Origin: an uncultured Acidimicrobiales bacterium
GTDB lineage: Bacteria; Actinomycetota; Acidimicrobiia; Acidimicrobiales; SZUA-35
Assembly (NCBI GenBank): GCA_963717115.1
Contig: CAVQVO010000020.1
Coordinates: 1,158,357 to 1,222,356 of the forward strand
DNA length: 64,000 nt
Direction: 5' to 3'
Shown here: positions 1 to 64,000 of the stretch, one piece after another
How the letters are laid out: each line of letters opens with the position of its first letter
How positions within the stretch are numbered: position 1 is the first letter of the stretch
Program-made: the position numbers and the translations under genes
The notes under the pieces: generated by a model
What the model saw: only the letters and a program-made list of their open reading frames with translations
What the model was told of the DNA's origin: nothing
Databases searched by the model: none

Positions 1-183
1 GCCCTCGAACAACTTCGATGCCGACGTCGGCGTGGTGTCGACGTCGACCGGGGGTGCCTGGTCGTAGACGGCGACCGGTTGGGGGGTGGTCGAGCCTGCC
101 TTGTTCGCGGCCTTGGCCGCTCGCTTGGCTTGCTTGGCTCGGTCACGCTGCAACTTCGCGAAACTGGAACGTTGCTTGGCCAT
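1..183 (-). CDS. small Lys/Ala-rich basic protein, partial (C-terminus runs off left edge)
   Basis: My own minus-strand translation. ATG at 183..181 is preceded by GAAAGG and reads MAKQRSSFAKLQRDRAKQAKRAAKAANKAGSTTPQPVAVYDQ..., open to position 1. It is absent from the ORF track because there is no stop in the window. Confidence 0.35.
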   Translation of the reverse strand, partial: MAKQRSSFAKLQRDRAKQAKRAAKAANKAGSTTPQPVAVYDQAPPVDVDTTPTSASKLFEG

Positions 184-363
184 GGTTCTGCCTTTCTGAC
201 TCACGCGGCCACACACAGCCCACCCGGAGCGGATGGTGGCCGGCGGCCGATGCGACGCCGGAGGGATGTCGGCGCCGCCTGAGATGAACCGTCCCAGGTT
301 AGGCAGAGATTCCCCCCGCCCCTACATCGGACGGGATCATTGCCCAGGTATTCGGCCTGGATG

Positions 364-1035
364 TCAGCCGATGGTGACCGACGCCACCATCAGGAAGTGG
401 CTGGCACCGGCGGCCACGGTGCAGGCGTGCCACACCTCGTGGTAGCCGAACACGAGCGGCGACGGATCCGGGCGACGGCGATAGAAGACGATGGCCCCCG
501 CCGTGTAGAGCGCACCGCCGAGGAGGAGCAGACCGAGCTCGACTTGCGACAGGCTGCGAACCAGCACCGGTGCCATCACCATGGCCGCCCACCCGAGCAC
601 CGGGTAGAAACCGTTGCTCGCTCGGACGAGGCTCGGTGATCCGGCGACCTTGAGCGCCACGCCCACCCCGGCCAGTGTCCAGACGATGAGCAGTGCCGGT
701 CGGCCCCAGGCGGGCGGCAGGGCCAACAGGCAGACCGGCGTGTAGGTCCCGGCGATCTGCAGGTAGATGACCGAGTGATCGAGGCGCTGCATGCGCTTCT
801 GGGCGACCGCGGAGCGGGCCAGTCGGTGGTAGGCCGCCGAGACACCGAACACCGCGACGAGACTGGCGCCGTAGATCGAGGCCGCCAGACGGTCCAGGTC
901 ACCCCGGGCGACGAGCACGAGGACGAGCGCGGCCGGGATCGACAGGGCGAACGCCCACGTGTGCAGGCGGCCTCGCCACTCCGGGCGCGGGAGCCCGGTG
1001 GCCACCGAGATCACCGCGGTGGTCTCGCCGTTCAT
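364..1035 (-). CDS. hemolysin III / PAQR family membrane protein
   Basis: ORF 364..1134, trimmed to the internal ATG (MNGETTAV...). It has multiple TM segments and a C-terminal HEVWHACTVAAGASHF His motif typical of the hemolysin III family. Confidence 0.8.
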   Translation of the reverse strand: MNGETTAVISVATGLPRPEWRGRLHTWAFALSIPAALVLVLVARGDLDRLAASIYGASLVAVFGVSAAYHRLARSAVAQKRMQRLDHSVIYLQIAGTYTPVCLLALPPAWGRPALLIVWTLAGVGVALKVAGSPSLVRASNGFYPVLGWAAMVMAPVLVRSLSQVELGLLLLGGALYTAGAIVFYRRRPDPSPLVFGYHEVWHACTVAAGASHFLMVASVTIG

Positions 1036-1607
1036 GCGTCGAGATGGTGGGTGTCGTTGAAGGCGTGCAGGGACGGACCGCGTTCGCCGACCTCGATGCG
1101 GGTGATCGAGGCCTGGGCGACCATCGCCCGCCACGAGACCTCGATGCCGACACCGAGAGCCCAGGCCACGGCCGCCTTGATCGGGGAGACGTGGGTCACG
1201 ATCGCCACGTTCCGTCCGGCGGCGAGCGGCGACAGTTCGTCGAGGAAGCCTCCGACGCGGGCCGCCAACTCGAGGAGCGATTCGCCGTTCGGTGGGTGGA
1301 ATCCGGGATCACCGCGCCATTCGGCCCAGACCTCGGCGGAGATCTCCGACACCGGGCGCAGGTCGAAGTCTCCGTAGTCGAGCTCGAGGAGTCGGTCGTC
1401 GGTGGTGAAGTCGGCTCGAATGGCTGCCGCAGTCGACATCGTTCGCCGCAGCGGACTCGCGATCACCTCGAGGTCGCCGGGGAGCACCGAGGCAATGGCC
1501 TCCGCCTGGCGGCGGCCCGTGTCGTCGAGCTCGGGATCGGCCCGGCCGAGCAGTAATCCCGAGGCGTTGGCTTCGGTCCGGCCATGGCGAACCACGTACA
1601 GCGTCAC
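1032..1607 (-). CDS. histidine phosphatase (phosphoglycerate mutase-like) family protein
   Basis: C-terminal 191 aa of ORF 1032..2075, from GTG: VTLYVVRHGRTEAN (RHG catalytic motif). It overlaps the upstream gene by 4 nt. Confidence 0.85.
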   Translation of the reverse strand: MTLYVVRHGRTEANASGLLLGRADPELDDTGRRQAEAIASVLPGDLEVIASPLRRTMSTAAAIRADFTTDDRLLELDYGDFDLRPVSEISAEVWAEWRGDPGFHPPNGESLLELAARVGGFLDELSPLAAGRNVAIVTHVSPIKAAVAWALGVGIEVSWRAMVAQASITRIEVGERGPSLHAFNDTHHLDA

Positions 1608-2083
1608 AGCACTCCCCGTGCCAGCTGACCCGTCCGGAGGAGACGGGTGCGACCGTCGGGGTCGTCGAGTCCGTAGCGGCGCCAGGCCCAGACCCCCGCC
1701 GCAACAGCGACGAGTTCCATGCCGATCACGACGGCGATCGGCCGGGTGAACTCGGGGACCGGCTCGGCGAAGTCGAATCCGAACGCCGGCCACCACATCA
1801 GGTCCTTCGAGGTCCACGTCCCGTCGAGGACCAGGTGGACGAGCAGTCCGATCGGGAGACCGAGCCAGCGCCGACGGACGAGGCGGCGCCCCTCGGTCGC
1901 GGCCATCACGAGCCCCAGCACGATCACCGATCCGAGCAGGGTGTGGAGGACGTTCGCTCCGCCGAGCAACCGTTCGCCGACGGGCGCAACGGCACCGACG
2001 ACCACCATCCGGTAGTCGATCATCGGACTCCGGAACACCTCGGCGACCAGGATGGGCGCCAGGACGGCGAACCACAGCAGCAT
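1604..2083 (-). CDS. integral membrane protein, membrane-bound metal-dependent hydrolase-like (DUF457-type)
   Basis: ORF 1604..2131, trimmed to MLLWFAVLAPILV. It has 4-5 hydrophobic segments and scattered His/Asp residues. Confidence 0.55.
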   Translation of the reverse strand: MLLWFAVLAPILVAEVFRSPMIDYRMVVVGAVAPVGERLLGGANVLHTLLGSVIVLGLVMAATEGRRLVRRRWLGLPIGLLVHLVLDGTWTSKDLMWWPAFGFDFAEPVPEFTRPIAVVIGMELVAVAAGVWAWRRYGLDDPDGRTRLLRTGQLARGVL

Positions 2084-2106
2084 GGGGCCCAGACTACGAG
2101 CCGGGC

Positions 2107-2826
2107 TCAGCGGATGAGGATCCGACCGCACGAGTCACAGGTCACGACGGCGTCATCGGGAAGTCGTTTCATTCGATCGGCCTCGACGGCCGAGAGGGCC
2201 AGATGGCACCCGGTGCAGCTGTTCGAGACCAGCCGGGCGATGGCGATCCCCCCCATGTCGGTGCGCAGCGAGTCGTACTTGGCGAGCAGCTCGGCCGGGA
2301 CCCCGCCGGCCGCCTCGGCCCGCTCGGCCGTGGTGTCGACGATCTCGTGGTCGACGCCGTCGAGCGCAACAGCCAGTTCGGCTTCCTTCGCCGTGATCGA
2401 CAGCGCCAGCGCGTCGAGCGCGGCCCGCTCGGTGGCCAGCCGGCCCTCGATCCCCTCGAGTTGCTCCATGAGCTCGAGCTCGTCGTCCTCCATCGAGGTC
2501 TGGCGCTCGAGGAGGTGCGCCGACTCCTCCTGGAGTGCCAGGAGATCCTTGGTCGAGGTGACCGAACCGTCGTAGAGCTTGCGTTCGATGTCGGCCCGCC
2601 GAGCCCGCACCGTTGCCACTTCGTCGTCGACTCGCTTTCGCTGCCGATCGACGTCGTGCTGCTCGGCGGCCACGGTGTCGGTGGCGGCCTGCTGGGCTCG
2701 GTGCCGTGCCCGGAGGTCGGCGAGTTCGTCTCGCAGCGGATGGTGGGCATGGCGATGCCGGAGCTGGTCGAGCTTGGTGTCGTGATCCTGGACGATCAGC
2801 AACTGGTCGTAGCCGGGGGCGGACAT
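2107..2826 (-). CDS. coiled-coil protein with C-terminal C4 zinc ribbon (COG1579-like)
   Basis: Last 239 aa of ORF 2107..3777, from MSAPGYDQLLIVQ. A long heptad-like region is followed by CTGCH...CDSCGRILIR. Confidence 0.75.
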   Translation of the reverse strand: MSAPGYDQLLIVQDHDTKLDQLRHRHAHHPLRDELADLRARHRAQQAATDTVAAEQHDVDRQRKRVDDEVATVRARRADIERKLYDGSVTSTKDLLALQEESAHLLERQTSMEDDELELMEQLEGIEGRLATERAALDALALSITAKEAELAVALDGVDHEIVDTTAERAEAAGGVPAELLAKYDSLRTDMGGIAIARLVSNSCTGCHLALSAVEADRMKRLPDDAVVTCDSCGRILIR

Positions 2827-4988
2827 CAGCCACCACCCGTCGCCGGTGGAGCGGCCGGAGGGGCCGCAGGCGGCGTGGTCGGCGGCGCGTTGGGATCGAC
2901 CGGAACCGTCTCGGGAGGCAGGGTGGTCGGGGGTTCGGTGGTGGTGGTCACGATCTGGAAGCAGTCGGGCTTGCCGTCGCCGTCGGAGTCGACCAGCACC
3001 GTCTCCCTCGTCGAGCTGTTGCGGTCGCCCTCGTTGCAGAAGTCGACTTCGCCGGGCGCCTTCAGGTAGCGGCCACCGCCGTAGCGTTCGGGCGGCTCGA
3101 ACGGGATCGGGGGCAGGTTCTGGTGATAGGCGTTGTTGAACTGGCCCCAGATCGCCGCCGGATAGGTGCCACCCTGCACGTTCACGCCGCCGACGTTGCG
3201 CATCGGGATCTTCTCGTCGGGATGACCCATCCACACGACGGTGGTCAGATAGGTCGTGAACCCGGCGAACCAGGCGTCTTCGTTGTTCTGCGCCGTTCCG
3301 GTCTTGCCCCCGGCCTCGTGACCGTTCGCCAGCCGGGCCCGGGTCCCGGTGCCACTGCGGACGTTGCCGATCAGCGTCTCGACGATCATGCGAGCCGTCT
3401 GAACCGAGATCGCTCGGCGGGGGTCGGGGCGGTGCTCGTAGATGAGGTTGCCGTCGCGGTCGAGGATCCGCTCGACGTAGTAGGCCTCGTTGACGATGCC
3501 GTCGTCGGCGATGGCGGCGTAGGCAACGGCCATGTCCATCGGATGGACCTCTTTCGACCCGAGCGGGAACGACAGCACCGCCGAGGCCGGGTCGAGGGTG
3601 GTGATCCCGAGGCGCTGGGCCACTTCGACGGCCTTGTCGTTGCCGACGACCTGTCCGAGACGGACGAAGGCGCAGTTGTTCGACGACCGGGTGGCCGAGG
3701 CGATCGACTGGACCCCGCCGCCTCCGCCTCGCACCTCGTAGGGGTCGGGGAAGCCGCCGGGATTCTCGAACTCGCACGGGCTGTCGCCCCGGACCTCGTC
3801 GCTCGGCGTGTAGCCGGCCTCGAAGAGCGCAGCCAGCACGAAGGTCTTGTTGGACGAACCCGGTTGCCGGAGGCCCTCGGTGGTCAGGTTGAACTGCTCG
3901 GTCTGGAAGTTCGGGCCTCCGACCATGGCTCGCACCGCCGACGTGCGGGTGTCGACGGCGGCGAGGGCCACCGTGAAACCTCGTGGATCGTCGGGCAGGA
4001 GATCGGCCCGGGCCTGCAGGGCCGCCGCCTGGGCACTCAGATCGAAGGTCGTGTAGATCTCGAGACCGCCGAAGTAGACCAGGTTGTACCGATCGCGTTG
4101 GTCGGCCCCGAGCGGTATGGGACCGGTGGGGTCGAGGAGTTCGTTGAGGGCTTCCTCGATGAAGTAGTCGGTGGGCTTGATGTCGAACGGCGAGCGCCGC
4201 TCGGCGGGCAGCGGCGCCGTGCGGATCTGTTCGGCGATCGTCTCGTCGATCACCTCCTGCGACAGCAGGCGGTCGACCACGACATTGCGCCGGTCACGGG
4301 CCCGGACGGAGTTGACCGTGGGGTTGTAGCCGTTGGGATTGCGGATCAGGCCGGCGAGCATCGCCGCCTCGGGCCAGCCGAGTTCGCTGACGTCCTTCAT
4401 GCCCCAGTAGGTCTCGGCCGCAGCCCGCACCCCGTAGGAGTTGGCACCGAAGTACACGGTGTTGAGATACCGCTCGAGGATCTCGTCCTTGGTGTATTCC
4501 TCTTCGAGCCGCAGGGCGTAGAACGCCTCGGTGCTCTTGCGGTCGAAGTTCTGGTCGGCGCTGAGGAACGAGAGCTTCACGAGCTGCTGGGTGATCGTGG
4601 AGCCGCCCTGCTCGATCCCGCCGGCGTTGATGTTCTCGACCAGCGCCCGGAAGATGGCCCGGAAGTTCACGCCGTCGTGTTCGTAGAAGTCGGCGTCCTC
4701 CATGGCCAGGACGGCGTCGATGACCGGCTGGGGGATCTCGTCGAGCGTGACCGGCTGGGAGTTCTCCTTCACCAGGTAGGTGAGGAACGTCCCGTCGGCG
4801 GCGTACATGGACGATCGCTCGGTGATCGCCCCGAGGGTGAGCGTGGCGGCCGTGCTCTCATGGGCGGTGGCGATCGTTGCGACCTGGGGAATGACCGTCA
4901 GGGCGGCCGCCGCAGCGACCGAGGCGACGGCGATCATCAGGATCGCCAACGATGAGAGGCGCTTGGCCAGGCGCAGGAGGATCAGCAC
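2826..4988 (-). CDS. ponA: class A penicillin-binding protein (transglycosylase + transpeptidase) with Pro-rich C-terminal tail
   Basis: 720-aa ORF with an N-terminal TM anchor. The GT51 motifs EDADFYEHDGV and GGSTITQQLVK are present, along with the transpeptidase motifs SSNK and KTGT. Confidence 0.9.
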   Translation of the reverse strand: MLILLRLAKRLSSLAILMIAVASVAAAAALTVIPQVATIATAHESTAATLTLGAITERSSMYAADGTFLTYLVKENSQPVTLDEIPQPVIDAVLAMEDADFYEHDGVNFRAIFRALVENINAGGIEQGGSTITQQLVKLSFLSADQNFDRKSTEAFYALRLEEEYTKDEILERYLNTVYFGANSYGVRAAAETYWGMKDVSELGWPEAAMLAGLIRNPNGYNPTVNSVRARDRRNVVVDRLLSQEVIDETIAEQIRTAPLPAERRSPFDIKPTDYFIEEALNELLDPTGPIPLGADQRDRYNLVYFGGLEIYTTFDLSAQAAALQARADLLPDDPRGFTVALAAVDTRTSAVRAMVGGPNFQTEQFNLTTEGLRQPGSSNKTFVLAALFEAGYTPSDEVRGDSPCEFENPGGFPDPYEVRGGGGGVQSIASATRSSNNCAFVRLGQVVGNDKAVEVAQRLGITTLDPASAVLSFPLGSKEVHPMDMAVAYAAIADDGIVNEAYYVERILDRDGNLIYEHRPDPRRAISVQTARMIVETLIGNVRSGTGTRARLANGHEAGGKTGTAQNNEDAWFAGFTTYLTTVVWMGHPDEKIPMRNVGGVNVQGGTYPAAIWGQFNNAYHQNLPPIPFEPPERYGGGRYLKAPGEVDFCNEGDRNSSTRETVLVDSDGDGKPDCFQIVTTTTEPPTTLPPETVPVDPNAPPTTPPAAPPAAPPATGGG

Positions 4989-5026
4989 GACAACGCATGC
5001 TACTCACGACCCGGGCCAAACCGGGG

Positions 5027-5983
5027 TCAGTGGTCGTGACCCCCGTGACCGGTGAGGACGCCGGCGAAGGGGTCGACGCCGGCGGCGCGAGCGGCCTCGA
5101 AGACCGCCTGGACGGCACCGGAGTCCGACGATGGGTCGGTCACGGCGAGACCGAACAGCGGTCCGCTGCCGTCGGTGACCACGACGATGGTGACGTCCTG
5201 GTTCTGGATGCGGGTGCGCCCGGCGAACACCACGTCGAGCGAGACGTCGCACAGCTCGGCGGCGGCCGCGGCAACGGCGGCGACCTCGTCGGGACCGACC
5301 GCGGCCGCATGGCGGCGATCGCTGGGGCCAACGAGGCGGACGTCGGCGAGGACGCCGTCGCCACCGGCCTTGACCAGCACCCGGATCGACGCGCCGCCGG
5401 GCACCTCCGACGCCCCGTTGACCGCCAACGACACCGAACGGACGAGGCGGGCGACCAGACGCTCGTCGTCTTGGTCGAACGGACGCGACCGCACGATGGC
5501 GGCCGCGATCGGACCCTGGCTCGAGTCCTGGCGGCAGATCAGCATCTGTCGACCGTCGAGCGAGGTCTGCGCGAAGTCGAAATCGACGTCGTCGAGCGCC
5601 GCCCAGAGCCGGCCGGCCAGCTCGAAGCCCTCGCCGTCGAGTCCGCTCCATCCCTCGGGCAGCTTCGAGGCGACCGTCGCCGAGCGCCCCGGACCCGACC
5701 GCGAGACGACCACGACGCCGTCGGCCTGGAAGCCCTCGGCCAACGCCGTCAGGGCGAGCTCGGTGGCAAGACGACGGACTTCGGGGGTGTTTCGAACGCC
5801 GAGGAGCGTGGAGACTTCGGGGGCCCGTTGGTACGACAAGGCGTCGTCGAGGATGCCGGCCAGTCCCTTTCCGAGACCCGAGGGTTTCACGCTGTCCATG
5901 GGAGCACTCCGATCACGTGTCTTCCGATCACTGGTTGTGCGCCCTGGGTGTTGCTGCTCGGTTCCGCTGTCTTCGTCGGTCAT
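5027..5983 (-). CDS. hypothetical protein with ParB-N-like GLGKGLAGIL motif
   Basis: ORF 5027..6064, trimmed to the ATG (MTDEDSG) that overlaps the upstream protease stop as ATGA at 5980..5983. Codon usage is coding-like and no catalytic motif was recognised. Confidence 0.6.
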   Translation of the reverse strand: MTDEDSGTEQQHPGRTTSDRKTRDRSAPMDSVKPSGLGKGLAGILDDALSYQRAPEVSTLLGVRNTPEVRRLATELALTALAEGFQADGVVVVSRSGPGRSATVASKLPEGWSGLDGEGFELAGRLWAALDDVDFDFAQTSLDGRQMLICRQDSSQGPIAAAIVRSRPFDQDDERLVARLVRSVSLAVNGASEVPGGASIRVLVKAGGDGVLADVRLVGPSDRRHAAAVGPDEVAAVAAAAAELCDVSLDVVFAGRTRIQNQDVTIVVVTDGSGPLFGLAVTDPSSDSGAVQAVFEAARAAGVDPFAGVLTGHGGHDH

Positions 5984-6876
5984 GGTGTCGTCTCGACTCT
6001 CGACGAACCCATGACCGCTGTCGGACAGGGATCGTCCGTTTCCGGGCGACCCGAGCCGTTCCATGCTTTCAGATCCTCGACCGGGATGGCGAGCGTCAGA
6101 CCGATTGCTTCTTCGAACCCCTGCAACATACCGACGACTCGGCCGTTCCGGTCGAGCACGGGGCCACCCGAGAAACCGGGCTCGGTCCGGACGTCGATGA
6201 GCATGACCGTTCCACCGGTCCGATAGGTGCCGGTGGTGTCGTACAGGTGCACCGACCCGGCGGCGACGACCGTTGCGCCACCCCCGGCATGACCGGCGAC
6301 GAAGACGGGATCGCCGATTTCGGCGTTGACGTCGGCGAAGGCCAGCTCCACGACCCCGACTCCCGGAGCGACGGCGACATCGAGTTCTGCGGCCCGGCCC
6401 GTGACCGGGACCACGACGGGGTCGAGCAACTGATCGAGCTTCACCTCGTCACCAACGGCCACGAGGTGCCGGTTCGTGAAGGTCTCGCCGTCGACGACGA
6501 AGCCCGAGCCTCGGAGCGGTCCGGTGCAGCCGGTTCCGGCCACGCCCACGGTCGCGGCGTCGGCCAGGGCCCGAATGGCGATCTCTTGGTCGAGGTCGAT
6601 CGGATCTGCGGGCCCGACCGGCTCGACGACCACCGGTGGACGGTTCACGGCGACCGAGGCGATCCGTGGTGCGGCGGTGATCCGGGTGGCCGCCGCGATC
6701 AGACCGCCGACGACGAGCACGGATGCCCCGGCAACGAGGATCGACCAGCGGTGGTTCCCGAGGCGGTGCCGCCGCAGTCCGAGCGTCCCGAGCCCAGGGG
6801 TCGGTGGTGCAGGGTTCTCGGGCGCAGGGTTCTGGGGTGCAGGGTTCTGGGGTGCAGGATTCTGGGGCACGCACAC
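5980..6876 (-). CDS. membrane-anchored trypsin-like (S1) serine protease
   Basis: 298-aa ORF with a QNPAP-repeat N-terminus and a TM helix. It has GSGFVV...NRHLV (His) and GFSGGPVLDRNGRVVGM (Ser) motifs. Confidence 0.8.
   Translation of the reverse strand: MCVPQNPAPQNPAPQNPAPENPAPPTPGLGTLGLRRHRLGNHRWSILVAGASVLVVGGLIAAATRITAAPRIASVAVNRPPVVVEPVGPADPIDLDQEIAIRALADAATVGVAGTGCTGPLRGSGFVVDGETFTNRHLVAVGDEVKLDQLLDPVVVPVTGRAAELDVAVAPGVGVVELAFADVNAEIGDPVFVAGHAGGGATVVAAGSVHLYDTTGTYRTGGTVMLIDVRTEPGFSGGPVLDRNGRVVGMLQGFEEAIGLTLAIPVEDLKAWNGSGRPETDDPCPTAVMGSSRVETTP
6807..6866. repeat. 4 x 15-bp tandem repeat encoding (Q/E)NPAP units in the protease N-terminus
   Basis: Direct reading gives gtgcagggttctcgg / gcgcagggttctggg / gtgcagggttctggg / gtgcaggattctggg. 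Confidence 0.85.
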
Positions 6877-6970
6877 TCCGAGCGACGACGTCGCTCGAAC
6901 CTAGACGGGTCGACCGGTGCCCCGACACAGCAAAAAGACCTGGTGGGCTCGGTTGTCGCCCCGGGCCGGG

Positions 6971-7345
6971 TCAAGACTTGGCCGACAGCAGCTCGAAGAC
7001 CTCGTGCCGAAGGGCGTCGCTGATCCGGAAGAACGAGATGCCGTAGTAGGCGATCCGGTCGTTGTAGCGACGAACGGTTCGGACCTCGACGATGCCCTCG
7101 GCCCCCTTGATCTGGAAGCGAATCTTCGCGCCCACCTTGATGTTCTGGTTGACCGGTGAGGTGATCAACGCCCCACCCACCGAGAGGTCGACGATGTTGG
7201 CCTTGACGGCAGCCGGTGTTCCTTTGAAGAGCTTTCGGCGACTGGGCGGCATCCACACGGCGTCACCATCAGCGGCACGGCGTTCGGCGAGCCGAGGAAA
7301 CTCACTGGGTCTGCGGAGGTCGCCGTCGTCGACGAAGTTTCCCAT
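6971..7345 (-). CDS. PilZ domain protein (putative c-di-GMP receptor)
   Basis: 124 aa. It has PSRRKLFK followed by DLSVGG (DxSxxG). The RxxxR half-site is partly degenerate. Confidence 0.65.
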   Translation of the reverse strand: MGNFVDDGDLRRPSEFPRLAERRAADGDAVWMPPSRRKLFKGTPAAVKANIVDLSVGGALITSPVNQNIKVGAKIRFQIKGAEGIVEVRTVRRYNDRIAYYGISFFRISDALRHEVFELLSAKS

Positions 7346-7411
7346 ACGGGCTCTATCGGCCTCGACCTCGCCGCAGCCAATGGGTCGAACGACCCTGGTG
7401 TACCGCCCCGA

Positions 7412-8248
7412 TCAGGCCGCCTTGCGGGCGATGACGAACGCATGATCATTTTGGAAGCGGTAGGCGCCTCGCTCGTCCCGACAGTGGTCGATCGCCTCCA
7501 GGACGGCCTCCTTCACGACCGACTCCTGGGTGTGGCGCAGTGCCGGCACGGCCGGGCCCACGCTCGAGAGTGCTCGCCACGCGAGGTCGGCGTCGGGCCA
7601 TTCGATCATCGACACCCTCGCTCCCCGTTCGAGCACCTCGAACCCGGACTCGCGCAACATCTGCTCCGCCACGCCGGGTGACGCGATGTCGTTCAGGCGC
7701 TTCATGCTGGTGAAGTGCTGGGGCGGCGAGTTCCGGGCAAACGCCTTGAAACACCCCCGCAAGTCGTTCGGCCGGCCCGCTCCCCAGAAGCTGATCCCGA
7801 TCAGGCCCTCGGGGCGAAGCACTCGACGGGCCTCGTCCAGTGCCCCCTCACAACCGCCCCAGACGCCGTTGATCGAGATCACGACGTCGAAGACTCCGTC
7901 CTCCCACGGGAGGTCGAACATCGATCCGAGCTGGAGGTCCGAACCCGGATTGCGGTCACGGGCCACCTCGAGCAGCGTCCGAGAGGCATCGATCCCGGCA
8001 GTCACCGCACCCATCGACTCGGCATGGCGGAGGGCCAGCCCGGATCCGCAGGCCATGTCCAGGAGCCGCACCCCGGCCGCGACACCGACCCGTTGGAAGA
8101 TGGCGATCATCACCTCGAGCGAGTAGTGCTCGTACAGGTAGGCCCAGTCGGTGGCCGAATGCCCCCAGGCGTCGCCGGCCTCGCGCCAGTCGTGGGTGCC
8201 CTGCTGGTCGAGGGTCTGCTGGTCGAGGGTCTCCGAGCGGTGGTTCAT
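7412..8248 (-). CDS. class I SAM-dependent methyltransferase
   Basis: 278 aa with motif I, LLDMACGSGL, and a downstream acidic loop. Confidence 0.85.
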   Translation of the reverse strand: MNHRSETLDQQTLDQQGTHDWREAGDAWGHSATDWAYLYEHYSLEVMIAIFQRVGVAAGVRLLDMACGSGLALRHAESMGAVTAGIDASRTLLEVARDRNPGSDLQLGSMFDLPWEDGVFDVVISINGVWGGCEGALDEARRVLRPEGLIGISFWGAGRPNDLRGCFKAFARNSPPQHFTSMKRLNDIASPGVAEQMLRESGFEVLERGARVSMIEWPDADLAWRALSSVGPAVPALRHTQESVVKEAVLEAIDHCRDERGAYRFQNDHAFVIARKAA

Positions 8249-8437
8249 GCATCCGATCCTCCGCCGGACGGTCCCCGAAGTCCTGAATACGCCCTGAAGA
8301 TCGGACGCGGACGGAATTCAGGTCGTCCTCAACCGCCCTCCACGACCCCGACGTCGGGAAGCGGGATCGTGGAGCCGTCGATGCAGACCATCGGCGAAAC
8401 ACCAATCGGGCCCACGGGCCGACCCTGGAGGAAGCAC

Positions 8438-9004
8438 ATGACCACCACCGAAGAAGCTCCCACCGTCGACAACGGTGTCAATGTCGAAGCCCTGCTGGGC
8501 GCCCGGGCGCATCTGACCGACGTCCCGGAGCTCGCGAAGTTCCGTTGGCGGGCACGCTGCGAATGGGTGAAAGGCACCCACAGCCGCAGCACGGTCTCCG
8601 ACTTCTCGGGCCTCGGCGCCGAACAGGCCCACCGCCGGCCGTACTCGATCGACGCCGACCATCCCGAGATCTTCGCCTCCGAGGACAACGGCGCGACTCC
8701 CCCCGAGGCGGTCCTGGCCGCCCTGGCCAGCTGCCTGACGGCCGGAGTCGCCACCGTTGCCACCCACCGAGGTGTCCAGCTTCGGTCGGTGACCGCAACC
8801 ATCGAAGGCGACATGGACCTGCAGGGCATCCTCGGAATCGACGGCGACGTCCGCAACGGTTTCGGCGGCATCACGGTGACCTACGACATCGATGCCGATG
8901 CCTCCAAGGCCGACATCGAAGCGATCGTCGCACAATCCCAGAAGCGTTCGGCGGTCTTCGACATCGTGGCCAACCCAACGGCCATTCGCGTCGAGGTCGC
9001 CTGA
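8438..9004 (+). CDS. OsmC/Ohr family peroxiredoxin-like protein
   Basis: In ORF 7715..9004. ATG 8438 is preceded by GGAGG. The OsmC-like Cys context LAALASCLTAG is present. Confidence 0.85.
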   Translation: MTTTEEAPTVDNGVNVEALLGARAHLTDVPELAKFRWRARCEWVKGTHSRSTVSDFSGLGAEQAHRRPYSIDADHPEIFASEDNGATPPEAVLAALASCLTAGVATVATHRGVQLRSVTATIEGDMDLQGILGIDGDVRNGFGGITVTYDIDADASKADIEAIVAQSQKRSAVFDIVANPTAIRVEVA

Positions 9005-9009
9005 GACCC

Positions 9010-10245
9010 ATGGACCCCACCACCGTCGTCGTCATCGGCGCCGGCCAGGCGGGACTCGCGATGAGCCACCACCTCTCCGGTCGAGGAATCGACCACGTCG
9101 TCCTCGACCGGGGGGAGGTCGCCAACTCCTGGCGGACCGAGCGGTGGGATTCGCTGCGACTGCTCACGCCGAACTGGATGACCCGGCTGCCGGGTCACCG
9201 CTACCGCGGGCCCGACCCCGACGGTTTCATGACCCGCGAGGAGACCGTCTCGTTCCTCGCCGGATACGGCTCGGTCTTCGGTGCGCCGATCCGGACCCAC
9301 GTCACGGTGCGAGAGGTGCGGGCGCGACACCGGGGCTTCGAGGTGCTGACCGACCAGGGTTGCTGGTCGTGCGACGCCGTGGTGGCAGCGACGGGAGCTT
9401 CGAGCGAGCCACACCTTCCGGCCGCCGCCGCTGACCTTCCGACTCGCATCGTGCAGTTGACGGCGCTGACCTATCGCAACCCCGACCAGCTCGGGAGCGG
9501 CGACGTCCTCGTTGTCGGTGCGTCGGCTTCGGGTGCACAGATCGCCGACGAACTGCAGCGCAGTGGGCGACCGGTCACCCTGGCCGTCGGCGAACACATC
9601 CGTCTGCCCCGCCACTATCGAGGTCGCGACATCCACTGGTGGATGGACGCGATCGGCCAGCTCGACGAGCGATACGACGAGGTCGAAGACCTCGATCGGG
9701 CCCGGCGACTCCCCTCGCTCCAGCTGGTGGGGAGTCCCGAACACCGCACCCTCGATCTCAACACGCTGACGGCGTCGGGGGTCGAGGTCGTCGGCCGACT
9801 CGCCCGCATCATCGGCGACACCGCCCAGTTCTCCGGAGGATTGCCCAACCTCGTCGCCAACGCCGACCTGAAGCAGAATCGACTGCTCGAGCGCATCGAC
9901 GACCACGCCACCGATCACGGCCTCGACGCCGACCTGCCCCGACCCGAGCGACCGCGACCGACCGTGCTCGGCACCGTGCCGACCGAGATCGATCTGCGTC
10001 GGTTCGAGACCGTCGTCTGGGCCACGGGCTACCGGCCGGGCTACGCCTACCTGGATCCGGCGGCCTTCGACCGGCGTGGGCGCGTCGTGCACGACGGTGG
10101 CATCTGCGCCCTCCCCGGCCTGTACCTGGTCGGTCTCCCCTTCCTCCGCCGCCGCAAGTCGAGCTTCATCGACGGCGTGGGGCCCGACGTCGCCGAGCTC
10201 ATGGATCACCTGTGCGCCCACCTCGTGCGGCGGATTCGGGCCTGA
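9010..10245 (+). CDS. FAD/NAD(P)-binding oxidoreductase (flavin monooxygenase-like)
   Basis: In ORF 8545..10245, from MDPTTVVVIGAGQAGLA. There is a second dinucleotide fold, VLVVGASASGAQIA. Confidence 0.8.
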   Translation: MDPTTVVVIGAGQAGLAMSHHLSGRGIDHVVLDRGEVANSWRTERWDSLRLLTPNWMTRLPGHRYRGPDPDGFMTREETVSFLAGYGSVFGAPIRTHVTVREVRARHRGFEVLTDQGCWSCDAVVAATGASSEPHLPAAAADLPTRIVQLTALTYRNPDQLGSGDVLVVGASASGAQIADELQRSGRPVTLAVGEHIRLPRHYRGRDIHWWMDAIGQLDERYDEVEDLDRARRLPSLQLVGSPEHRTLDLNTLTASGVEVVGRLARIIGDTAQFSGGLPNLVANADLKQNRLLERIDDHATDHGLDADLPRPERPRPTVLGTVPTEIDLRRFETVVWATGYRPGYAYLDPAAFDRRGRVVHDGGICALPGLYLVGLPFLRRRKSSFIDGVGPDVAELMDHLCAHLVRRIRA

Positions 10246-10253
10246 CGCCGGAG

Positions 10254-12824
10254 TCAGTCGAGATGGGGTCGGCCGAGCAGGGCATTGCGGGTCCGGCCGA
10301 CGATGGTCCCCACCGGCATGGCGGCCCCGACGGCACGCTGCTCGGCCATGCGCTCCGATCCCAGTCGTTGGAACAGCGAGTCGCGGGTCTCGAAGGCCAG
10401 ATCCCGAAGGGTCGTCATCACCGGGGGCCCTCCCATCGTGGTGTGGGCCTCGATGGCGCCGAGGACCTGGGCGGCGAGTTCGTCCTGCCCGATCCGGTCG
10501 AGTCCGACCACACACCGGGAGAGCGTGTGCCATTGCTGCGCCCATTCCCCGGCGCGAAACCAGGTGTCGACCATCTGCGCCAGACCTTCGCATCCTTCCA
10601 CCACGCGACCCTGGTGGACGAGCAGGCCGCTGGCCTCGGTCCGGGCGAACGCGCTCATCCAGCGATTCCCCGCCGACCGGGCCAACCAGTCGGCGGTGGC
10701 GAAGGCTTCGAGCGCCGCTGCGTCGTCCTTCTCGGTGGCGAATCCCTCGGCCACCGAGGCCGAAGCCAGGTCGGTCGGGCTCCCCGTCCGTCGCCCGGCC
10801 TCCCGGGATCGGGCGATCAGTTCCCGGGCCTCGTCGGAGCGTCCGAGCGAACTCGAGGCGACCGACGCCATGTAGAAGGCGTGGGCTCGACGGGAGTGGT
10901 CTCGGGAGTCCTCGGCCAACTCGATCAGGCGGGCCCCCTCGACGAGACCCGCTTCGATCTGTCCGGTCGCGTACAGCACGTTCGCCAACACCCGTTCGAC
11001 GAGCCCGGACGGTGTGATGCCCGACTCGCACTCGGCCTGCCTGGCCGTCTCGGCGAGGGACAGGGCTCCCCCGAAGTCACCGCGGACCCATGCCCCATAG
11101 GCGCGAACGCCGGTGACGACCGACCAGAGCCGATGGCCGTCGCCGCCCTCGAGCGCGCCCGCCGAGTCGGCCCACGCGAAGACCTCGTAGCGCAGGGTGC
11201 GCATGGCGTACTCCCGGAGCGAACCGATCAGACCGAAGGCGGTGTCGAAGTCGTCGATCTCGAGGGCGAACCGCTGCGCCGAACGCAGATCGGCGAAGGC
11301 GGCATCGGCGCGGAGCACCGACTGGTGTTCGGTCGACGATCGCAGCCCGCACTCCACCGATGCCGCGACGGCCGCATGATGCTGCGCATGACTCTCGAAG
11401 AGCTCCACGCTCGCCTGGTCGCCGAGGCGTCCCCGGCCGTACTCGCGCAGCGTTTCGAGCATCTCGTACTGGATGCCACCGTGTGATGGCCGCCGGACGG
11501 CGACCATCGACCGCCGGGTGAGGCGGGTCAGCAGGTCGAGGACGTCGTCACCGCGGCAGACCGACTCCGCCGCCTCGAGATCGAAGGGACCGGCGAAGAC
11601 CGCCAGCGATGCGAACAGCGCCCGCTCGTCGTCGTCGAGGAGATCGTAGGACCAGCTGATCGCGTCGTGCAGGGTTCGGTGGCGAGGGTCGGCTCCCCGT
11701 CGGACGCCTTTGAGGAGCCGGAACCGCTCGTCCAGGCGTCGGGCGACCTCGGCGACGTCGATCGCACTGGTCCGTGAGGCGGCGAGCTCGATGGCGAGCG
11801 GGATCCCGTCGAGGCGGCGGCAGATCTCGAGGACGGCGGGCGTGGAAGCGCCGTCGAGCTCGAATCGGGGGTCGGCGGCCCGGGCCCGCTCGACGAACAG
11901 GGACACCGCCGGGATCGTGGCGATCTCGGCCGGCGTCGTGACGCCCCGCTCGGAGCGGTCGTTGCCGGCCGTCCGCAACGGTTCCACGGGCCACACGTGT
12001 TCGCCGGCCAGCGCAAGCGGTTCGCGGCTCGTCGCCACGATCGAGACGTGGGGAGCCGCCTGGAGGATCCGCTCGACGAGCATCGCCACCGGCTCGACGA
12101 GGTGTTCGCAGTTGTCGAGGACGAGCAACACCTGACGCGGCCGCAACATGTCGACGATGGCGTCCTCGATCGAGTCCCGCTGACTGGTGTTCACGTCGAG
12201 CGCCGTTGCGAAGGCACCGAATGTGGCGTCTCGATCGACCACGGTGACCAGTTCGACGACGAACACCCCGTCGGCGAAGTTGCGCTCGATCCTGCGGGCG
12301 AGCTCGAAGCCAACGGCAGTCTTGCCGACCCCACTGGTCCCCACCAGGGTGAGCAGCCGGGTCGAAGCCTGATGCCCGACGAGTTCGGCGAGGAGGTCGT
12401 CGCGTCCGATGAGCCGCTGCACGGCCACCGGCAACGACGACCCGCTCGTGGGGACGGCGACGTCGGACCGGCGTTGGGCCCGGGTCCTCGGCCGAGGCGA
12501 ACGAGCCCGATCCTCGACGACTCGAACCTCGGCGATGAACTCGTAGCCCTTGCCATGGACGGTCCGCACGACTCGCTGGTTGGTGCCGTCGTCGCCGACG
12601 GCCTGGCGAACCGACTTGATCCTCGTCGTCAGCGCCGATTCGCTGACGAATCGGTCGCCCCACACCTCGTCGAGGAGTTCCTCCTTGCGCACCATGGCGC
12701 CCCGACGCTCGATGAGGACGCTCAGCAGATCGAAGACCTGGGGCTCGAGCGCCACGTCGATTCCGGCACGGCGAAACACGATCCGACCGAGATCAAGCTC
12801 GCAATCGTCGAATCGCAGGATCAT
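10254..12824 (-). CDS. OmpR/PhoB-type winged-helix + STAND/NB-ARC ATPase + TPR-like transcriptional regulator
   Basis: ORF 10254..13019, trimmed to MILRFDDCELDL. It has the wHTH motif VRTVHGKGYEF, the Walker A motif GTSGVGKT, and a long helical-repeat C-terminus. Confidence 0.8.
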   Translation of the reverse strand: MILRFDDCELDLGRIVFRRAGIDVALEPQVFDLLSVLIERRGAMVRKEELLDEVWGDRFVSESALTTRIKSVRQAVGDDGTNQRVVRTVHGKGYEFIAEVRVVEDRARSPRPRTRAQRRSDVAVPTSGSSLPVAVQRLIGRDDLLAELVGHQASTRLLTLVGTSGVGKTAVGFELARRIERNFADGVFVVELVTVVDRDATFGAFATALDVNTSQRDSIEDAIVDMLRPRQVLLVLDNCEHLVEPVAMLVERILQAAPHVSIVATSREPLALAGEHVWPVEPLRTAGNDRSERGVTTPAEIATIPAVSLFVERARAADPRFELDGASTPAVLEICRRLDGIPLAIELAASRTSAIDVAEVARRLDERFRLLKGVRRGADPRHRTLHDAISWSYDLLDDDERALFASLAVFAGPFDLEAAESVCRGDDVLDLLTRLTRRSMVAVRRPSHGGIQYEMLETLREYGRGRLGDQASVELFESHAQHHAAVAASVECGLRSSTEHQSVLRADAAFADLRSAQRFALEIDDFDTAFGLIGSLREYAMRTLRYEVFAWADSAGALEGGDGHRLWSVVTGVRAYGAWVRGDFGGALSLAETARQAECESGITPSGLVERVLANVLYATGQIEAGLVEGARLIELAEDSRDHSRRAHAFYMASVASSSLGRSDEARELIARSREAGRRTGSPTDLASASVAEGFATEKDDAAALEAFATADWLARSAGNRWMSAFARTEASGLLVHQGRVVEGCEGLAQMVDTWFRAGEWAQQWHTLSRCVVGLDRIGQDELAAQVLGAIEAHTTMGGPPVMTTLRDLAFETRDSLFQRLGSERMAEQRAVGAAMPVGTIVGRTRNALLGRPHLD

Positions 12825-13077
12825 CGACAGCCCCCTCGGCTTTTTCGAGGCCGGGTCGGCCGACCGCCGACACCGCATCGGATCGCCTCCGGACCTGCAG
12901 GAAACACCGTCGGAGGTGCGGACCGATGCTCCTCCACCGTAGTTCGGCAACGTCGACGCCACCGGAGTCCGATGGAATCGGCGCTCCCACTCGGCCCCGA
13001 TCTTCCCGTCCGTCGGCACCAGCGATCCGCTCGTGTCATGGTGGCCGGAACGCCGATGCCCGAGACGAGGTCAGAAC

Positions 13078-13458
13078 ATGAAGGTGTGGTTCGACGGAAC
13101 GCAGACGATCGATTGCACGATCGACGACGTGAAGGAGTCGCTCGGCGACCTCGGTCGACACCATGTCGGCGTGGTGGGTCGCTTGCCGGGGCCTGTGAAC
13201 CGGGGCAGCGCCCGACAGGTCGAGACCGAGCGTGCGTGGTCGAGTTCGACGAGACCTACGAGGCCGGTTCCGGGTCACGGCCAACTCACCATCTTCACGA
13301 GTTCACCGAGCGACGGCGGGGTCACCCATCGACTCGTGATGAGCGACGTCGAGGCAAACGGGCTCCTCGGTTTCTTCTATCGGCGATTCGGCTCGGCCAA
13401 GATGGGCAAGGCCTTTCTGGCGGCCTCCGCCGGTCATCTCGCGAACCGACCGGCCTGA
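13078..13458 (+). CDS. hypothetical protein, possibly SRPBCC/CoxG-like
   Basis: ATG 13078 follows GAGG. The N- and C-terminal thirds look protein-like. The middle third looks more protein-like in another frame, so the integrity of the gene is uncertain. Confidence 0.35.
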   Translation: MKVWFDGTQTIDCTIDDVKESLGDLGRHHVGVVGRLPGPVNRGSARQVETERAWSSSTRPTRPVPGHGQLTIFTSSPSDGGVTHRLVMSDVEANGLLGFFYRRFGSAKMGKAFLAASAGHLANRPA

Positions 13459-13482
13459 TTCGATCGTGCGGTGGCGGGGCGG

Positions 13483-13755
13483 TCAGGTCCGCTCCATCGG
13501 TGGGCCGATGATGTCGCAATCGAACTGGGCCGCGTGGGCGACCAGCCCCGGAACGTCGACCGGCGTCTGAGCGGGAAGGAAGGAGTCGGTCGTCACGGGT
13601 CGGCTGCCCTCGACGTGGAAGTTCTCGAAGCCTGCCGGCGTGATCATCTCCAGGTAGCGGGCCGTTTCGCTGTCGACCCGGAAGGTGTGCGGAACCTCCT
13701 TCGGCAACCAGGCCACCTGGCCTGGACCTCGATCGCGAAACGCAGCGACGTCGAC
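13483..13755 (-). pseudogene. C-terminal remnant of a cupin-domain gene (paralogue of 19067..19546)
   Basis: The last 90 codons of ORF 13483..14502 (WLPKEVPHTF...ITPAGFENFHVEG...IIGPPME) align with residues ~70-159 of the intact cupin at 19067. The N-terminal metal-binding half is missing. Confidence 0.55.
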
Positions 13756-13772
13756 GCAGCGGGGCCACGAGC

Positions 13773-13994
13773 GTGGTCGCCTCGGTGACCGAGGTGGCGA
13801 CCCTCGCGCCCGGCCTCGATCCGGATCGTGCCGTCGACCTCGTGTGGCTCCTGAACAGCCCGGCGGTGCATCAACAGCTGGTTCGACGCTCCGGGTGGTC
13901 GAACGACGACTACGCCGACTGGCTGGGCGGCGCGCTCGTGCGAGAACTCCTCGGACCGCAGGCGACGCAACCGGCTCCGGTCGTCGACCCTTGA
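13773..13994 (+). pseudogene. C-terminal remnant of a TetR-family regulator
   Basis: The 73-aa ORF ...DPDRAVDLVWLLNSPAVHQQLVRRSGWSNDDYADWLGGALVREL resembles a TetR ligand-domain C-terminus. No HTH region lies upstream. Confidence 0.45.
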
Positions 13995-14025
13995 CCGTCC
14001 GGGCCATCAGGGGGACCATCGACCC

Positions 14026-14496
14026 ATGACCGTTTCCCCGATCCCCGACCGACTCGCCTCGGTGACTGCCTCGCTGGTGGTCTCGCCGTGCGCCGAGGCC
14101 ATCGACTTCTACGTCGAGGCGTTGGGTGCCATCGAGGTCGGACCGCGGATGACCGGTCCCGATGGCCGGATCGGTCACGCCGAACTCGAGATCGCCGGCA
14201 GCGTCATCATGGTGGCCGACGAATGGCCCGGCGGTCCCACCCAGTCCCCGAGCTCCCTGGGTGGGTCGACTTCGGCGTTGTTCATCTACACCGAGGACGC
14301 GCCCGAGCTCTGGCAGCGAGCCGTCGATGCGGGCGCCGAGGTCGTCTTCCCGTTCGAGATGCAGTTCTACGGCGACGAGGGGGGACGAGTCCGAGACCCG
14401 TTCGGACACACGTGGGGCATCGGCCGCCACGTCGAAGACGTCGACCCCGACGAGATGGCGCGGCGGATGGCGTCGTTCTACACCGACACCGACTGA
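14026..14496 (+). CDS. VOC/glyoxalase family protein (PhnB-like)
   Basis: 156 aa with the typical VOC pattern: HAELEIAGSVIMVADE ... FYGDEGGRVRDPFGHTW. Confidence 0.85.
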   Translation: MTVSPIPDRLASVTASLVVSPCAEAIDFYVEALGAIEVGPRMTGPDGRIGHAELEIAGSVIMVADEWPGGPTQSPSSLGGSTSALFIYTEDAPELWQRAVDAGAEVVFPFEMQFYGDEGGRVRDPFGHTWGIGRHVEDVDPDEMARRMASFYTDTD

Positions 14497-14563
14497 TCTC
14501 ATGGTCGAGCCCGCTCCTCCGCTCGGTCGGAGCGATCGGGGTTGCGGCTCCTACGATGGTCCC

Positions 14564-15031
14564 ATGGCTTCCATCCAGTTCGACGTCCGCCACGAGTTCG
14601 AGTCCCCGGCGAAGGACGTGTGGGACGAGCTCGTCGACTGGGCCGGTCACGCCGCCTGGATCCCGGCGACCCGGGTCGATGTCCACACCGACGACCCGAC
14701 GGCGGTCGGAGCGACGTTCACCGCGTACACGGGGTTCGGCCGGCTGGCACTCGAGGACCGGATGAAGGTCACCCGGTGCGACTGGTCGGCGGACTCCTCG
14801 TCGGGCGACTGCGAGGTCGAGAAGCTCGGGCCGGTCCTGAAGGGCCGCGCCGGGTTCACCGTCGAACCCGACGGCGACGGATCGGTCCTGCACTGGTTCG
14901 AGGACGTGACGGTCCCCTGGGTTCCCCAGTTCGCCGCCCCGGTCGTCGGCCGCCTCGGTGCGATCGGTTTCAAGACGGGCATGCGCAAGCTCGCCAAACT
15001 GCTCGCTCGCCGCAACCCGGTCGACCACTGA
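14564..15031 (+). CDS. SRPBCC family protein
   Basis: In ORF 14162..15031, from MASIQFDVRHEFESPAKDVWDELVDW. This is a typical polyketide-cyclase/START-like N-terminus. Confidence 0.8.
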   Translation: MASIQFDVRHEFESPAKDVWDELVDWAGHAAWIPATRVDVHTDDPTAVGATFTAYTGFGRLALEDRMKVTRCDWSADSSSGDCEVEKLGPVLKGRAGFTVEPDGDGSVLHWFEDVTVPWVPQFAAPVVGRLGAIGFKTGMRKLAKLLARRNPVDH

Positions 15032-15079
15032 CATCGGGGTTGACGCCGCACGTGCGAGTTCTTGTCGCTCCGACCCGGA

Positions 15080-15592
15080 TCAGCTCGGGATGGGAACACC
15101 CATCACTGGCATGGACTCCGGCTCGAGGCCGAGCACGATCAGCTGTTTCGAGAAGCCGATGAACGTTCCCATGGCGTAGGTCAGCTCGACGATCTCGGCG
15201 TCGGTGAACTCCTGCCTCAGGCGGGTCTCGATCTCGGCGTCGGGCCCGGACCCCCCACTCAGCAGACGATCGGCCCACGCCAGGGCGGTCTTGTAGCGCT
15301 CGGGAAGGTGTCCGTCCTGATGATCGTCGGTGATCCCGTCGACGAGTTCCTCGGTGAGACCGGCCTCACGGGCCTGGTCGAAACGGATCTGTCGTCAGAG
15401 GCCGCAGTCGGTCACCCGGGCGTTGCGCAGACGGATGAGCTCCTTCACGTCGACGTCGAGCACACCCTTGGACCACAGGGTGGCGTACATGGCGTCGAAG
15501 GCCTGGCGAACGGCCGGGCTGTGCGCCATGACGGTGCGGCTCGAGGGGGATCGTCCCTCGATGGCCGACGGCAGGCGAGGCGTGGTCGACAT
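15080..15592 (-). CDS. AhpD/carboxymuconolactone-decarboxylase family protein with one in-frame TGA (candidate Sec codon) at 15395..15397
   Basis: ORF 15395..15592 ends ...RVTDCGL-TGA. My own translation shows the same frame continuing for 104 sense codons (RQIRFDQAREAGLTEELVDGI...GVPIPS) to TGA 15080..15082. The start ATG overlaps the upstream stop (ATGA). Confidence 0.6.
15358..15379 (-). other. SECIS-like hairpin 15 nt downstream of the in-frame UGA
   Basis: The RNA is GACC(A)GGCC-CGUGA-GGCCGGUC: an 8-bp stem with one bulged A and a 5-nt apical loop containing GU. Confidence 0.35.
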
Positions 15593-16062
15593 CAGTCGTC
15601 TCCTTCGGAGCGGCCCGTCAGGAGGGCGTTGTCGAATCGGTGGGTGTTGTCCCAGATTGCGAGGGCGGTGGTGAGCGTGATCACGCCGTCGGGACCGATG
15701 TGGCCGGCGACCTCGGCGACCTGCTGGTCGGTCACCCCGTGGATGTCGATGACGTACTGCTCGGCGAGCCCCAGACAGGCCTTTGCCGCCGCATCGAATC
15801 CGGGGTGGGTCGGCCAGCGGCTCAGGTCGGCAACGAGTGACTCGTCGAGACCGGCGTCCACAGCGGCCGCCGATCGAGGTTCGCTCCAGGCCCGTTCATT
15901 GCCAAGGATGGTGGCGGTCCGCAGTCGGCAGTACTCGAGCAGGCGGGCATCGAGCTCCGATCGCCACACCTCGTCGAGGACCCGATGGTGATCGGCGGCC
16001 AATGCCGGGACGAGCGCCAGCAGATCGTCGCGGGACGATGCGTTCTCGACCAGCCAACTCAT
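15592..16062 (-). CDS. AhpD/carboxymuconolactone-decarboxylase family protein (no CxxC)
   Basis: 156 aa, with ...LLEYCRLRTATILGNE... in the position where the family usually carries CxxC. It sits directly upstream of the TGA-containing paralogue. Confidence 0.8.
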   Translation of the reverse strand: MSWLVENASSRDDLLALVPALAADHHRVLDEVWRSELDARLLEYCRLRTATILGNERAWSEPRSAAAVDAGLDESLVADLSRWPTHPGFDAAAKACLGLAEQYVIDIHGVTDQQVAEVAGHIGPDGVITLTTALAIWDNTHRFDNALLTGRSEGDD

Positions 16063-16171
16063 CGGGTCCCCCTCACCGGCGTGACGCTAGTCCACGCGCC
16101 GCCCCGGCGTGCACGACCGATCGAGTAGGGTCGAATCATCATTGGTCCTCGGGCGAGGATGCGAGGAGCCC

Positions 16172-16579
16172 ATGAACCTGCTGCGAGATTTCCGGCACTA
16201 TCTGTTCACGACGCGAGCGCTGGACCTGGCCATCGGGGTGGTCGTCGGCGTCGCCTTCGGAACCGTGATCAAGTCGTTCGTGGACAACCTGGTGAGTCCG
16301 CTCCTGTCCATCGTGGGAAACGTCGACTTCTCGGACCTGTCGTTCTCGATCCGAGGCGGTGAGTTCCTCTACGGCCGCTTCATCAACGACGTCATCGCCT
16401 TCCTGCTCGTTGCACTCACCGTGTTCCTTGCGGTCGTTCGACCGAAACGGGCCTACGAGGACGGGCTGCTGGCTCACGCCGAGGCGACCGTCGTGTGCGA
16501 GGCCTGTCTGTCGACGATTCCCGCTGCGGCTCGGCGTTGCGCCTTCTGCCGTGAGGACCGCTCGATCGCCCATGACTGA
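16172..16579 (+). CDS. mscL: large-conductance mechanosensitive channel MscL with C-terminal CxxC...CxxC extension
   Basis: MNLLRDFRHYLFTTRALDLAIGVVVGVAFG matches the MscL N-terminus/TM1. GAGGAG precedes the ATG. The C-terminus is VVCEACLSTIPAAARRCAFC. Confidence 0.85.
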   Translation: MNLLRDFRHYLFTTRALDLAIGVVVGVAFGTVIKSFVDNLVSPLLSIVGNVDFSDLSFSIRGGEFLYGRFINDVIAFLLVALTVFLAVVRPKRAYEDGLLAHAEATVVCEACLSTIPAAARRCAFCREDRSIAHD

Positions 16580-16808
16580 TCGACTCCGCACGAATCGGTC
16601 GGACCCGCCAGAGGCCGACGCAGCTCGGCATCGGCTGCCCGAAGGCGCCCGGCCGGCCGAGGTCGCTCGGGTGTCCGAACTCGCCGGCGAGCGCCTCCAC
16701 CTCCCGGCCGACGACGCCACCCGGGGTGCTCCGGGAATCGGTTTCGGGGAGTGACGCGCGGCGATCGGGCCATCGCGGGACTCGGACCGTCTGTGCCATG
16801 ATGCAGCG

Positions 16809-17681
16809 ATGAGTGCTCAGACATCCTCCTTCACGTCGTCGGCCGACGGCACCGAAATCGCCACCTCTGCCTGGACCGACGTCGAGGGCAAACCGCGTGG
16901 CGCCGTCCAGATCGCCCACGGCCTCGCCGAACACGCCGCCCGCTACGAACGGTTCGCCGAAGCGCTCAACGGCGCCGGTTTCCTGGCGTTCGCCACCGAC
17001 CACCGCGGCCACGGCCGCACCGGCGCCGATCACCTCGGCGACTTCGGCCCGGCCGGGTTCGACGGCCTGATCGCCGACGTCGCCGAGTACGGGGCCTCGA
17101 TCGCCGCCGAGCACCCCGGCCTGCCGCTGTTCCTGCTGGGTCACTCCATGGGCTCGTTCGCCTCGCAGGCGGTCATCGTCGACCATGCCGACCGGTACAC
17201 CGGGGTGGTGCTGTCGGGATCGACCGCCCTCGACGTGCTCGCCGCCGGGCTGGCCGAGGCCGAGGGACCCGTCGGCCTCGAGGCCTTCAACGCCGGCTTC
17301 GAACATCGCACCGGCTACGAGTGGCTTTCACGCGACGAAGCCGAGGTCGATGCGTACGTCGCCGATCCGTGGTGCGGCTTCGACCTGCCCGACGAGGCGG
17401 TCCCGTCGCTGTTCGCACCGGCCGCTCGCCTCGCCGATCCGGCCGTGCTCGCCGGCATCCGCAGCGACCTGCCGATCCTCATCGCCTCCGGGAGCGACGA
17501 TCCGCTCGCCGGCGGGGGCCAGCTCGTCGAGCTGCTCGGGCAGCGCTACCGCGAGGCCGGGGTCACCGACGTGACCGTGACGGTGTACCCGGGGGCCCGC
17601 CACGAGATCCTCAACGAGACCAACCGCGATGAGGTCACCACCGACCTCATCACCTGGCTGTCCGGTCACACCGCGGGCTGA
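16809..17681 (+). CDS. alpha/beta hydrolase (lysophospholipase/monoglyceride lipase-like)
   Basis: 290 aa with the nucleophile elbow GHSMGS and an HG oxyanion region. Confidence 0.85.
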   Translation: MSAQTSSFTSSADGTEIATSAWTDVEGKPRGAVQIAHGLAEHAARYERFAEALNGAGFLAFATDHRGHGRTGADHLGDFGPAGFDGLIADVAEYGASIAAEHPGLPLFLLGHSMGSFASQAVIVDHADRYTGVVLSGSTALDVLAAGLAEAEGPVGLEAFNAGFEHRTGYEWLSRDEAEVDAYVADPWCGFDLPDEAVPSLFAPAARLADPAVLAGIRSDLPILIASGSDDPLAGGGQLVELLGQRYREAGVTDVTVTVYPGARHEILNETNRDEVTTDLITWLSGHTAG

Positions 17682-17727
17682 TTCGACACCCCGTCACGGT
17701 CCACGCCCCCGGGTCGAGCCGGTCGGA

Positions 17728-18801
17728 TCAGTCGCTGCGGTGTACGGCAGCGTGGAACCCGTCGAGCAGGTGGTCGGAGAACACCCGAGCGACCAGTTCG
17801 CCGCGGCTGGTGAATCCGGTCTTGGTGAAGATCGCCTTGACGTGATCGCGCACGGTGTGGGGCGAGATGCTCAGCTCGGCGGCGATCTCCTTGGTGGCCA
17901 GCCCGCGTGCGAGGTGGACGACGATGTCGATCTCGCGTTCGGTGAGGTCGTAGGCCTCGAGCAGGATCGGCGTCAGATCGGCGGCGCGGGCCGGCTCGAT
18001 CATGACGGCGACCGTGCCCTGGTCGCCTTCCATCGGGATGGCGGTGACTCGGCGCCATCGTCCGGAATTCCCGTGCAGCCGGGTGGCGGTGTGTGACGAC
18101 GATCGGCTGGCCCGGGCGCGGGTGACGACGTTGCGAACGAGCGAAGGCAGCCCGTCCTCGTCGACACCGACGGTGCGCAGTTCGTCGAGCAGTCGACCCG
18201 CTTCGACGGTCAGATCCTGCACCTGGTTGTCGCGATCGACCACGAGCATCGCCGCCGTGCCCTTGGCCTCCATGTCGAGGGCGACCACTCCGGCCCGGAG
18301 GGACTTGGCGATGATCGGAACCAGGGCCTCGACGTGTCGGATCTCGTCGTCGGTGAAGGGCCCGTCGTCGAGCGCGCGGAGGAGCATCACGACGCCCCAA
18401 CAGCGGGATCCGACGACGAAGGCTGCCCGCAATTCGTCGGCGACACCGAGCGGCGCATAGAGGTTGGTGTAGATCGGCGCCCGGTCCAGATCGCCATCGG
18501 TGGCCTCGACGAGCGTGGCGACCGAGGCAGTGCTGCGCGCGAGATCGGTGAACTTGTTGTAGCCCGGGGCGAGCAGCTCGTTGTCCCAGAAGGGTGCACA
18601 CGCCTCGGCGTCGAAGCCTTCGACGAGACCTCCGGTGGGGAGCAGGGTGTCGGGGTCGACGGTCATCAGCGCACTCCACGAGAACGTCGCGACATCGTGG
18701 AGGGCCGCTTGCGCCGCTTCGAGCGTGGCCGTGAGGTCGCTCCCCTCGACCTCGAGGCACCGGAGACGGTCACGGGCACGGGTGAAATCGGCGACGTCCA
18801 T
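17728..18801 (-). CDS. LuxR-family transcriptional regulator with N-terminal GAF-like sensor region
   Basis: ORF 17728..18888, trimmed to MDVADFTRARD. The C-terminal HTH is LTEREIDIVVHLARGLATKEIAAELSISPHTVRDHVKAIF. Confidence 0.8.
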   Translation of the reverse strand: MDVADFTRARDRLRCLEVEGSDLTATLEAAQAALHDVATFSWSALMTVDPDTLLPTGGLVEGFDAEACAPFWDNELLAPGYNKFTDLARSTASVATLVEATDGDLDRAPIYTNLYAPLGVADELRAAFVVGSRCWGVVMLLRALDDGPFTDDEIRHVEALVPIIAKSLRAGVVALDMEAKGTAAMLVVDRDNQVQDLTVEAGRLLDELRTVGVDEDGLPSLVRNVVTRARASRSSSHTATRLHGNSGRWRRVTAIPMEGDQGTVAVMIEPARAADLTPILLEAYDLTEREIDIVVHLARGLATKEIAAELSISPHTVRDHVKAIFTKTGFTSRGELVARVFSDHLLDGFHAAVHRSD

Positions 18802-19066
18802 GGGGCCGAGCGTATGGGTCGGTCGCCGACGCCGCCATCCCCCCATCGAGGGGGTGCGGCCCCACCGATGAGGGTGAACAACACCCAACCCGGGGATTTC
18901 CCGGTGCCAGGACCGTTCCTATGGTCGAAGTCGACCCCGAGCGAGGAGGCCGACCAGCTGGCTGATCTGATCACCTGCCAGAACGTCTGATCCACCAGAA
19001 CGCCATCGTCGCCCACTTGGCCCACGGGCGATCACCGACCCACCACACCAACCAAAGGAACCGACC

Positions 19067-19546
19067 ATGAGCAGCCAAACCGCAAGCAGCCGAACCACGA
19101 CCGCGACGAGGGACATCTGGTTCGAAGGAGCCTTCATGCGGGTCCTCGTCGACACGAAGGAATCCGGCGGCGCCATCTCGATGATGGAGCACTGGTATCC
19201 CGCGAACTGGTCACCGCCGCTGCACGTCCACCATCGCGAGGATCAGGTGCTGCACGTGCTCGACGGCGAGATCACCGCCCGAGCCGGTGACGGACCGTTG
19301 ACCACTCTGCGGGCCGGCGAGTCGACCTTCCTCCCCCGCGACGTTCCGCACACGTTCCTGACCGGAGCCGACGGCGCCAAGATCCTCGAGATCAACACCC
19401 CCGGCGGGTTCGAGCAGTTCCACGTCGAAGCCGGCGAACCGGCACTCGAGACTCGGATTCCCGATCCGCAGGAGGTCGACGTGCCGAAACTCATGGACGC
19501 CATCCAGCCCTACGACGCCGAATTCGTGGGACCGCCGATGGGCTGA
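19067..19546 (+). CDS. cupin domain protein
   Basis: 159 aa with PPLHVHHREDQVLHVLDGE and LPRDVPHTF (cupin motifs 1 and 2). Confidence 0.8.
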   Translation: MSSQTASSRTTTATRDIWFEGAFMRVLVDTKESGGAISMMEHWYPANWSPPLHVHHREDQVLHVLDGEITARAGDGPLTTLRAGESTFLPRDVPHTFLTGADGAKILEINTPGGFEQFHVEAGEPALETRIPDPQEVDVPKLMDAIQPYDAEFVGPPMG

Positions 19547-19560
19547 CGTCGCTGGGTCGG

Positions 19561-20556
19561 TCAGGTGGTTCGACCCGTGAACGCCATCAGTCGGGTGACC
19601 GCATCGTCGTGGGCGGGGGTCGCGACGGCATCGAAACCCTTGCCCTCGCCGCGATTGTCGGGGCGGATGACCTGCTCGGCGACACCGGTGACGAAGGCCG
19701 TGAGGGGCTCGGAGGCCGGGAACGGCCGCCCGGTCGCCTGCGCGAAGTCCCAGCCGTGGACGAACAGTTCGAGGCTCAGGATCCCGGCCGGGAGCGCGGC
19801 GGGTGCGTCGCCGCCGCCGAAGGGCACGGTGCCCTCGATCCCCCGGGTTCGCCAAGCGGCGAGGGCGGCCTCGGTGGCCTGGGCGATGAAGTCCTCGGCG
19901 GACTCGGCCTGGATCTCCTCGGGGATCTCGGCCCCGGCGAGTCCTCCCAGACCCCGCATGCTGCCCATGAGGTGTTCGACCAGGTCGTGGACCGTGTACT
20001 CGCGGCACGGCGTCGGCAACTCGCGGTCCTCCGCGGTGAAGGTGCGCATCACCTGTTGGCACAACGCCCAGCTCGCCTCGGCCGCGGAGAGGTGGTCGAG
20101 TTCGTCACCGCCGGCGGCCCAGGGGTCGAGGCCGGCGTCTCCCGAGCCGGCCGCCTCGGCCAGTCGATCGAGGTAGTGCGCCCAGCCCTCGGTGTGTCCG
20201 GCGACCTGGTCGGGTCCGAGTCCGTCATGGGTCATCCGAACGAGCGTCCGGTCGCCGACCGGTTCGAACTCCACCACGATCGTCGACGACCCGGGGGCCG
20301 GGTCGTCGGAACCGATCCATCCCCAGGTGTACACGATGCGTTTCCCGGGCTCGAGCTCTCGGAACGTGCCGCCGGCGGTGTTTCCGGGCGTCACCGTGAG
20401 GCGGTACTCCCCGCCGACCCGCAGATCGACTGCGCTGCTCAGCGCCTGCCAACGCCGGAGCCGTGCCGGTTCGGTGAACAGGGCGAACGCCTCCTCGGGA
20501 CCGACGTCGATGAGCCGCTCGAACGCGATCGGCCCCGTCTCGTTCTCGTCATCCAT
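19561..20556 (-). CDS. fusion of SRPBCC (AHSA1-like) domain and DinB/mycothiol-maleylpyruvate-isomerase-N-like domain
   Basis: 331 aa. The N-terminus is ERLIDVGPEEAFALFTEPARLRRW...RIVYTWGW. The second half has TPCREYTVHDLVEHL, typical of the DinB/MDMPI fold. It overlaps the upstream ArsR gene by 8 nt. Confidence 0.8.
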   Translation of the reverse strand: MDDENETGPIAFERLIDVGPEEAFALFTEPARLRRWQALSSAVDLRVGGEYRLTVTPGNTAGGTFRELEPGKRIVYTWGWIGSDDPAPGSSTIVVEFEPVGDRTLVRMTHDGLGPDQVAGHTEGWAHYLDRLAEAAGSGDAGLDPWAAGGDELDHLSAAEASWALCQQVMRTFTAEDRELPTPCREYTVHDLVEHLMGSMRGLGGLAGAEIPEEIQAESAEDFIAQATEAALAAWRTRGIEGTVPFGGGDAPAALPAGILSLELFVHGWDFAQATGRPFPASEPLTAFVTGVAEQVIRPDNRGEGKGFDAVATPAHDDAVTRLMAFTGRTT

Positions 20557-20866
20557 GGCGCAACTCCTTCCGGTCGAGGTTTCTGGCCGCCGTCTCGAGG
20601 TCGTCGAGTTCGTTGACGAGGAACCGTTCGATTTCTGCCCGTGCCCTCGCGAGGCCGTCGGGATCGATCCGATAGAGCCGTTCCCGACCGGAGCGGCGCT
20701 CGGCGACGATGTGGGCGTCCTTGAGCACCTTGAGGTGCTGGGACACGGCCGGACGGCTGATGTCGATCGTTTCCGCGATCACCCCGACCGGCGCCTCGCC
20801 GAGTTCGGCCAGTCGCGCCAGGACTTCACGACGCCGGGGTTCGGAGACGGCGTCGAGGGGGTTCAC
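20549..20866 (-). CDS. ArsR/SmtB-family transcriptional regulator
   Basis: 105 aa with PRRREVLARL...ISRPAVSQHLKVLKDAHIV (wHTH). The ArsR + AHSA1/SRPBCC pairing is a common operon type. Confidence 0.85.
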   Translation of the reverse strand: MNPLDAVSEPRRREVLARLAELGEAPVGVIAETIDISRPAVSQHLKVLKDAHIVAERRSGRERLYRIDPDGLARARAEIERFLVNELDDLETAARNLDRKELRHG

Positions 20867-20936
20867 GACTGAAACGTTAGTCCTCGCTTACCGATCCGTC
20901 AACGGGTCGGCCGCACGGACGACCCGTTCGGTACCG

Positions 20937-22871
20937 TCAGCCTCGGGCGCCGACGACGCCACTGACCGGCGTGGCCGTCGCCTCGAGATCATCCGGCGAC
21001 CGGGGTGGGCCGATCGCGTCGCCCTGTGCGTACGGCAGTCCGATCCGACGCACGAGTTCGAGTTGTTCGGCGGTGTCGACCCCGTCGGCCATCACGCTCA
21101 GGCCGAGACCGACGGCCACCTGCTGCAGACCGGCGAGGAGCGTTTGGAGTCGCTCGTACCCGGGAGCCTGCCGAACCAGATCCGGATGCAACGACACGAC
21201 GTCGATCGGTAGCTTGAGCAGATCCCCGAGCGTGGACTTCCCGCTGCCGAACTCGCCGAGCAGGATCCCGACGCCCATCGAGCGAATCGACGTGATGGCT
21301 TCCGCGGCGAACTGCGGATCGCGGATTCCGGCGGTCTCGGTGAGCATCAACTGGAGTTCACCCGCCCCGAGACCATGGTTCACGAAGATGGCCCCGACGT
21401 CGTCGACCAGGCCACCGCGCATGAGGTGGTTGGCGACCACCCGGACCGTGACCGACGCCGATCCGAGCGTCGGATGGCCGCGCCACCGCACCCGGGCCTC
21501 GGCGGCACCATCGAGGATCGAACGGGTCAGGGCGTCGAGGAGGCCGATGTCCTCGGCCAGGGGAAGGAACACCGCCGGCGGGACCTCGTCGCCGTCCGGG
21601 CGGGTCCAACGAGGCGTGAACTCCACCCAACTGATGGCACCGGTCCTCAGATCGACGGCGGGCTGGGCGACGGCTTCGATCGCCCCGGTCCGAATGGCGT
21701 GCCGCAGTTCGTCCTCGAGGCTCGTGCGCTCCTCGAGTTCCCCGGCGAGTCGATCGTCGAACCACACGATGCGTTGTCGACCGGTCCGTTTCGCCTCGTA
21801 GAGCGCATGATCCGCCCGTCGGAGGAGCGCTGCGGTCTCCCAGCCGACCTCGTCGACCACGATCAGCCCGATGGAGGCCGAGATCAGCGCCTCGTCGGCG
21901 CCCAGGGCGATCGGGCGCTCCACCTCGGCCAGGACCCGGCGACTGATCGCATGGAGATCGGCGCCTCCCCGTTCGAAGACCACGAGGAACTCGTCGCCTC
22001 CGAGCCGCGACACCACGTCCTCGGGACGCATGACCCCCCGGATCCGTCGGCCTGTCTCGACCAGCACGCGGTCGCCGGCTTCGTGGCCGAGCCGGTCGTT
22101 GACCTCCTTGAAATGGTCGAGGTCGACGAACATCACGACGAAGACGCCGCCCCCTCGCCGCTCCTCCATGCGCTCGAACGCGCCGGCCCGATTCAACAGA
22201 CCCGTGAGCGTGTCGTGCCGGGCCTCGCGGTTGGCCAGCGCTGCGAGGTCGGCGGCCTCGATCCGGACTGCGACGAGCCGGCGAAGGATGCGTCCGGTAC
22301 TGCGCAGGTCGCTGGTCATCAGTCCGAGGTACACCATCACACCGGCGGTGACCGCGGGCAGCCCCGCAACGAGGAACGCCGCGGCGAGGAGCACGAAGAG
22401 CGGAACCTGCACGCGCATCGCCAGCCCCGTCAACACCGAGAGTCCGCCCATCGCTCCGGCCCCGATGGCGAAGGCGAGGCCGAAGCAGATCCAGCGGTAG
22501 ACCTCGTCGGAACCGAAGGCGCCGACATCGAGCCAGGGCAGGGAACCCCAGACGATCCCGGCGACGACGTTGGTGTCGAAGACGAAGCCCGGCCTGTCGA
22601 GTGGGGCGCTCACGGCTTCGGGATTGCGGGAATCGGCGGCCTGTCGGGCGGCGAGCGCGGTCAGGGCCCCGAACCAGATCCAGAGACGCGGGTGAGGGAC
22701 GTGGGACCACAGGAGCGACAACGCAACCAACCCCGCCACCAGGTTTCCGATCGGGGCGACATGACTGCTCGCCACGAAGAACTCACGGACCTGCTCGTCG
22801 ACGTTCGTACGCAGATCCTCGGCGCGACGGTGGTGGGTGGGATCGGGCCCCTCGGGCCCCTCGAGCGTCAT
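20937..22871 (-). CDS. membrane-bound GGDEF-EAL protein (intact GGDEF with RxxD I-site; degenerate EAL)
   Basis: ORF 20937..22979; the start is uncertain (MTLEGPEG taken). It has about 6 TM segments, RPEDVVSRLGGDEF, and an EAL domain with EAV, GEFGSGKS and ADGVDT in place of EAL, DDFGTGYS and EGVE. Confidence 0.85.
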   Translation of the reverse strand: MTLEGPEGPDPTHHRRAEDLRTNVDEQVREFFVASSHVAPIGNLVAGLVALSLLWSHVPHPRLWIWFGALTALAARQAADSRNPEAVSAPLDRPGFVFDTNVVAGIVWGSLPWLDVGAFGSDEVYRWICFGLAFAIGAGAMGGLSVLTGLAMRVQVPLFVLLAAAFLVAGLPAVTAGVMVYLGLMTSDLRSTGRILRRLVAVRIEAADLAALANREARHDTLTGLLNRAGAFERMEERRGGGVFVVMFVDLDHFKEVNDRLGHEAGDRVLVETGRRIRGVMRPEDVVSRLGGDEFLVVFERGGADLHAISRRVLAEVERPIALGADEALISASIGLIVVDEVGWETAALLRRADHALYEAKRTGRQRIVWFDDRLAGELEERTSLEDELRHAIRTGAIEAVAQPAVDLRTGAISWVEFTPRWTRPDGDEVPPAVFLPLAEDIGLLDALTRSILDGAAEARVRWRGHPTLGSASVTVRVVANHLMRGGLVDDVGAIFVNHGLGAGELQLMLTETAGIRDPQFAAEAITSIRSMGVGILLGEFGSGKSTLGDLLKLPIDVVSLHPDLVRQAPGYERLQTLLAGLQQVAVGLGLSVMADGVDTAEQLELVRRIGLPYAQGDAIGPPRSPDDLEATATPVSGVVGARG

Positions 22872-23012
22872 GCACGAAGTCTCGGCAGCCGAACCCCTCG
22901 ATTGAGCCGGTCCCGGACCCGGGCCGGCGCCGGCGCGGACCCGGGGAGCCGCTGACGCGTCGCCCGGACGTGCGGTCACCAGCGGTTGCGATCGGGCGAA
23001 GTGACGATCCGC

Positions 23013-23594
23013 TCAGCGAACCCAGCTGTTCGGGATACCCCGTTCGCACCAGCTGCCGAAGCGTCGCCAGAACACGTCCATCCCGCGGGTCCAGACCTTG
23101 TCGGCGCCACGGCGGACATCGGTGTCGAGTCGGAGTCGCATCGACGTCGTGCCATCGGCCGTTCCGTCCTCGACCCAGAACTGGAGACGAGTCGGTCGGA
23201 ACAGGGCGTGGCTGACCGCATAGCTGCCATAGAAGTACTGCAGATCGCGGTACCGCTCGGGTTCGATCATCCCCAGCACCCCCGAGAACGACATGAACGG
23301 ACCGACATGGGCGTTGTAGACACCCTCGGCGAACCCCGATTCGCCACTGGAATTCGTCAGGAATTCGACTCGGAAGGGCGGAAGCTGGCCGTCGGTGAAC
23401 GTCGCCGGGTCGCACAACCAGGCCCACACCGCCGAGCGGGGACGACCGATCTCCCAACGGTGCTCGTAGACGTTGCGCACGAAACCCGCCGGCGGGTTCG
23501 GAGGAGAGGGCGCCACCGCCACGATCGGTCCCTGGATCTCGACGTCGGCTGCGTTCGTGGACTCGGACGTGCTCATGGCGACAGTCTTGCTCAT
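23013..23594 (-). CDS. hypothetical protein, SRPBCC-like
   Basis: Last 193 aa of ORF 23013..25049, from MSKTVAMSTSE. ...HRWEIGRPRSAVWAWLCDPATF... resembles a START/SRPBCC N-terminus. The rest of the long ORF is antisense to the PAS gene. Confidence 0.6.
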   Translation of the reverse strand: MSKTVAMSTSESTNAADVEIQGPIVAVAPSPPNPPAGFVRNVYEHRWEIGRPRSAVWAWLCDPATFTDGQLPPFRVEFLTNSSGESGFAEGVYNAHVGPFMSFSGVLGMIEPERYRDLQYFYGSYAVSHALFRPTRLQFWVEDGTADGTTSMRLRLDTDVRRGADKVWTRGMDVFWRRFGSWCERGIPNSWVR

Positions 23595-23672
23595 CGAACC
23601 CGTGGCCGCAGAAGCAGGCTGAACGGTTCTCGGCCATGCGGTAGCGTGGCGGTCGGATGGGTCAGACTGCCG

Positions 23673-24803
23673 ATGGGAGGAGGGGTCGTGCATCGTCCCG
23701 ACGATCATGTTGCCGATGGCTCGGTCGACCGGACCGCGGTCGAGGTGGCCGTGCTCGATGCCAACGGCGTGATCGTCGCCGTCAATGGACCGTGGACCGA
23801 CTTCTGCGAGGCGAACGAGGGCAATCCGGCTTCGACCGGTGTCGGAGTCGACTACCTCGACGTGTGCCGCCGGGCGGGATCCGAGCCCGGCGCCCGCGAG
23901 GTCGCTGCGGCCATCGAAGCGTCGCTGGTGGGCTCGGCCCCGGTCGTCGAGCGCATCCAGATCGCCTGCCACTCCCCGCTCGAGCGACGCTGGTTCGACG
24001 TGTTCGTGTCGTCTCGCACGAGCGAGCAGGGCGAGCCCATCGGGGCCACCGTGATGGTGACGCGAGTGCCCGAGACCCGCACCGACGCCCTCGATGCCGA
24101 CCACTCCCTGGCGTGGGAGATGCTCGAGGCGTTCCCCGATGCGGTCGTGATGGCCGACGACGGCGGGATCATCGAGTCGATCAACGGCCCGGCCGAGCGC
24201 CTCTTCGGATGCCGTCGGGGGGATCTGATCGGTCGTCCCATCGACGGCCTGCTGCCCGGTAGCGGCGGGAGCGACACCCCGGACCGCGTCCAGATCTCGG
24301 CGATTCGCCTCGATGGTGACGAGATCCCGGTGGAGGTGTCCTTCAGCCGACCCGACGTCCGGGGACGACCTCGCCTCATCGCCTCGGTTCGCGACATCAC
24401 CGATCGCGTTCGGAGCGAAGGCCGCTCGCGGCTGATCGATCGGTGCATCGACAGCGTGTCCGATGCGATCCTCGTACTCGACGAGAACACGTTGCGATTC
24501 GTGCATGTCAACGGCGGCGCCGTCGAGATGTTCGGCTACGACCGGCGGGCACTCGTCGGTTCGATGTCGCCACCCGATCTTGCTCCCGAGCTCTCGCTCG
24601 CCGAACTGGCGAACGCCCTCGCCAGTCTGCGCCACGCTCCCGGGGACCACGTCCGGCTGACCACGATCGGCCGCACGAGGCAGGGTCGGGCCCTTCCGAT
24701 CGAGGTCCAGATCGACTGGCCACTGCCGACGAGCCCCAACGGTCCCCGACCCGTGGTCGCCGTCGTCCGTCGGACCGATGTTTCTCCGTCGACCGTCGAG
24801 TGA
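23673..24803 (+). CDS. triple-PAS sensor protein without recognisable output domain
   Basis: In ORF 22986..24803; ATG 23673 (or GTG 23688, 7 nt after GGAGG). There are three PAS-like units (VAVLDANGVIVAVNGPW..., AVVMADDGGIIESINGPAERLFG..., AILVLDENTLRFVHVNGGAVEMFGY...). Confidence 0.75.
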   Translation: MGGGVVHRPDDHVADGSVDRTAVEVAVLDANGVIVAVNGPWTDFCEANEGNPASTGVGVDYLDVCRRAGSEPGAREVAAAIEASLVGSAPVVERIQIACHSPLERRWFDVFVSSRTSEQGEPIGATVMVTRVPETRTDALDADHSLAWEMLEAFPDAVVMADDGGIIESINGPAERLFGCRRGDLIGRPIDGLLPGSGGSDTPDRVQISAIRLDGDEIPVEVSFSRPDVRGRPRLIASVRDITDRVRSEGRSRLIDRCIDSVSDAILVLDENTLRFVHVNGGAVEMFGYDRRALVGSMSPPDLAPELSLAELANALASLRHAPGDHVRLTTIGRTRQGRALPIEVQIDWPLPTSPNGPRPVVAVVRRTDVSPSTVE

Positions 24804-25019
24804 ACCAAGCCCGCCAGGGCTGACGAACGACGTAGGGCCGAAGAGGACGGTTCTCACACTCGACCCGGTGGTGGAGCCTGCGTGGCGTGAACGGCCCGCC
24901 CGGAGGGCACGAGCAGCGAACGACGTGGCCCTGACGGGACAGTACGAGAACTCGGCGTCCGGTCCAGCGGCGATGTTGTGAGCGCCAGCGAACAACTCGG
25001 GGTGCCCGAAGGGCACACG

Positions 25020-25093
25020 TGGGCGTTGAGGGACTCGAACCCCCGACATCCTCCTTGTAAGGGAGGCGCTCTAGCCAACTGAGCTAAACGCCC
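25020..25093 (-). tRNA. tRNA-Val (anticodon TAC)
   Basis: Hand-folded: GGGCGTT/TA/GCTC-AGTTGGCTA-GAGC/G/CCTCC-CTTACAA-GGAGG/ATGTC/GGGGG-TTCGAGT-CCCTC/AACGCCC/A. 74 nt; CCA is not encoded. Confidence 0.9.
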
Positions 25094-25137
25094 GAGGGCT
25101 GCGAGCCTAGCGGCCCGGCAGGGACCCCCCGATCACG

Positions 25138-25893
25138 TCATCGAGGGTCGAACCAGGCCCGCCGCATCGCAACGAGTCGGTCGAGCAGCTCGGGGGTGGC
25201 CGCGGCCACCGGCGCCCGACGGACAGAGGGGTCGAGAACCACCATCTCCTCCCCGAAGGCGTCGACCACCTCGACACCGGCCTCACGACACACCAGCAGC
25301 GCCCCGAGGTAGTCCCACACCCCATGAGCCCGGTCGACATCGACGTAGCCGTCGAACGATCCACTGGCCACCGCACACAGATCGAGTGCGGCGGCACCGA
25401 ACGCCCGGTACTGCCGCCAGCCCTCATGACGCGGGGGCAGGCCCGAGAACGACAGCAGGGCATCGGAGAGGTCGGTCACCGACGACGGCTCGAACACCGC
25501 CCGGTCGACTTCGACGCCTTCACCCCGAATGGCCCGGAAGTGCTCCTGATCGGCCAGGTTGACCACCAGAGCCGCCAGCGGCCCCGATTCGTCGACTGCG
25601 CACAGGCTCGTGGCGTACCACGGCAATCCGTGTGATGCGTTCGTCGATCCGTCGATCGGGTCGACGACGACCGTGATGGTGCTCCGGGGAACCCGAATCA
25701 GTCCGGACTCCTCGGTGAGCACCGAGAAGCCCTCGTCGAGCAGAGCCGGCAGGAGCAACTCGTCGGCAACGACGTCGTGTACGTACTGGCCGATCGTTGC
25801 CCCCGACAACCCCCAGTCGTCGAGGCCCTCCAGACGTTCCGACAGCGCGGCCGCCAGTTGCTCGAACAGCTCGATCAGTCCCGTCGGCGACAC
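25138..25893 (-). CDS. inositol monophosphatase family protein (SuhB/HisN-like)
   Basis: 251 aa, GTG start, with [15 protein letters not shown] and WDYLGALL motifs. Confidence 0.85.
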
Positions 25894-26009
25894 GGCCCGA
25901 CGCTACCAGTGCGTCGTCGACGACGAGCAGGACGCCGGGCCGGACACCGGCGAGGGAACGCTCGGAACTTCTGGCAGGCTTGGCGTGAGTACCTTCACCA
26001 GGGAGTGCA

Positions 26010-26573
26010 ATGGCGATCATCGACGTTCCCGGCTTCGTTGCCGAGATGAAGGAGCACGCAGCCGATCACGGCTTTCACGTGCACGACGAACGTCACTTCG
26101 TCGAGACGTACTCGTTGCGTCAGGTTTGGGAGGTCGATCTGCATCCCGAGCGGGCGTGCGGCGGGCCGCTCGACCTCCACCTCGCCGTCGAGCTCGACCC
26201 CCGCACGATGCTCGGCTTCGAAGACAAGATGATCGAACTCGACGAACCCGAGGAACCGCCCCGGGGATGGTCGTTCCCGCTGATCTTCAATTGGTCGCTG
26301 CCGCCCCTGCCCAAGTGTCCCGACCTGCTGCTGCTCGCCACGGATCTGGCCGGCGTGGGCGGACCCGACCTGCCGCTCGAGATCGCCGCCATCGACTCGA
26401 CCGTCGCGGTCACCGATGCGCCGGTCCGCACTCTGTCGATCACCGCCAAGGTCGATCTCGACATGGCCGACGTCTATCTCCGGCAGGAAGAACTCTGCGA
26501 CGTCTTCGATCGCTGCCTCGACGTGAGCGAGTGGGTGCTCGATCGCTCGCCGATCTGGCTCGACGACGTCTGA
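26010..26573 (+). CDS. acidic hypothetical protein
   Basis: 187-aa ORF with AGGGAG before the ATG and coding-like codon bias. No motif was recognised. Confidence 0.55.
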
Positions 26574-26614
26574 CCGATCGGGTCGCCTCGGGCCACCCTC
26601 GACGATCGCGTCGG

Positions 26615-27373
26615 TCAGCGGCCGCCGGTCACGTTGACCAACGAACCGGTGACGTAGCTCGATCGATCCGACGCCAACCAGAGCACGACGTCGGCGACTT
26701 CACCGGCCGAGCCGCCCCGTTGCATCGGGACGTTGGCCGCCATGGCCTGCACCCGATCGGGGAACCCGGCGCTGGCATGGATCTCGGTGTCGATCAGGCC
26801 GGGTCGGACGGCGTTGACCCGGATCCCCTCGGCGGCCACCTCCTTGGCGAGGCCGATGGTCAACGAGTCGACGGCGCCCTTCGACGCGGCGTAGTCGATG
26901 AACTCGCCCGGACTCCCGAGGTAGGAAGCCGCCGACGACACGTTCACGATCGCTCCACCGTTCCCACCGTTGGCGGTCGACATGATCCGAACCGCCTCGC
27001 GGGCGCACAGGATCGCCCCGACGACGTTCACGGCCATGACCCGCTCGACTCGTTCGGCCGAGAAGTCCTCCAGCCGGCCGATCGGAGCGACGATCCCGGC
27101 GTTGATGACCACGACGTCGAGCCGGCCGAACGAGCGCCGGGCAAGATCGAACAGATCGACCACCACGGACTCCCGCGCGATGTCGCCCTTGGCGACCACC
27201 ACGGTGGCACCCGCCGCCCGGCACGCCACGGCGACGGCTTCGGCGGCCCCTTCGGCCGACGCATAGCCCAGGCACAGGTCGTAGCCGTCCTCCGCCGCCC
27301 GACGGGCGACCTCGGCGCCGATTCCCCGACTGGCACCGGTGACGAGCATGACGGGACGGGTCGGGTCGGCCAT
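26615..27373 (-). CDS. SDR-family oxidoreductase
   Basis: Last 252 aa of ORF 26615..28201, from [19 protein letters not shown]. It has NAG and YAASK (YxxxK). Confidence 0.9.
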
Positions 27374-27418
27374 GGCGCCGATCGTAGTCCCCGGTGCACG
27401 TGCCCTAAGGTCTCGACC

Positions 27419-28318
27419 ATGCCTGCTGCCTCGCCGTCCCTGCCCACCTCCCCCTTCGGTCGCACCGGCCACCTCAGCACCCGGATCATCTTCGGGGCGG
27501 CGGCCCTCGGCGGGATGAGTCAGGAACGAGCCGACGCCACGATCGAGCTGGTGGTCGGGGCCGGTGTGAATCATTTCGACACCGCCGCGTCCTACGGCGA
27601 GTCCGAGCTGCGGCTGGCGCCGTGGCTGGCCGATCACCGATCCGAGGTCTTCCTCGCCACCAAGACCGGCGAGCGCAATGGCGCCGCCGCCCGGGCCGAG
27701 CTCGAGCGGTCCCTCGTCCGGCTGGGGGTCGATCAGGTCGATCTGATCCAGCTGCACAACCTGGTGGAGGACGACGAGTTCGACGTGGCGCACGGCCCCG
27801 GCGGAGCCGTCGAGGCGATGGTCGCCGCACGCGACGAGGGGCTGGTGCGCTTCATCGGGGTCACCGGGCACGGCACCCGGATCCCGGCCATGCATGCTCG
27901 CAGCCTCGAGCGCTTCGACTTCGATTCGGTGCTCCTGCCGGTGAACTTCACCATGCTGCAGATCGACGAGTACCGGGCCGACGTCGAGGCGCTCATGGCC
28001 ACCTGCGCCGACCGCAACGTGGCCGTCCAGACCATCAAGTCCATCGCCCGGGGACGATGGGCGCCCGACCACGCCGGCCGACGCTTCAGTTGGTACGAGC
28101 CGATCGAGGACCCCGACGCCATCGGTCGGGCCGTGCGTCACGTGCTGTCGGATCCGCAGCGATTCCTCAACACGACCTCCGATGCCCGGCTGCTCCCCCA
28201 CGTGTTCGCGGGCGCCACCAGCGATCGGCCGGCGCCGACCGAAGCCGAGCTCGTCGCCGACACCCTGGCCCAGGGCGTGACCCCGCTGTTCACCCCGGGC
28301 GACCTCGAACGGATCTGA
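27419..28318 (+). CDS. aldo/keto reductase
   Basis: In ORF 25559..28318, from [17 protein letters not shown]. ...[13 protein letters not shown]...[10 protein letters not shown] are typical AKR motifs. Confidence 0.85.
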
Positions 28319-28339
28319 CGCCCACCGGCAGGGCCCGGA

Positions 28340-29734
28340 TCAGGGCTTGCGTCGGCCGGCGAGGATGTCGAGTTCGACGTGCAACCGTTCGGTGAAGAGC
28401 GAGAGGTCGGGCACGAGCTCGCGATCGGCCACGAGGCTGAAGTCGACGGTCGAGCCGTTCGACATGGCACTCACCGACAGGCCGGTCCCGTCGACCAGGG
28501 TCGACATCGAGAACTGATGGGCCACCCGATGGCCGGCCAGCTCGTACTCGGTGTCGCCGCCGGGCACGTTGACCACATAGACGTTGAAGGGCGGCATCAG
28601 CCTCGTGAAGGCTCCGGTCCGCACGATCCACCGAGACGCCAGGGCGGCGACCGCCGGTGAGGCGCCGTACATCGAGCGAATGGCCTCGACGGGGCGGGCA
28701 TGGATCTCGGCGGTCAGCTGGGCGGTGGCATCGCTGATCTCGCGCAGTCGCTGGATCGGGTCGTGACGGTGCGTGGCCAGGGGAACCAGGGCGGTTCCGA
28801 GGGGCTCGTCGACCGAGTCGACCAGCAGCGGGGTCAGGGCGATCAGCGGGTCGGGCGGCAGCTCGTCGTGCAGGACGAGCCAATGACGCAGGGTGCCGGC
28901 GATGAGGGCGAGCACGACGTCGTTGAACCGGACCTCGTGACGGTGGTGAATGGTGCGGATCTCGTCTTTCGGGAGTGAGGTGAAGGCCACCCGGCGGTGG
29001 GTGCCGAGCGTGCGGTTGAACGAGGTCCGAGGCGCCGTGTGATCGGAACCGGGCACCTCCACCGCACCCCTGGGTGCCGTCCAGGGGGCCAGGGTGCCGA
29101 GCACGTTGAAACGGCCGACGACCGGGAGTTGGCGAGACGCCTCGGCGGCGAGCGCCGTCATCCGCCACGGACTGCGGGCCATGGCCCACCACGCCCGGAT
29201 CAGCAGATCGGTGTCGTCGGGGACCCGGTCGGGGCGGATCTTCGGCGCAACCGGGGTCTCGGCGGCATCGGCGGTCAGCGGTGCGAGGACATCGAGACCG
29301 GTCACGCCGTCGATCAACACGTGATGGACCTTGATGAAGAGCCCGGGGTTCCCGTCGTAGCGCTCGATCAGGTACATCTCCCACAGGGGTCGACGGCGAT
29401 CGAGCGGGCGTTCGTGCAGCCGGCCGATCAGGTTCTGGAGTGCGTCGTCACCATCGGAGCGGGGGACGGCCAGATGACGCACGTGGTAGTCGAGGTCGAA
29501 GTGCGGGTCTTCGAGCCACCAGGGCCGATCGAGGTTGAGCGGCACCTTGTGCAACCGCCGCCGGAAGCCCGGCAGCATGTGCAGACGGGCCGCGACGAGC
29601 TCGCGCAGACCGTCGAAGGTCAGCACCGAGTCGTCGCTGACCGGCTCGAGTTCGACGAAGATCGAATGATGGCCCAGGTTGTGGCGCGTTTCGGCGGCCA
29701 ACAACTCGGCTTCGCGGGGGGTGAGTTGCTGCAT
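28340..29734 (-). CDS. wax ester synthase/diacylglycerol acyltransferase (WS/DGAT)
   Basis: Last 464 aa of ORF 28340..30184, from MQQLTPREAELL. It has the catalytic motif HHVLIDGVTG. The start overlaps the upstream stop (ATGA at 29734). Confidence 0.85.
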   Translation of the reverse strand: MQQLTPREAELLAAETRHNLGHHSIFVELEPVSDDSVLTFDGLRELVAARLHMLPGFRRRLHKVPLNLDRPWWLEDPHFDLDYHVRHLAVPRSDGDDALQNLIGRLHERPLDRRRPLWEMYLIERYDGNPGLFIKVHHVLIDGVTGLDVLAPLTADAAETPVAPKIRPDRVPDDTDLLIRAWWAMARSPWRMTALAAEASRQLPVVGRFNVLGTLAPWTAPRGAVEVPGSDHTAPRTSFNRTLGTHRRVAFTSLPKDEIRTIHHRHEVRFNDVVLALIAGTLRHWLVLHDELPPDPLIALTPLLVDSVDEPLGTALVPLATHRHDPIQRLREISDATAQLTAEIHARPVEAIRSMYGASPAVAALASRWIVRTGAFTRLMPPFNVYVVNVPGGDTEYELAGHRVAHQFSMSTLVDGTGLSVSAMSNGSTVDFSLVADRELVPDLSLFTERLHVELDILAGRRKP

Positions 29735-30816
29735 CAGGAGGTCGCGTCTCGGGCTTTCGGTTTCCGGGGTCTGGTCGTCGACGAGGCCGTTCCGTTGCGT
29801 CGCGCCTCGGGCGCGGCGGTGGGCGTGACCTTGGGTTTGGCTCTGGATTTGGCTCTGGGTTTGGCTCTGGATTTGGGCTTGGCCTTGACCGTCGCCGGGT
29901 CGACCGTGACCCCGATGGTGTCGGGGGACGGTCCCGGTTCGATCACGACGGGCCGTGGCGCCGGGCCGGCCGGCACGAGACCGGCGGCCGGCCCGACCAG
30001 CTCGTTCTCGATCGACGGATAGAAGCGACGCAGCATGTCGGGGGGATCGAACGGACGCCACGTCGAGCGGGGCAGGGCCAGACGGTCGGCGAGCAGATAG
30101 AAGACGGCCGGATTGGCGCCCAGACCGGTGTGGCTCCCCCGGACCTCGATCACCTCGGCGTTGTGGCGAATGCTCTGTCGGCACGCCAGTCCCGGCACCA
30201 CCCCGTCGGTCCGGGTCCAGACCGTCGTCGACGGAACCGGCACCCGATCGAGGTCGAAGCGCCGGGGCATCTCGAGGAAGAGCCGGGCCGACAGCCGCTG
30301 CAGATAGCCGATGTTGGTCTGGCTCGATTCCATGTTGATCGGCGAGCCGAGGCTGATGACCTGCCGGACCAGTTCGGAGCGGTTCAGGGCGAGGACCCGT
30401 CCGAGGATCCCGCCGGCGCTCCAGCCGACGATGTCGATGGGTTCACCGTACTCCTGAGCCAGATCGCGCAGGGTGCGGTCGACCCCTTCGGCGATGTGGT
30501 GCGAAGCCCCGACGTTGAGACCGAGACCCCAGCCCGACGGCTTGTGCCCGATCGAACGCAGGAACAACCGCAGAGGCAGGGTGGCCGAATCACCGCTGAC
30601 GAAGCCGGGGAGGACCAGGACCGGGCGGGGTGGGCCGAGCGGAGCCACGTAGGCCGCCATCAGCGCCGACGACCCGACGAAACCGAATTCGGGCAGCGCT
30701 CGGAGCTCTCGCAGGATCGACGACGGCCGGTAGACCTCGGCGACCGGCCCTTGGGCTCCAACCGACGCGTCGGAGAGCGTCTGCCGCTGTCCTTTCCGAC
30801 GTACGGATCGAGTCAT
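29734..30816 (-). CDS. alpha/beta hydrolase (lipase/esterase-like) with Lys/Pro/Ala-rich C-terminal tail
   Basis: ORF 29734..30978, trimmed to MTRSVRRKG. It has GWSAGG (GxSxG) and the tail VKAKPKSRAKPRAKSRAKPKV...RPRKPKA. Confidence 0.75.
   Translation of the reverse strand: MTRSVRRKGQRQTLSDASVGAQGPVAEVYRPSSILRELRALPEFGFVGSSALMAAYVAPLGPPRPVLVLPGFVSGDSATLPLRLFLRSIGHKPSGWGLGLNVGASHHIAEGVDRTLRDLAQEYGEPIDIVGWSAGGILGRVLALNRSELVRQVISLGSPINMESSQTNIGYLQRLSARLFLEMPRRFDLDRVPVPSTTVWTRTDGVVPGLACRQSIRHNAEVIEVRGSHTGLGANPAVFYLLADRLALPRSTWRPFDPPDMLRRFYPSIENELVGPAAGLVPAGPAPRPVVIEPGPSPDTIGVTVDPATVKAKPKSRAKPRAKSRAKPKVTPTAAPEARRNGTASSTTRPRKPKARDATS
29836..29883. repeat. 4 x 12-bp tandem repeat encoding the (A/S)KP(K/R) tail units
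   Basis: Direct reading gives tttggctctgga / tttggctctggg / tttggctctgga / tttgggcttggc. Confidence 0.8.
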
Positions 30817-30995
30817 GAGGCCTCTGAGTCTAGGGCAACCGGTGCCATACCTCCTGATCGGCACGGTGGGGCGCCATTCAAGCGGTGAGGGGTCGGGCGG
30901 GTGACCGAACCGGGCAGTTGCCGAATCGGGCAATTGTCCGTACATTAGCAGGAGCCGGCTCGATCGACGACCCGCCATCCGTCCCAGGAGTCCCG

Positions 30996-31295
30996 ATGAC
31001 GTTCCACCGCGAAGTACCCATCACCCGGGCTGCCGAGCTCGCCGCCCAGGGCGCCCAGTTGATCGACGTCCGAGAGGCCAACGAGGTGGCCGTCGCCATG
31101 CTCGACGGCGCCCTCCACATCCCGCTGGGCGAGCTGCCGAACCGGCTCGACGAGCTCGACCGGTCCCGTTGCGTGGCCCTGATCTGTCGGAGCGGCAATC
31201 GCAGCGGCCAGGCTGCCGCCTTCCTGACGGCGAACGGGTTCGACGATGTCGTGAATCTGACGGGCGGGATGATCGAACTGGGCCTGTCGCAGTAG
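30996..31295 (+). CDS. single-domain rhodanese sulfurtransferase
   Basis: In ORF 30885..31295; the ATG follows CAGGAG. The active-site loop is CRSGNRS. Confidence 0.85.
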   Translation: MTFHREVPITRAAELAAQGAQLIDVREANEVAVAMLDGALHIPLGELPNRLDELDRSRCVALICRSGNRSGQAAAFLTANGFDDVVNLTGGMIELGLSQ

Positions 31296-31331
31296 TCCGG
31301 CGCAGCGCCTGCACGCACCGCGCACGACCCG

Positions 31332-32333
31332 TCAGCGGGGCCGTTGCCGATACAGCTCGCGGATCAGATCCTCGATCGCCGGCTCCTCGATCGTCGAGGT
31401 CGCGGACCGGGCTGGCGTCGGTCACCTCGGCGATCAGCTCCGACGCGCTGACCCGTCGACGATCGAACCGGATCCACTGTCGGGGACCCTCGGTGCGCAC
31501 CACCGAGCCGCCGACCAACACCAGCGGCGGGGCCGCGTCGACCAGATCCACCACCAGCATCCGATGGGTCCCGTAGGTCGACTTGAACTCGGCGACACCG
31601 CCGTCGAGCAACACCCGTCCGTGATCGATGATCAGCATCCGATCGCACAGTCGTTCGACGTCGTCGAGGTCGTGGGTGGTGAGCAGCACGGTCGTGCCCC
31701 GAGTCCCGGTTGATCTCGGCGAGGAAGTCGCGCACGGCGTACTTCGACACCACGTCGAGGCCGATCGTCGGCTCGTCGAGCACGACCAACGCCGGATCGT
31801 GGAGCAGGGCCGCCGTCGAGCTCACCCCGCATGCGCTGGCCGAGCGAGAGCTGACGGACCGGTGTCGTCCAGGAACGTCCCCAGGTCGAGCCGTTCGACG
31901 AACGCGTCGAGATTGGTCCGGTGCCGGGCCGGCTCGGTCCGGTAGAGGTGGTGCAGCAGATCGAACGAGTCGACCAGCGGCAGGTCCCACCACAGCTGCG
32001 AGCGCTGACCGAACACCACACCGATCCGCTTCGCCAGTGTCGCGCCGGTCCCGAACCGGTGAGCAGCCGAGCACGTCGACGGTCCCGGCCGACGGGGTGA
32101 GGATCCCGGTGATCATCTTGATCGTGGTCGACTTCCCGGCACCGTTCGGGCCGAGGTAGCCGACCATCTCACCGGGCGCGATGTCGAACGGACACGTCGT
32201 CGACGGCATCGATCTCGCGTCGATGACGGCGGAGCCGCCCGGCCCGGGTCCGGACGACGTACTGCTTGTGAACGCCACGCAGCGAGACGGCCGGCGAGAT
32301 CCCGGCGTGCGAGGTCGGATCCATGCTGGGCAT
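31332..32333 (-). pseudogene. ABC transporter ATP-binding protein (ABC-2/DUF990-type system) interrupted by about 6 frameshifts
   Basis: Motifs are spread over three frames and five track ORFs. They are LRGVHKQY, GPNGAGKST (Walker A), VFGQRSQLWWDLP, LSLGQRMR (signature), VVLDEPTIGLD (Walker B), LLTTHDLDDVERLCDRMLIIDHG and TIEEPAIEDLIRELY. Confidence 0.8.
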
Positions 32334-33186
32334 CAGCTCCCCGGTGCTCTGGTAGTGGCGGATTCCGCTGCGCCACGCCACGGCCGCAGCGGCCATCACA
32401 GAGCCCGGCCACGACCGGCGTGGTGTAGACCAACCACGACCGCAGGCCCAGGGGGTTGGCGGCATCGAGCAGGTGCTGACTCGGCACGTAGGAGACGAAG
32501 GCCAGTGGCACCGCCCACCCCAGGGTGGCCCGGATCCACGGCCGGTACAGGTGCAACGGATACTCGTTGGCGAACTGGCCGCCATAGGTCACGGCGTTGG
32601 TCGCCTCCTTCGACGCCACGGCCCAGAACGACAACGACGCCGTCATCACCCAGAGCGAGCCGTAGATGACCGTGCCGCAGAGCAGGGCGGCGACCAGCAC
32701 CGCCACCCGACCGGCCGTCCAGTCGATGTCGACCCGGGGCACGGCCCAGATCATCGCCACGACCGCGGGCACCAGCTTGCCGGCCCGTCGCAGCTCGAAC
32801 TCCAGCGCCGAGATCTGCAGCAGGGCCGACGCCGGTCGGAGCAGGATCCGGTCGAAGGTGCCCATCTGCACATGGACGGCGACTCGCTCGACCGCGCTCA
32901 CGATCAGATCGGCGAGCCCGAACGGAACAGCCGACAGGGCGTAGAGGAACACGACCTCGTCGAGTCCCCAACCGCCGAGGTCGGGAACGAGCCGCAGGAT
33001 GAAGACGATCGCGATGGCCTCGAGCGCCGTCACGGCGGCCTGGGCGACGAGCAGGGTGGCGAACGAGGTCCGGTACTGCCAGTCGGACCGGACGCGGGCC
33101 GTGAGCAGCCTGGCGTACAGGCCCGCGTCGAGCCCACGGTCGCCTCGTCCGGTCGGGCGTCCGATCCATCCGAGCCGCTCAGCCAC
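32333..33186 (-). pseudogene. ABC-2 type permease with frameshift near 32400 and apparent stop-loss at a GGGG run
   Basis: ORF 32113..33186 carries the permease to ...LVYTTPVVAG. The C-terminus VMAAAAVAWRSGIRHYQSTG continues in the frame of ORF 32169..32585 and runs without a stop into the ATPase start. Confidence 0.65.
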
Positions 33187-33976
33187 CCTGGATCACCACC
33201 CGGCGGGTCGCCGTCGCCAGCAGTGCCCGTCCGCAGGCCAGCAGCACCAGCGCCCAGGCCACCTGCTGGGCCAGCACCGAGAGCAGGTCGACGCCCGCAT
33301 GGGTGCCCAGGTAGATCTCGGCCGGGAGCTGGACCATCGATGCGAACGGCAGGAACCGGGCCACCGTCTCGAGCCCCGACGGGAACAGCGACAGGGGCAA
33401 CAGCAGCCCGGCGAAGAAGTTCAACAGGACGGTGACCATCTGATCGATGCCGCGACTGTCGAGCAACCAGAACGCAGCCAGGCCGGCCAGGAACCGGACC
33501 GAGAACCCGACGACCGAGGCCAGGCCGACCGAGATCACGAACGCCAGCCACCGGACCGGGCCCTGCGGCCACACCAGGTCGAAGGCGATGGCCCCCAGCA
33601 GGACCGGGGGGATGCCGCGGGCCAACACCTGGAACGCCGACTTCCCGACCCAACTCGCGAGCCACCAGGCCTGGAGGTCGACCGGCCGGTAGAAGTCGAC
33701 GACGATGTCGCCACTGCGGATCCGATCCGAGAGCTCGGTGTCGCCGAAGGCCCCGACGATCATGATGAAGCCCTGCGAGACGAACGCGAACGTGGCGAGC
33801 TCGGCCCCGCTGAGGCCCCGAACCGTCCCCCCGCTGGTGGTCGCCAGGTAGACCAGGATCGACGCCCGCAGATACCCGAAGACGGAGTTGACGAACACGC
33901 CCGATGCGGTGGCCAGTCGGTAGCTCGACGCCCGCCGAAAGCTCCGGCGGGCGACCTCCCACAACAGCCTCGACAC
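33179..33976 (-). CDS. ABC-2 type transporter permease
   Basis: 265 aa, intact, with 6 hydrophobic segments. It overlaps the next permease by 8 nt. Confidence 0.8.
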   Translation of the reverse strand: MSRLLWEVARRSFRRASSYRLATASGVFVNSVFGYLRASILVYLATTSGGTVRGLSGAELATFAFVSQGFIMIVGAFGDTELSDRIRSGDIVVDFYRPVDLQAWWLASWVGKSAFQVLARGIPPVLLGAIAFDLVWPQGPVRWLAFVISVGLASVVGFSVRFLAGLAAFWLLDSRGIDQMVTVLLNFFAGLLLPLSLFPSGLETVARFLPFASMVQLPAEIYLGTHAGVDLLSVLAQQVAWALVLLACGRALLATATRRVVIQGG

Positions 33977-34074
33977 CGGGCCTTTCTAGCAGACCGGCAC
34001 GAAACCCCCGTTCTGGCGCTCGGCCACCTCGCCGTGGGGCGGCTCACCGCCGGAACGGGGTGTCGGGGTGGGCG

Positions 34075-35091
34075 TCACCAATCGAAGGTCAGGCGGGTGC
34101 GGTGTCGGTAGACCTCGCCGGGCAGCAGGACCGCTGTCGGGAAGTCCGGCCGATTGGGGCTGTCGGGCCAACGCTGGGCTTCGAACGCCACCGAACGATG
34201 CTTCGGGACGAGATGGTTGCCGGTGTAGATCTGCAGGCCCGGCTGGTCGGTGGTGATCGACAGCCGTCGGCCCGACTCGGGATGCGACAGGGCGACGCAC
34301 GCCTTCGAGTGATCGACGGCGCCGACGAAACAGTGATCGATCCCGCCGTGGCCCAGCTGGTGACCGAGCGGAACCTGGGCGTCGACCTCGAATCGTGAGT
34401 CGGCGAGCGGGAGCGGCGCCCCGGCGATCGGGATCCCGTCCTCGCCGACCCCGATGAACGACGTGAACGTGTGGGCGAGGTACTGGCTGCCGAGCACGTC
34501 GTCGGGATCGCCCGAGAGGTTCCAGTAGGTGTGGTTGGTGAGGTTCACCACCGTCGGGGCATCGGTGGTGGCCAGATAGTCGATGGTCAACGTGTGCCCG
34601 GACACGGTGTAGGTCGCCGTCGCCGCCAGGGTGCCCGGGTATCCCTGGTCGCCGGCCGGGCTGAGCAGGCGAAGCCGAACGCCGGCGCGGTCATCGGCGA
34701 CGAAGCCCCGGCCCGCCCACATCCGGGCGTCGAACCCGCCGGGGCCGCCGTGGAGTTGGTTGCCGTCCTCGTTTTCCGCCAGACGGTGCTCGACTCCGTC
34801 GAGGACGAACCGTGCCCCGGAGATGCGATTGGCGAAGCGGCCGACCGACGCACCGGCGTACCGCATGGGTTTCCGGAGGGTCTGGTCGACGTCGGCCGGC
34901 CCGTCGGTCACCTCGACCGGTTCGCCGTCCGGGGACGGGAGCCGAACCGACGCCAGCGTTGCTCCCTTCGTCCACACGGTCGCCTCGATGCCGCGACCGT
35001 CGGTGAACGAGATCGCCTCGACCTCCGCGACCGTCCCGGCCTCGTCGGTGTGGGTCCCGATCACCGACGACCGGGTGTTCGGGTCGGTCAT
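34075..35091 (-). CDS. galM: aldose 1-epimerase (galactose mutarotase)
   Basis: 338 aa with GRFANRISGARFVLDG...NQLHGGPGGFDARMW, typical of the GalM family. Confidence 0.85.
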   Translation of the reverse strand: MTDPNTRSSVIGTHTDEAGTVAEVEAISFTDGRGIEATVWTKGATLASVRLPSPDGEPVEVTDGPADVDQTLRKPMRYAGASVGRFANRISGARFVLDGVEHRLAENEDGNQLHGGPGGFDARMWAGRGFVADDRAGVRLRLLSPAGDQGYPGTLAATATYTVSGHTLTIDYLATTDAPTVVNLTNHTYWNLSGDPDDVLGSQYLAHTFTSFIGVGEDGIPIAGAPLPLADSRFEVDAQVPLGHQLGHGGIDHCFVGAVDHSKACVALSHPESGRRLSITTDQPGLQIYTGNHLVPKHRSVAFEAQRWPDSPNRPDFPTAVLLPGEVYRHRTRLTFDW

Positions 35092-35101
35092 CGGACCGGG
35101 G

Positions 35102-36163
35102 TCAACCCTCGGCGCCGGCGGCGGCCAGATCGATGGCGTCGATCATCCGCACCTTCAAACCGTCGATGTCGACGCCCTCGGTGCTCTTCTGACCCATCAG
35201 GTATCGGGCGTAGACCCCGTGGAGGATGCAGGCCGTCTTGAAGTAGTTGAACGAGCGGTAGTACCCGAGCTGCGACAGATCGGCGCCGGTGATCGCCGCG
35301 TAGCGGGCCGCCAGTTCGTCTCGCCCGGGGAACCCGGGGGCGGTCGTCGCAGCCGTGGCAACGAGGCCCCGGGCTTCGATCTCGGCCTTGTCGACCCAGG
35401 CGTTCATCGCGTAGGCCATGTCGGCCATCGGATCCCCGAGGGTGGCGATCTCCCAGTCGAGGACGGCGGTGATCCGGCCGTCGGGTCCGACCATCACGTT
35501 GTGGGTCCCGTAGTCGCCGTGGACGACCCGACCGGGCCCCTGCTCGGGGAGGTGAGCCTGGTAGAAGTCGTGCAGCTCGTGGATCCGGGGATCGTCGTAG
35601 CGTGCACCGTCGGCCGAGGAGGTCCACGATCCGTACCAGGTCCGGAGCTGGCGCGAGACGTAGCCGTCGGGACGACCGAGGTCGCCCAGCCCGACCTCGT
35701 CGGGGTCGACCGAGTGCAGCGCGGCGAGGGTGTCGACGAAGGATTCGGCCATGGTCGACCGGGCCTCGAGCGAGAGGTGATCCTCGACGTCGTCGGCGGT
35801 GTAGAGCGCCCGGCCGTCGACCAGGCTCATCACGTAGAACTTGGCCCCGGTGACCGACTCGTCGTCGCAGAAGCCGTGGGCCACCGGAACGGGCACCGCC
35901 GTCGGCCCGAGGGCCGAGATGACCGTGAACTCGCGCGCCATGTCGTGGGCTTTGGGGAGCAGCACCCCCAACGGGGGGCGCCGGATGACGGCTCGCCGAC
36001 CCTCGGTGTCGGTGAGGGCGAACGTCAGGTTGGAGTGACCGCCCTCGAGCCGGGTCCAGGTGAACGGGGGCGTGAGGCCGTCGACGTTGGCCTCGACCCA
36101 GGCCTCGACGGCGGGTTGGTCGTAGCCGGGAAGGGCGGGTGATGAGGCAGCGGGATCGGACAC
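35102..36163 (-). CDS. phosphotransferase (APH/ACAD10-like kinase) family protein
   Basis: Part of ORF 35102..37018, from GTG (VSDPAASSPALPGY). It has HGDYGTHN (HxDxxxxN) and VLDWE. Confidence 0.8.
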   Translation of the reverse strand: MSDPAASSPALPGYDQPAVEAWVEANVDGLTPPFTWTRLEGGHSNLTFALTDTEGRRAVIRRPPLGVLLPKAHDMAREFTVISALGPTAVPVPVAHGFCDDESVTGAKFYVMSLVDGRALYTADDVEDHLSLEARSTMAESFVDTLAALHSVDPDEVGLGDLGRPDGYVSRQLRTWYGSWTSSADGARYDDPRIHELHDFYQAHLPEQGPGRVVHGDYGTHNVMVGPDGRITAVLDWEIATLGDPMADMAYAMNAWVDKAEIEARGLVATAATTAPGFPGRDELAARYAAITGADLSQLGYYRSFNYFKTACILHGVYARYLMGQKSTEGVDIDGLKVRMIDAIDLAAAGAEG

Positions 36164-36219
36164 GCCGCTCAACGTAGTCGAGCCCGTTGCCGGGTCCGAA
36201 AAGGCCGCACGCCGGCCGC

Positions 36220-37452
36220 CTAGTTGCGGGGCACGTCGATCCACGGGATGTCCTTGTCGACCCGGGGCTCGCCCGGCAGGCCGAGGACCTGTTCGCCGAC
36301 GATGTTCCGCATGATCTCGCTGGTTCCACCCTCGATCGAGTTGGCGCGGACCCGCAGGAACGAGTGCCCCACCCCGTTCTCGATCCCCGACACCGACAGG
36401 TCCTCGGGACGACGGAACGTGTAGTCGAACCCGACCAGGCCGGCCGCTCCCTGCAGGGTCACGGCCAGATCCATGCAGTCCTTGTTGACCTCGGCGGCGG
36501 CCAGCTTGGCCACCGACATCTCGGGCCCGGGGTTGCCGGCCTTGCGATTGCCCGACGCCCGGAGGTTGGTGAGACGCAGCACCTCGGCCTTGACCCACTG
36601 CTGCATGACCTCGTCCTTGTGGGCCGCGGTCCGACGGTCCTCGGGGAGCGACTGCCAGATGTCGACCACCGAACCGATCGCCCCCGACCCCCGCTTGGGC
36701 GGGCCGCCGCCGGCACCGGCGCCGATGGCGTTGCGCTCGTTCATGAGGGTGGTCAACGACACTCGCCAGCCGTCGCCGGCATCGCCGATGCGGTTGGCGT
36801 CGGGGATCCGGACGTCGGTGAGATAGACCTCGTTGAACTCGGCCTCGCCGGTGATCTGGCGAAGCGGCCGGACCTCGACGCCCGGCGAGCTCATGTCGAC
36901 GGCGAAGTAGGTCATCCCCCGGTGCTTGGGAGCGCTCGGATCCGAGCGGGTGACGAGCATGCCCCAGTTGGCGAGGTGGGCCATCGTGTTCCAGACCTTC
37001 TGACCGTTGACCGTCCACTCCTCACCGTCGAGCACGGCCTTGGACGCCAGACCGGCGAAGTCGCTCCCGGCGCCGGGCTCGCTGAACAGCTGACACCAGC
37101 GATGCTCGCCGGTGTACATCGGCCGCAGGAACCGGGCCTTCTGTTCGTCGTTGCCGTGGGTGACGATCGTGGGCCCCGCCAGGTACATGAAGAACTGCCC
37201 CGGGTTCAGCGGCTTGGCGCCCGCTTCCCGCAGCCGGCGTTCGACCCGGGTCTGCAGTTCGGGTCGCAGCCCCAGGCCGCCGTGGCCCTCGGGGAAGTGC
37301 ACCCAGGCCAGACCGGCGTCGAACTGGTGTCCGCGGAACTCGGCGTAGGTCTGCGCACTCGGGTCGTTCGCCGCGAGGAGGGCGTCGATCGCGGCATCGA
37401 TGCGGGCCTCGTCGGGACTGGTGGGTGCGGGCGTGGTGATGGTGTCGGTCAT
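36220..37452 (-). CDS. acyl-CoA dehydrogenase
   Basis: 410 aa with typical ACAD N, middle and C domains (WCQLFSEPGAGSD..., GGTSEIMRNIVGE). Confidence 0.9.
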   Translation of the reverse strand: MTDTITTPAPTSPDEARIDAAIDALLAANDPSAQTYAEFRGHQFDAGLAWVHFPEGHGGLGLRPELQTRVERRLREAGAKPLNPGQFFMYLAGPTIVTHGNDEQKARFLRPMYTGEHRWCQLFSEPGAGSDFAGLASKAVLDGEEWTVNGQKVWNTMAHLANWGMLVTRSDPSAPKHRGMTYFAVDMSSPGVEVRPLRQITGEAEFNEVYLTDVRIPDANRIGDAGDGWRVSLTTLMNERNAIGAGAGGGPPKRGSGAIGSVVDIWQSLPEDRRTAAHKDEVMQQWVKAEVLRLTNLRASGNRKAGNPGPEMSVAKLAAAEVNKDCMDLAVTLQGAAGLVGFDYTFRRPEDLSVSGIENGVGHSFLRVRANSIEGGTSEIMRNIVGEQVLGLPGEPRVDKDIPWIDVPRN

Positions 37453-37509
37453 GGTGATGCGGTCCCTGTGGGAGTGGAGCGGATGGGATCGGGAAGGACG
37501 GGGGCCGCC

Positions 37510-38808
37510 TCAGGCGTCGGCCAGGGCCAGTTCGATGGCGTCGGCGTAACGGGCGATGGCGGCGTCTCGCCGGGTGGGGATGTGCGCCGATGGCCACAGA
37601 CCCTCGTGGGGCGAGTATCCCTTCAGCAACTGGCGGGCGAGCGTGATCTTGTGCACTTCGGTGGGTCCGTCGGCGATGGCCATCACCTGGGCCCCGACCA
37701 TCATCGACGAGAACGGCATCTCGTTGGAGATCCCGAGCGCCCCGTGCAACTGCATCGCCCGCTGCACCACGTCGTGGTACACGATGGGCATCGCCGCCTT
37801 GACCGCCGCGATGTCCATGCGGACCCGCTTGTAGTCCTGATGCTTGTCGATCAGCCACGCGGTGCGCAGCACGAGCAGGCGGAACTGCTCGATCTGGATC
37901 CAGGAATCGGCCACCTTCTCCTGGGTCATCTGCAGCGACGCCAACGGACCCGTGCGGGTCTCGCGGCTCACGGCCCGCTCGCACATCATGTCGAAGGCCC
38001 GACGAACCTGCGCGATGGTCCGCATGGCGTGATGGATGCGTCCGCCGCCGAGGCGGGTCTGGGCGATGACGAAGCCCTGACCCTCGCCACCCAACAGGTG
38101 GTCGGCCGGCACCCGCACGTTGTCGTAGTGCACGTAGCCGTGCGAGGCCTCGCTCTCGGGTTCGGTGCCGACCCCGACGTTGCGGATGATCTCGATCCCG
38201 GGCGTGTCGGCCGGGACGATGAACATCGACATGCCCTGGTAGGCGCTGACGTCGGTGTTGGTGACGACCATCGTGATGAAGAAGCTGGCGAACCGGGCGT
38301 TCGACGAGAACCACTTGTAGCCGTTGATCACCCATTCGTCGCCGTCTCGAACGGCGGTGGTCTGGAACAGCGTGGGATCGGCTCCGGCATGGGGTTCGGT
38401 CATCGAATAGCACGACGAGATCTCGCCATCGAGCACCGGCTGCAGGAACCGCGCTTTCTGTCCGTCGGTTCCGTAGTGGGCCAGGATCTCGGCGTTGCCC
38501 GAGTCGGGAGCCTGAGCCCCGAAGATGGTGGGAGCCCAGCGGGTCCGGCCGAGCAGCTCGTTGAGCAACGCCAGCTTCACCTGCCCGTAGCCCTGGCCGC
38601 CCAGCTCGGGACCGAGGTGGCAGGCCCACAGCCCGGCGTCGCGCACCTGCTGTTGGAGCGGACGGACGATGGCCATGGCGGCCCGGTCGGACTTGTCGTA
38701 GGGATCGTGGAGCACGAAGTCGAGCGGCTCGATCTCGTTGCGCACGAACTCGTCGACCCAGTCCAGCTTGGCCTGAAACTCCGGTTCGGTTTCGAAATCC
38801 CAGCTCAT
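37510..38808 (-). CDS. acyl-CoA dehydrogenase
   Basis: Last 432 aa of ORF 37510..39549, from MSWDFETEPEF. It has CYSMTEPHAGADP and IADGPTEVHKITLAR. Confidence 0.9.
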   Translation of the reverse strand: MSWDFETEPEFQAKLDWVDEFVRNEIEPLDFVLHDPYDKSDRAAMAIVRPLQQQVRDAGLWACHLGPELGGQGYGQVKLALLNELLGRTRWAPTIFGAQAPDSGNAEILAHYGTDGQKARFLQPVLDGEISSCYSMTEPHAGADPTLFQTTAVRDGDEWVINGYKWFSSNARFASFFITMVVTNTDVSAYQGMSMFIVPADTPGIEIIRNVGVGTEPESEASHGYVHYDNVRVPADHLLGGEGQGFVIAQTRLGGGRIHHAMRTIAQVRRAFDMMCERAVSRETRTGPLASLQMTQEKVADSWIQIEQFRLLVLRTAWLIDKHQDYKRVRMDIAAVKAAMPIVYHDVVQRAMQLHGALGISNEMPFSSMMVGAQVMAIADGPTEVHKITLARQLLKGYSPHEGLWPSAHIPTRRDAAIARYADAIELALADA

Positions 38809-39024
38809 GTCCAGCTCCCTGTCGGTTCGTCGTGATTCGAGTTCGTTGCCGTTCGAGTGCGACGTGGTTCGAGTTGCGTGGTTCGACCGGCCGGCCCCGT
38901 GACCGATGACCCTATGGCCGGGCGACGACAGCGTCCAGACGGCCGAGGCCGTCACGGTCGGGGGCAGGCCCGACCTCGGCTGAGTCGAAATAGACGGGGT
39001 CAACCATGGGTTGTCACGAGCACG

Positions 39025-40668
39025 ATGTCCTCGTCTCCCCTGCCCAACACTCCCCCAGCTCCCGCCGACGCCGGCTCCTCGCTCGACGACCTGGAGTTCA
39101 CCAACACCTTCCAGCTCGAGCTCCCCGCCGATCCCGACGACCGCATCGTGCCCCGACCGGTCCACGGGGCGGCCTACTCCCGGGTCCGGCCCTCCCCGAC
39201 TGCGGCTCCGGTCACACTCGCCGTGACCGACGAGATGCTCGACGTCCTCGGCCTCGACCGGGCCGACGCCGAGTCGGAGCGGTTCGCCCAGGTCTTCTCG
39301 GGCAACGAGCTCCTCGACGGCATGGACCCGTACGCCATGAACTACGGGGGCCACCAGTTCGGGAACTGGGCCGGCCAGCTCGGCGACGGCCGGGCGATCG
39401 CTCTGGGCGAGGTCCGGACCCCCGACGGCCAACGCCTGACCCTCCAGCTGAAGGGCGCCGGTCGCACGCCGTATTCCCGCTCCGCCGATGGCCTGGCCGT
39501 GCTGCGCTCGTCGCTGCGCGAGTTCCTGTGCAGCGAGGCGATGCACCATCTCGGTGTTCCGACCACTCGGGCCCTGAGCCTGGTCCTCACCGGCGACAAG
39601 GTCGTGCGCGACATGTTCTACGACGGTCGCCCCGAGGCCGAACTGGGGGCGGTGGTGTGCCGGGTGGCGCCCAGTTTCCTGCGCTTCGGCAACTACCAGC
39701 TGCCGGCGTCACGAGGCGAACACGAGCTGCTGCGAAGCCTGCTCGACCACACGATCGCCAACCACTTCCCCGAGCTCCTCGACCGGCACCCGGCCTCCTC
39801 GCCCGAGATCCATGCGGCGTGGTTCGCCCGTGTTGCCGACCTCACCGCCGATCTGATGGTCGAGTGGATGCGCGTCGGTTTCGTCCACGGCGTCATGAAC
39901 ACCGACAACCTCTCGGTGCTCGGCCTCACCATCGACTTCGGACCGTACGGCTGGCTCGAGGACTTCGACCCGGGCTGGACCCCGAACACCACCGATGCCC
40001 AGCACCGGCGCTACCGATACGGCAACCAGCCCCAGATCGGCCACTGGAACCTGGCCCAGCTCGGCAACGCGCTCGTTCCGCTCATCGACGACGTCGAACC
40101 GCTGCAGCAGGCGCTCGACGGGTACGTCGACCGGTATCAACGCGGTTACCAGGCGATGATGGCCTCGAAGCTCGGCCTGTCGGCGTTCGATCCCGAGACC
40201 GACGACGACCTGATCCGGGGGGTCATCGACGTGCTCGTCTCGGCCGAGACCGACATGACGATCTTCTTCCGGAACCTGGCCGACGTCGACCTCGGCGCCG
40301 ATTCCCCGAGCCGGTTCGACCCGCTCCGAGACGCCTACTACCGGCCCGAGCAACTCGACGACGACGTGATGGCCGGCATCGACGCCTTCCTCGACGCCCT
40401 GGCCGCACGGGTCGCACGAGATCCACTCGACACCGACGAGCGCCGCTCCCTCATGCGCTCGGTCAATCCCCGGTTCGTCCTGCGCAACTACCTGGCCCAG
40501 CTGGCGATCGACGCCGCCGAAACCGGCGATCCGTCGAAGATCCACGAGCTGCTCGACACGCTCCGCCGACCCTACGACGACCAGCCCGGCCGCGAGCACC
40601 TCGCCGGAAAACGGCCCGAGTGGGCCCGATCACGCCCGGGTTGCTCGATGCTGTCGTGCAGTTCATGA
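39025..40668 (+). CDS. selO: protein adenylyltransferase SelO (YdiU) family, Cys form
   Basis: In ORF 38857..40668, from MSSSPLPN. It has NYGGHQFGNWAGQLGDGRA, HGVMNTDN, and the C-terminal ...MLSCSS. Confidence 0.85.
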   Translation: MSSSPLPNTPPAPADAGSSLDDLEFTNTFQLELPADPDDRIVPRPVHGAAYSRVRPSPTAAPVTLAVTDEMLDVLGLDRADAESERFAQVFSGNELLDGMDPYAMNYGGHQFGNWAGQLGDGRAIALGEVRTPDGQRLTLQLKGAGRTPYSRSADGLAVLRSSLREFLCSEAMHHLGVPTTRALSLVLTGDKVVRDMFYDGRPEAELGAVVCRVAPSFLRFGNYQLPASRGEHELLRSLLDHTIANHFPELLDRHPASSPEIHAAWFARVADLTADLMVEWMRVGFVHGVMNTDNLSVLGLTIDFGPYGWLEDFDPGWTPNTTDAQHRRYRYGNQPQIGHWNLAQLGNALVPLIDDVEPLQQALDGYVDRYQRGYQAMMASKLGLSAFDPETDDDLIRGVIDVLVSAETDMTIFFRNLADVDLGADSPSRFDPLRDAYYRPEQLDDDVMAGIDAFLDALAARVARDPLDTDERRSLMRSVNPRFVLRNYLAQLAIDAAETGDPSKIHELLDTLRRPYDDQPGREHLAGKRPEWARSRPGCSMLSCSS

Positions 40669-41144
40669 CCCCACCGAACCATCCCATCGGGCGCAACCAC
40701 TCAAGGCTCGGGTCGGTTCGGCCGATCAACCGAACTGTGCTCGACCGTCACGACCTGATCGCCGCCCTCGCCGCGCGCGACCTGGGATTCGGTGACCCCT
40801 CGGCCCTGTTGCTGCTGATCGTGCTCGACGATCCACTCGGCGCCGTCGACCCCGACCTCACCGACCGGGTCGGCCTTCACCTTGGCGCGATGATCCGCGA
40901 CACCGATCTCATCGGTGCCCTCGACCCCGGCGAACTCGCCATGGTGGTGTTCGATCTCCCGGTCGTGCAGCGCGAGGCATTCGTCGCCGGCATCACGATG
41001 GCGCTCGACGGTGTGATGTCGGCCGTCAGCGAGGGCGTGGTCGCCTCGATCGGGACCAGCCGGCTCCGATCGACCGACGCCATCGCCCTGGCGTTCCGCG
41101 CCGCCGACCGGACCCTCGACCCGATCGCCCACGTTCCGGCCTGA
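40665..41144 (+). CDS. small degenerate GGDEF-like domain protein
   Basis: Tail of ORF 39006..41144. The ATG overlaps the selO stop (ATGA). The GGDEF-fold pattern is LLLIVLDD...DLIGALDPGELAMVVF...VASIGTS...AFRAADRTL, with GGDEF replaced by DPGEL. Confidence 0.5.
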   Translation: MTPPNHPIGRNHSRLGSVRPINRTVLDRHDLIAALAARDLGFGDPSALLLLIVLDDPLGAVDPDLTDRVGLHLGAMIRDTDLIGALDPGELAMVVFDLPVVQREAFVAGITMALDGVMSAVSEGVVASIGTSRLRSTDAIALAFRAADRTLDPIAHVPA

Positions 41145-41219
41145 ACCACCGGTCGGTCGGTCGGTCGCCGCCGAACCGTGTCCGTGCCCCAGGCCGGTCG
41201 ACGGGCGGCGGCGCCCCGG

Positions 41220-43499
41220 TCAGCCCGCGGCCTGGATGGCGTTCCAGACGTTCATCGAGGTGAGCGGCATGTCGATGTGGCGCACACCCAGATGGGAGAC
41301 GGCGTCGATCACCGCATTGTGGATGGCGGGAGTCGACCCGATGGTCCCGGACTCGCCGATGCCCTTGGCTCCCAGCGGGTTGCGGGGGCTCGGCGTCTCG
41401 GTGTTGTAGGTCTCGAAGTTGATCAGCTCGGCGGCAGACGGAATGGCGTAGTCCATCAGGTTGCTGGTGATCGGGTTGCCGTCCTCGTCGTAGGAGACCA
41501 TCTCGAAGAGGGCCTGGGCCGCCCCCTGGGCGATCCCTCCGTGCTGCTGGCCGGTGACCAGCAGCGGGTTGAGGATGCGCCCGCAGTCGTCGACGGCGAT
41601 GTGACGCAGCATCGTCACCCGTCCGGTCTCGGTGTCGACCTCGACGACCGACACGTGGGCGCCGAAGGGGAAGGTCGAGTCGGTGCCGTCGAAATCGAGT
41701 TCGTACGCGAGACCCGGCTCGAGATCGGCGGGGCGCTTGGCGTCGTCCTTCGATGCCTGAGCCAACTCGGCCCAGCTCATCGCCGAGGTCGGCACGCCGG
41801 CCACCTGGAGCCCGTTGTCACCCTTCACGATGTCGTCGGGACTCGCTTCGAGGAGATGGGCGGCGAGGGTCTTGGCCCGATCGAGGACGGTCTCGGACGC
41901 CACGTGAACGGCCGATCCGGCGGTCTGCAGCGAGCGTGAGCCCATCGTTCCCGCTCCACGCGGGATGTCGTCGGTATCGGACTGGAGCACCGTGATCGCG
42001 TCCATCGGGACGCCGAGCATGTCGGAGATGATCATCGAGAACGCCGTGATGTGTCCCTGCCCGTGGGCCGAGGTGCCGACCTTGGCCGTGACGGTGCCGT
42101 CGTCGTTGACCTCGACGGCGCCGTACTCGAGGTGGAGTCCGGCGGGAGCCGTGACCTCGACGTAGGCCGAGACGCCGATGCCGAGCTGCTTGGAATCCCC
42201 CGAAGCCCGCCGGGCCGCCTGTTCGACCAACAGGTCGGTGTAGCCCGACTTCTCCAACGCCAGATCGAGCGCCTTCTCGTACTCCCCCGAGTCGTAGTTG
42301 GCGCCGCCGTGGGTGGTCAGCGGGAAGTCCTCGGGCTGCAGGAAGTTCTTGCGACGGATCTCGGCCGGATCGAGCCCGAGCTCGTCGGCGGCCATGTCGA
42401 TGATGCGTTCGAGCATCTGGGTGGCCTCGGGTCGACCGGCCCCCCGGTAGGCGGCGACGAACGTGGTGTTGGTGGCCACCGAGATCGCGTTGTAGCGGAG
42501 CCTCGGTACGGCGTAGACACCCTGGCTCATGGTCTGGGTGAACATGGGCAGGATGGCGCCGATGGCCGGGTAGGCGCCGGCGTTGGCGACGACGTTGATG
42601 TCGAGACCGGTGATCACGCCGTCTTCGGTGAGACCCAGCTTGGCGTTGAGGACCATGTCTCGTCCGTGCGCCATCGACACCATGTCTTCGCTGCGTTCCT
42701 CGGTCCACTTGAGGGGACGATCGAGCATCTGGGCGGCGCGGGCGACGAGCAGGTGCTCGGCGTAGGCCCCGGCCTTGGGCCCGAATCCGCCACCGACGGC
42801 CGGTGCCGCGACGCGCAACTTGCCCTCGTCCATGCCGAGCAGGCCGGCGAGGGCCCCGCGAACGGCGATCGGGTTCTGGCTCGGGATCCACAGCTCGAGT
42901 GCGCTGTCGGACTTGGGGATCGCCACGATGCCGTTGGGTTCCATGGGAACACCGGCCAACCGCTGCGACACGATCCGACCCTCGGTGACGTGCGCGGCCC
43001 CGTCGAGCGGATCGCCTTCGCCGATCCCGATGGCGAACACGACGTTCGACCCGGTGTCGGGGAACAGCAGTGGCGCCCCGTCGGCGGCCGCTGCCTCGGC
43101 GTCGACGACGACGGGCAGCGGCTCGTAGTCGATCACCACCAGCTCGGCGGCATCGGCGGCGACCTCACGACTCTCGGCGACGACCATCGCCACGATGTCA
43201 CCGACGAACCGCACCTTCCCCTTGGCCAGCGAGGGGCGGGTGGGCATGCCCGGCATCCCGACGAAGTCGGCGACATCGAGGTTGTCGCTGGTGTAGACCG
43301 CGATCACGCCGGGGGTGGCGACGGCCTCGTCGATGTCGACGCCGGCGATGTCGGCGTGGGCGAAGGTCGACCGGACGAAGAAGACGTGGCAGACGCCCTC
43401 GATCGCGAGGTCGTCGTAGTACTTGTCGGCCCCCACCAGGAGACTGGGGTCCTCCCGGCGGAGGACGGCATGGCCGAGAATCGAACCCTGAACTGACAT
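41220..43499 (-). CDS. molybdopterin-binding large subunit of the xanthine dehydrogenase/CoxL family (form II, AYRGAGR)
   Basis: Last 759 aa of ORF 41220..43823, from MSVQGSILGHAVLRREDPSLL. The AYRGAGR motif is seen. No CoxM/CoxS genes are adjacent. Confidence 0.85.
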   Translation of the reverse strand: MSVQGSILGHAVLRREDPSLLVGADKYYDDLAIEGVCHVFFVRSTFAHADIAGVDIDEAVATPGVIAVYTSDNLDVADFVGMPGMPTRPSLAKGKVRFVGDIVAMVVAESREVAADAAELVVIDYEPLPVVVDAEAAAADGAPLLFPDTGSNVVFAIGIGEGDPLDGAAHVTEGRIVSQRLAGVPMEPNGIVAIPKSDSALELWIPSQNPIAVRGALAGLLGMDEGKLRVAAPAVGGGFGPKAGAYAEHLLVARAAQMLDRPLKWTEERSEDMVSMAHGRDMVLNAKLGLTEDGVITGLDINVVANAGAYPAIGAILPMFTQTMSQGVYAVPRLRYNAISVATNTTFVAAYRGAGRPEATQMLERIIDMAADELGLDPAEIRRKNFLQPEDFPLTTHGGANYDSGEYEKALDLALEKSGYTDLLVEQAARRASGDSKQLGIGVSAYVEVTAPAGLHLEYGAVEVNDDGTVTAKVGTSAHGQGHITAFSMIISDMLGVPMDAITVLQSDTDDIPRGAGTMGSRSLQTAGSAVHVASETVLDRAKTLAAHLLEASPDDIVKGDNGLQVAGVPTSAMSWAELAQASKDDAKRPADLEPGLAYELDFDGTDSTFPFGAHVSVVEVDTETGRVTMLRHIAVDDCGRILNPLLVTGQQHGGIAQGAAQALFEMVSYDEDGNPITSNLMDYAIPSAAELINFETYNTETPSPRNPLGAKGIGESGTIGSTPAIHNAVIDAVSHLGVRHIDMPLTSMNVWNAIQAAG

Positions 43500-43654
43500 C
43501 ACGACTCCTCTGACGACGGCACGACGCAACCCGGTCGAACGCGGGCACCGGCTGCGGCGCCGATAGTAGGACCAAACGCCCAACCCGGCCGAATCTCGAT
43601 CCGCCGAATCCCCGATTCGGTGTCGGCGGTCTCGGGCCGTGGACGTGCCGTTTC

Positions 43655-44944
43655 GTGTCGGACGGGTCCGTGGAATACGTTTGCAGGATGTCCGATGACG
43701 TTCTCCTCTTGCCAAACCCGATCCTGAACGAGTTCTGGGTTCGACCTCAAGACGAGATCCACGCCGACCTCGACCTCCTGCGTCCACGGGGCCCGGTCTT
43801 CCTCCCCGAGCCCGAGATCCCACCGGAGATCCCGCTCCCCCAGGGTCCCGGCGCCTGGGCGCTGACGAGCATGGCCGACATCCTGCACGTGTCGAAGAAC
43901 CCGCAACTGTTCTCGTCGGCCAAGGGGATCACGGTCGGCGACCAACCGGTCGAGTTCGTCGAGTTCTTCGGCTCGATGATCGGCATGGACGACCCCCGCC
44001 ATGCCCGCCTCCGGCGCATCGTCTCGGCCGGGTTCACGCCCCGGATGCTGGCCAAGCTCGATGATGCCGTCCAGGTGCTGGCGTCGCAGATCGTCGACGA
44101 CGTCAAGGGACGCGGCGAGATCGACTTCGTGGTCGACGTGGCGGCCGCCCTGCCGCTCAAGATCGTCACCGACCTCATGGGTCTGCCCGAGTCGGAGTAC
44201 CAGTTCGTCTTCGACCGCACCAACATCATCCTCGGCGCCGGCGACCCCGAATACGTGCCGGTCGGCACCGACATCGTGACGGCCATCCTGACCGCCGGCG
44301 CCGAGCTGGCCCAGCTGATGGACGAGCACGCCGCCTCCAAGAAGGGCGGCTCGGGCACCGATCTCACCTCGCTGCTCGTCAACGCCGACCTGCCCGACGA
44401 CCAGCTCAGCCACGGCGATCTGGCCAGCTTCTTCATCCTCCTCGTCGTGGCGGGCAACGAGACCACCCGCAACGCGATCAGCTGGGGCATGAAGTACCTG
44501 ACCGACCATCCCGAGCAGCGACGGATCTGGGCCGAGGACTTCGACGGGGTGGCATCGACCGCGGTCGAGGAGATCGTGCGCATGGCCAGCCCGGTCACCT
44601 ACATGCGCCGCACGGTCACCGAGGACACCGTCGTCGGGGGCCAGGCCATGGCCGCAGGCGACAAGATCTGCATGTTCTACCTCGCCGCCAACCGCGACCC
44701 CGCGGTGTACGCCGACCCGCACGTCTTCGACGTGCGCCGCCACCCGAATCCCCACGTCGGGTTCGGTGGCCCCGGACCCCATTTCTGCCTGGGCGCCCAT
44801 TTGGCCCGTCGCGAGATCACGGTCATGTTCCGCGAACTCTTCCGGCAGCTCCCCGACATCCGGGTCACCGGCGAGCCCGACTACCTCTCGTCGTCGTTCA
44901 TCCACGGCGTGAAGCACCTCACGGCGACCTTCGAGCCGCGCTGA
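43655..44944 (+). CDS. cytochrome P450
   Basis: 429-aa ORF (alternative start ATG 43688). It has the I-helix VVAGNETT, EXXR, and the heme loop FGGPGPHFCLGAHLAR. Confidence 0.9.
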   Translation: MSDGSVEYVCRMSDDVLLLPNPILNEFWVRPQDEIHADLDLLRPRGPVFLPEPEIPPEIPLPQGPGAWALTSMADILHVSKNPQLFSSAKGITVGDQPVEFVEFFGSMIGMDDPRHARLRRIVSAGFTPRMLAKLDDAVQVLASQIVDDVKGRGEIDFVVDVAAALPLKIVTDLMGLPESEYQFVFDRTNIILGAGDPEYVPVGTDIVTAILTAGAELAQLMDEHAASKKGGSGTDLTSLLVNADLPDDQLSHGDLASFFILLVVAGNETTRNAISWGMKYLTDHPEQRRIWAEDFDGVASTAVEEIVRMASPVTYMRRTVTEDTVVGGQAMAAGDKICMFYLAANRDPAVYADPHVFDVRRHPNPHVGFGGPGPHFCLGAHLARREITVMFRELFRQLPDIRVTGEPDYLSSSFIHGVKHLTATFEPR

Positions 44945-45028
44945 GCGGATCGATCACCTCGATCCCCGGCCGAGCCGATTCGCCGACCACCTCCCTCCAG
45001 TCGACCACCACCGCACAAGGAACCGCAC

Positions 45029-46264
45029 ATGAGTGACAACGCCGCCACCCTTCCCGCCGAGGAGGCCGACGCCTTCCGCGCCCGCTGCCGGGCGTTCCTC
45101 GAAGAGCACGCCACGGGCCTGACCATCGTCGGCGAGGACCCCCGCAGCGACCAGTCGATCGCCCAGGCCCGGGCCTTCCAGGCCAAGGTGGCCGAAGCCG
45201 GGCTGGCGGGCCTCCTGTACCCGACCGAGTACGGCGGCCAGGGGCTCACCCAGGCCCACGACCGGATCTGGCGCGAGGAGTACGCGAAGGTCCCCGACAT
45301 GACCGGTCAGCTGACGATCAGCCACGGGATGTGTCTGCCGGTCCTGAGCGAGTTCGGCTCACCCGAACAGAAGGCGGCGTTCCTCGCCGACAACATCGCG
45401 GCCCGGACGATCTGGTGTCAGATGTTCTCCGAGCCCGGCGCCGGGTCCGACGTCGCCTCGCTGCAGACCAAGGCCGAACTCGACGGTGACGAGTGGACCA
45501 TCAACGGTCAGAAGGTCTGGACCACGCTGGCCCATCAGGCCGACTACGGCATCCTGATCGCCCGAACCGATCCCGAGCAGCCCAAGCACCGCGGCATCTC
45601 GATGTTCATCGTCGACATGAAGGCCCCCGGGGTCGAGATCCGACCGATCAACCAGATCGACGGCGGCGTGCACTTCAACGAGGTCTTCTTCTCCGACCTG
45701 CGGATCCCCAAGGACTGGTTGGTGGGTTCGCTCAACGACGGTTGGCGCTTGGCGACCGCCATGCTGATGTACGAACGGGTGGCCATCGGGACCGGCTCCA
45801 CCAGCGGCATCAAGACCCCGAACTACAAGTGGCTCTCCGACGAGGCCAAGCGCCGGGGCACCTCGGCCGATCCCGTGATCCGACAGGCCCTGGCATCGCT
45901 GTACAGCCAGGAGGCCACCAAGAGCCTGGTCGCCATGCGCACGCGGGCCGAGCTCAAGGCCGGCAAGGCGCCCGGCCCCGGCGGCTCGTTGGGCAAGCTC
46001 CACGGAGCCAAGATCGCCCGCATGACCCGATCGATGGCACTCGAGATCACCGGCCCCGAGGGCATCGCCTGGGACGAGTCGAGCAATGCCGAGAAGTTCG
46101 CCAAGATGGTCGTCGGCTCCTTCAGCGCCAACATCGCCGGTGGCACCGACGAGATCCAGAAGAACATCATCGGTGACCGTGTCCTCGGGCTGCCCCGGGA
46201 GCCCAGCGTCGACAAGGACGTGGCCTTCCGCGAGCTGCGGGTCGGCACCCAGCGCTCCGACTGA
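45029..46264 (+). CDS. acyl-CoA dehydrogenase
   Basis: 411 aa with WCQMFSEPGAGSD and GGTDEIQKNIIGD. Confidence 0.9.
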   Translation: MSDNAATLPAEEADAFRARCRAFLEEHATGLTIVGEDPRSDQSIAQARAFQAKVAEAGLAGLLYPTEYGGQGLTQAHDRIWREEYAKVPDMTGQLTISHGMCLPVLSEFGSPEQKAAFLADNIAARTIWCQMFSEPGAGSDVASLQTKAELDGDEWTINGQKVWTTLAHQADYGILIARTDPEQPKHRGISMFIVDMKAPGVEIRPINQIDGGVHFNEVFFSDLRIPKDWLVGSLNDGWRLATAMLMYERVAIGTGSTSGIKTPNYKWLSDEAKRRGTSADPVIRQALASLYSQEATKSLVAMRTRAELKAGKAPGPGGSLGKLHGAKIARMTRSMALEITGPEGIAWDESSNAEKFAKMVVGSFSANIAGGTDEIQKNIIGDRVLGLPREPSVDKDVAFRELRVGTQRSD

Positions 46265-46434
46265 CGCGACGGTCGCCGACCGTTCCTGCCGGTTCGATCA
46301 CGCAACGTGGTCGAACCGGCCGTTTGACCTGATGGCTGAGAAGGATTGCCCCTGATTTCACCACGCACGGTGAGAGTAGATTGGTGTTCCCCGGCATGCG
46401 CACCCGGCATTGCCGCCCGAACGACGGACACCTC

Positions 46435-48597
46435 ATGTTGCTTCGACCCCGTGCTCTTCGAACCTCCGGCCGGCGTCGCACGCCGGCTGCGGTTCTCGCC
46501 CTCGTCATGACCGCCGGACTGCTCGCCGCCTCGTCACCCGCCGGCGCCGAGCTCGGAGCCCAGCCCACCAACGGTTGGGGCGTGGTCGGCGAGATCGCCG
46601 GCACCGAGACCAAGTCCATCAAGTCCGAGGTGTTCACGATCGAACAGATCGGGAACCGGATCTTCGTGGGCGGCAAGTTCACGACCGCCACCAATGGCGC
46701 CGTCAGCGAACCGCAGGCCGGCCTCGCGGCCTTCGATGCCACCACCGGCGCGTTCCTGTCGTCGTGGCGACCCCAGCTGAATGGCGCCGTCTACGCCCTC
46801 GAGGCCTCCCCCGACGGTTCCCGACTGTTCGTCGGTGGCGACTTCGAGACCTACAACGGTGTCAACACCGGCGGCCTCGTCGCCGTCGACCCCGCAACCG
46901 GGGCGATCGACACCACCTGGTCCGGCCGGGTCGGCGGCTACAACGTCGTGCGAGGGCTCGACAGCGGTCCCGACGGCTTCCTGTACGCCACCGGGGGCTT
47001 CACCTCGATCGCCTCTGCCGGCCAGGGCAGCGTCGCCTATCGGGTGGGACGCTTCGCCCTGTCGAACGGCGCCATCGACGGGACGTGGCAGCCGGTCATC
47101 CAGGGCGGCACGGTCTGGGGCATCGCCGCCAGCCCCGACACCAGTCGGGTCTATCTGGCCGGCACGTTCGCCACGTCCAACGGCGCCTTCGCCCAGCAGG
47201 GTTTCGCCGCCCTGTCGACGGTCGACGGTTCCAACGTCTCCGGCCTCGCCCCCGTGGCGTTCAACACCTCCAACGTCAACCGTCGATACCTCTACGACGT
47301 CGAGGTCGGCAACGGTCTGGTCTGGGTCGGTGGCAGCGAGCACTTCGTGCAGGCCCTCAACGAATCCGATCTCTCACTCGAGAAGTTCCACCTGGCGAGC
47401 CCGGTCGGCGATTTCCAGGACATCGAGATCGTCGGCGACCGGGTCTACGCCGGCTGCCACTGCCGCCTGGGCGCTCGCATGGACAGCTCCGACGGCGTGC
47501 TCTGGTACGCCAACCAGGGTCCGAGCGCGCCGATCACGGGGACCGCTCCGACCGGCTGGGTCACGGCCTTCGATGCCTTCACCGGCGAGCACGTCGACGA
47601 GTTCGTGGCGTCGTTCAACAGCCTGGGCCCGGGAGTCTGGGCCATCCACGGCTCTCCCGACGGCTGCGTCTGGTTCGGCGGCGACATCAGCGCCGCCGCC
47701 AACACGGCGATGAACAACCTGCTTCGCCTCTGCGAGGACGGAGGCAACCCGACCGACCTCGAGCGCCCGTCGACGCCGGGCAAGCCGCAGGTCACCGACG
47801 TCGGTCCGGCCTCGGTCACCGCGAACTGGACCCCGGCCACCGACAACGTCGGCGTCACCGGCTACCGGATCTACGACGACACCACCGGCAACGTGCTGCT
47901 CGACACCCCGGGCACCACCGGCACCATCAGCGGCCTCTCGGCCGGCACCTACCGGCTCTACACCAAGGCCTACGACGCCGCCGGCAACGAGAGCTACCGC
48001 AGCGGCATCCAAGCCGTCACCGTCACCGGAGCCGTCGTCGACCTCGAGCGCCCGTCGACGCCGGGCAAGCCGCAGGTCACCGACGTCGGTCCGGCCTCGG
48101 TCACCGCCAACTGGACCCCGGCCACCGACAACGTCGGCGTCACCGGCTACCGGATCTACGACGACACCACCGGCAACGTGCTGCTCGACACCCCGGGCAC
48201 CACCGGCACCATCAGCGGCCTCTCGGCCGGCACCTACCGGCTCTACACCAAGGCCTACGACGCCGCCGGCAACGAGAGCTACCGCAGCGGCATCCAAACC
48301 GTCACCGTCACCGGAGCCGTCGTCGACCTCGAGCGACCCTCGACCCCGACGGGCAACATGGTGCTCTCGGTCGTTGGCGCCACCGTCGACCTGGCGTGGA
48401 ACGCATCGACCGACAACGTCGGCGTGACGGGTTACCGCCTCTTCGACTCGGCCAACCAGCCCATCGTCGATGTGGCAGCGACGTCGGCGACCCTGAGCGG
48501 TCTGGCCCCCGGGAGCCACTCGGTGTACGTCAGGGCGTTCGACGCCGCCGGCAACCTGTCGTGGCGGTCGAACACGGTCACCGTCGTCGTCGGCTGA
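46435..48597 (+). CDS. secreted beta-propeller-repeat protein with three C-terminal fibronectin type III domains
   Basis: ORF 46381..48597, trimmed to MLLRPRALRTSGRRRTPAAVLALVMTAGLLAASSPAGA (signal, RRR). It has repeated ...GGxF...G...GLAAFD...G...W units, followed by 3 FN3-like units (WTPATDNVGVTGYRIY...YTKAYDAAGNES). Confidence 0.75.
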   Translation: MLLRPRALRTSGRRRTPAAVLALVMTAGLLAASSPAGAELGAQPTNGWGVVGEIAGTETKSIKSEVFTIEQIGNRIFVGGKFTTATNGAVSEPQAGLAAFDATTGAFLSSWRPQLNGAVYALEASPDGSRLFVGGDFETYNGVNTGGLVAVDPATGAIDTTWSGRVGGYNVVRGLDSGPDGFLYATGGFTSIASAGQGSVAYRVGRFALSNGAIDGTWQPVIQGGTVWGIAASPDTSRVYLAGTFATSNGAFAQQGFAALSTVDGSNVSGLAPVAFNTSNVNRRYLYDVEVGNGLVWVGGSEHFVQALNESDLSLEKFHLASPVGDFQDIEIVGDRVYAGCHCRLGARMDSSDGVLWYANQGPSAPITGTAPTGWVTAFDAFTGEHVDEFVASFNSLGPGVWAIHGSPDGCVWFGGDISAAANTAMNNLLRLCEDGGNPTDLERPSTPGKPQVTDVGPASVTANWTPATDNVGVTGYRIYDDTTGNVLLDTPGTTGTISGLSAGTYRLYTKAYDAAGNESYRSGIQAVTVTGAVVDLERPSTPGKPQVTDVGPASVTANWTPATDNVGVTGYRIYDDTTGNVLLDTPGTTGTISGLSAGTYRLYTKAYDAAGNESYRSGIQTVTVTGAVVDLERPSTPTGNMVLSVVGATVDLAWNASTDNVGVTGYRLFDSANQPIVDVAATSATLSGLAPGSHSVYVRAFDAAGNLSWRSNTVTVVVG
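47755..48324 (+). repeat. 2 x 285-bp near-identical tandem duplication (one FN3 domain each)
   Basis: Copy 1 is 47755..48039 and copy 2 is 48040..48324. By direct comparison I find only 2 mismatches (gcg/gcc, and gcc/acc giving A->T). Confidence 0.9.
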
Positions 48598-48636
48598 GCG
48601 AGTCAGCCGGCAGGCCGACCGGCGCGATGCGGCGAT

Positions 48637-49053
48637 TCAGCCGCAGCACGGCGGATCGGCAGGTACCCGCACCTCGTTCTCGATCTGGTCGGCGTCGCCG
48701 GTCTTGAGGTACCACTCCCAGCGCTGGTCGTCGGGGGCATCGACCCAGGTCTCGGTCTTCTCGGCGTAGCAGCAGATCGTGTCGGCGATGGCGGTCGGGT
48801 CGAGACCCTCGGCGAGGAGCCGGGCCTCGGCCTCGCTCACCTGTTCGACGGTGTCGGTCTCGACGCCGAGGTGGTTGATGGTCCCGCCCAGGTTCGCCGC
48901 GGACTGGAACAGCACCAGCTTGAGGGGCGGGTCGGTGATCGCGAAGTTCGCGTAGCCGTCGCGCACCTTGGCCGGCGGGGTGGCGAACATCTTCTCGTAG
49001 AACGCGATCGATTCGGCGAGGTTCGACACGTTCAGGGCCAGTTGGAGTCGCAT
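48637..49053 (-). CDS. ArsI/CadI-family VOC protein (vicinal Cys pair)
   Basis: 138 aa: MRLQLALNVSNLAESIAFYEKMF..., HLGVE, TICCYAEKTETWVDAPDDQRWEWY. The C-terminus is PPCCG. Confidence 0.75.
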   Translation of the reverse strand: MRLQLALNVSNLAESIAFYEKMFATPPAKVRDGYANFAITDPPLKLVLFQSAANLGGTINHLGVETDTVEQVSEAEARLLAEGLDPTAIADTICCYAEKTETWVDAPDDQRWEWYLKTGDADQIENEVRVPADPPCCG

Positions 49054-49097
49054 GGGAACTGCTTTCCGGATGGGGCCGTCGGGCCCGTCTCATTTCG

Positions 49098-49526
49098 ATG
49101 AACATCGATACGTTGACGGACGATTCGATATCTGTCAATATGTTTTTCGTGACCGACTCCCGTGCCTCGACCACCCCGGCCGGACCGCACCGATTGGATG
49201 GAGGGGATTGCTGCACGCCGTTGGCCGCCGGTCCACTCGACGAAGAGGCGGCCATCGAACTGGCGGCGGTCCTCAAGGCGGTTGCCGATCCCGTTCGTCT
49301 CCGCCTCCTGGCGCTGCTCGCCGCCGACGGCGGCACCGAGGTCTGCGCCTGCGACCTCCCGCTCGCCCTCGACCGGGCCCAACCCACGATCAGCCATCAC
49401 CTCACCCAGCTGGTCGGCGCCGGGCTCGTCGAGCGGGAACAGCGGGGCAAGTGGGCGTGGTTCCGGTTGACCCCGGGCGCTTTCGAGCGTCTCGGGTCGG
49501 TCTTCACCACCGCCACCCGCCGCTGA
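49098..49526 (+). CDS. arsR: ArsR/SmtB-family metalloregulator (CxC and N-terminal CC sites)
   Basis: 142-aa ORF with GGDCCTPL, EVCACDL and the HTH TISHHLTQLVGAGLV. The true start may be the in-frame GTG 49149, because 49098..49148 is the AT-rich promoter/operator patch. Confidence 0.85.
   Translation: MNIDTLTDDSISVNMFFVTDSRASTTPAGPHRLDGGDCCTPLAAGPLDEEAAIELAAVLKAVADPVRLRLLALLAADGGTEVCACDLPLALDRAQPTISHHLTQLVGAGLVEREQRGKWAWFRLTPGAFERLGSVFTTATRR
49113..49138. promoter_or_regulatory. 8-10-8 inverted repeat (TTGACGGA-N10-TCTGTCAA), candidate ArsR operator overlapping a TTGACG-N17-CAATAT promoter
   Basis: Read directly. It lies in the only AT-rich patch of the arsI-arsR divergent region. The -10-like hexamer ends 7 nt before GTG 49149. 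Confidence 0.4.
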
Positions 49527-49584
49527 ACCCCTCCGTTCTGGCGCGGGGCGGCCCCGAAACGCGGTCGAACGACGCCACAAGCGG

Positions 49585-50889
49585 TCAGCCGCGTGGGGGC
49601 GAACCGACCCGGGCGAAGACGGCCTTGAGGTAGGCGCCCTCGGCGAAGGAGACGGGATGGTCGAGCGCGTGACCGGTCTCGACGACGTCGTGGAGCACGT
49701 GACCGGCGTCGGACGCCGCATCGCGGACCGCAGCCGAGAACTCGGCGGCGCCGATCCGACTCGAACAGGAGGCCTGCACGAGCAGCCCACCGGGCTCGAT
49801 CAGCGGGAGGGCCAGGTGGGTGAGCCGGCGGTAGGCGCCGAGCGCCCGACCGACGTCACTCTGCTTGTGGGCGAACGAGGGCGGATCGACCACCACCAGG
49901 TCGAATCGTTCCCCCCGGTCGGCCATGGCGGCCATGGCCTCGAACGCGTCGACCACGGCGCTGGTGTGCACACAGGCGTCGGTGAGCGTTGCGTTGTGTG
50001 CCATGTTGCGCCCGGCCGTGGCGATCGCCTCGGGGGCGAGATCGACGCTGTGCACCGACCGGGCTCCCCCGGCTGCGGCATACACCGAGAACCCGCCCGT
50101 GCAGGCGAAGACGTCGAGGACCCGAGCGCCGGCGGCCAGAGCCCGTACTGCCTGCCGGTTGTCTCGCTGATCGAGGAAGTGGCCGGTCTTCTGCCCGGTG
50201 ACCGGGTGGGCCTCGAATCGCAGCCCGTTCTCGTGGAACAGGACCGGTTCGACGATCGTGGTCGCCGACGTGGTGAGCCGTCCGGCATCGTCGAGGGTGA
50301 CGGCGAGGCCCTGGCCGTCGGCCAGACCGTGGGTGTCGCCCCGCTGCACCGTGCGGGCGAGCCGGAACACGACCGAGTCGATCGTGATGCCCGCCGCTGC
50401 GCAGGCGGCGACGAGTTCGGGCAGGACGATGCCGAGATGGGGGATCCAGGCCGTGCTGTAGAGCTTCACGACGAGCGTCGTGGCGTAGCGGTCGGCGATC
50501 AGGCCGGGGACGCCGTCGTTCTCGCCGTTGAGGATCCGGTACCCCGTGGTCCGTCGGTCGCCGGCGAGGTCGGTGAGCGGCCGACGCCGGTCCACGGCCC
50601 GGTCGAAGGTCGCCCGCCACCAGGTTCGGTCGATCGACTGCGATTTACCGTGGTGGAGGATCCGGACCCGGATCGGCGAGTCGGGATCGTAGAGGCCGAT
50701 TGCCAGGAAGGCCCGCTTGCGGTCGAACACCACGGCCAGGTCCCCGGGCCGCCCCGACGAGGTGTCGGACGTGATGCCACCGTCGAAGAGCCAGGGATGG
50801 CCACGACGCAGCTCGCGTTCGGCCGCGGGCGTGACCTTCACGGCGAGCCGTTGCTCACGCACCGTAGGGAGCTGCTCGAAGGAGATCAC
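49585..50889 (-). CDS. class I SAM-dependent rRNA m5C methyltransferase, RlmI-like (PUA + MTase)
   Basis: 434 aa with ...RRGHPWLFDGGI... at the N-terminus and VLDVFACTGGFSVYAA as the SAM motif. Confidence 0.8.
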   Translation of the reverse strand: MISFEQLPTVREQRLAVKVTPAAERELRRGHPWLFDGGITSDTSSGRPGDLAVVFDRKRAFLAIGLYDPDSPIRVRILHHGKSQSIDRTWWRATFDRAVDRRRPLTDLAGDRRTTGYRILNGENDGVPGLIADRYATTLVVKLYSTAWIPHLGIVLPELVAACAAAGITIDSVVFRLARTVQRGDTHGLADGQGLAVTLDDAGRLTTSATTIVEPVLFHENGLRFEAHPVTGQKTGHFLDQRDNRQAVRALAAGARVLDVFACTGGFSVYAAAGGARSVHSVDLAPEAIATAGRNMAHNATLTDACVHTSAVVDAFEAMAAMADRGERFDLVVVDPPSFAHKQSDVGRALGAYRRLTHLALPLIEPGGLLVQASCSSRIGAAEFSAAVRDAASDAGHVLHDVVETGHALDHPVSFAEGAYLKAVFARVGSPPRG

Positions 50890-50966
50890 GATGGAACGCT
50901 AGGCCCGTCACCCGCCCGGCGCAGCCTCTTGGCGCGCACTCCTGCGGACCGAGTAGGTTCTGCGAT

Positions 50967-52073
50967 GTGACAAGCGCCACGCCCTCGCTCCGGATCGATC
51001 CCACCATTCCGCTGCTCGAGGTGTCGAACCTCCGCACCCACTTCCTGACCGCCGGAGGGCGGGTCCGAGCCGTCGACGACGTGTCGTTCTCGCTCGAACG
51101 GGGCAAGACCCTGGGCGTGGTCGGCGAATCGGGTTCCGGCAAGACCGTGCTCTCGCGCTCGATCATGAACCTGCTGCCCCGCCACAACGTGCACCGCGAA
51201 GGCAGTGTCCGCTTCGAGGGCGAGGAACTCCTGGGCCGATCCGACAAGGAGATGCGGTCGATCTGGGGCAAGGAACTGGCGATGATCTTCCAGGATCCGA
51301 TGTCGTCGCTCAATCCGGTCATGAAGATCGGCAAGCAGATCACCGAGTCGCTGCGGCTCCATCTCGGCATCGATCGCAAAGAGGCGAAGCTCGTCGCCGT
51401 CCAGCTCCTCCGCTCGGTCAACATTCCCGAGCCCGAGAAGCGCTTCGACGAGTTCCCCCATCAGCTGTCGGGCGGCATGCGGCAGCGGGTGATGATCGCG
51501 GTGGCGATGGCGTGCGGCCCGAAGCTGCTCTTCGCCGACGAGCCGACCACCGCACTCGACGTGACCGTGCAGGCCCAGATCCTGAACCTGTTGCAGGATC
51601 AGCAGACCGAGCGCTTCATGGCCATGGTGCTCGTCACCCACGACCTCGGCGTCGTTGCCGGCCGCACCGACGAGATCGCCGTGATGTACGGCGGTCGTCT
51701 CGCCGAGAAGGCGCCGACCAACTCGCTGTTCGTCAACATGAAGCACCCCTACACCCAGGCCCTGCTCCGCTCGATCCCCCGGGTCGAGAACCCGAGCCAC
51801 ACCCGCCTGCAGGTGATCGGCGGGCGCCCGCCCGACCTGATCAACCCGCCGAAGGGTTGCCCGTTCAGCCTCCGCTGCCCGTATGTGCAGGCCCGCTGCC
51901 ACGAGGAGCGGCCCGAACTCACCCCGGCCGCCGTGCCCGGTCACGACTTCGCCTGTCACTTCCCGTTGGGCACGCCCGAGAACGAGGCGGCCCTCGAGGC
52001 CAACCTGGCGGCCGGGCTGCCCCAGACGCTGGCCTCGGTCGAAGGCGCCGGCATCGGCGTCGACATCTCCTGA
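50967..52073 (+). CDS. oligopeptide/dipeptide ABC transporter ATP-binding protein (OppD/DppD-like)
   Basis: 368 aa, GTG start, with [26 protein letters not shown] and the C-terminal oligopeptide-type CPF..RCP motif. Confidence 0.85.
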
Positions 52074-52169
52074 CGACCCGAGCCGCCCGCGAGGTGGAGC
52101 GGCCGGGTGCCGGAAACGGCACTCCCATGCACCAATTCGCCGAACGGTCCCGAGGGTCGGCGGCGTCCG

Positions 52170-53549
52170 TCAGCGAATGTCGACCGGCACCCCGGAGGCG
52201 ACGTGCCAGTCGTTGGCACCGAGCGGGAAGTGACAGGCCGCGAAGTGGCCGTCCTGGTGTTGCTCGATGATCGGTTCGATCTCGGCGCACATCGCGGCGG
52301 CCCGTGGACAGCGGGTGCGGAACCGGCACCCCGACGGGGGTGCGATCGGCGAGGGCAGCTCCCCGGTGATCGTGTCGGCCGACCGGGGATCGACCAGGGG
52401 GTCGGGCACCGGGATCGCCGACATCAGCACCTGGGTGTAGGGGTGACGGGGTCGTGAGTACAGCTCGTCGGGATGGCCGACCTCGCACACCTTGCCCAGG
52501 TACATCACCGCCACCCGGTCCGAGACGTTCTTCACCACGGCCAGGTCGTGGGCGATGAACACCAGCGAGATCCCGTAGCGGGCCTTCAGGTCCTCCAGGA
52601 GGTTGAGCACCTGGGCCTGGACCGACACGTCGAGCGCCGACACCGGCTCGTCACAGATGATCACCTTGGGCTCGAGGATCAAGGCCCGGGCGATCGAGAT
52701 GCGCTGGGCCTGCCCGCCGGAGAACTCGTGCGGGTGTTTGGGCATCGCCGTCTCGGCGTCGACCCCGACGTCGTCGAGGACCTTCTTCACGCGCTCTCGG
52801 GCGTCGGCATCGAATGCGGACCGCTGGCTCCGCATCTTGAGCATCCTCGGGACGGCGAAGAACGGCATCAGCACGACCAGCAACAGCCACACCGCCGACG
52901 TGGCGGCGATCAGGGCCGCCGCCGGCGCCAGGACGGCGAGACCACCGATCATCACCCAGGTGCCGAGCGTGCTCAGCCCGTTGCCCGAGCCATCGGACGA
53001 GGCGGTACCGGCCACGTAGGCCACCATGCCGACGAAGAAGGCGACGACGCCGATCTTGGCGGTGAGCACGACCAGGCGATGCTTCCACCACCGCATCATG
53101 GACGGGACGTAGTCCTCCCACAGGCGGGCGGGCAGGGTCCGGGGGAAGCCCTCGATCCAGCGGATCACCAGGGGCTCCGACACGATCTCGGCGATCGTTC
53201 GACGGGGGTTGAGCGACGAGATCGGGTCCTGGAAGATCATCTGGAGGCGACCGCGGGCGTCGCGCAGTTCCTCGGCGTCGAGGCTCGCCATGTCGATCCC
53301 GTTGAGCATGACCCGGCCCGACGTCGGCGGTGGAACCCGCATGATGGCCTTGCCGGTGGTCGACTTGCCGCAGCCCGACTCGCCGACGATGCCGAGCGTC
53401 TCACCGGGCAGCAGGTCGACACTGACATCGGAGACCGCATGCACCTTGAGTCCGGTGTTGCCGATCGGGAACTCGACGGTCAGGTGCTCGACCCGCAGGA
53501 CCGGGTCGTCGCCGACCTCTCGCAGGTGAGCGGTTCCGGAGCCGGCCAT
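52170..53549 (-). CDS. OppF/DppF-like ABC ATP-binding protein carrying a ~120-aa hydrophobic insertion inside the NBD
   Basis: Last 459 aa of ORF 52170..53894, from MAGSGTAHL. It has GESGCGKST, MIFQDP, then the insertion, then HEFSGGQAQR, ICDEPVSALD, IAHDL and CRFRTRCP. Confidence 0.8.
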   Translation of the reverse strand: MAGSGTAHLREVGDDPVLRVEHLTVEFPIGNTGLKVHAVSDVSVDLLPGETLGIVGESGCGKSTTGKAIMRVPPPTSGRVMLNGIDMASLDAEELRDARGRLQMIFQDPISSLNPRRTIAEIVSEPLVIRWIEGFPRTLPARLWEDYVPSMMRWWKHRLVVLTAKIGVVAFFVGMVAYVAGTASSDGSGNGLSTLGTWVMIGGLAVLAPAAALIAATSAVWLLLVVLMPFFAVPRMLKMRSQRSAFDADARERVKKVLDDVGVDAETAMPKHPHEFSGGQAQRISIARALILEPKVIICDEPVSALDVSVQAQVLNLLEDLKARYGISLVFIAHDLAVVKNVSDRVAVMYLGKVCEVGHPDELYSRPRHPYTQVLMSAIPVPDPLVDPRSADTITGELPSPIAPPSGCRFRTRCPRAAAMCAEIEPIIEQHQDGHFAACHFPLGANDWHVASGVPVDIR

Positions 53550-54487
53550 CAGATCCCACTTTCGCGGATGTCGGTGATCTCCCGAACCTTGTCGCCCAGG
53601 TAGTTGAGGGCGAGGATCGTGATGAACATGAAGAGCGACGGGAAGAGCACCATGTGCGGCGCCTCGGACAGGCGATCGCGCCCGTTCTGGATCATGATCC
53701 CCCACGAGATGCCGCGGACGTCGCCGACACCGAGGAAGGCGAGCGACGCCTCGACCACGATCAGCACGGCCACCCCGATGAAGGCGAAGGCGAACATCGA
53801 GGGCAGGACGTTCGGGAGGATCTCGCGCAACATGATGCGCATGTTGCGGGCCCCGAGCGTGCGGGAGGCGAGCACGAACTCGCGATCGGCCCACACCATG
53901 GTCTGGGCCCTGGCCACCCGGGAGATCGACGGGATCGACAGGATCGACAGCGCCACCGCCGCCCAGATGGTCTTCGACATGCTCGACGAGTCGGGTGGCG
54001 CCAGGAAGGTCACCAGGGCCAGCGCCAGCACCAACGCCGGCACCGACAGGATGATGTTGACGACGGCGCTCAGCGTCTGGTCGACGCCCCCCTTGTAGAA
54101 GCCCGAGATCAGTCCGACCATGCCACCGAGGGTGAGTCCGGCGAACGTGGCGGCGAACGCCACCGAGAGCGACCGGAAGGCCCCGTAGATGGTTCGGCTG
54201 AACACGTCCTTGCCGATGTTGTCGGCGCCGAACCAGTGCGCCGAGGACGGCCCGGTCCGCGAAACCCCCCGGAAGGTCTCGTCGGGGTCCTTCAGGAACG
54301 GCAGCAGACCCATGCGGGCGGCGATGCTCGACAGGATCAGCAGCGCCATCCAGCCGACGGCGAGCCAGAAGACCAGGCCGAGTTCCTTGCGCTGGAACTC
54401 GCCGCCCTCGTGGCGAGGCTCGTCGAGGAGCGGGTCGGGAAGGGTGGTCGGCGGGGCGGTTCCGCCCTCGACGTCGGCATCAAGCAT
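53549..54487 (-). CDS. oligopeptide ABC transporter permease (OppC/DppC-like)
   Basis: 312 aa, intact, with a BPD-transporter EAA-like region. It has an ATGA overlap with oppF. Confidence 0.85.
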   Translation of the reverse strand: MLDADVEGGTAPPTTLPDPLLDEPRHEGGEFQRKELGLVFWLAVGWMALLILSSIAARMGLLPFLKDPDETFRGVSRTGPSSAHWFGADNIGKDVFSRTIYGAFRSLSVAFAATFAGLTLGGMVGLISGFYKGGVDQTLSAVVNIILSVPALVLALALVTFLAPPDSSSMSKTIWAAVALSILSIPSISRVARAQTMVWADREFVLASRTLGARNMRIMLREILPNVLPSMFAFAFIGVAVLIVVEASLAFLGVGDVRGISWGIMIQNGRDRLSEAPHMVLFPSLFMFITILALNYLGDKVREITDIRESGI

Positions 54488-55617
54488 TTCGGATCCTCGG
54501 GTCGAGTACGGCGTACAGGAGGTCGACGAAGAAGTTGATCAACACGAAGCCGACGGCGATCACGACCACCACCCCCTGGACGACCAGGAAGTCCTTCGAG
54601 AAGATCGCCGTAGCCAGGTAGGTCCCGAGGCCGGGCAGCGAGAACAGGGTCTCGATGATCAGGGTTCCCCCGATCAGCGCTGCGGTGTTGATGCCGAGCA
54701 CGGTGAGCAGGGTGAAGCTCGAGGGCCGGAGGGCGTGGGCCCACAGGATCCGGGTCGTCGACACACCCTTGGCCTTGGCCGTGGTGATGAAGTTCTCCTG
54801 CAGGGTCGAGATCATGTCGGAGCGCAGGAGTCGCATGTAGGTCGCCGCCTGCCCCATCGACAGCGCGATCGTGGGTAACAGCATCTGCTTGAAATGGGCC
54901 CACGGGTTCTCGGTGAAGGGCACGTAGCTGGCCCGCGACACCGTGGCCGGGAACCAGTCGACACCCAGGTCGACCCCGAACACGTTGAGGCCCCCCAACG
55001 CAAAGGTCAGGATCAGCACCACCGCCAGCACGAAGTTCGGGATCGACAAGAACCCGAGCGCCACGGTGCTCGAGCCGCGGTCGGCGGCCGAGCCCTGGCG
55101 GTAGGCGGCATAGACGCCGATGGGGACGGCGATCAGCAGCGACATCAGCGTGGCGTAGAACATCAGCTGCAGCGAGATCGGGATGGCGTTGGTGATGCCC
55201 TCGCTGACGGGCCGGCTCAGGAACGGCGACACGCCGAGGTCTCCCTGCACGGCGTCGCTCAGCCACAGCAGGTAGCGCTGGTGCAAGCGGTTCGTTGAGG
55301 TGGAGGTCTTCCATGATCTCGGCCACCGACGCCTCGGTGGCCGAGGGGCCGAGGATGTTGAAGGCGATGTCTTCGGGATTGCCCCGTCCGTTCTGCAGGT
55401 AGAAGGTGAACAGGGTGACGAGGAAGAGGGTCGGCACCAGGGCCACGAGGCGGCGGATCACGTAGGTGCCGTTCACGTAGGTGGCACCGGCGACGAGGAT
55501 CACGAACACGACCAGCAACAGCCACAGGTAGGAGACCCCGGCCAGGCGGCCCAGGATCAGGACCAGTGCGCTCCCGCCGATGGTCAGGAGTCCTGGGCTC
55601 TTCAACGCCTCTGGCAC
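54480..55617 (-). pseudogene. oligopeptide ABC transporter permease (OppB/DppB-like) with one frameshift near 55284
   Basis: The N-terminus lies in ORF 54337..55707, from GTG 55617 (VPEALKS...YVIRRLVALVPTLFLVTL...IMEDLHLNEPL). The remainder (HQRYLLWLSDAVQGDLGVS...) lies in ORF 54480..55286. Confidence 0.75.
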
Positions 55618-55789
55618 GTGGTCCCCTCTCGTTCCGGTCTCGGTCGGTGCGACACATCCCCCGGTCGATTTGTGCCGACCGTCACACCAGCGGAAAGGTA
55701 GGCCCAAACCCGCCGACGCTCAAGTCGGGCCCCGACCGATCGGTACGGCAACGGTCAGGCGACGACGCCGTGACGACTCGGGCCCCGAA

Positions 55790-55817
55790 TTGACAGCCCC
55801 GACACACGACCTATTGT
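55790..55817 (+). promoter_or_regulatory. candidate promoter TTGACA-N16-TATTGT with overlapping inverted repeat GACACA-N8-TGTGTC (55801..55820)
   Basis: Read directly in the oppB/SBP divergent region. It is followed by a leader hairpin CTCGTCAC-AGCTC-GTGACGAG (55822..55842). Confidence 0.3.
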
Positions 55818-55864
55818 GTCGCTCGTCACAGCTCGTGACGAGGATCCGAGGGGAGACGTTCCAC

Positions 55865-57746
55865 GTGAGAGTTGGCTCGACACTGACCAAGGTGTTGGCC
55901 CTGCTGTTCGCCTTTGCGATGATCGCCGCTGCGTGCGGCGGTTCATCCGACGAGAGCGACGGCACGACCGACACCACGACCGACGACGGGGGCGAGGACG
56001 CAACACCGACCACCGTCGTCGCGCCGACCACCGAGCCTCCGGCCGAGGGACCGACCAAGGGCGGCAAGCTGGTCTACGGCATGGAGGCCGACTCGGCCAA
56101 CGGCTGGGCCCCCTACCGGGTCAGCTGCGCCATCTCCTGCTACCGGATCATGGGCGTGATCTCGGACTCGCTCTTCGTGCCCAACACCGATGGTGGCGTC
56201 TCCGGGGTCCTCGTCGAGTCCGCCGAGTCCAACGCCGACTTCACCGAGTGGACGCTCACGATCCGTGACGGCATCACCTTCCACGACGGTACGCCGCTCA
56301 CCGGCGAGGCCGTGGCCTTCAACATCGACACCTGCCGGGCCAGCAGCCTGACCGGTCCGGCGCTGTCGAACATCGGCGGGGTCGAGGCCAACGGCCAGGA
56401 CGTCGTGATCACGATGAAGACGCCGTGGGCGCCGTTCCTGTTCAACATGGCCGGGGGCCAGTGCTCCTACATGTTCTCGCCGGATTGGCTGAAGAGCCTG
56501 GCCGACGTGCCCCAGCGCACCGAGGGTTCGCCCTTCTTCGACGCCGAGGTCGCCGCCCTGCCCGCCGATGGTGACGCCACCAAGCCGGTCGGTCTCGGAG
56601 CCTTCACCTTCGTCTCCTACGAGCCGGGCAACGGCAACAGCTTCATCGCCGAGCGCAACGAGGACTACTGGCGGGGCCCGAACGGCATCACCGGCGAAGA
56701 CTTCCCGTACCTCGACGAGGTCGAACTCGTCGTGGTCGTCGACATCGCCAGCCGTTCCAACGGCGTGGAGTCCGGCGAGTTCAGCGTGATCCACACGGCG
56801 AACTCCGACGAGATCAAGCGCCTGATGGACAACCCCGACGTGAACATCATCATGGCCAACGACTTCGGCAACACCAGCTACACCATGCTCAACGTGGCCC
56901 AGGGCGACAACCCCACCCTGGCCGCCATCACCGGCGCCGCCGAGCCGATCCCGATGGATCCCGAAGGGGTCAACGCCGACCAGCCCGCTGCTCCACAAGT
57001 CGTGCCGCCAGGCCCTGGCCTGGGCCACCGACAACGACCGCCTGGCCGAAGAGCGCGGTGGCGGCCTGGTCGACGTGGCCAACGGGCCGTTCCCTCCGGG
57101 TTCGATGGGCTACCTCGAGGACACCGGCTTCCCCGGGTTCGACATCGCCAAGGCCCAGGAGCTGTTCGAACAGTGCAAGACCGATGCCGGAACCGACCTG
57201 ATCTCGTTCCGTTTCGACACCACGAACGATCCGTTCAACGTCGAGACCAACGAGCTCGTGATCTCGATGTGGAAAGAGGCGTTCGGCGACGAGATCGATG
57301 CCACGATCTCGCCCGTCGAGCAGGGCTCCTACATCGGGCTCGCCCTGACCGGTTCCTTCCAGGCCTTCGGTTGGCGCAACCACGGCGGGATCGACCCCGA
57401 CACCGAGTTCATCTGGTGGTTCTCGGGCACGTCGTCGCCCATCGGTGTCGCTGGCGCTGAACTTCGGGCGCTTCCAGGATCCGGTCATCGATGCCGCCCT
57501 GATCACCCAGCGCTCCACCGATGACGTCGAGGTGCGCCGCAAGGCCGCCGAGGACATCAACCGGTCGTTCGGTGAGAACGTCTGGAATCTCTGGAGCACC
57601 TGGACCCTGTGGGGCATCGCCTCCAACCCGAACGTCCAGGGCATCACCGACCTGCATGACACCCGACGGCGACACCCAGCGTCCCGATCGTCGGCGGTGG
57701 TCACCCGATGATCGGCATGTGGTGCGTCGACGCCACCTGCAACTGA
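55865..57746 (+). pseudogene. family-5 peptide ABC substrate-binding lipoprotein with about 4 frameshifts in its 3' third
   Basis: GTG 55865 follows GAGGGGAG, and the lipobox is MIAAAC. The frame is intact to ...GVNADQP (about 56985). The product then continues through ORFs 57075.., 57445.. and 57521.., plus a fifth frame ending IVGGGHPMIGMWCVDATCN-TGA 57746. Confidence 0.75.
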
Positions 57747-57769
57747 TCGACGCCTGATCGGATCGAGAA

Positions 57770-57798
57770 GGCCCGGGTGCCCAGCACCCGGGCCTTTT
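57770..57798. terminator. rho-independent-type bidirectional terminator between convergent genes
   Basis: GGCCCGGGTGC-CCA-GCACCCGGGCC followed by TTTT, giving a perfect 11-bp stem. Confidence 0.7.
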
Positions 57799-57805
57799 CG
57801 CGTGC

Positions 57806-58625
57806 TCAGTCGATGTCGCGCTGGATCAGTCGGGCGGCTCCCGCTCCGGCGAACATCACCGACCACAAGGCCAGCACGACGCCGGCCAACAGGTAGCCGT
57901 GGTGGCTGACCAGTTCGACGTCGTCGGCGAAGATGCTGCCCTCGATGGAGGAGACGTCTTCGCCGCTGGCGAAGGACGTCGCGTTGGTGACCGGGAGCCA
58001 GACCGCCACCGACCGCAGGAAGGCGGCGATGATGCCGTCGAGGATGAAGAAGTAGGTGAGGAACCCCACGATCGACCCGATCGAGTTCCAGACCAGGAAG
58101 GTCGCCCCGATCCCGATGACGGCGAACAGGGCGCTGGCGACACCCGTGCGCCCGACCGCCGCCGCGAGGTTGGCCCACAGCTCCCCCGTCGTGCCGTCGG
58201 CGGTGCCCAGAGCGATCGCCAGGCCGAACATCGCGGCGACGTAGAACAGCGCCACCAGGGCCGAGACCACGCCGATCGCCAGACCGCCGGCGATGCAACG
58301 CGACGCCACGATGCGGAGCCGCCGCGGTTCCCAGGTCAGGAGCTGTTCGAGCATCCCGGTCTTGATGTCGGCGCCCAACGAACGACGCGCCGAGCACGAA
58401 GGCCATCATGGTGAACAGGCTGGCCACGGGGGCGAGGAGCGACGTGCCGGACACGCCACCGGCCATGTCGTTGACGAAGTCGGGTGGGGCGCCGTCCTGG
58501 TTGTCGATCACGAAGTAGGCGATCACCACACCGGCGACGGCCAGGACCATCAGCGCCAGCGGGAAGTAGCGGGTCATGCGACGGGCCAGGAGTCGCTTGG
58601 TGTCGGCGAGCATCAGGCGGATCAC
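57806..58625 (-). pseudogene. ABC-2 type permease with one frameshift at a G run (about 58373..58375)
   Basis: The N-terminus MIRLMLADTKRLL...MMAFVLGASFVG is in ORF 56970..58625. It continues as ADIKTGMLEQLLTWEPRR... in ORF 57806..58378. Confidence 0.65.
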
Positions 58626-59599
58626 GACGGCACCTCCGTCGACGCGTCGGCCGCAGTCGGGGCCGGTGGCGGAGGTGGACCGCCCGTCAGGTTGAGGAAC
58701 GCCGCTTCGAGCGTGGCCCGTTCGGTGCGCAGGCCTCGCAGGTAGCGGTCGTGGTCGGCCAGCGCCTTGGTGACGTCGGCGACCCGGTCGAGATCGATCT
58801 CGACGACCAGTTCGTCGGGGGCCGGCCGGGGCCGGGCCGGGATCCCGAGCGAGGACAGCAGGGCGATGGCGTCGTCGCGGTGGTCGATGGTGACGATGAC
58901 GAGGTCGGGACCGGCGTGACGGCGGACCTCGTCGAGCGAACCCGAGACGACGAGATGGCCGTGGTCGATGATCGTCACCCGGTCGCAGACCTGTTCGATC
59001 TCCGACAATTGGTGGCTCGACACCAGGACGGCCTTGCCGGCTTCGGCGATCGAGCGGATCAGGGACCGCATCTCGGCGATCCCGGCCGGGTCGAGACCGT
59101 TGGCGGGCTCGTCGAGGATCAGCAGATCGGGATCCTTCAGGAGCGCCGCGGCAATGGCGAGGCGCTGTTTCATGCCCAGCGAGTAGCTGTCGAACGAGTC
59201 ACCGGCCCGATCGAACAGGCCGACGGTGTGCAGCACGCGGTCGACGTCGGACCCGGGGAGTCCGGCCATGTCGGCCAGCAGCTGGAGGTTGCGTCGCCCG
59301 CTGAACGGGGGGAAGAGCTTGGGGTTCTCGACGATCGCCCCCACCCGGCTCGCCACCCGGTGGAACTCGGTGGTCGAGTCGACGTCGAAGACCCGTACCG
59401 TGCCCGCCGTCGGCCGGATCAGCCCGAGCAGGCAGCGGATGGTCGTGGTCTTGCCCGAGCCGTTCGGACCCAGGAAGCCGTGCACCGACCCCGACTCGCC
59501 CAGCACCAGGTCGAGGTCCTCGACGGCGACGACATCGACGTCTCGAACCCGGGAGTAGACCTTGCGCAAACCACTGATCTCGACGATCGCACTCATCAC
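58622..59599 (-). CDS. ABC transporter ATP-binding protein (ABC-2/DrrA-like)
   Basis: 325 aa, intact, with GPNGSGKTTT, YSLGMKQRL, LILDEPANGLD and SSHQL. Confidence 0.9.
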   Translation of the reverse strand: MMSAIVEISGLRKVYSRVRDVDVVAVEDLDLVLGESGSVHGFLGPNGSGKTTTIRCLLGLIRPTAGTVRVFDVDSTTEFHRVASRVGAIVENPKLFPPFSGRRNLQLLADMAGLPGSDVDRVLHTVGLFDRAGDSFDSYSLGMKQRLAIAAALLKDPDLLILDEPANGLDPAGIAEMRSLIRSIAEAGKAVLVSSHQLSEIEQVCDRVTIIDHGHLVVSGSLDEVRRHAGPDLVIVTIDHRDDAIALLSSLGIPARPRPAPDELVVEIDLDRVADVTKALADHDRYLRGLRTERATLEAAFLNLTGGPPPPPAPTAADASTEVPS

Positions 59600-59676
59600 C
59601 GCAACCTATCCGCGACGGTTTTGGTCGACGATCCGCGCCGGACCACCGGGTTCCGATCGCCACCGGCCGACACGGT

Positions 59677-59985
59677 TCAGGCCCGGTCGGACCACTCCCG
59701 GAGCAGCTGGAACGGGAAGATGCCGGTGCTGTGGCCGTCGTTCCACGTGATCCCGAGTCCCCAGCCGCCGTGGAACTCGGCGTCGTGGATCGCCAGGGGT
59801 AGGGGGCTGTCCGGGAGCGGCCAGGTGTCCTGCCGGGCCGCACGACGCATGTGGCAGTCGGCGCAAGGACAACCGAGTCGCAGGTCGATGAGCGAGTAGC
59901 GGGCCTCGTGATCGTCGGCGAAGCGAATGGTGATGCCTTCGTCCCGCTTCACCGTGACGTCGAGTGGTTCGAAGCGGTCGTCCAT
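59677..59985 (-). CDS. DUF971-like small protein (gamma-butyrobetaine hydroxylase N-terminal-like, Zn-binding Cys cluster)
   Basis: ORF 59677..60138, trimmed to MDDRFEPLDVTVKRDEGITIRFADDHEARYSLIDLRLGCPCADC. Confidence 0.7.
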   Translation of the reverse strand: MDDRFEPLDVTVKRDEGITIRFADDHEARYSLIDLRLGCPCADCHMRRAARQDTWPLPDSPLPLAIHDAEFHGGWGLGITWNDGHSTGIFPFQLLREWSDRA

Positions 59986-60183
59986 GCCCCAGTCTGCCGG
60001 ATCCGCCGATCCCCCACCCTGCTGCTTCCGTGGAGCTGCCACACCCGTTGCCGGCGCCCTCGCCCCACGGTTGCGGGGGAATCGGTGCGCCGAGATCGGG
60101 CACCGCTGTAACCAGGACTCCGGCCCTGCGTCATCCATGTCGCCGTCGAGGTCATCGACAGCGACTCACGATGGAGGGAACCG

Positions 60184-61488
60184 ATGGCCGGGAGTCCACG
60201 ACACACCGGGTTCAGCGCGTCCTTCGCCGGCTCACCGCGGACACGCCTCGTCGCCGCCAACCTCGCGTCGACCGTGGTCGAGTACGGCGTCTGGTTCGCC
60301 GTGCTCGTGGTCGCCTACCAGCGCGGTGGGGCGACCGAGAGCGGACTGGTCGCGGCGCTCCAGCTGCTCCCCGCAGCGGTTCTGGCGCCCCGACTCTCGA
60401 GACTCGGCGATCGGCATCGGGCCGATGACGTCCTCGTGGCCGCCCTGGCGACGGCGGCCGTCCTCTGTGTGCTCATCGGGATGCTGATCCTGCGCGAGGC
60501 GCCCATCGTGCTCGTCTACGTCTCGGCCACGGTCCTCACCGTCGACCTGGCCATCGTCCGACCCGCTCAGGGCAGCGCAGCCCTCGCCGTCGCCCAGGAT
60601 CACGCCGAACTGGCGGCAACGAACTCGTTCCTCGGCCTCACCGAGAGCGCCGGCATGCTGCTCGGTCCGGTTGCCGTCGGGCTCGCCTCGGCATCGCAGA
60701 TGATCGATGTGTTGTTCCTGGCCTGCGGCGCGCTGGCGTTCTCGGCGGCGGCCATGGTCGTGGGGATCGCACCACGACCACCCGACGAGCTGCGGGTGAG
60801 CCGCAGACGGTTCCGGCACCGGACGCAGGCGGGACGCCTCCCGTCGGGGTCGACCCTGGTCGTGGGTTTTCTCGGCCTCCGCGGCATGATCGTGGGGACC
60901 GTCGACCTCCTCCTGCTCGCCGTCGCCATCGATGTGCTCACGCTCGACGAGCGCCTGCAGACCTCGCTGAACCTCAGCTTCGGCCTGGGGCTGGTCATCG
61001 GTTCCTTCGTCCAGCTGTGGCTCGCTCGCCGGGCCCCGCACCATCGCATCATGTTCGCCAGCGCCATCGTGCTTGGTGTGGCCGTCGCCGTTCTGGCCAT
61101 CGGACCATCGCTCACGTCGTCGTTGGTCCTCACCGTTGCCGCCGGTGCAGGCGCCATGACCGGACAGGTCTCCGGGCGGACGCTGCTCCAACAGGTCACC
61201 CCGCGAGGCATGACCGCTCGGGCGTTCGGACTCGTCGAGTCGGCCGAGCTCTTCGGTAGCGCCATCGGAGCCGCCTTCGTGGCGGTGCTGATCGCCGCGA
61301 TCGGTCTCGGAGCGAGCCTGGTGGCAACGGCCTGCGTACTCCCCCTCGCCCACCTGGCCCTGAACCGGCAACTCCCCCGTATCGAACACCCCGGAGCTCG
61401 ATCGATCCCCGCCACCGATGCCGACACCCGGGTCGTCGAAGCACATCGGCCCGTGGCCTCGAGCCCGGTGGGCTCACTGCCGTCGTGA
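60184..61488 (+). CDS. MFS transporter
   Basis: 434 aa with about 12 hydrophobic segments. Confidence 0.85.
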   Translation: MAGSPRHTGFSASFAGSPRTRLVAANLASTVVEYGVWFAVLVVAYQRGGATESGLVAALQLLPAAVLAPRLSRLGDRHRADDVLVAALATAAVLCVLIGMLILREAPIVLVYVSATVLTVDLAIVRPAQGSAALAVAQDHAELAATNSFLGLTESAGMLLGPVAVGLASASQMIDVLFLACGALAFSAAAMVVGIAPRPPDELRVSRRRFRHRTQAGRLPSGSTLVVGFLGLRGMIVGTVDLLLLAVAIDVLTLDERLQTSLNLSFGLGLVIGSFVQLWLARRAPHHRIMFASAIVLGVAVAVLAIGPSLTSSLVLTVAAGAGAMTGQVSGRTLLQQVTPRGMTARAFGLVESAELFGSAIGAAFVAVLIAAIGLGASLVATACVLPLAHLALNRQLPRIEHPGARSIPATDADTRVVEAHRPVASSPVGSLPS

Positions 61489-61534
61489 GCGCCAGCGAAC
61501 AACGACGGAAACCGATCAGCCCGCCGGGCGAGGA

Positions 61535-61636
61535 ACGACGAATCCCAAAGGCCGCCCTGCGGCCGACGGGTTCGCGGGTTGTTGCGAAGCAACGACGACG
61601 AATCCCAAAGGCCGCCCTGCGGCCGACGGGTTCGCG
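61535..61636. repeat. two exact 42-bp copies (period 60 bp) of a structured element; copy 2 abuts the tRNA-Met 3' end
   Basis: acgacgaatcccaaaggccgccctgcggccgacgggttcgcg occurs at 61535..61576 and 61595..61636. On the tRNA strand each copy folds as CGAACCC-GUC-GGCCGC-AGG-GCGGCC-UUU-GGGAUUCG. Confidence 0.85.
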
Positions 61637-61709
61637 TGGGCCCGGTGGGGATCGAACCCACGACCAAGCGATTATGAGTCGCATGCTCTGACCACTGAGC
61701 TACGGGCCC
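61637..61709 (-). tRNA. tRNA-Met (anticodon CAT), elongator-type; Ile2(CAT) identity cannot be excluded
   Basis: Hand-folded: GGGCCCG/TA/GCTC-AGTGGTCA-GAGC/A/TGCGA-CTCATAA-TCGCT/TGGTC/GTGGG-TTCGATC-CCCAC/CGGGCCC/A. The 1:72 pair is G:C and the anticodon stem lacks a GGG/CCC run, so it is not an initiator. Confidence 0.9.
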
Positions 61710-61835
61710 CGACGATGCGAGGGTCGCCCCTTGCGCCCGGTCAGGCTAGTGCGAGCCATCGTCGACGCCGTCGATGTGGAGACCCTCGTCAGGCCCACAC
61801 CATGCACGATCGGCCTTGCCTCGGGAACTAGCGTG

Positions 61836-63017
61836 ATGACGGTGCCCAGGGTCGACGACATCCCGCAGCGCTCGTCCCGACGGGGCGACGAGCTCGACGA
61901 TCGGCTTCTCGACGCAGTCGTCGTTGCGGTCCGAGACGATCCGACCGCCTCCCTCACGGCCCGTTCCCTGGCCCGAGCCGCCGGCGTCGACCAGCGGGTC
62001 ATCACTCGCCGATTCGGCGACACGGCCTCGCTCGAACGGCGGGCCCTGGAACGATCACTGGGCGAACTCCGGGCGGCCACGACCGACACCGACCGGCTCC
62101 CGCCCCCGGGATCGGTGTTCGACGACCCGGTCCGCTGGCATCTGATGGCCCGACTGGCGCTCGATTCCCAACGGCACGACCGACGCAACCCGATCAGCGA
62201 GTTCGTCCGCTGGCTGGTCGACAGCCAGCAGCACAGCGGCACCTCGTTCGACCGGCGGGAGGCCGAGATGGCGGTGGTGCTCACGCTGTCGATCGAGGTC
62301 GGCACCGCGCTGTTTCGCCACGGTTTGTGCAAGCCCTTCGCGCTGACGCCCGACGATCCGGTGATCCGAACGCAGCTGATTTCGATGATCGAGGACCTTC
62401 GGGCACGGACCGGTCCGTTCGGCGGACCCGCCGCCCCGCTACGCCTGGAGCACGACCGGTGGAGCCGAGCCCGGACCAAACGCTGGCGGACCCCGACGCG
62501 CGGCCGAGACAACGTCGAAGACCGGCTGGTCCATGCCGGCGCCACCCTGCTCGTCGAGCACCGTCCCTCGACCATCTCGGGTCGAGACCTGGCCCAGCTC
62601 GCCAAGGTCAACTACGGCCTGATCCACCAGTACTTCGGCACGAAGGACGAGGTCCTCCGCCATTCGCTGGTGTGGCTGCGGGGCGAGGCCCTGCGCCAGC
62701 TGAACGACCCTCCCGCGGGCGGTGTCGGGCAGCCGATCGGCATCGCCTCGGTCGCCCGAGCCATGGCCAACATGGCGCTCGACGGGTTGTCGGCCGCCCC
62801 CGACGGTGACTTCCCGGGACTCGACCGATTCGTCGAGCGGTTCCAGGGCGCCGATACCCGGGCCGTCCATGGTCGGGTCACGGCGTTCCTCGCCGTGTCG
62901 GCCTACCTGGCCTGGGTGCTGCTCGAGGAGGCGATGGAGCCGGCGCTGGCCACCGACCTCGGCGAACTCCACGCCGTGGCCATGGGCCACCTGGCGCAGG
63001 CCATCCGTTCGCGCTGA
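61836..63017 (+). CDS. duplicated (two-module) TetR-family regulator
   Basis: ORF 61731..63017, trimmed to ATG 61836 because the ORF start abuts the tRNA. It has two HTH regions: SLTARSLARAAGVDQRVITRRFG and SGRDLAQLAKVNYGLIHQYFGTKDEV. Confidence 0.75.
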   Translation: MTVPRVDDIPQRSSRRGDELDDRLLDAVVVAVRDDPTASLTARSLARAAGVDQRVITRRFGDTASLERRALERSLGELRAATTDTDRLPPPGSVFDDPVRWHLMARLALDSQRHDRRNPISEFVRWLVDSQQHSGTSFDRREAEMAVVLTLSIEVGTALFRHGLCKPFALTPDDPVIRTQLISMIEDLRARTGPFGGPAAPLRLEHDRWSRARTKRWRTPTRGRDNVEDRLVHAGATLLVEHRPSTISGRDLAQLAKVNYGLIHQYFGTKDEVLRHSLVWLRGEALRQLNDPPAGGVGQPIGIASVARAMANMALDGLSAAPDGDFPGLDRFVERFQGADTRAVHGRVTAFLAVSAYLAWVLLEEAMEPALATDLGELHAVAMGHLAQAIRSR

Positions 63018-63025
63018 ACGCCCCG

Positions 63026-64000
63026 TCAGGCGCCCAGGACGCCGAGCAGGTCGAGATGCCGGGCCTGCGAGGCGTGGCGACCGGCCATGGCGACGAACAT
63101 CGCATCGCCCCGCTCGGTCTGCTCGACGATCTGTGAGGCCGTGACGGCCATGAGGTAGCCGCTGAACGACCCGAGCACGTAGCGACGCCAGATGGCCTCG
63201 AAATCGACGTCGACCCCGAACCCGGCCAGTCCGTCGACGTAACGACGAACGAGGCGCTCCTCGTGCTGCTCGCGCACCGGGGGCAGCAATCCCGAGCCCA
63301 GCAGGTAGGCCACGTCGGTGGGGCCCGAGCCGACCGACACGGTCTGCCAGTCGACCACCGTGATCGGGGGTGCCGTCGGCCCGGTTCCGAACAGGAAGTT
63401 GTCGAGTCGGAAGTCGCCGTGCACCAGGCAGGCCCGGTCGCTCGGTTCGGACCCTTCCATCAGGGACTCACCGAGACGGACCAGCAGCGGCCCCATCTCG
63501 CGTCCGAGTTCGATGTCGTCGCTGCTCAGCATGTCGGCGTAGCGGGTGGCGAACCCGTCGAACACCATCTCGTAGAGTTCGGCCCGACCCCGGATCCGAT
63601 CGAGGTCGGCGGCGCCGATCCAATCGAGCTCGACCAGTTCGGCACCGCGGCCCCAGGTCGAACCATGCATGCCTGCGGCCTGGTCGACCGCCAACTCGGC
63701 CTGCTCGATGGTGCAGCCTCCGAGCTGATCGCCCTGGGCCGCCGGCGAGATGTCCTCCATGATGACCACGAAGTCGTTGGCGGCCGGGTCGCCGGCGACG
63801 TAGTGCACCCTCGGCGAGCGAACGGCGACCGTCGCCGCCAGATCGCGGTAGAAACCGACCTCGTGGACGTAGGTACCGGTGAGGGCCGCCGTCATCCGAC
63901 TCAGCTCGCTCTGGGAGGGGAACTTCCCGACCACGGTGGCCGGGAGTGCGGGATCGTCGGACGACCATCGGAGCGTGAAACGGACGTTCTCGCCGACCTG
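63026..64000 (-). CDS. phosphotransferase (APH/ecdysteroid-kinase-like) family protein, N-terminus beyond right edge
   Basis: ORF 63026..63934, with the same frame open to 64000 (…VGENVRFTLRWSSDDPALPATVVGKFPS...). It has HGDFRLDN and VVDWQ. Confidence 0.8.
   Translation of the reverse strand, partial: QVGENVRFTLRWSSDDPALPATVVGKFPSQSELSRMTAALTGTYVHEVGFYRDLAATVAVRSPRVHYVAGDPAANDFVVIMEDISPAAQGDQLGGCTIEQAELAVDQAAGMHGSTWGRGAELVELDWIGAADLDRIRGRAELYEMVFDGFATRYADMLSSDDIELGREMGPLLVRLGESLMEGSEPSDRACLVHGDFRLDNFLFGTGPTAPPITVVDWQTVSVGSGPTDVAYLLGSGLLPPVREQHEERLVRRYVDGLAGFGVDVDFEAIWRRYVLGSFSGYLMAVTASQIVEQTERGDAMFVAMAGRHASQARHLDLLGVLGA

Follow-up and report, generated by a model that had tools for sequence, protein, structure and literature searches.

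A gene of the AhpD/carboxymuconolactone decarboxylase (CMD) family, found in 64,000 nucleotides of DNA from an uncultured Acidimicrobiales bacterium (the whole stretch analysed, hereafter the window), contains one in-frame UGA. Does this codon encode selenocysteine (Sec), or does it mark a gene that is dead? An earlier note on this DNA had proposed a candidate selenoprotein. The pairing of TGA and Cys at one codon column, selection on the 3' half of the gene and a hairpin linked to TGA all agree with that proposal. On this comparative evidence, the locus is very probably a functional selenoprotein gene, in which UGA 15397..15395 would be decoded as Sec. The locus comprises the following features.

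15080..15592, minus strand: predicted selenoprotein gene of the AhpD/CMD family, 170 codons including Sec66, motif C63-G-L-U66 (basis: frame, translation, Pfam CMD match, orthologues).
15395..15397, minus strand: putative Sec codon (UGA, codon 66), at the column where homologues have the second Cys of CxxC (basis: codon census, protein alignment, PDB profile alignment).
15080..15082, minus strand: true terminator UGA; orthologues stop at the same place.
15358..15379, minus strand: putative bacterial SECIS hairpin, with two 4-bp stem segments separated by a bulged A and the apical loop CGUGA at 15370..15366.
15592..16062, minus strand: upstream CMD-family paralogue, 156 amino acids, without CxxC or CxxU; 1 nt shared between its stop and the selenoprotein start (TGATG); Pfam CMD match of 29.9 bits.

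The reading frame continues beyond the internal UGA. It starts at ATG 15592, meets TGA 15397..15395 and then stays open for 104 sense codons to TGA 15082..15080. This is the frame that the earlier note had read, and our translation agrees with it; the peptide flanking the internal TGA is RLRNARVTDCGL*RQIRFDQAREAGL. With Cys placed at the stop, the selenoprotein matches Pfam CMD (PF02627) at 29.3 bits, against a gathering cut-off of 23. The claim that the 3' half has no start from which to re-initiate also holds, as the window's listing of open reading frames (ORFs) contains none of at least 40 amino acids able to restart it. The window was also scanned for further in-frame TGAs flanked on either side by coding signal; this gave ordinary gene ends only, yet it missed TGA 15397..15395 too and was therefore too insensitive to speak against a second selenoprotein.

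Relatives of the gene carry either TGA or a Cys codon at the Sec column. All full-length homologues from protein databases (42-52% identity) have Cys at the position of the stop, in the motifs CGLC, CGFC, CGYC and CGIC; the Cys homologues aligned were P0001, P0003, P0006 and P0016. These motifs, and a profile alignment to PA0269 (GCAYC), place the UGA at the second Cys of CxxC, just where it had been assigned from the window alone. The same protein search gave fragments of about 100 amino acids that start just past the Sec position, and their contigs hold a 65-codon ORF, a stop and then a 3' ORF. We compared 91 loci from genomes and metagenomes, 80 of which were added by a metagenome scan with the family alignment and are the best 80 of 456 matches. 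When checked across these loci, the column is TGA in 81 of 91, TGC in the other 10, and never TAA or TAG, a TGA:TGC ratio that is a biased estimate for the family because the 80 metagenome loci are the top of 456 ranked by similarity to the query. Two TGG matches at this column were rejected as off-frame artefacts.

The TGA carriers are the window, two metagenome-assembled genomes (MAGs) found by genome scan and 78 metagenome contigs, and they span at least two phyla. An Acidimicrobiales MAG (L001) has an orthologue that is 89% identical and has TGA at the Sec column; its locus is syntenic with the window at a nucleotide identity of 80-85%. The second MAG (L002) is from Proteobacteria, and its gene, which is 47% identical, also has TGA at this column.

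By dN/dS, the codons past the UGA are under the same purifying selection as the codons before it. Between the window and seven orthologues (Nei-Gojobori; dS 0.5-2.2), codons 1-65 have a dN/dS of 0.05-0.17 and codons 67-170 one of 0.06-0.22. Relative to the 89%-identical orthologue, dN/dS past the UGA is 0.15 at a dS of 0.52. The 3' half has therefore stayed under selection for as long as the two have diverged.

The UGA is followed by a hairpin that resembles bacterial SECIS elements. The hairpin, GACC(A)GGCC-CGUGA-GGCCGGUC (15379..15358), begins 15 nt past the UGA and has an 8-bp stem. The published bSECIS model has a loop of 3-9 nt, an upper stem of at least 4 bp, a G in the first two loop positions, a UGA-to-loop distance of 16-37 nt and a minimum free energy of -7.5 kcal/mol or lower (PMC13188914). 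The window hairpin agrees with this model throughout, with a 5-nt loop (G at position 2, then U), an upper stem of 4 bp above a lower stem of 4 bp, a spacing of 24 nt and an energy of -11.8 kcal/mol. Thus, the earlier description of a bulged-A hairpin with a GU loop, compatible with SECIS function, was sound. As an isolated 22-nt sequence, the hairpin has z = -2.7, and 2 of 200 shuffles fold as well. In a context of 48-71 nt, z is about -0.8, which is unexceptional for a sequence of 69% G+C. Because of this context value, the single-sequence hairpin is unconvincing alone, and its significance rests on the relatives. Rfam gave no SECIS match, either at the gathering threshold on the whole window or at E up to 10 on 15250-15500, where only noise was returned. 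Rfam covers few bacterial SECIS elements.

Three SECIS architectures occur among 67 distinct post-TGA sequences, from loci that include the best 80 of the 456 metagenome matches. Class A, the window's type, has the loop CGUG[A/C/U] from 24 nt past the UGA and a 4-bp closing stem; below this stem comes either a bulge or an uninterrupted lower stem. Class B, GCUUCGC-GGUC-GCGA(A/G)GC, has a 7-bp stem and starts 10 nt past the UGA. In class C, a CGUG loop caps a longer, interrupted stem. Class B loci are L010 and L040-L090, and class C loci are L042, L053, L054, L058, L077 and L083. The presence of three architectures in one family suggests that SECIS elements have turned over inside a conserved coding region.

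The hairpin co-varies among orthologues, a check by which the SECIS assignment gained support. The 34 class A sequences have 95.6% of their cells paired, and 3 of 8 pairs have compensatory changes on both sides; one pair is GC in 24 sequences, CG in 6, GU in 2 and UA in 2. Out of 500 shuffles, not one gave as much pairing or covariation, and the pairing is lost once the partner columns are slid. Class B sequences are 98.7% paired, with one compensatory change from G-C to A-U. A lower-stem register without the bulge was rejected as the general structure (79% vs 95.6% paired), although some subfamilies use it.

The hairpin is also specific to the TGA forms. Of 66 distinct TGA sequences, 60 have a compact hairpin with a GU-containing loop of 4-5 nt, whereas none of the 10 TGC homologues does (Fisher p = 8e-9; the sequences in this and the covariation tests are phylogenetically related and the p-values optimistic, with a clear direction). 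The remaining 6 TGA sequences are those of class C. The TGC homologues lack the hairpin despite encoding very similar peptides (RFDQARRDGL and the like). Raw best-hairpin energy does not separate the two forms (-12.0 kcal/mol for TGA vs -12.3 kcal/mol for TGC), because G+C-rich coding sequence folds anyway; only the loop type and position of the hairpin discriminate between them.

One relative (L005; ENA ERZ25039533 contig_13189, 9778-10291) has retained the TGA, with a stem that is compensated (GCCC/GGGC). Its SECIS loop, UGUGGA, has a 1-nt insertion that shifts the frame, caused either by an indel error in long reads or by genuine pseudogenisation.

The window SECIS can be compared with that of E. 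coli fdhF. Both are coding-sequence hairpins just past the UGA, and their small apical loops contain G-U. The window element differs in its loop (CGUGA), in having a bulged A rather than a bulged U on the 5' side and in its spacer of 15 nt rather than 11 nt. Class B of the same family has the GGUC loop of fdhF.

The selenoprotein has the AhpD/CMD fold, as judged from profile alignments and the model of a Cys homologue. A family profile matches PA0269, an AhpD-like protein of P. aeruginosa (2o4d, 2ijc, 7xw1), at E = 1.5e-16 with the CxxC motifs aligned, and Atu0492 (2gmy) at E = 3.7e-13. The AF2 model of the Cys homologue P0001, which is 50% identical to the window protein, is all-helical (pLDDT 89, pTM 0.83), and its top Foldseek matches are Atu0492, PA0269 and AhpD, with TM scores of 0.63-0.81 depending on normalisation. 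PA0269 and Atu0492 are thus the closest solved structures by both profile and fold (TM up to 0.8). Glu51, Cys63 and position 66 of the family align to E...GCAYC of PA0269. In contrast to the window family, however, the two solved proteins use Cys rather than Sec, have His where the family has Arg70 and lack an N-terminal extension of about 25 residues.

In the active site, the AhpD spacing of a Glu, 11 residues and C-x-x-C is present, with invariant E51, C63 and U66 throughout the family. M. tuberculosis AhpD has Cys130-x-x-Cys133, Glu118 and His137, with Cys133 as the nucleophile. The window protein shares its fold class and its Glu-12-residues-CxxC spacing, and has Sec at the Cys133 position; we take position 66, the second Cys of CxxC, to be equivalent to that nucleophilic residue. 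The two proteins are nevertheless distant: the window gene lacks the His relay, and no linked ahpC lies in the window. The AhpD His four residues past the second Cys is replaced by Arg70, which aligns with the PA0269 His and is invariant in the Sec and Cys forms. The chemistry is therefore possibly unlike that of classical AhpD.

Following the standard bacterial mechanism, the hairpin that begins 15 nt past the UGA, with its CGUGA loop at 24 nt, would be bound by SelB-GTP-Sec-tRNA(Sec) as the ribosome reaches the UGA. Sec would be delivered in place of termination by release factor 2, and translation would run on to the stop at 15082..15080. The predicted product is an all-helical protein of 170 residues with the AhpD/CMD fold, the redox motif C63-G-L-U66 and the conserved Glu51 twelve residues upstream. 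Its selenolate might attack an oxidised partner or substrate, which could be a sulfenate or disulfide of peroxiredoxin type or a hydroperoxide. Cys63 would then resolve the adduct into a selenenylsulfide, and a cellular reductant would recycle it.

Genes for Sec decoding were sought in the window and in related loci. None of selA, selB, selC or selD lies within the 64-kb window. ARAGORN found no tRNA-Sec in the window and 50 larger related loci, and a search of all six frames for signature motifs of SelD (GxGCK-type) and SelB (GH[VI]DHGK) over 431 kb (the window and related loci) gave nothing credible. Sec machinery does exist in the class Acidimicrobiia: selA, selB, selC and selD are reported to be present in all 84 Actinomarina genomes (bioRxiv 10.64898/2026.04.03.716425), a report that constitutes no evidence for the window's own genome. 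At 38836-40665 on the plus strand, the window encodes a homologue of the SelO/YdiU protein adenylyltransferase (PF02696, 408 bits), whose C-terminus is rich in Cys (...CSMLSCSS). This gene has no in-frame UGA and no link to Sec decoding, and takes its name from eukaryotic selenoprotein O.

Could the gene instead be a nonsense pseudogene, in which a once Cys- or Sec-encoding gene now ends at codon 66, for example in a lineage that lost its Sec machinery? Sec machinery was not seen within the window, at least one gene in the window is disrupted by frameshifts, and the relative L005 has a frameshift inside the same gene, all of which would fit such decay. However, TGA, frame and hairpin are kept together in 81 loci (the window among them, and including the best 80 of 456 matches), the low dN/dS past the UGA (0.15 at dS 0.52 relative to L001) argues for a selected 3' half, and a covarying hairpin is not expected to persist in a dead gene. 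We consider decay very unlikely. An error of sequencing or assembly, with a true codon of TGC or TGT (Cys) or TGG, is so improbable as to be negligible. Across many projects and sequencing technologies, 80 independent contigs have this TGA, accompanied by a hairpin that the TGC forms lack. Indel errors do seem to be present in this assembly, but its apparent errors are indels and not substitutions.

The UGA could also be read by a route other than Sec, through reassignment to Trp or Gly or through near-cognate read-through, or the gene could truly be split into two polypeptides. UGA is the ordinary stop of the upstream paralogue and of the selenoprotein gene itself; therefore, the code is not reassigned genome-wide. 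The homologous residue, moreover, is Cys and not Trp or Gly. A split gene finds some support in the many relatives that have GTG two codons past the UGA (the Val of V-R-F), where gene callers predict a separate 3' ORF. In the window, however, this codon is ATC and no usable start exists, and a break here would run through the CxxC motif and its helix. These routes, taken together, are highly improbable, and decoding of the UGA as Sec remains the reading that we favour.

Selenoproteins of this general kind are already known. CxxU AhpD-like and CMD-like proteins have been established selenoprotein families since 2005 and are included in a 2026 review (PMC1088965, PMC2398784, PMC13188914). AhpD-like (COG2128) and CMD-domain CxxU selenoproteins were represented by 27 and 4 sequences, respectively, in the Sargasso Sea survey, and by 299 and 70 in the GOS survey (Zhang and Gladyshev 2005, 2008; PMC1088965, PMC2398784); the earlier note had likewise treated AhpD-like selenoproteins as previously reported. 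The window gene belongs to the same superfamily as the AhpD-like (COG2128/TIGR01926) and CMD-like (PF02627) selenoproteins of those surveys and has the same CxxU with Sec second. It also has in common with them a SECIS directly past the UGA, a small G-containing loop and Cys homologues, and many of the loci related to it likewise come from marine metagenomes. Several homologues bear the JGI name 'alkylhydroperoxidase family enzyme', which is the COG2128 name. The gene leaves general knowledge of selenoproteins unchanged; the CxxU AhpD/CMD kind was already known from ocean metagenomes.

Within these AhpD-like/CMD-like bins, the window gene may represent a separate subfamily. It scores only 22.5 bits against TIGR01926, whose cut-off is 81.8, and its closest structures, PA0269 and Atu0492, are not of the TIGR01926 type. 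The best NCBIfam match is NF053654, 'YciW-related (seleno)protein', a model of Sec and Cys members of the AhpD superfamily; at 52 bits against a cut-off of 310, the window gene is not a member. Neither the window gene nor its Cys homologues reach the curated cut-off of NF053654, TIGR01926, NF041047, NF041238 or NF041537. Furthermore, every close relative found in a collection of 5.8 billion proteins is split at the UGA, into ORFs of 65 and about 100 amino acids. This splitting and the lack of an NCBIfam model at cut-off indicate that the subfamily is systematically mis-annotated. Its proper annotation would be one selenoprotein of 170 residues, neither a pseudogene nor two small ORFs. The gene also implies Sec decoding by an Acidimicrobiales-like organism, which adds to recent reports of selenium use in Acidimicrobiia. 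With Sec and Cys forms and three hairpin architectures, the family makes a clean natural data set on the evolution of SECIS elements within coding sequence.

In locus comparisons, the gene's pairing with a paralogue that lacks the motif proves conserved throughout the family. A paralogue match ends beside the gene start in 74 of 90 other loci (including the best 80 of 456 matches), next to Sec and Cys forms alike, and 34 of 70 junctions have a 1-nt overlap. In two details, the earlier note needs correction. It had described an ATGA overlap, where the actual junction is TGATG with 1 nt shared at 15592, and a Cys-less paralogue, which in fact contains C45 and C95, neither of them at the CxxC position. 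In the family, the paralogue is about 150 amino acids long, with near-invariant R48, E101, H108 and D112. The paralogue is probably a structural partner, translationally coupled to the selenoprotein gene. The Sec subunit lacks the active-site His (Arg70), and the paralogue keeps Glu101, His108 and Asp112; in a composite active site, the acid/base or substrate-binding function might come from the paralogue. That the selenoprotein works only as a hetero-oligomer with this paralogue is a tentative proposal, which we hold to be rather unlikely. If true, it would make this a two-subunit AhpD-type selenoenzyme, of which we found no description, without a dedicated literature search for one. The conserved pairing is the one aspect of the locus possibly worth further work.

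The paralogue and selenoprotein genes stand alone as a pair. Among ten flanking ORFs scanned, a divergent mscL lies on one side and a convergent SRPBCC-type gene on the other.

Several other genes of the window have unusual structures. At 29737-31020 on the minus strand, a 428-codon open frame with coding-like GC3 and no Pfam match overlaps the stop-to-stop frame of a WS/DGAT gene at 28343-30442; it could be a frameshifted 5' part of the WS/DGAT gene or a spurious high-GC ORF. An ABC transporter solute-binding protein gene at 55532-57708 on the plus strand is distributed over three frames, which implies two frameshifts. On this spot check, the disruption fits an earlier remark on indel-type disruptions and suggests either long-read assembly errors or pseudogenes. 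At 46333-48594 on the plus strand, a large, secreted-looking protein has C-terminal repeated modules that resemble fibronectin III by eye. Two copies of about 85 amino acids are nearly identical, which would be consistent with a recent tandem duplication or with assembly collapse or expansion.
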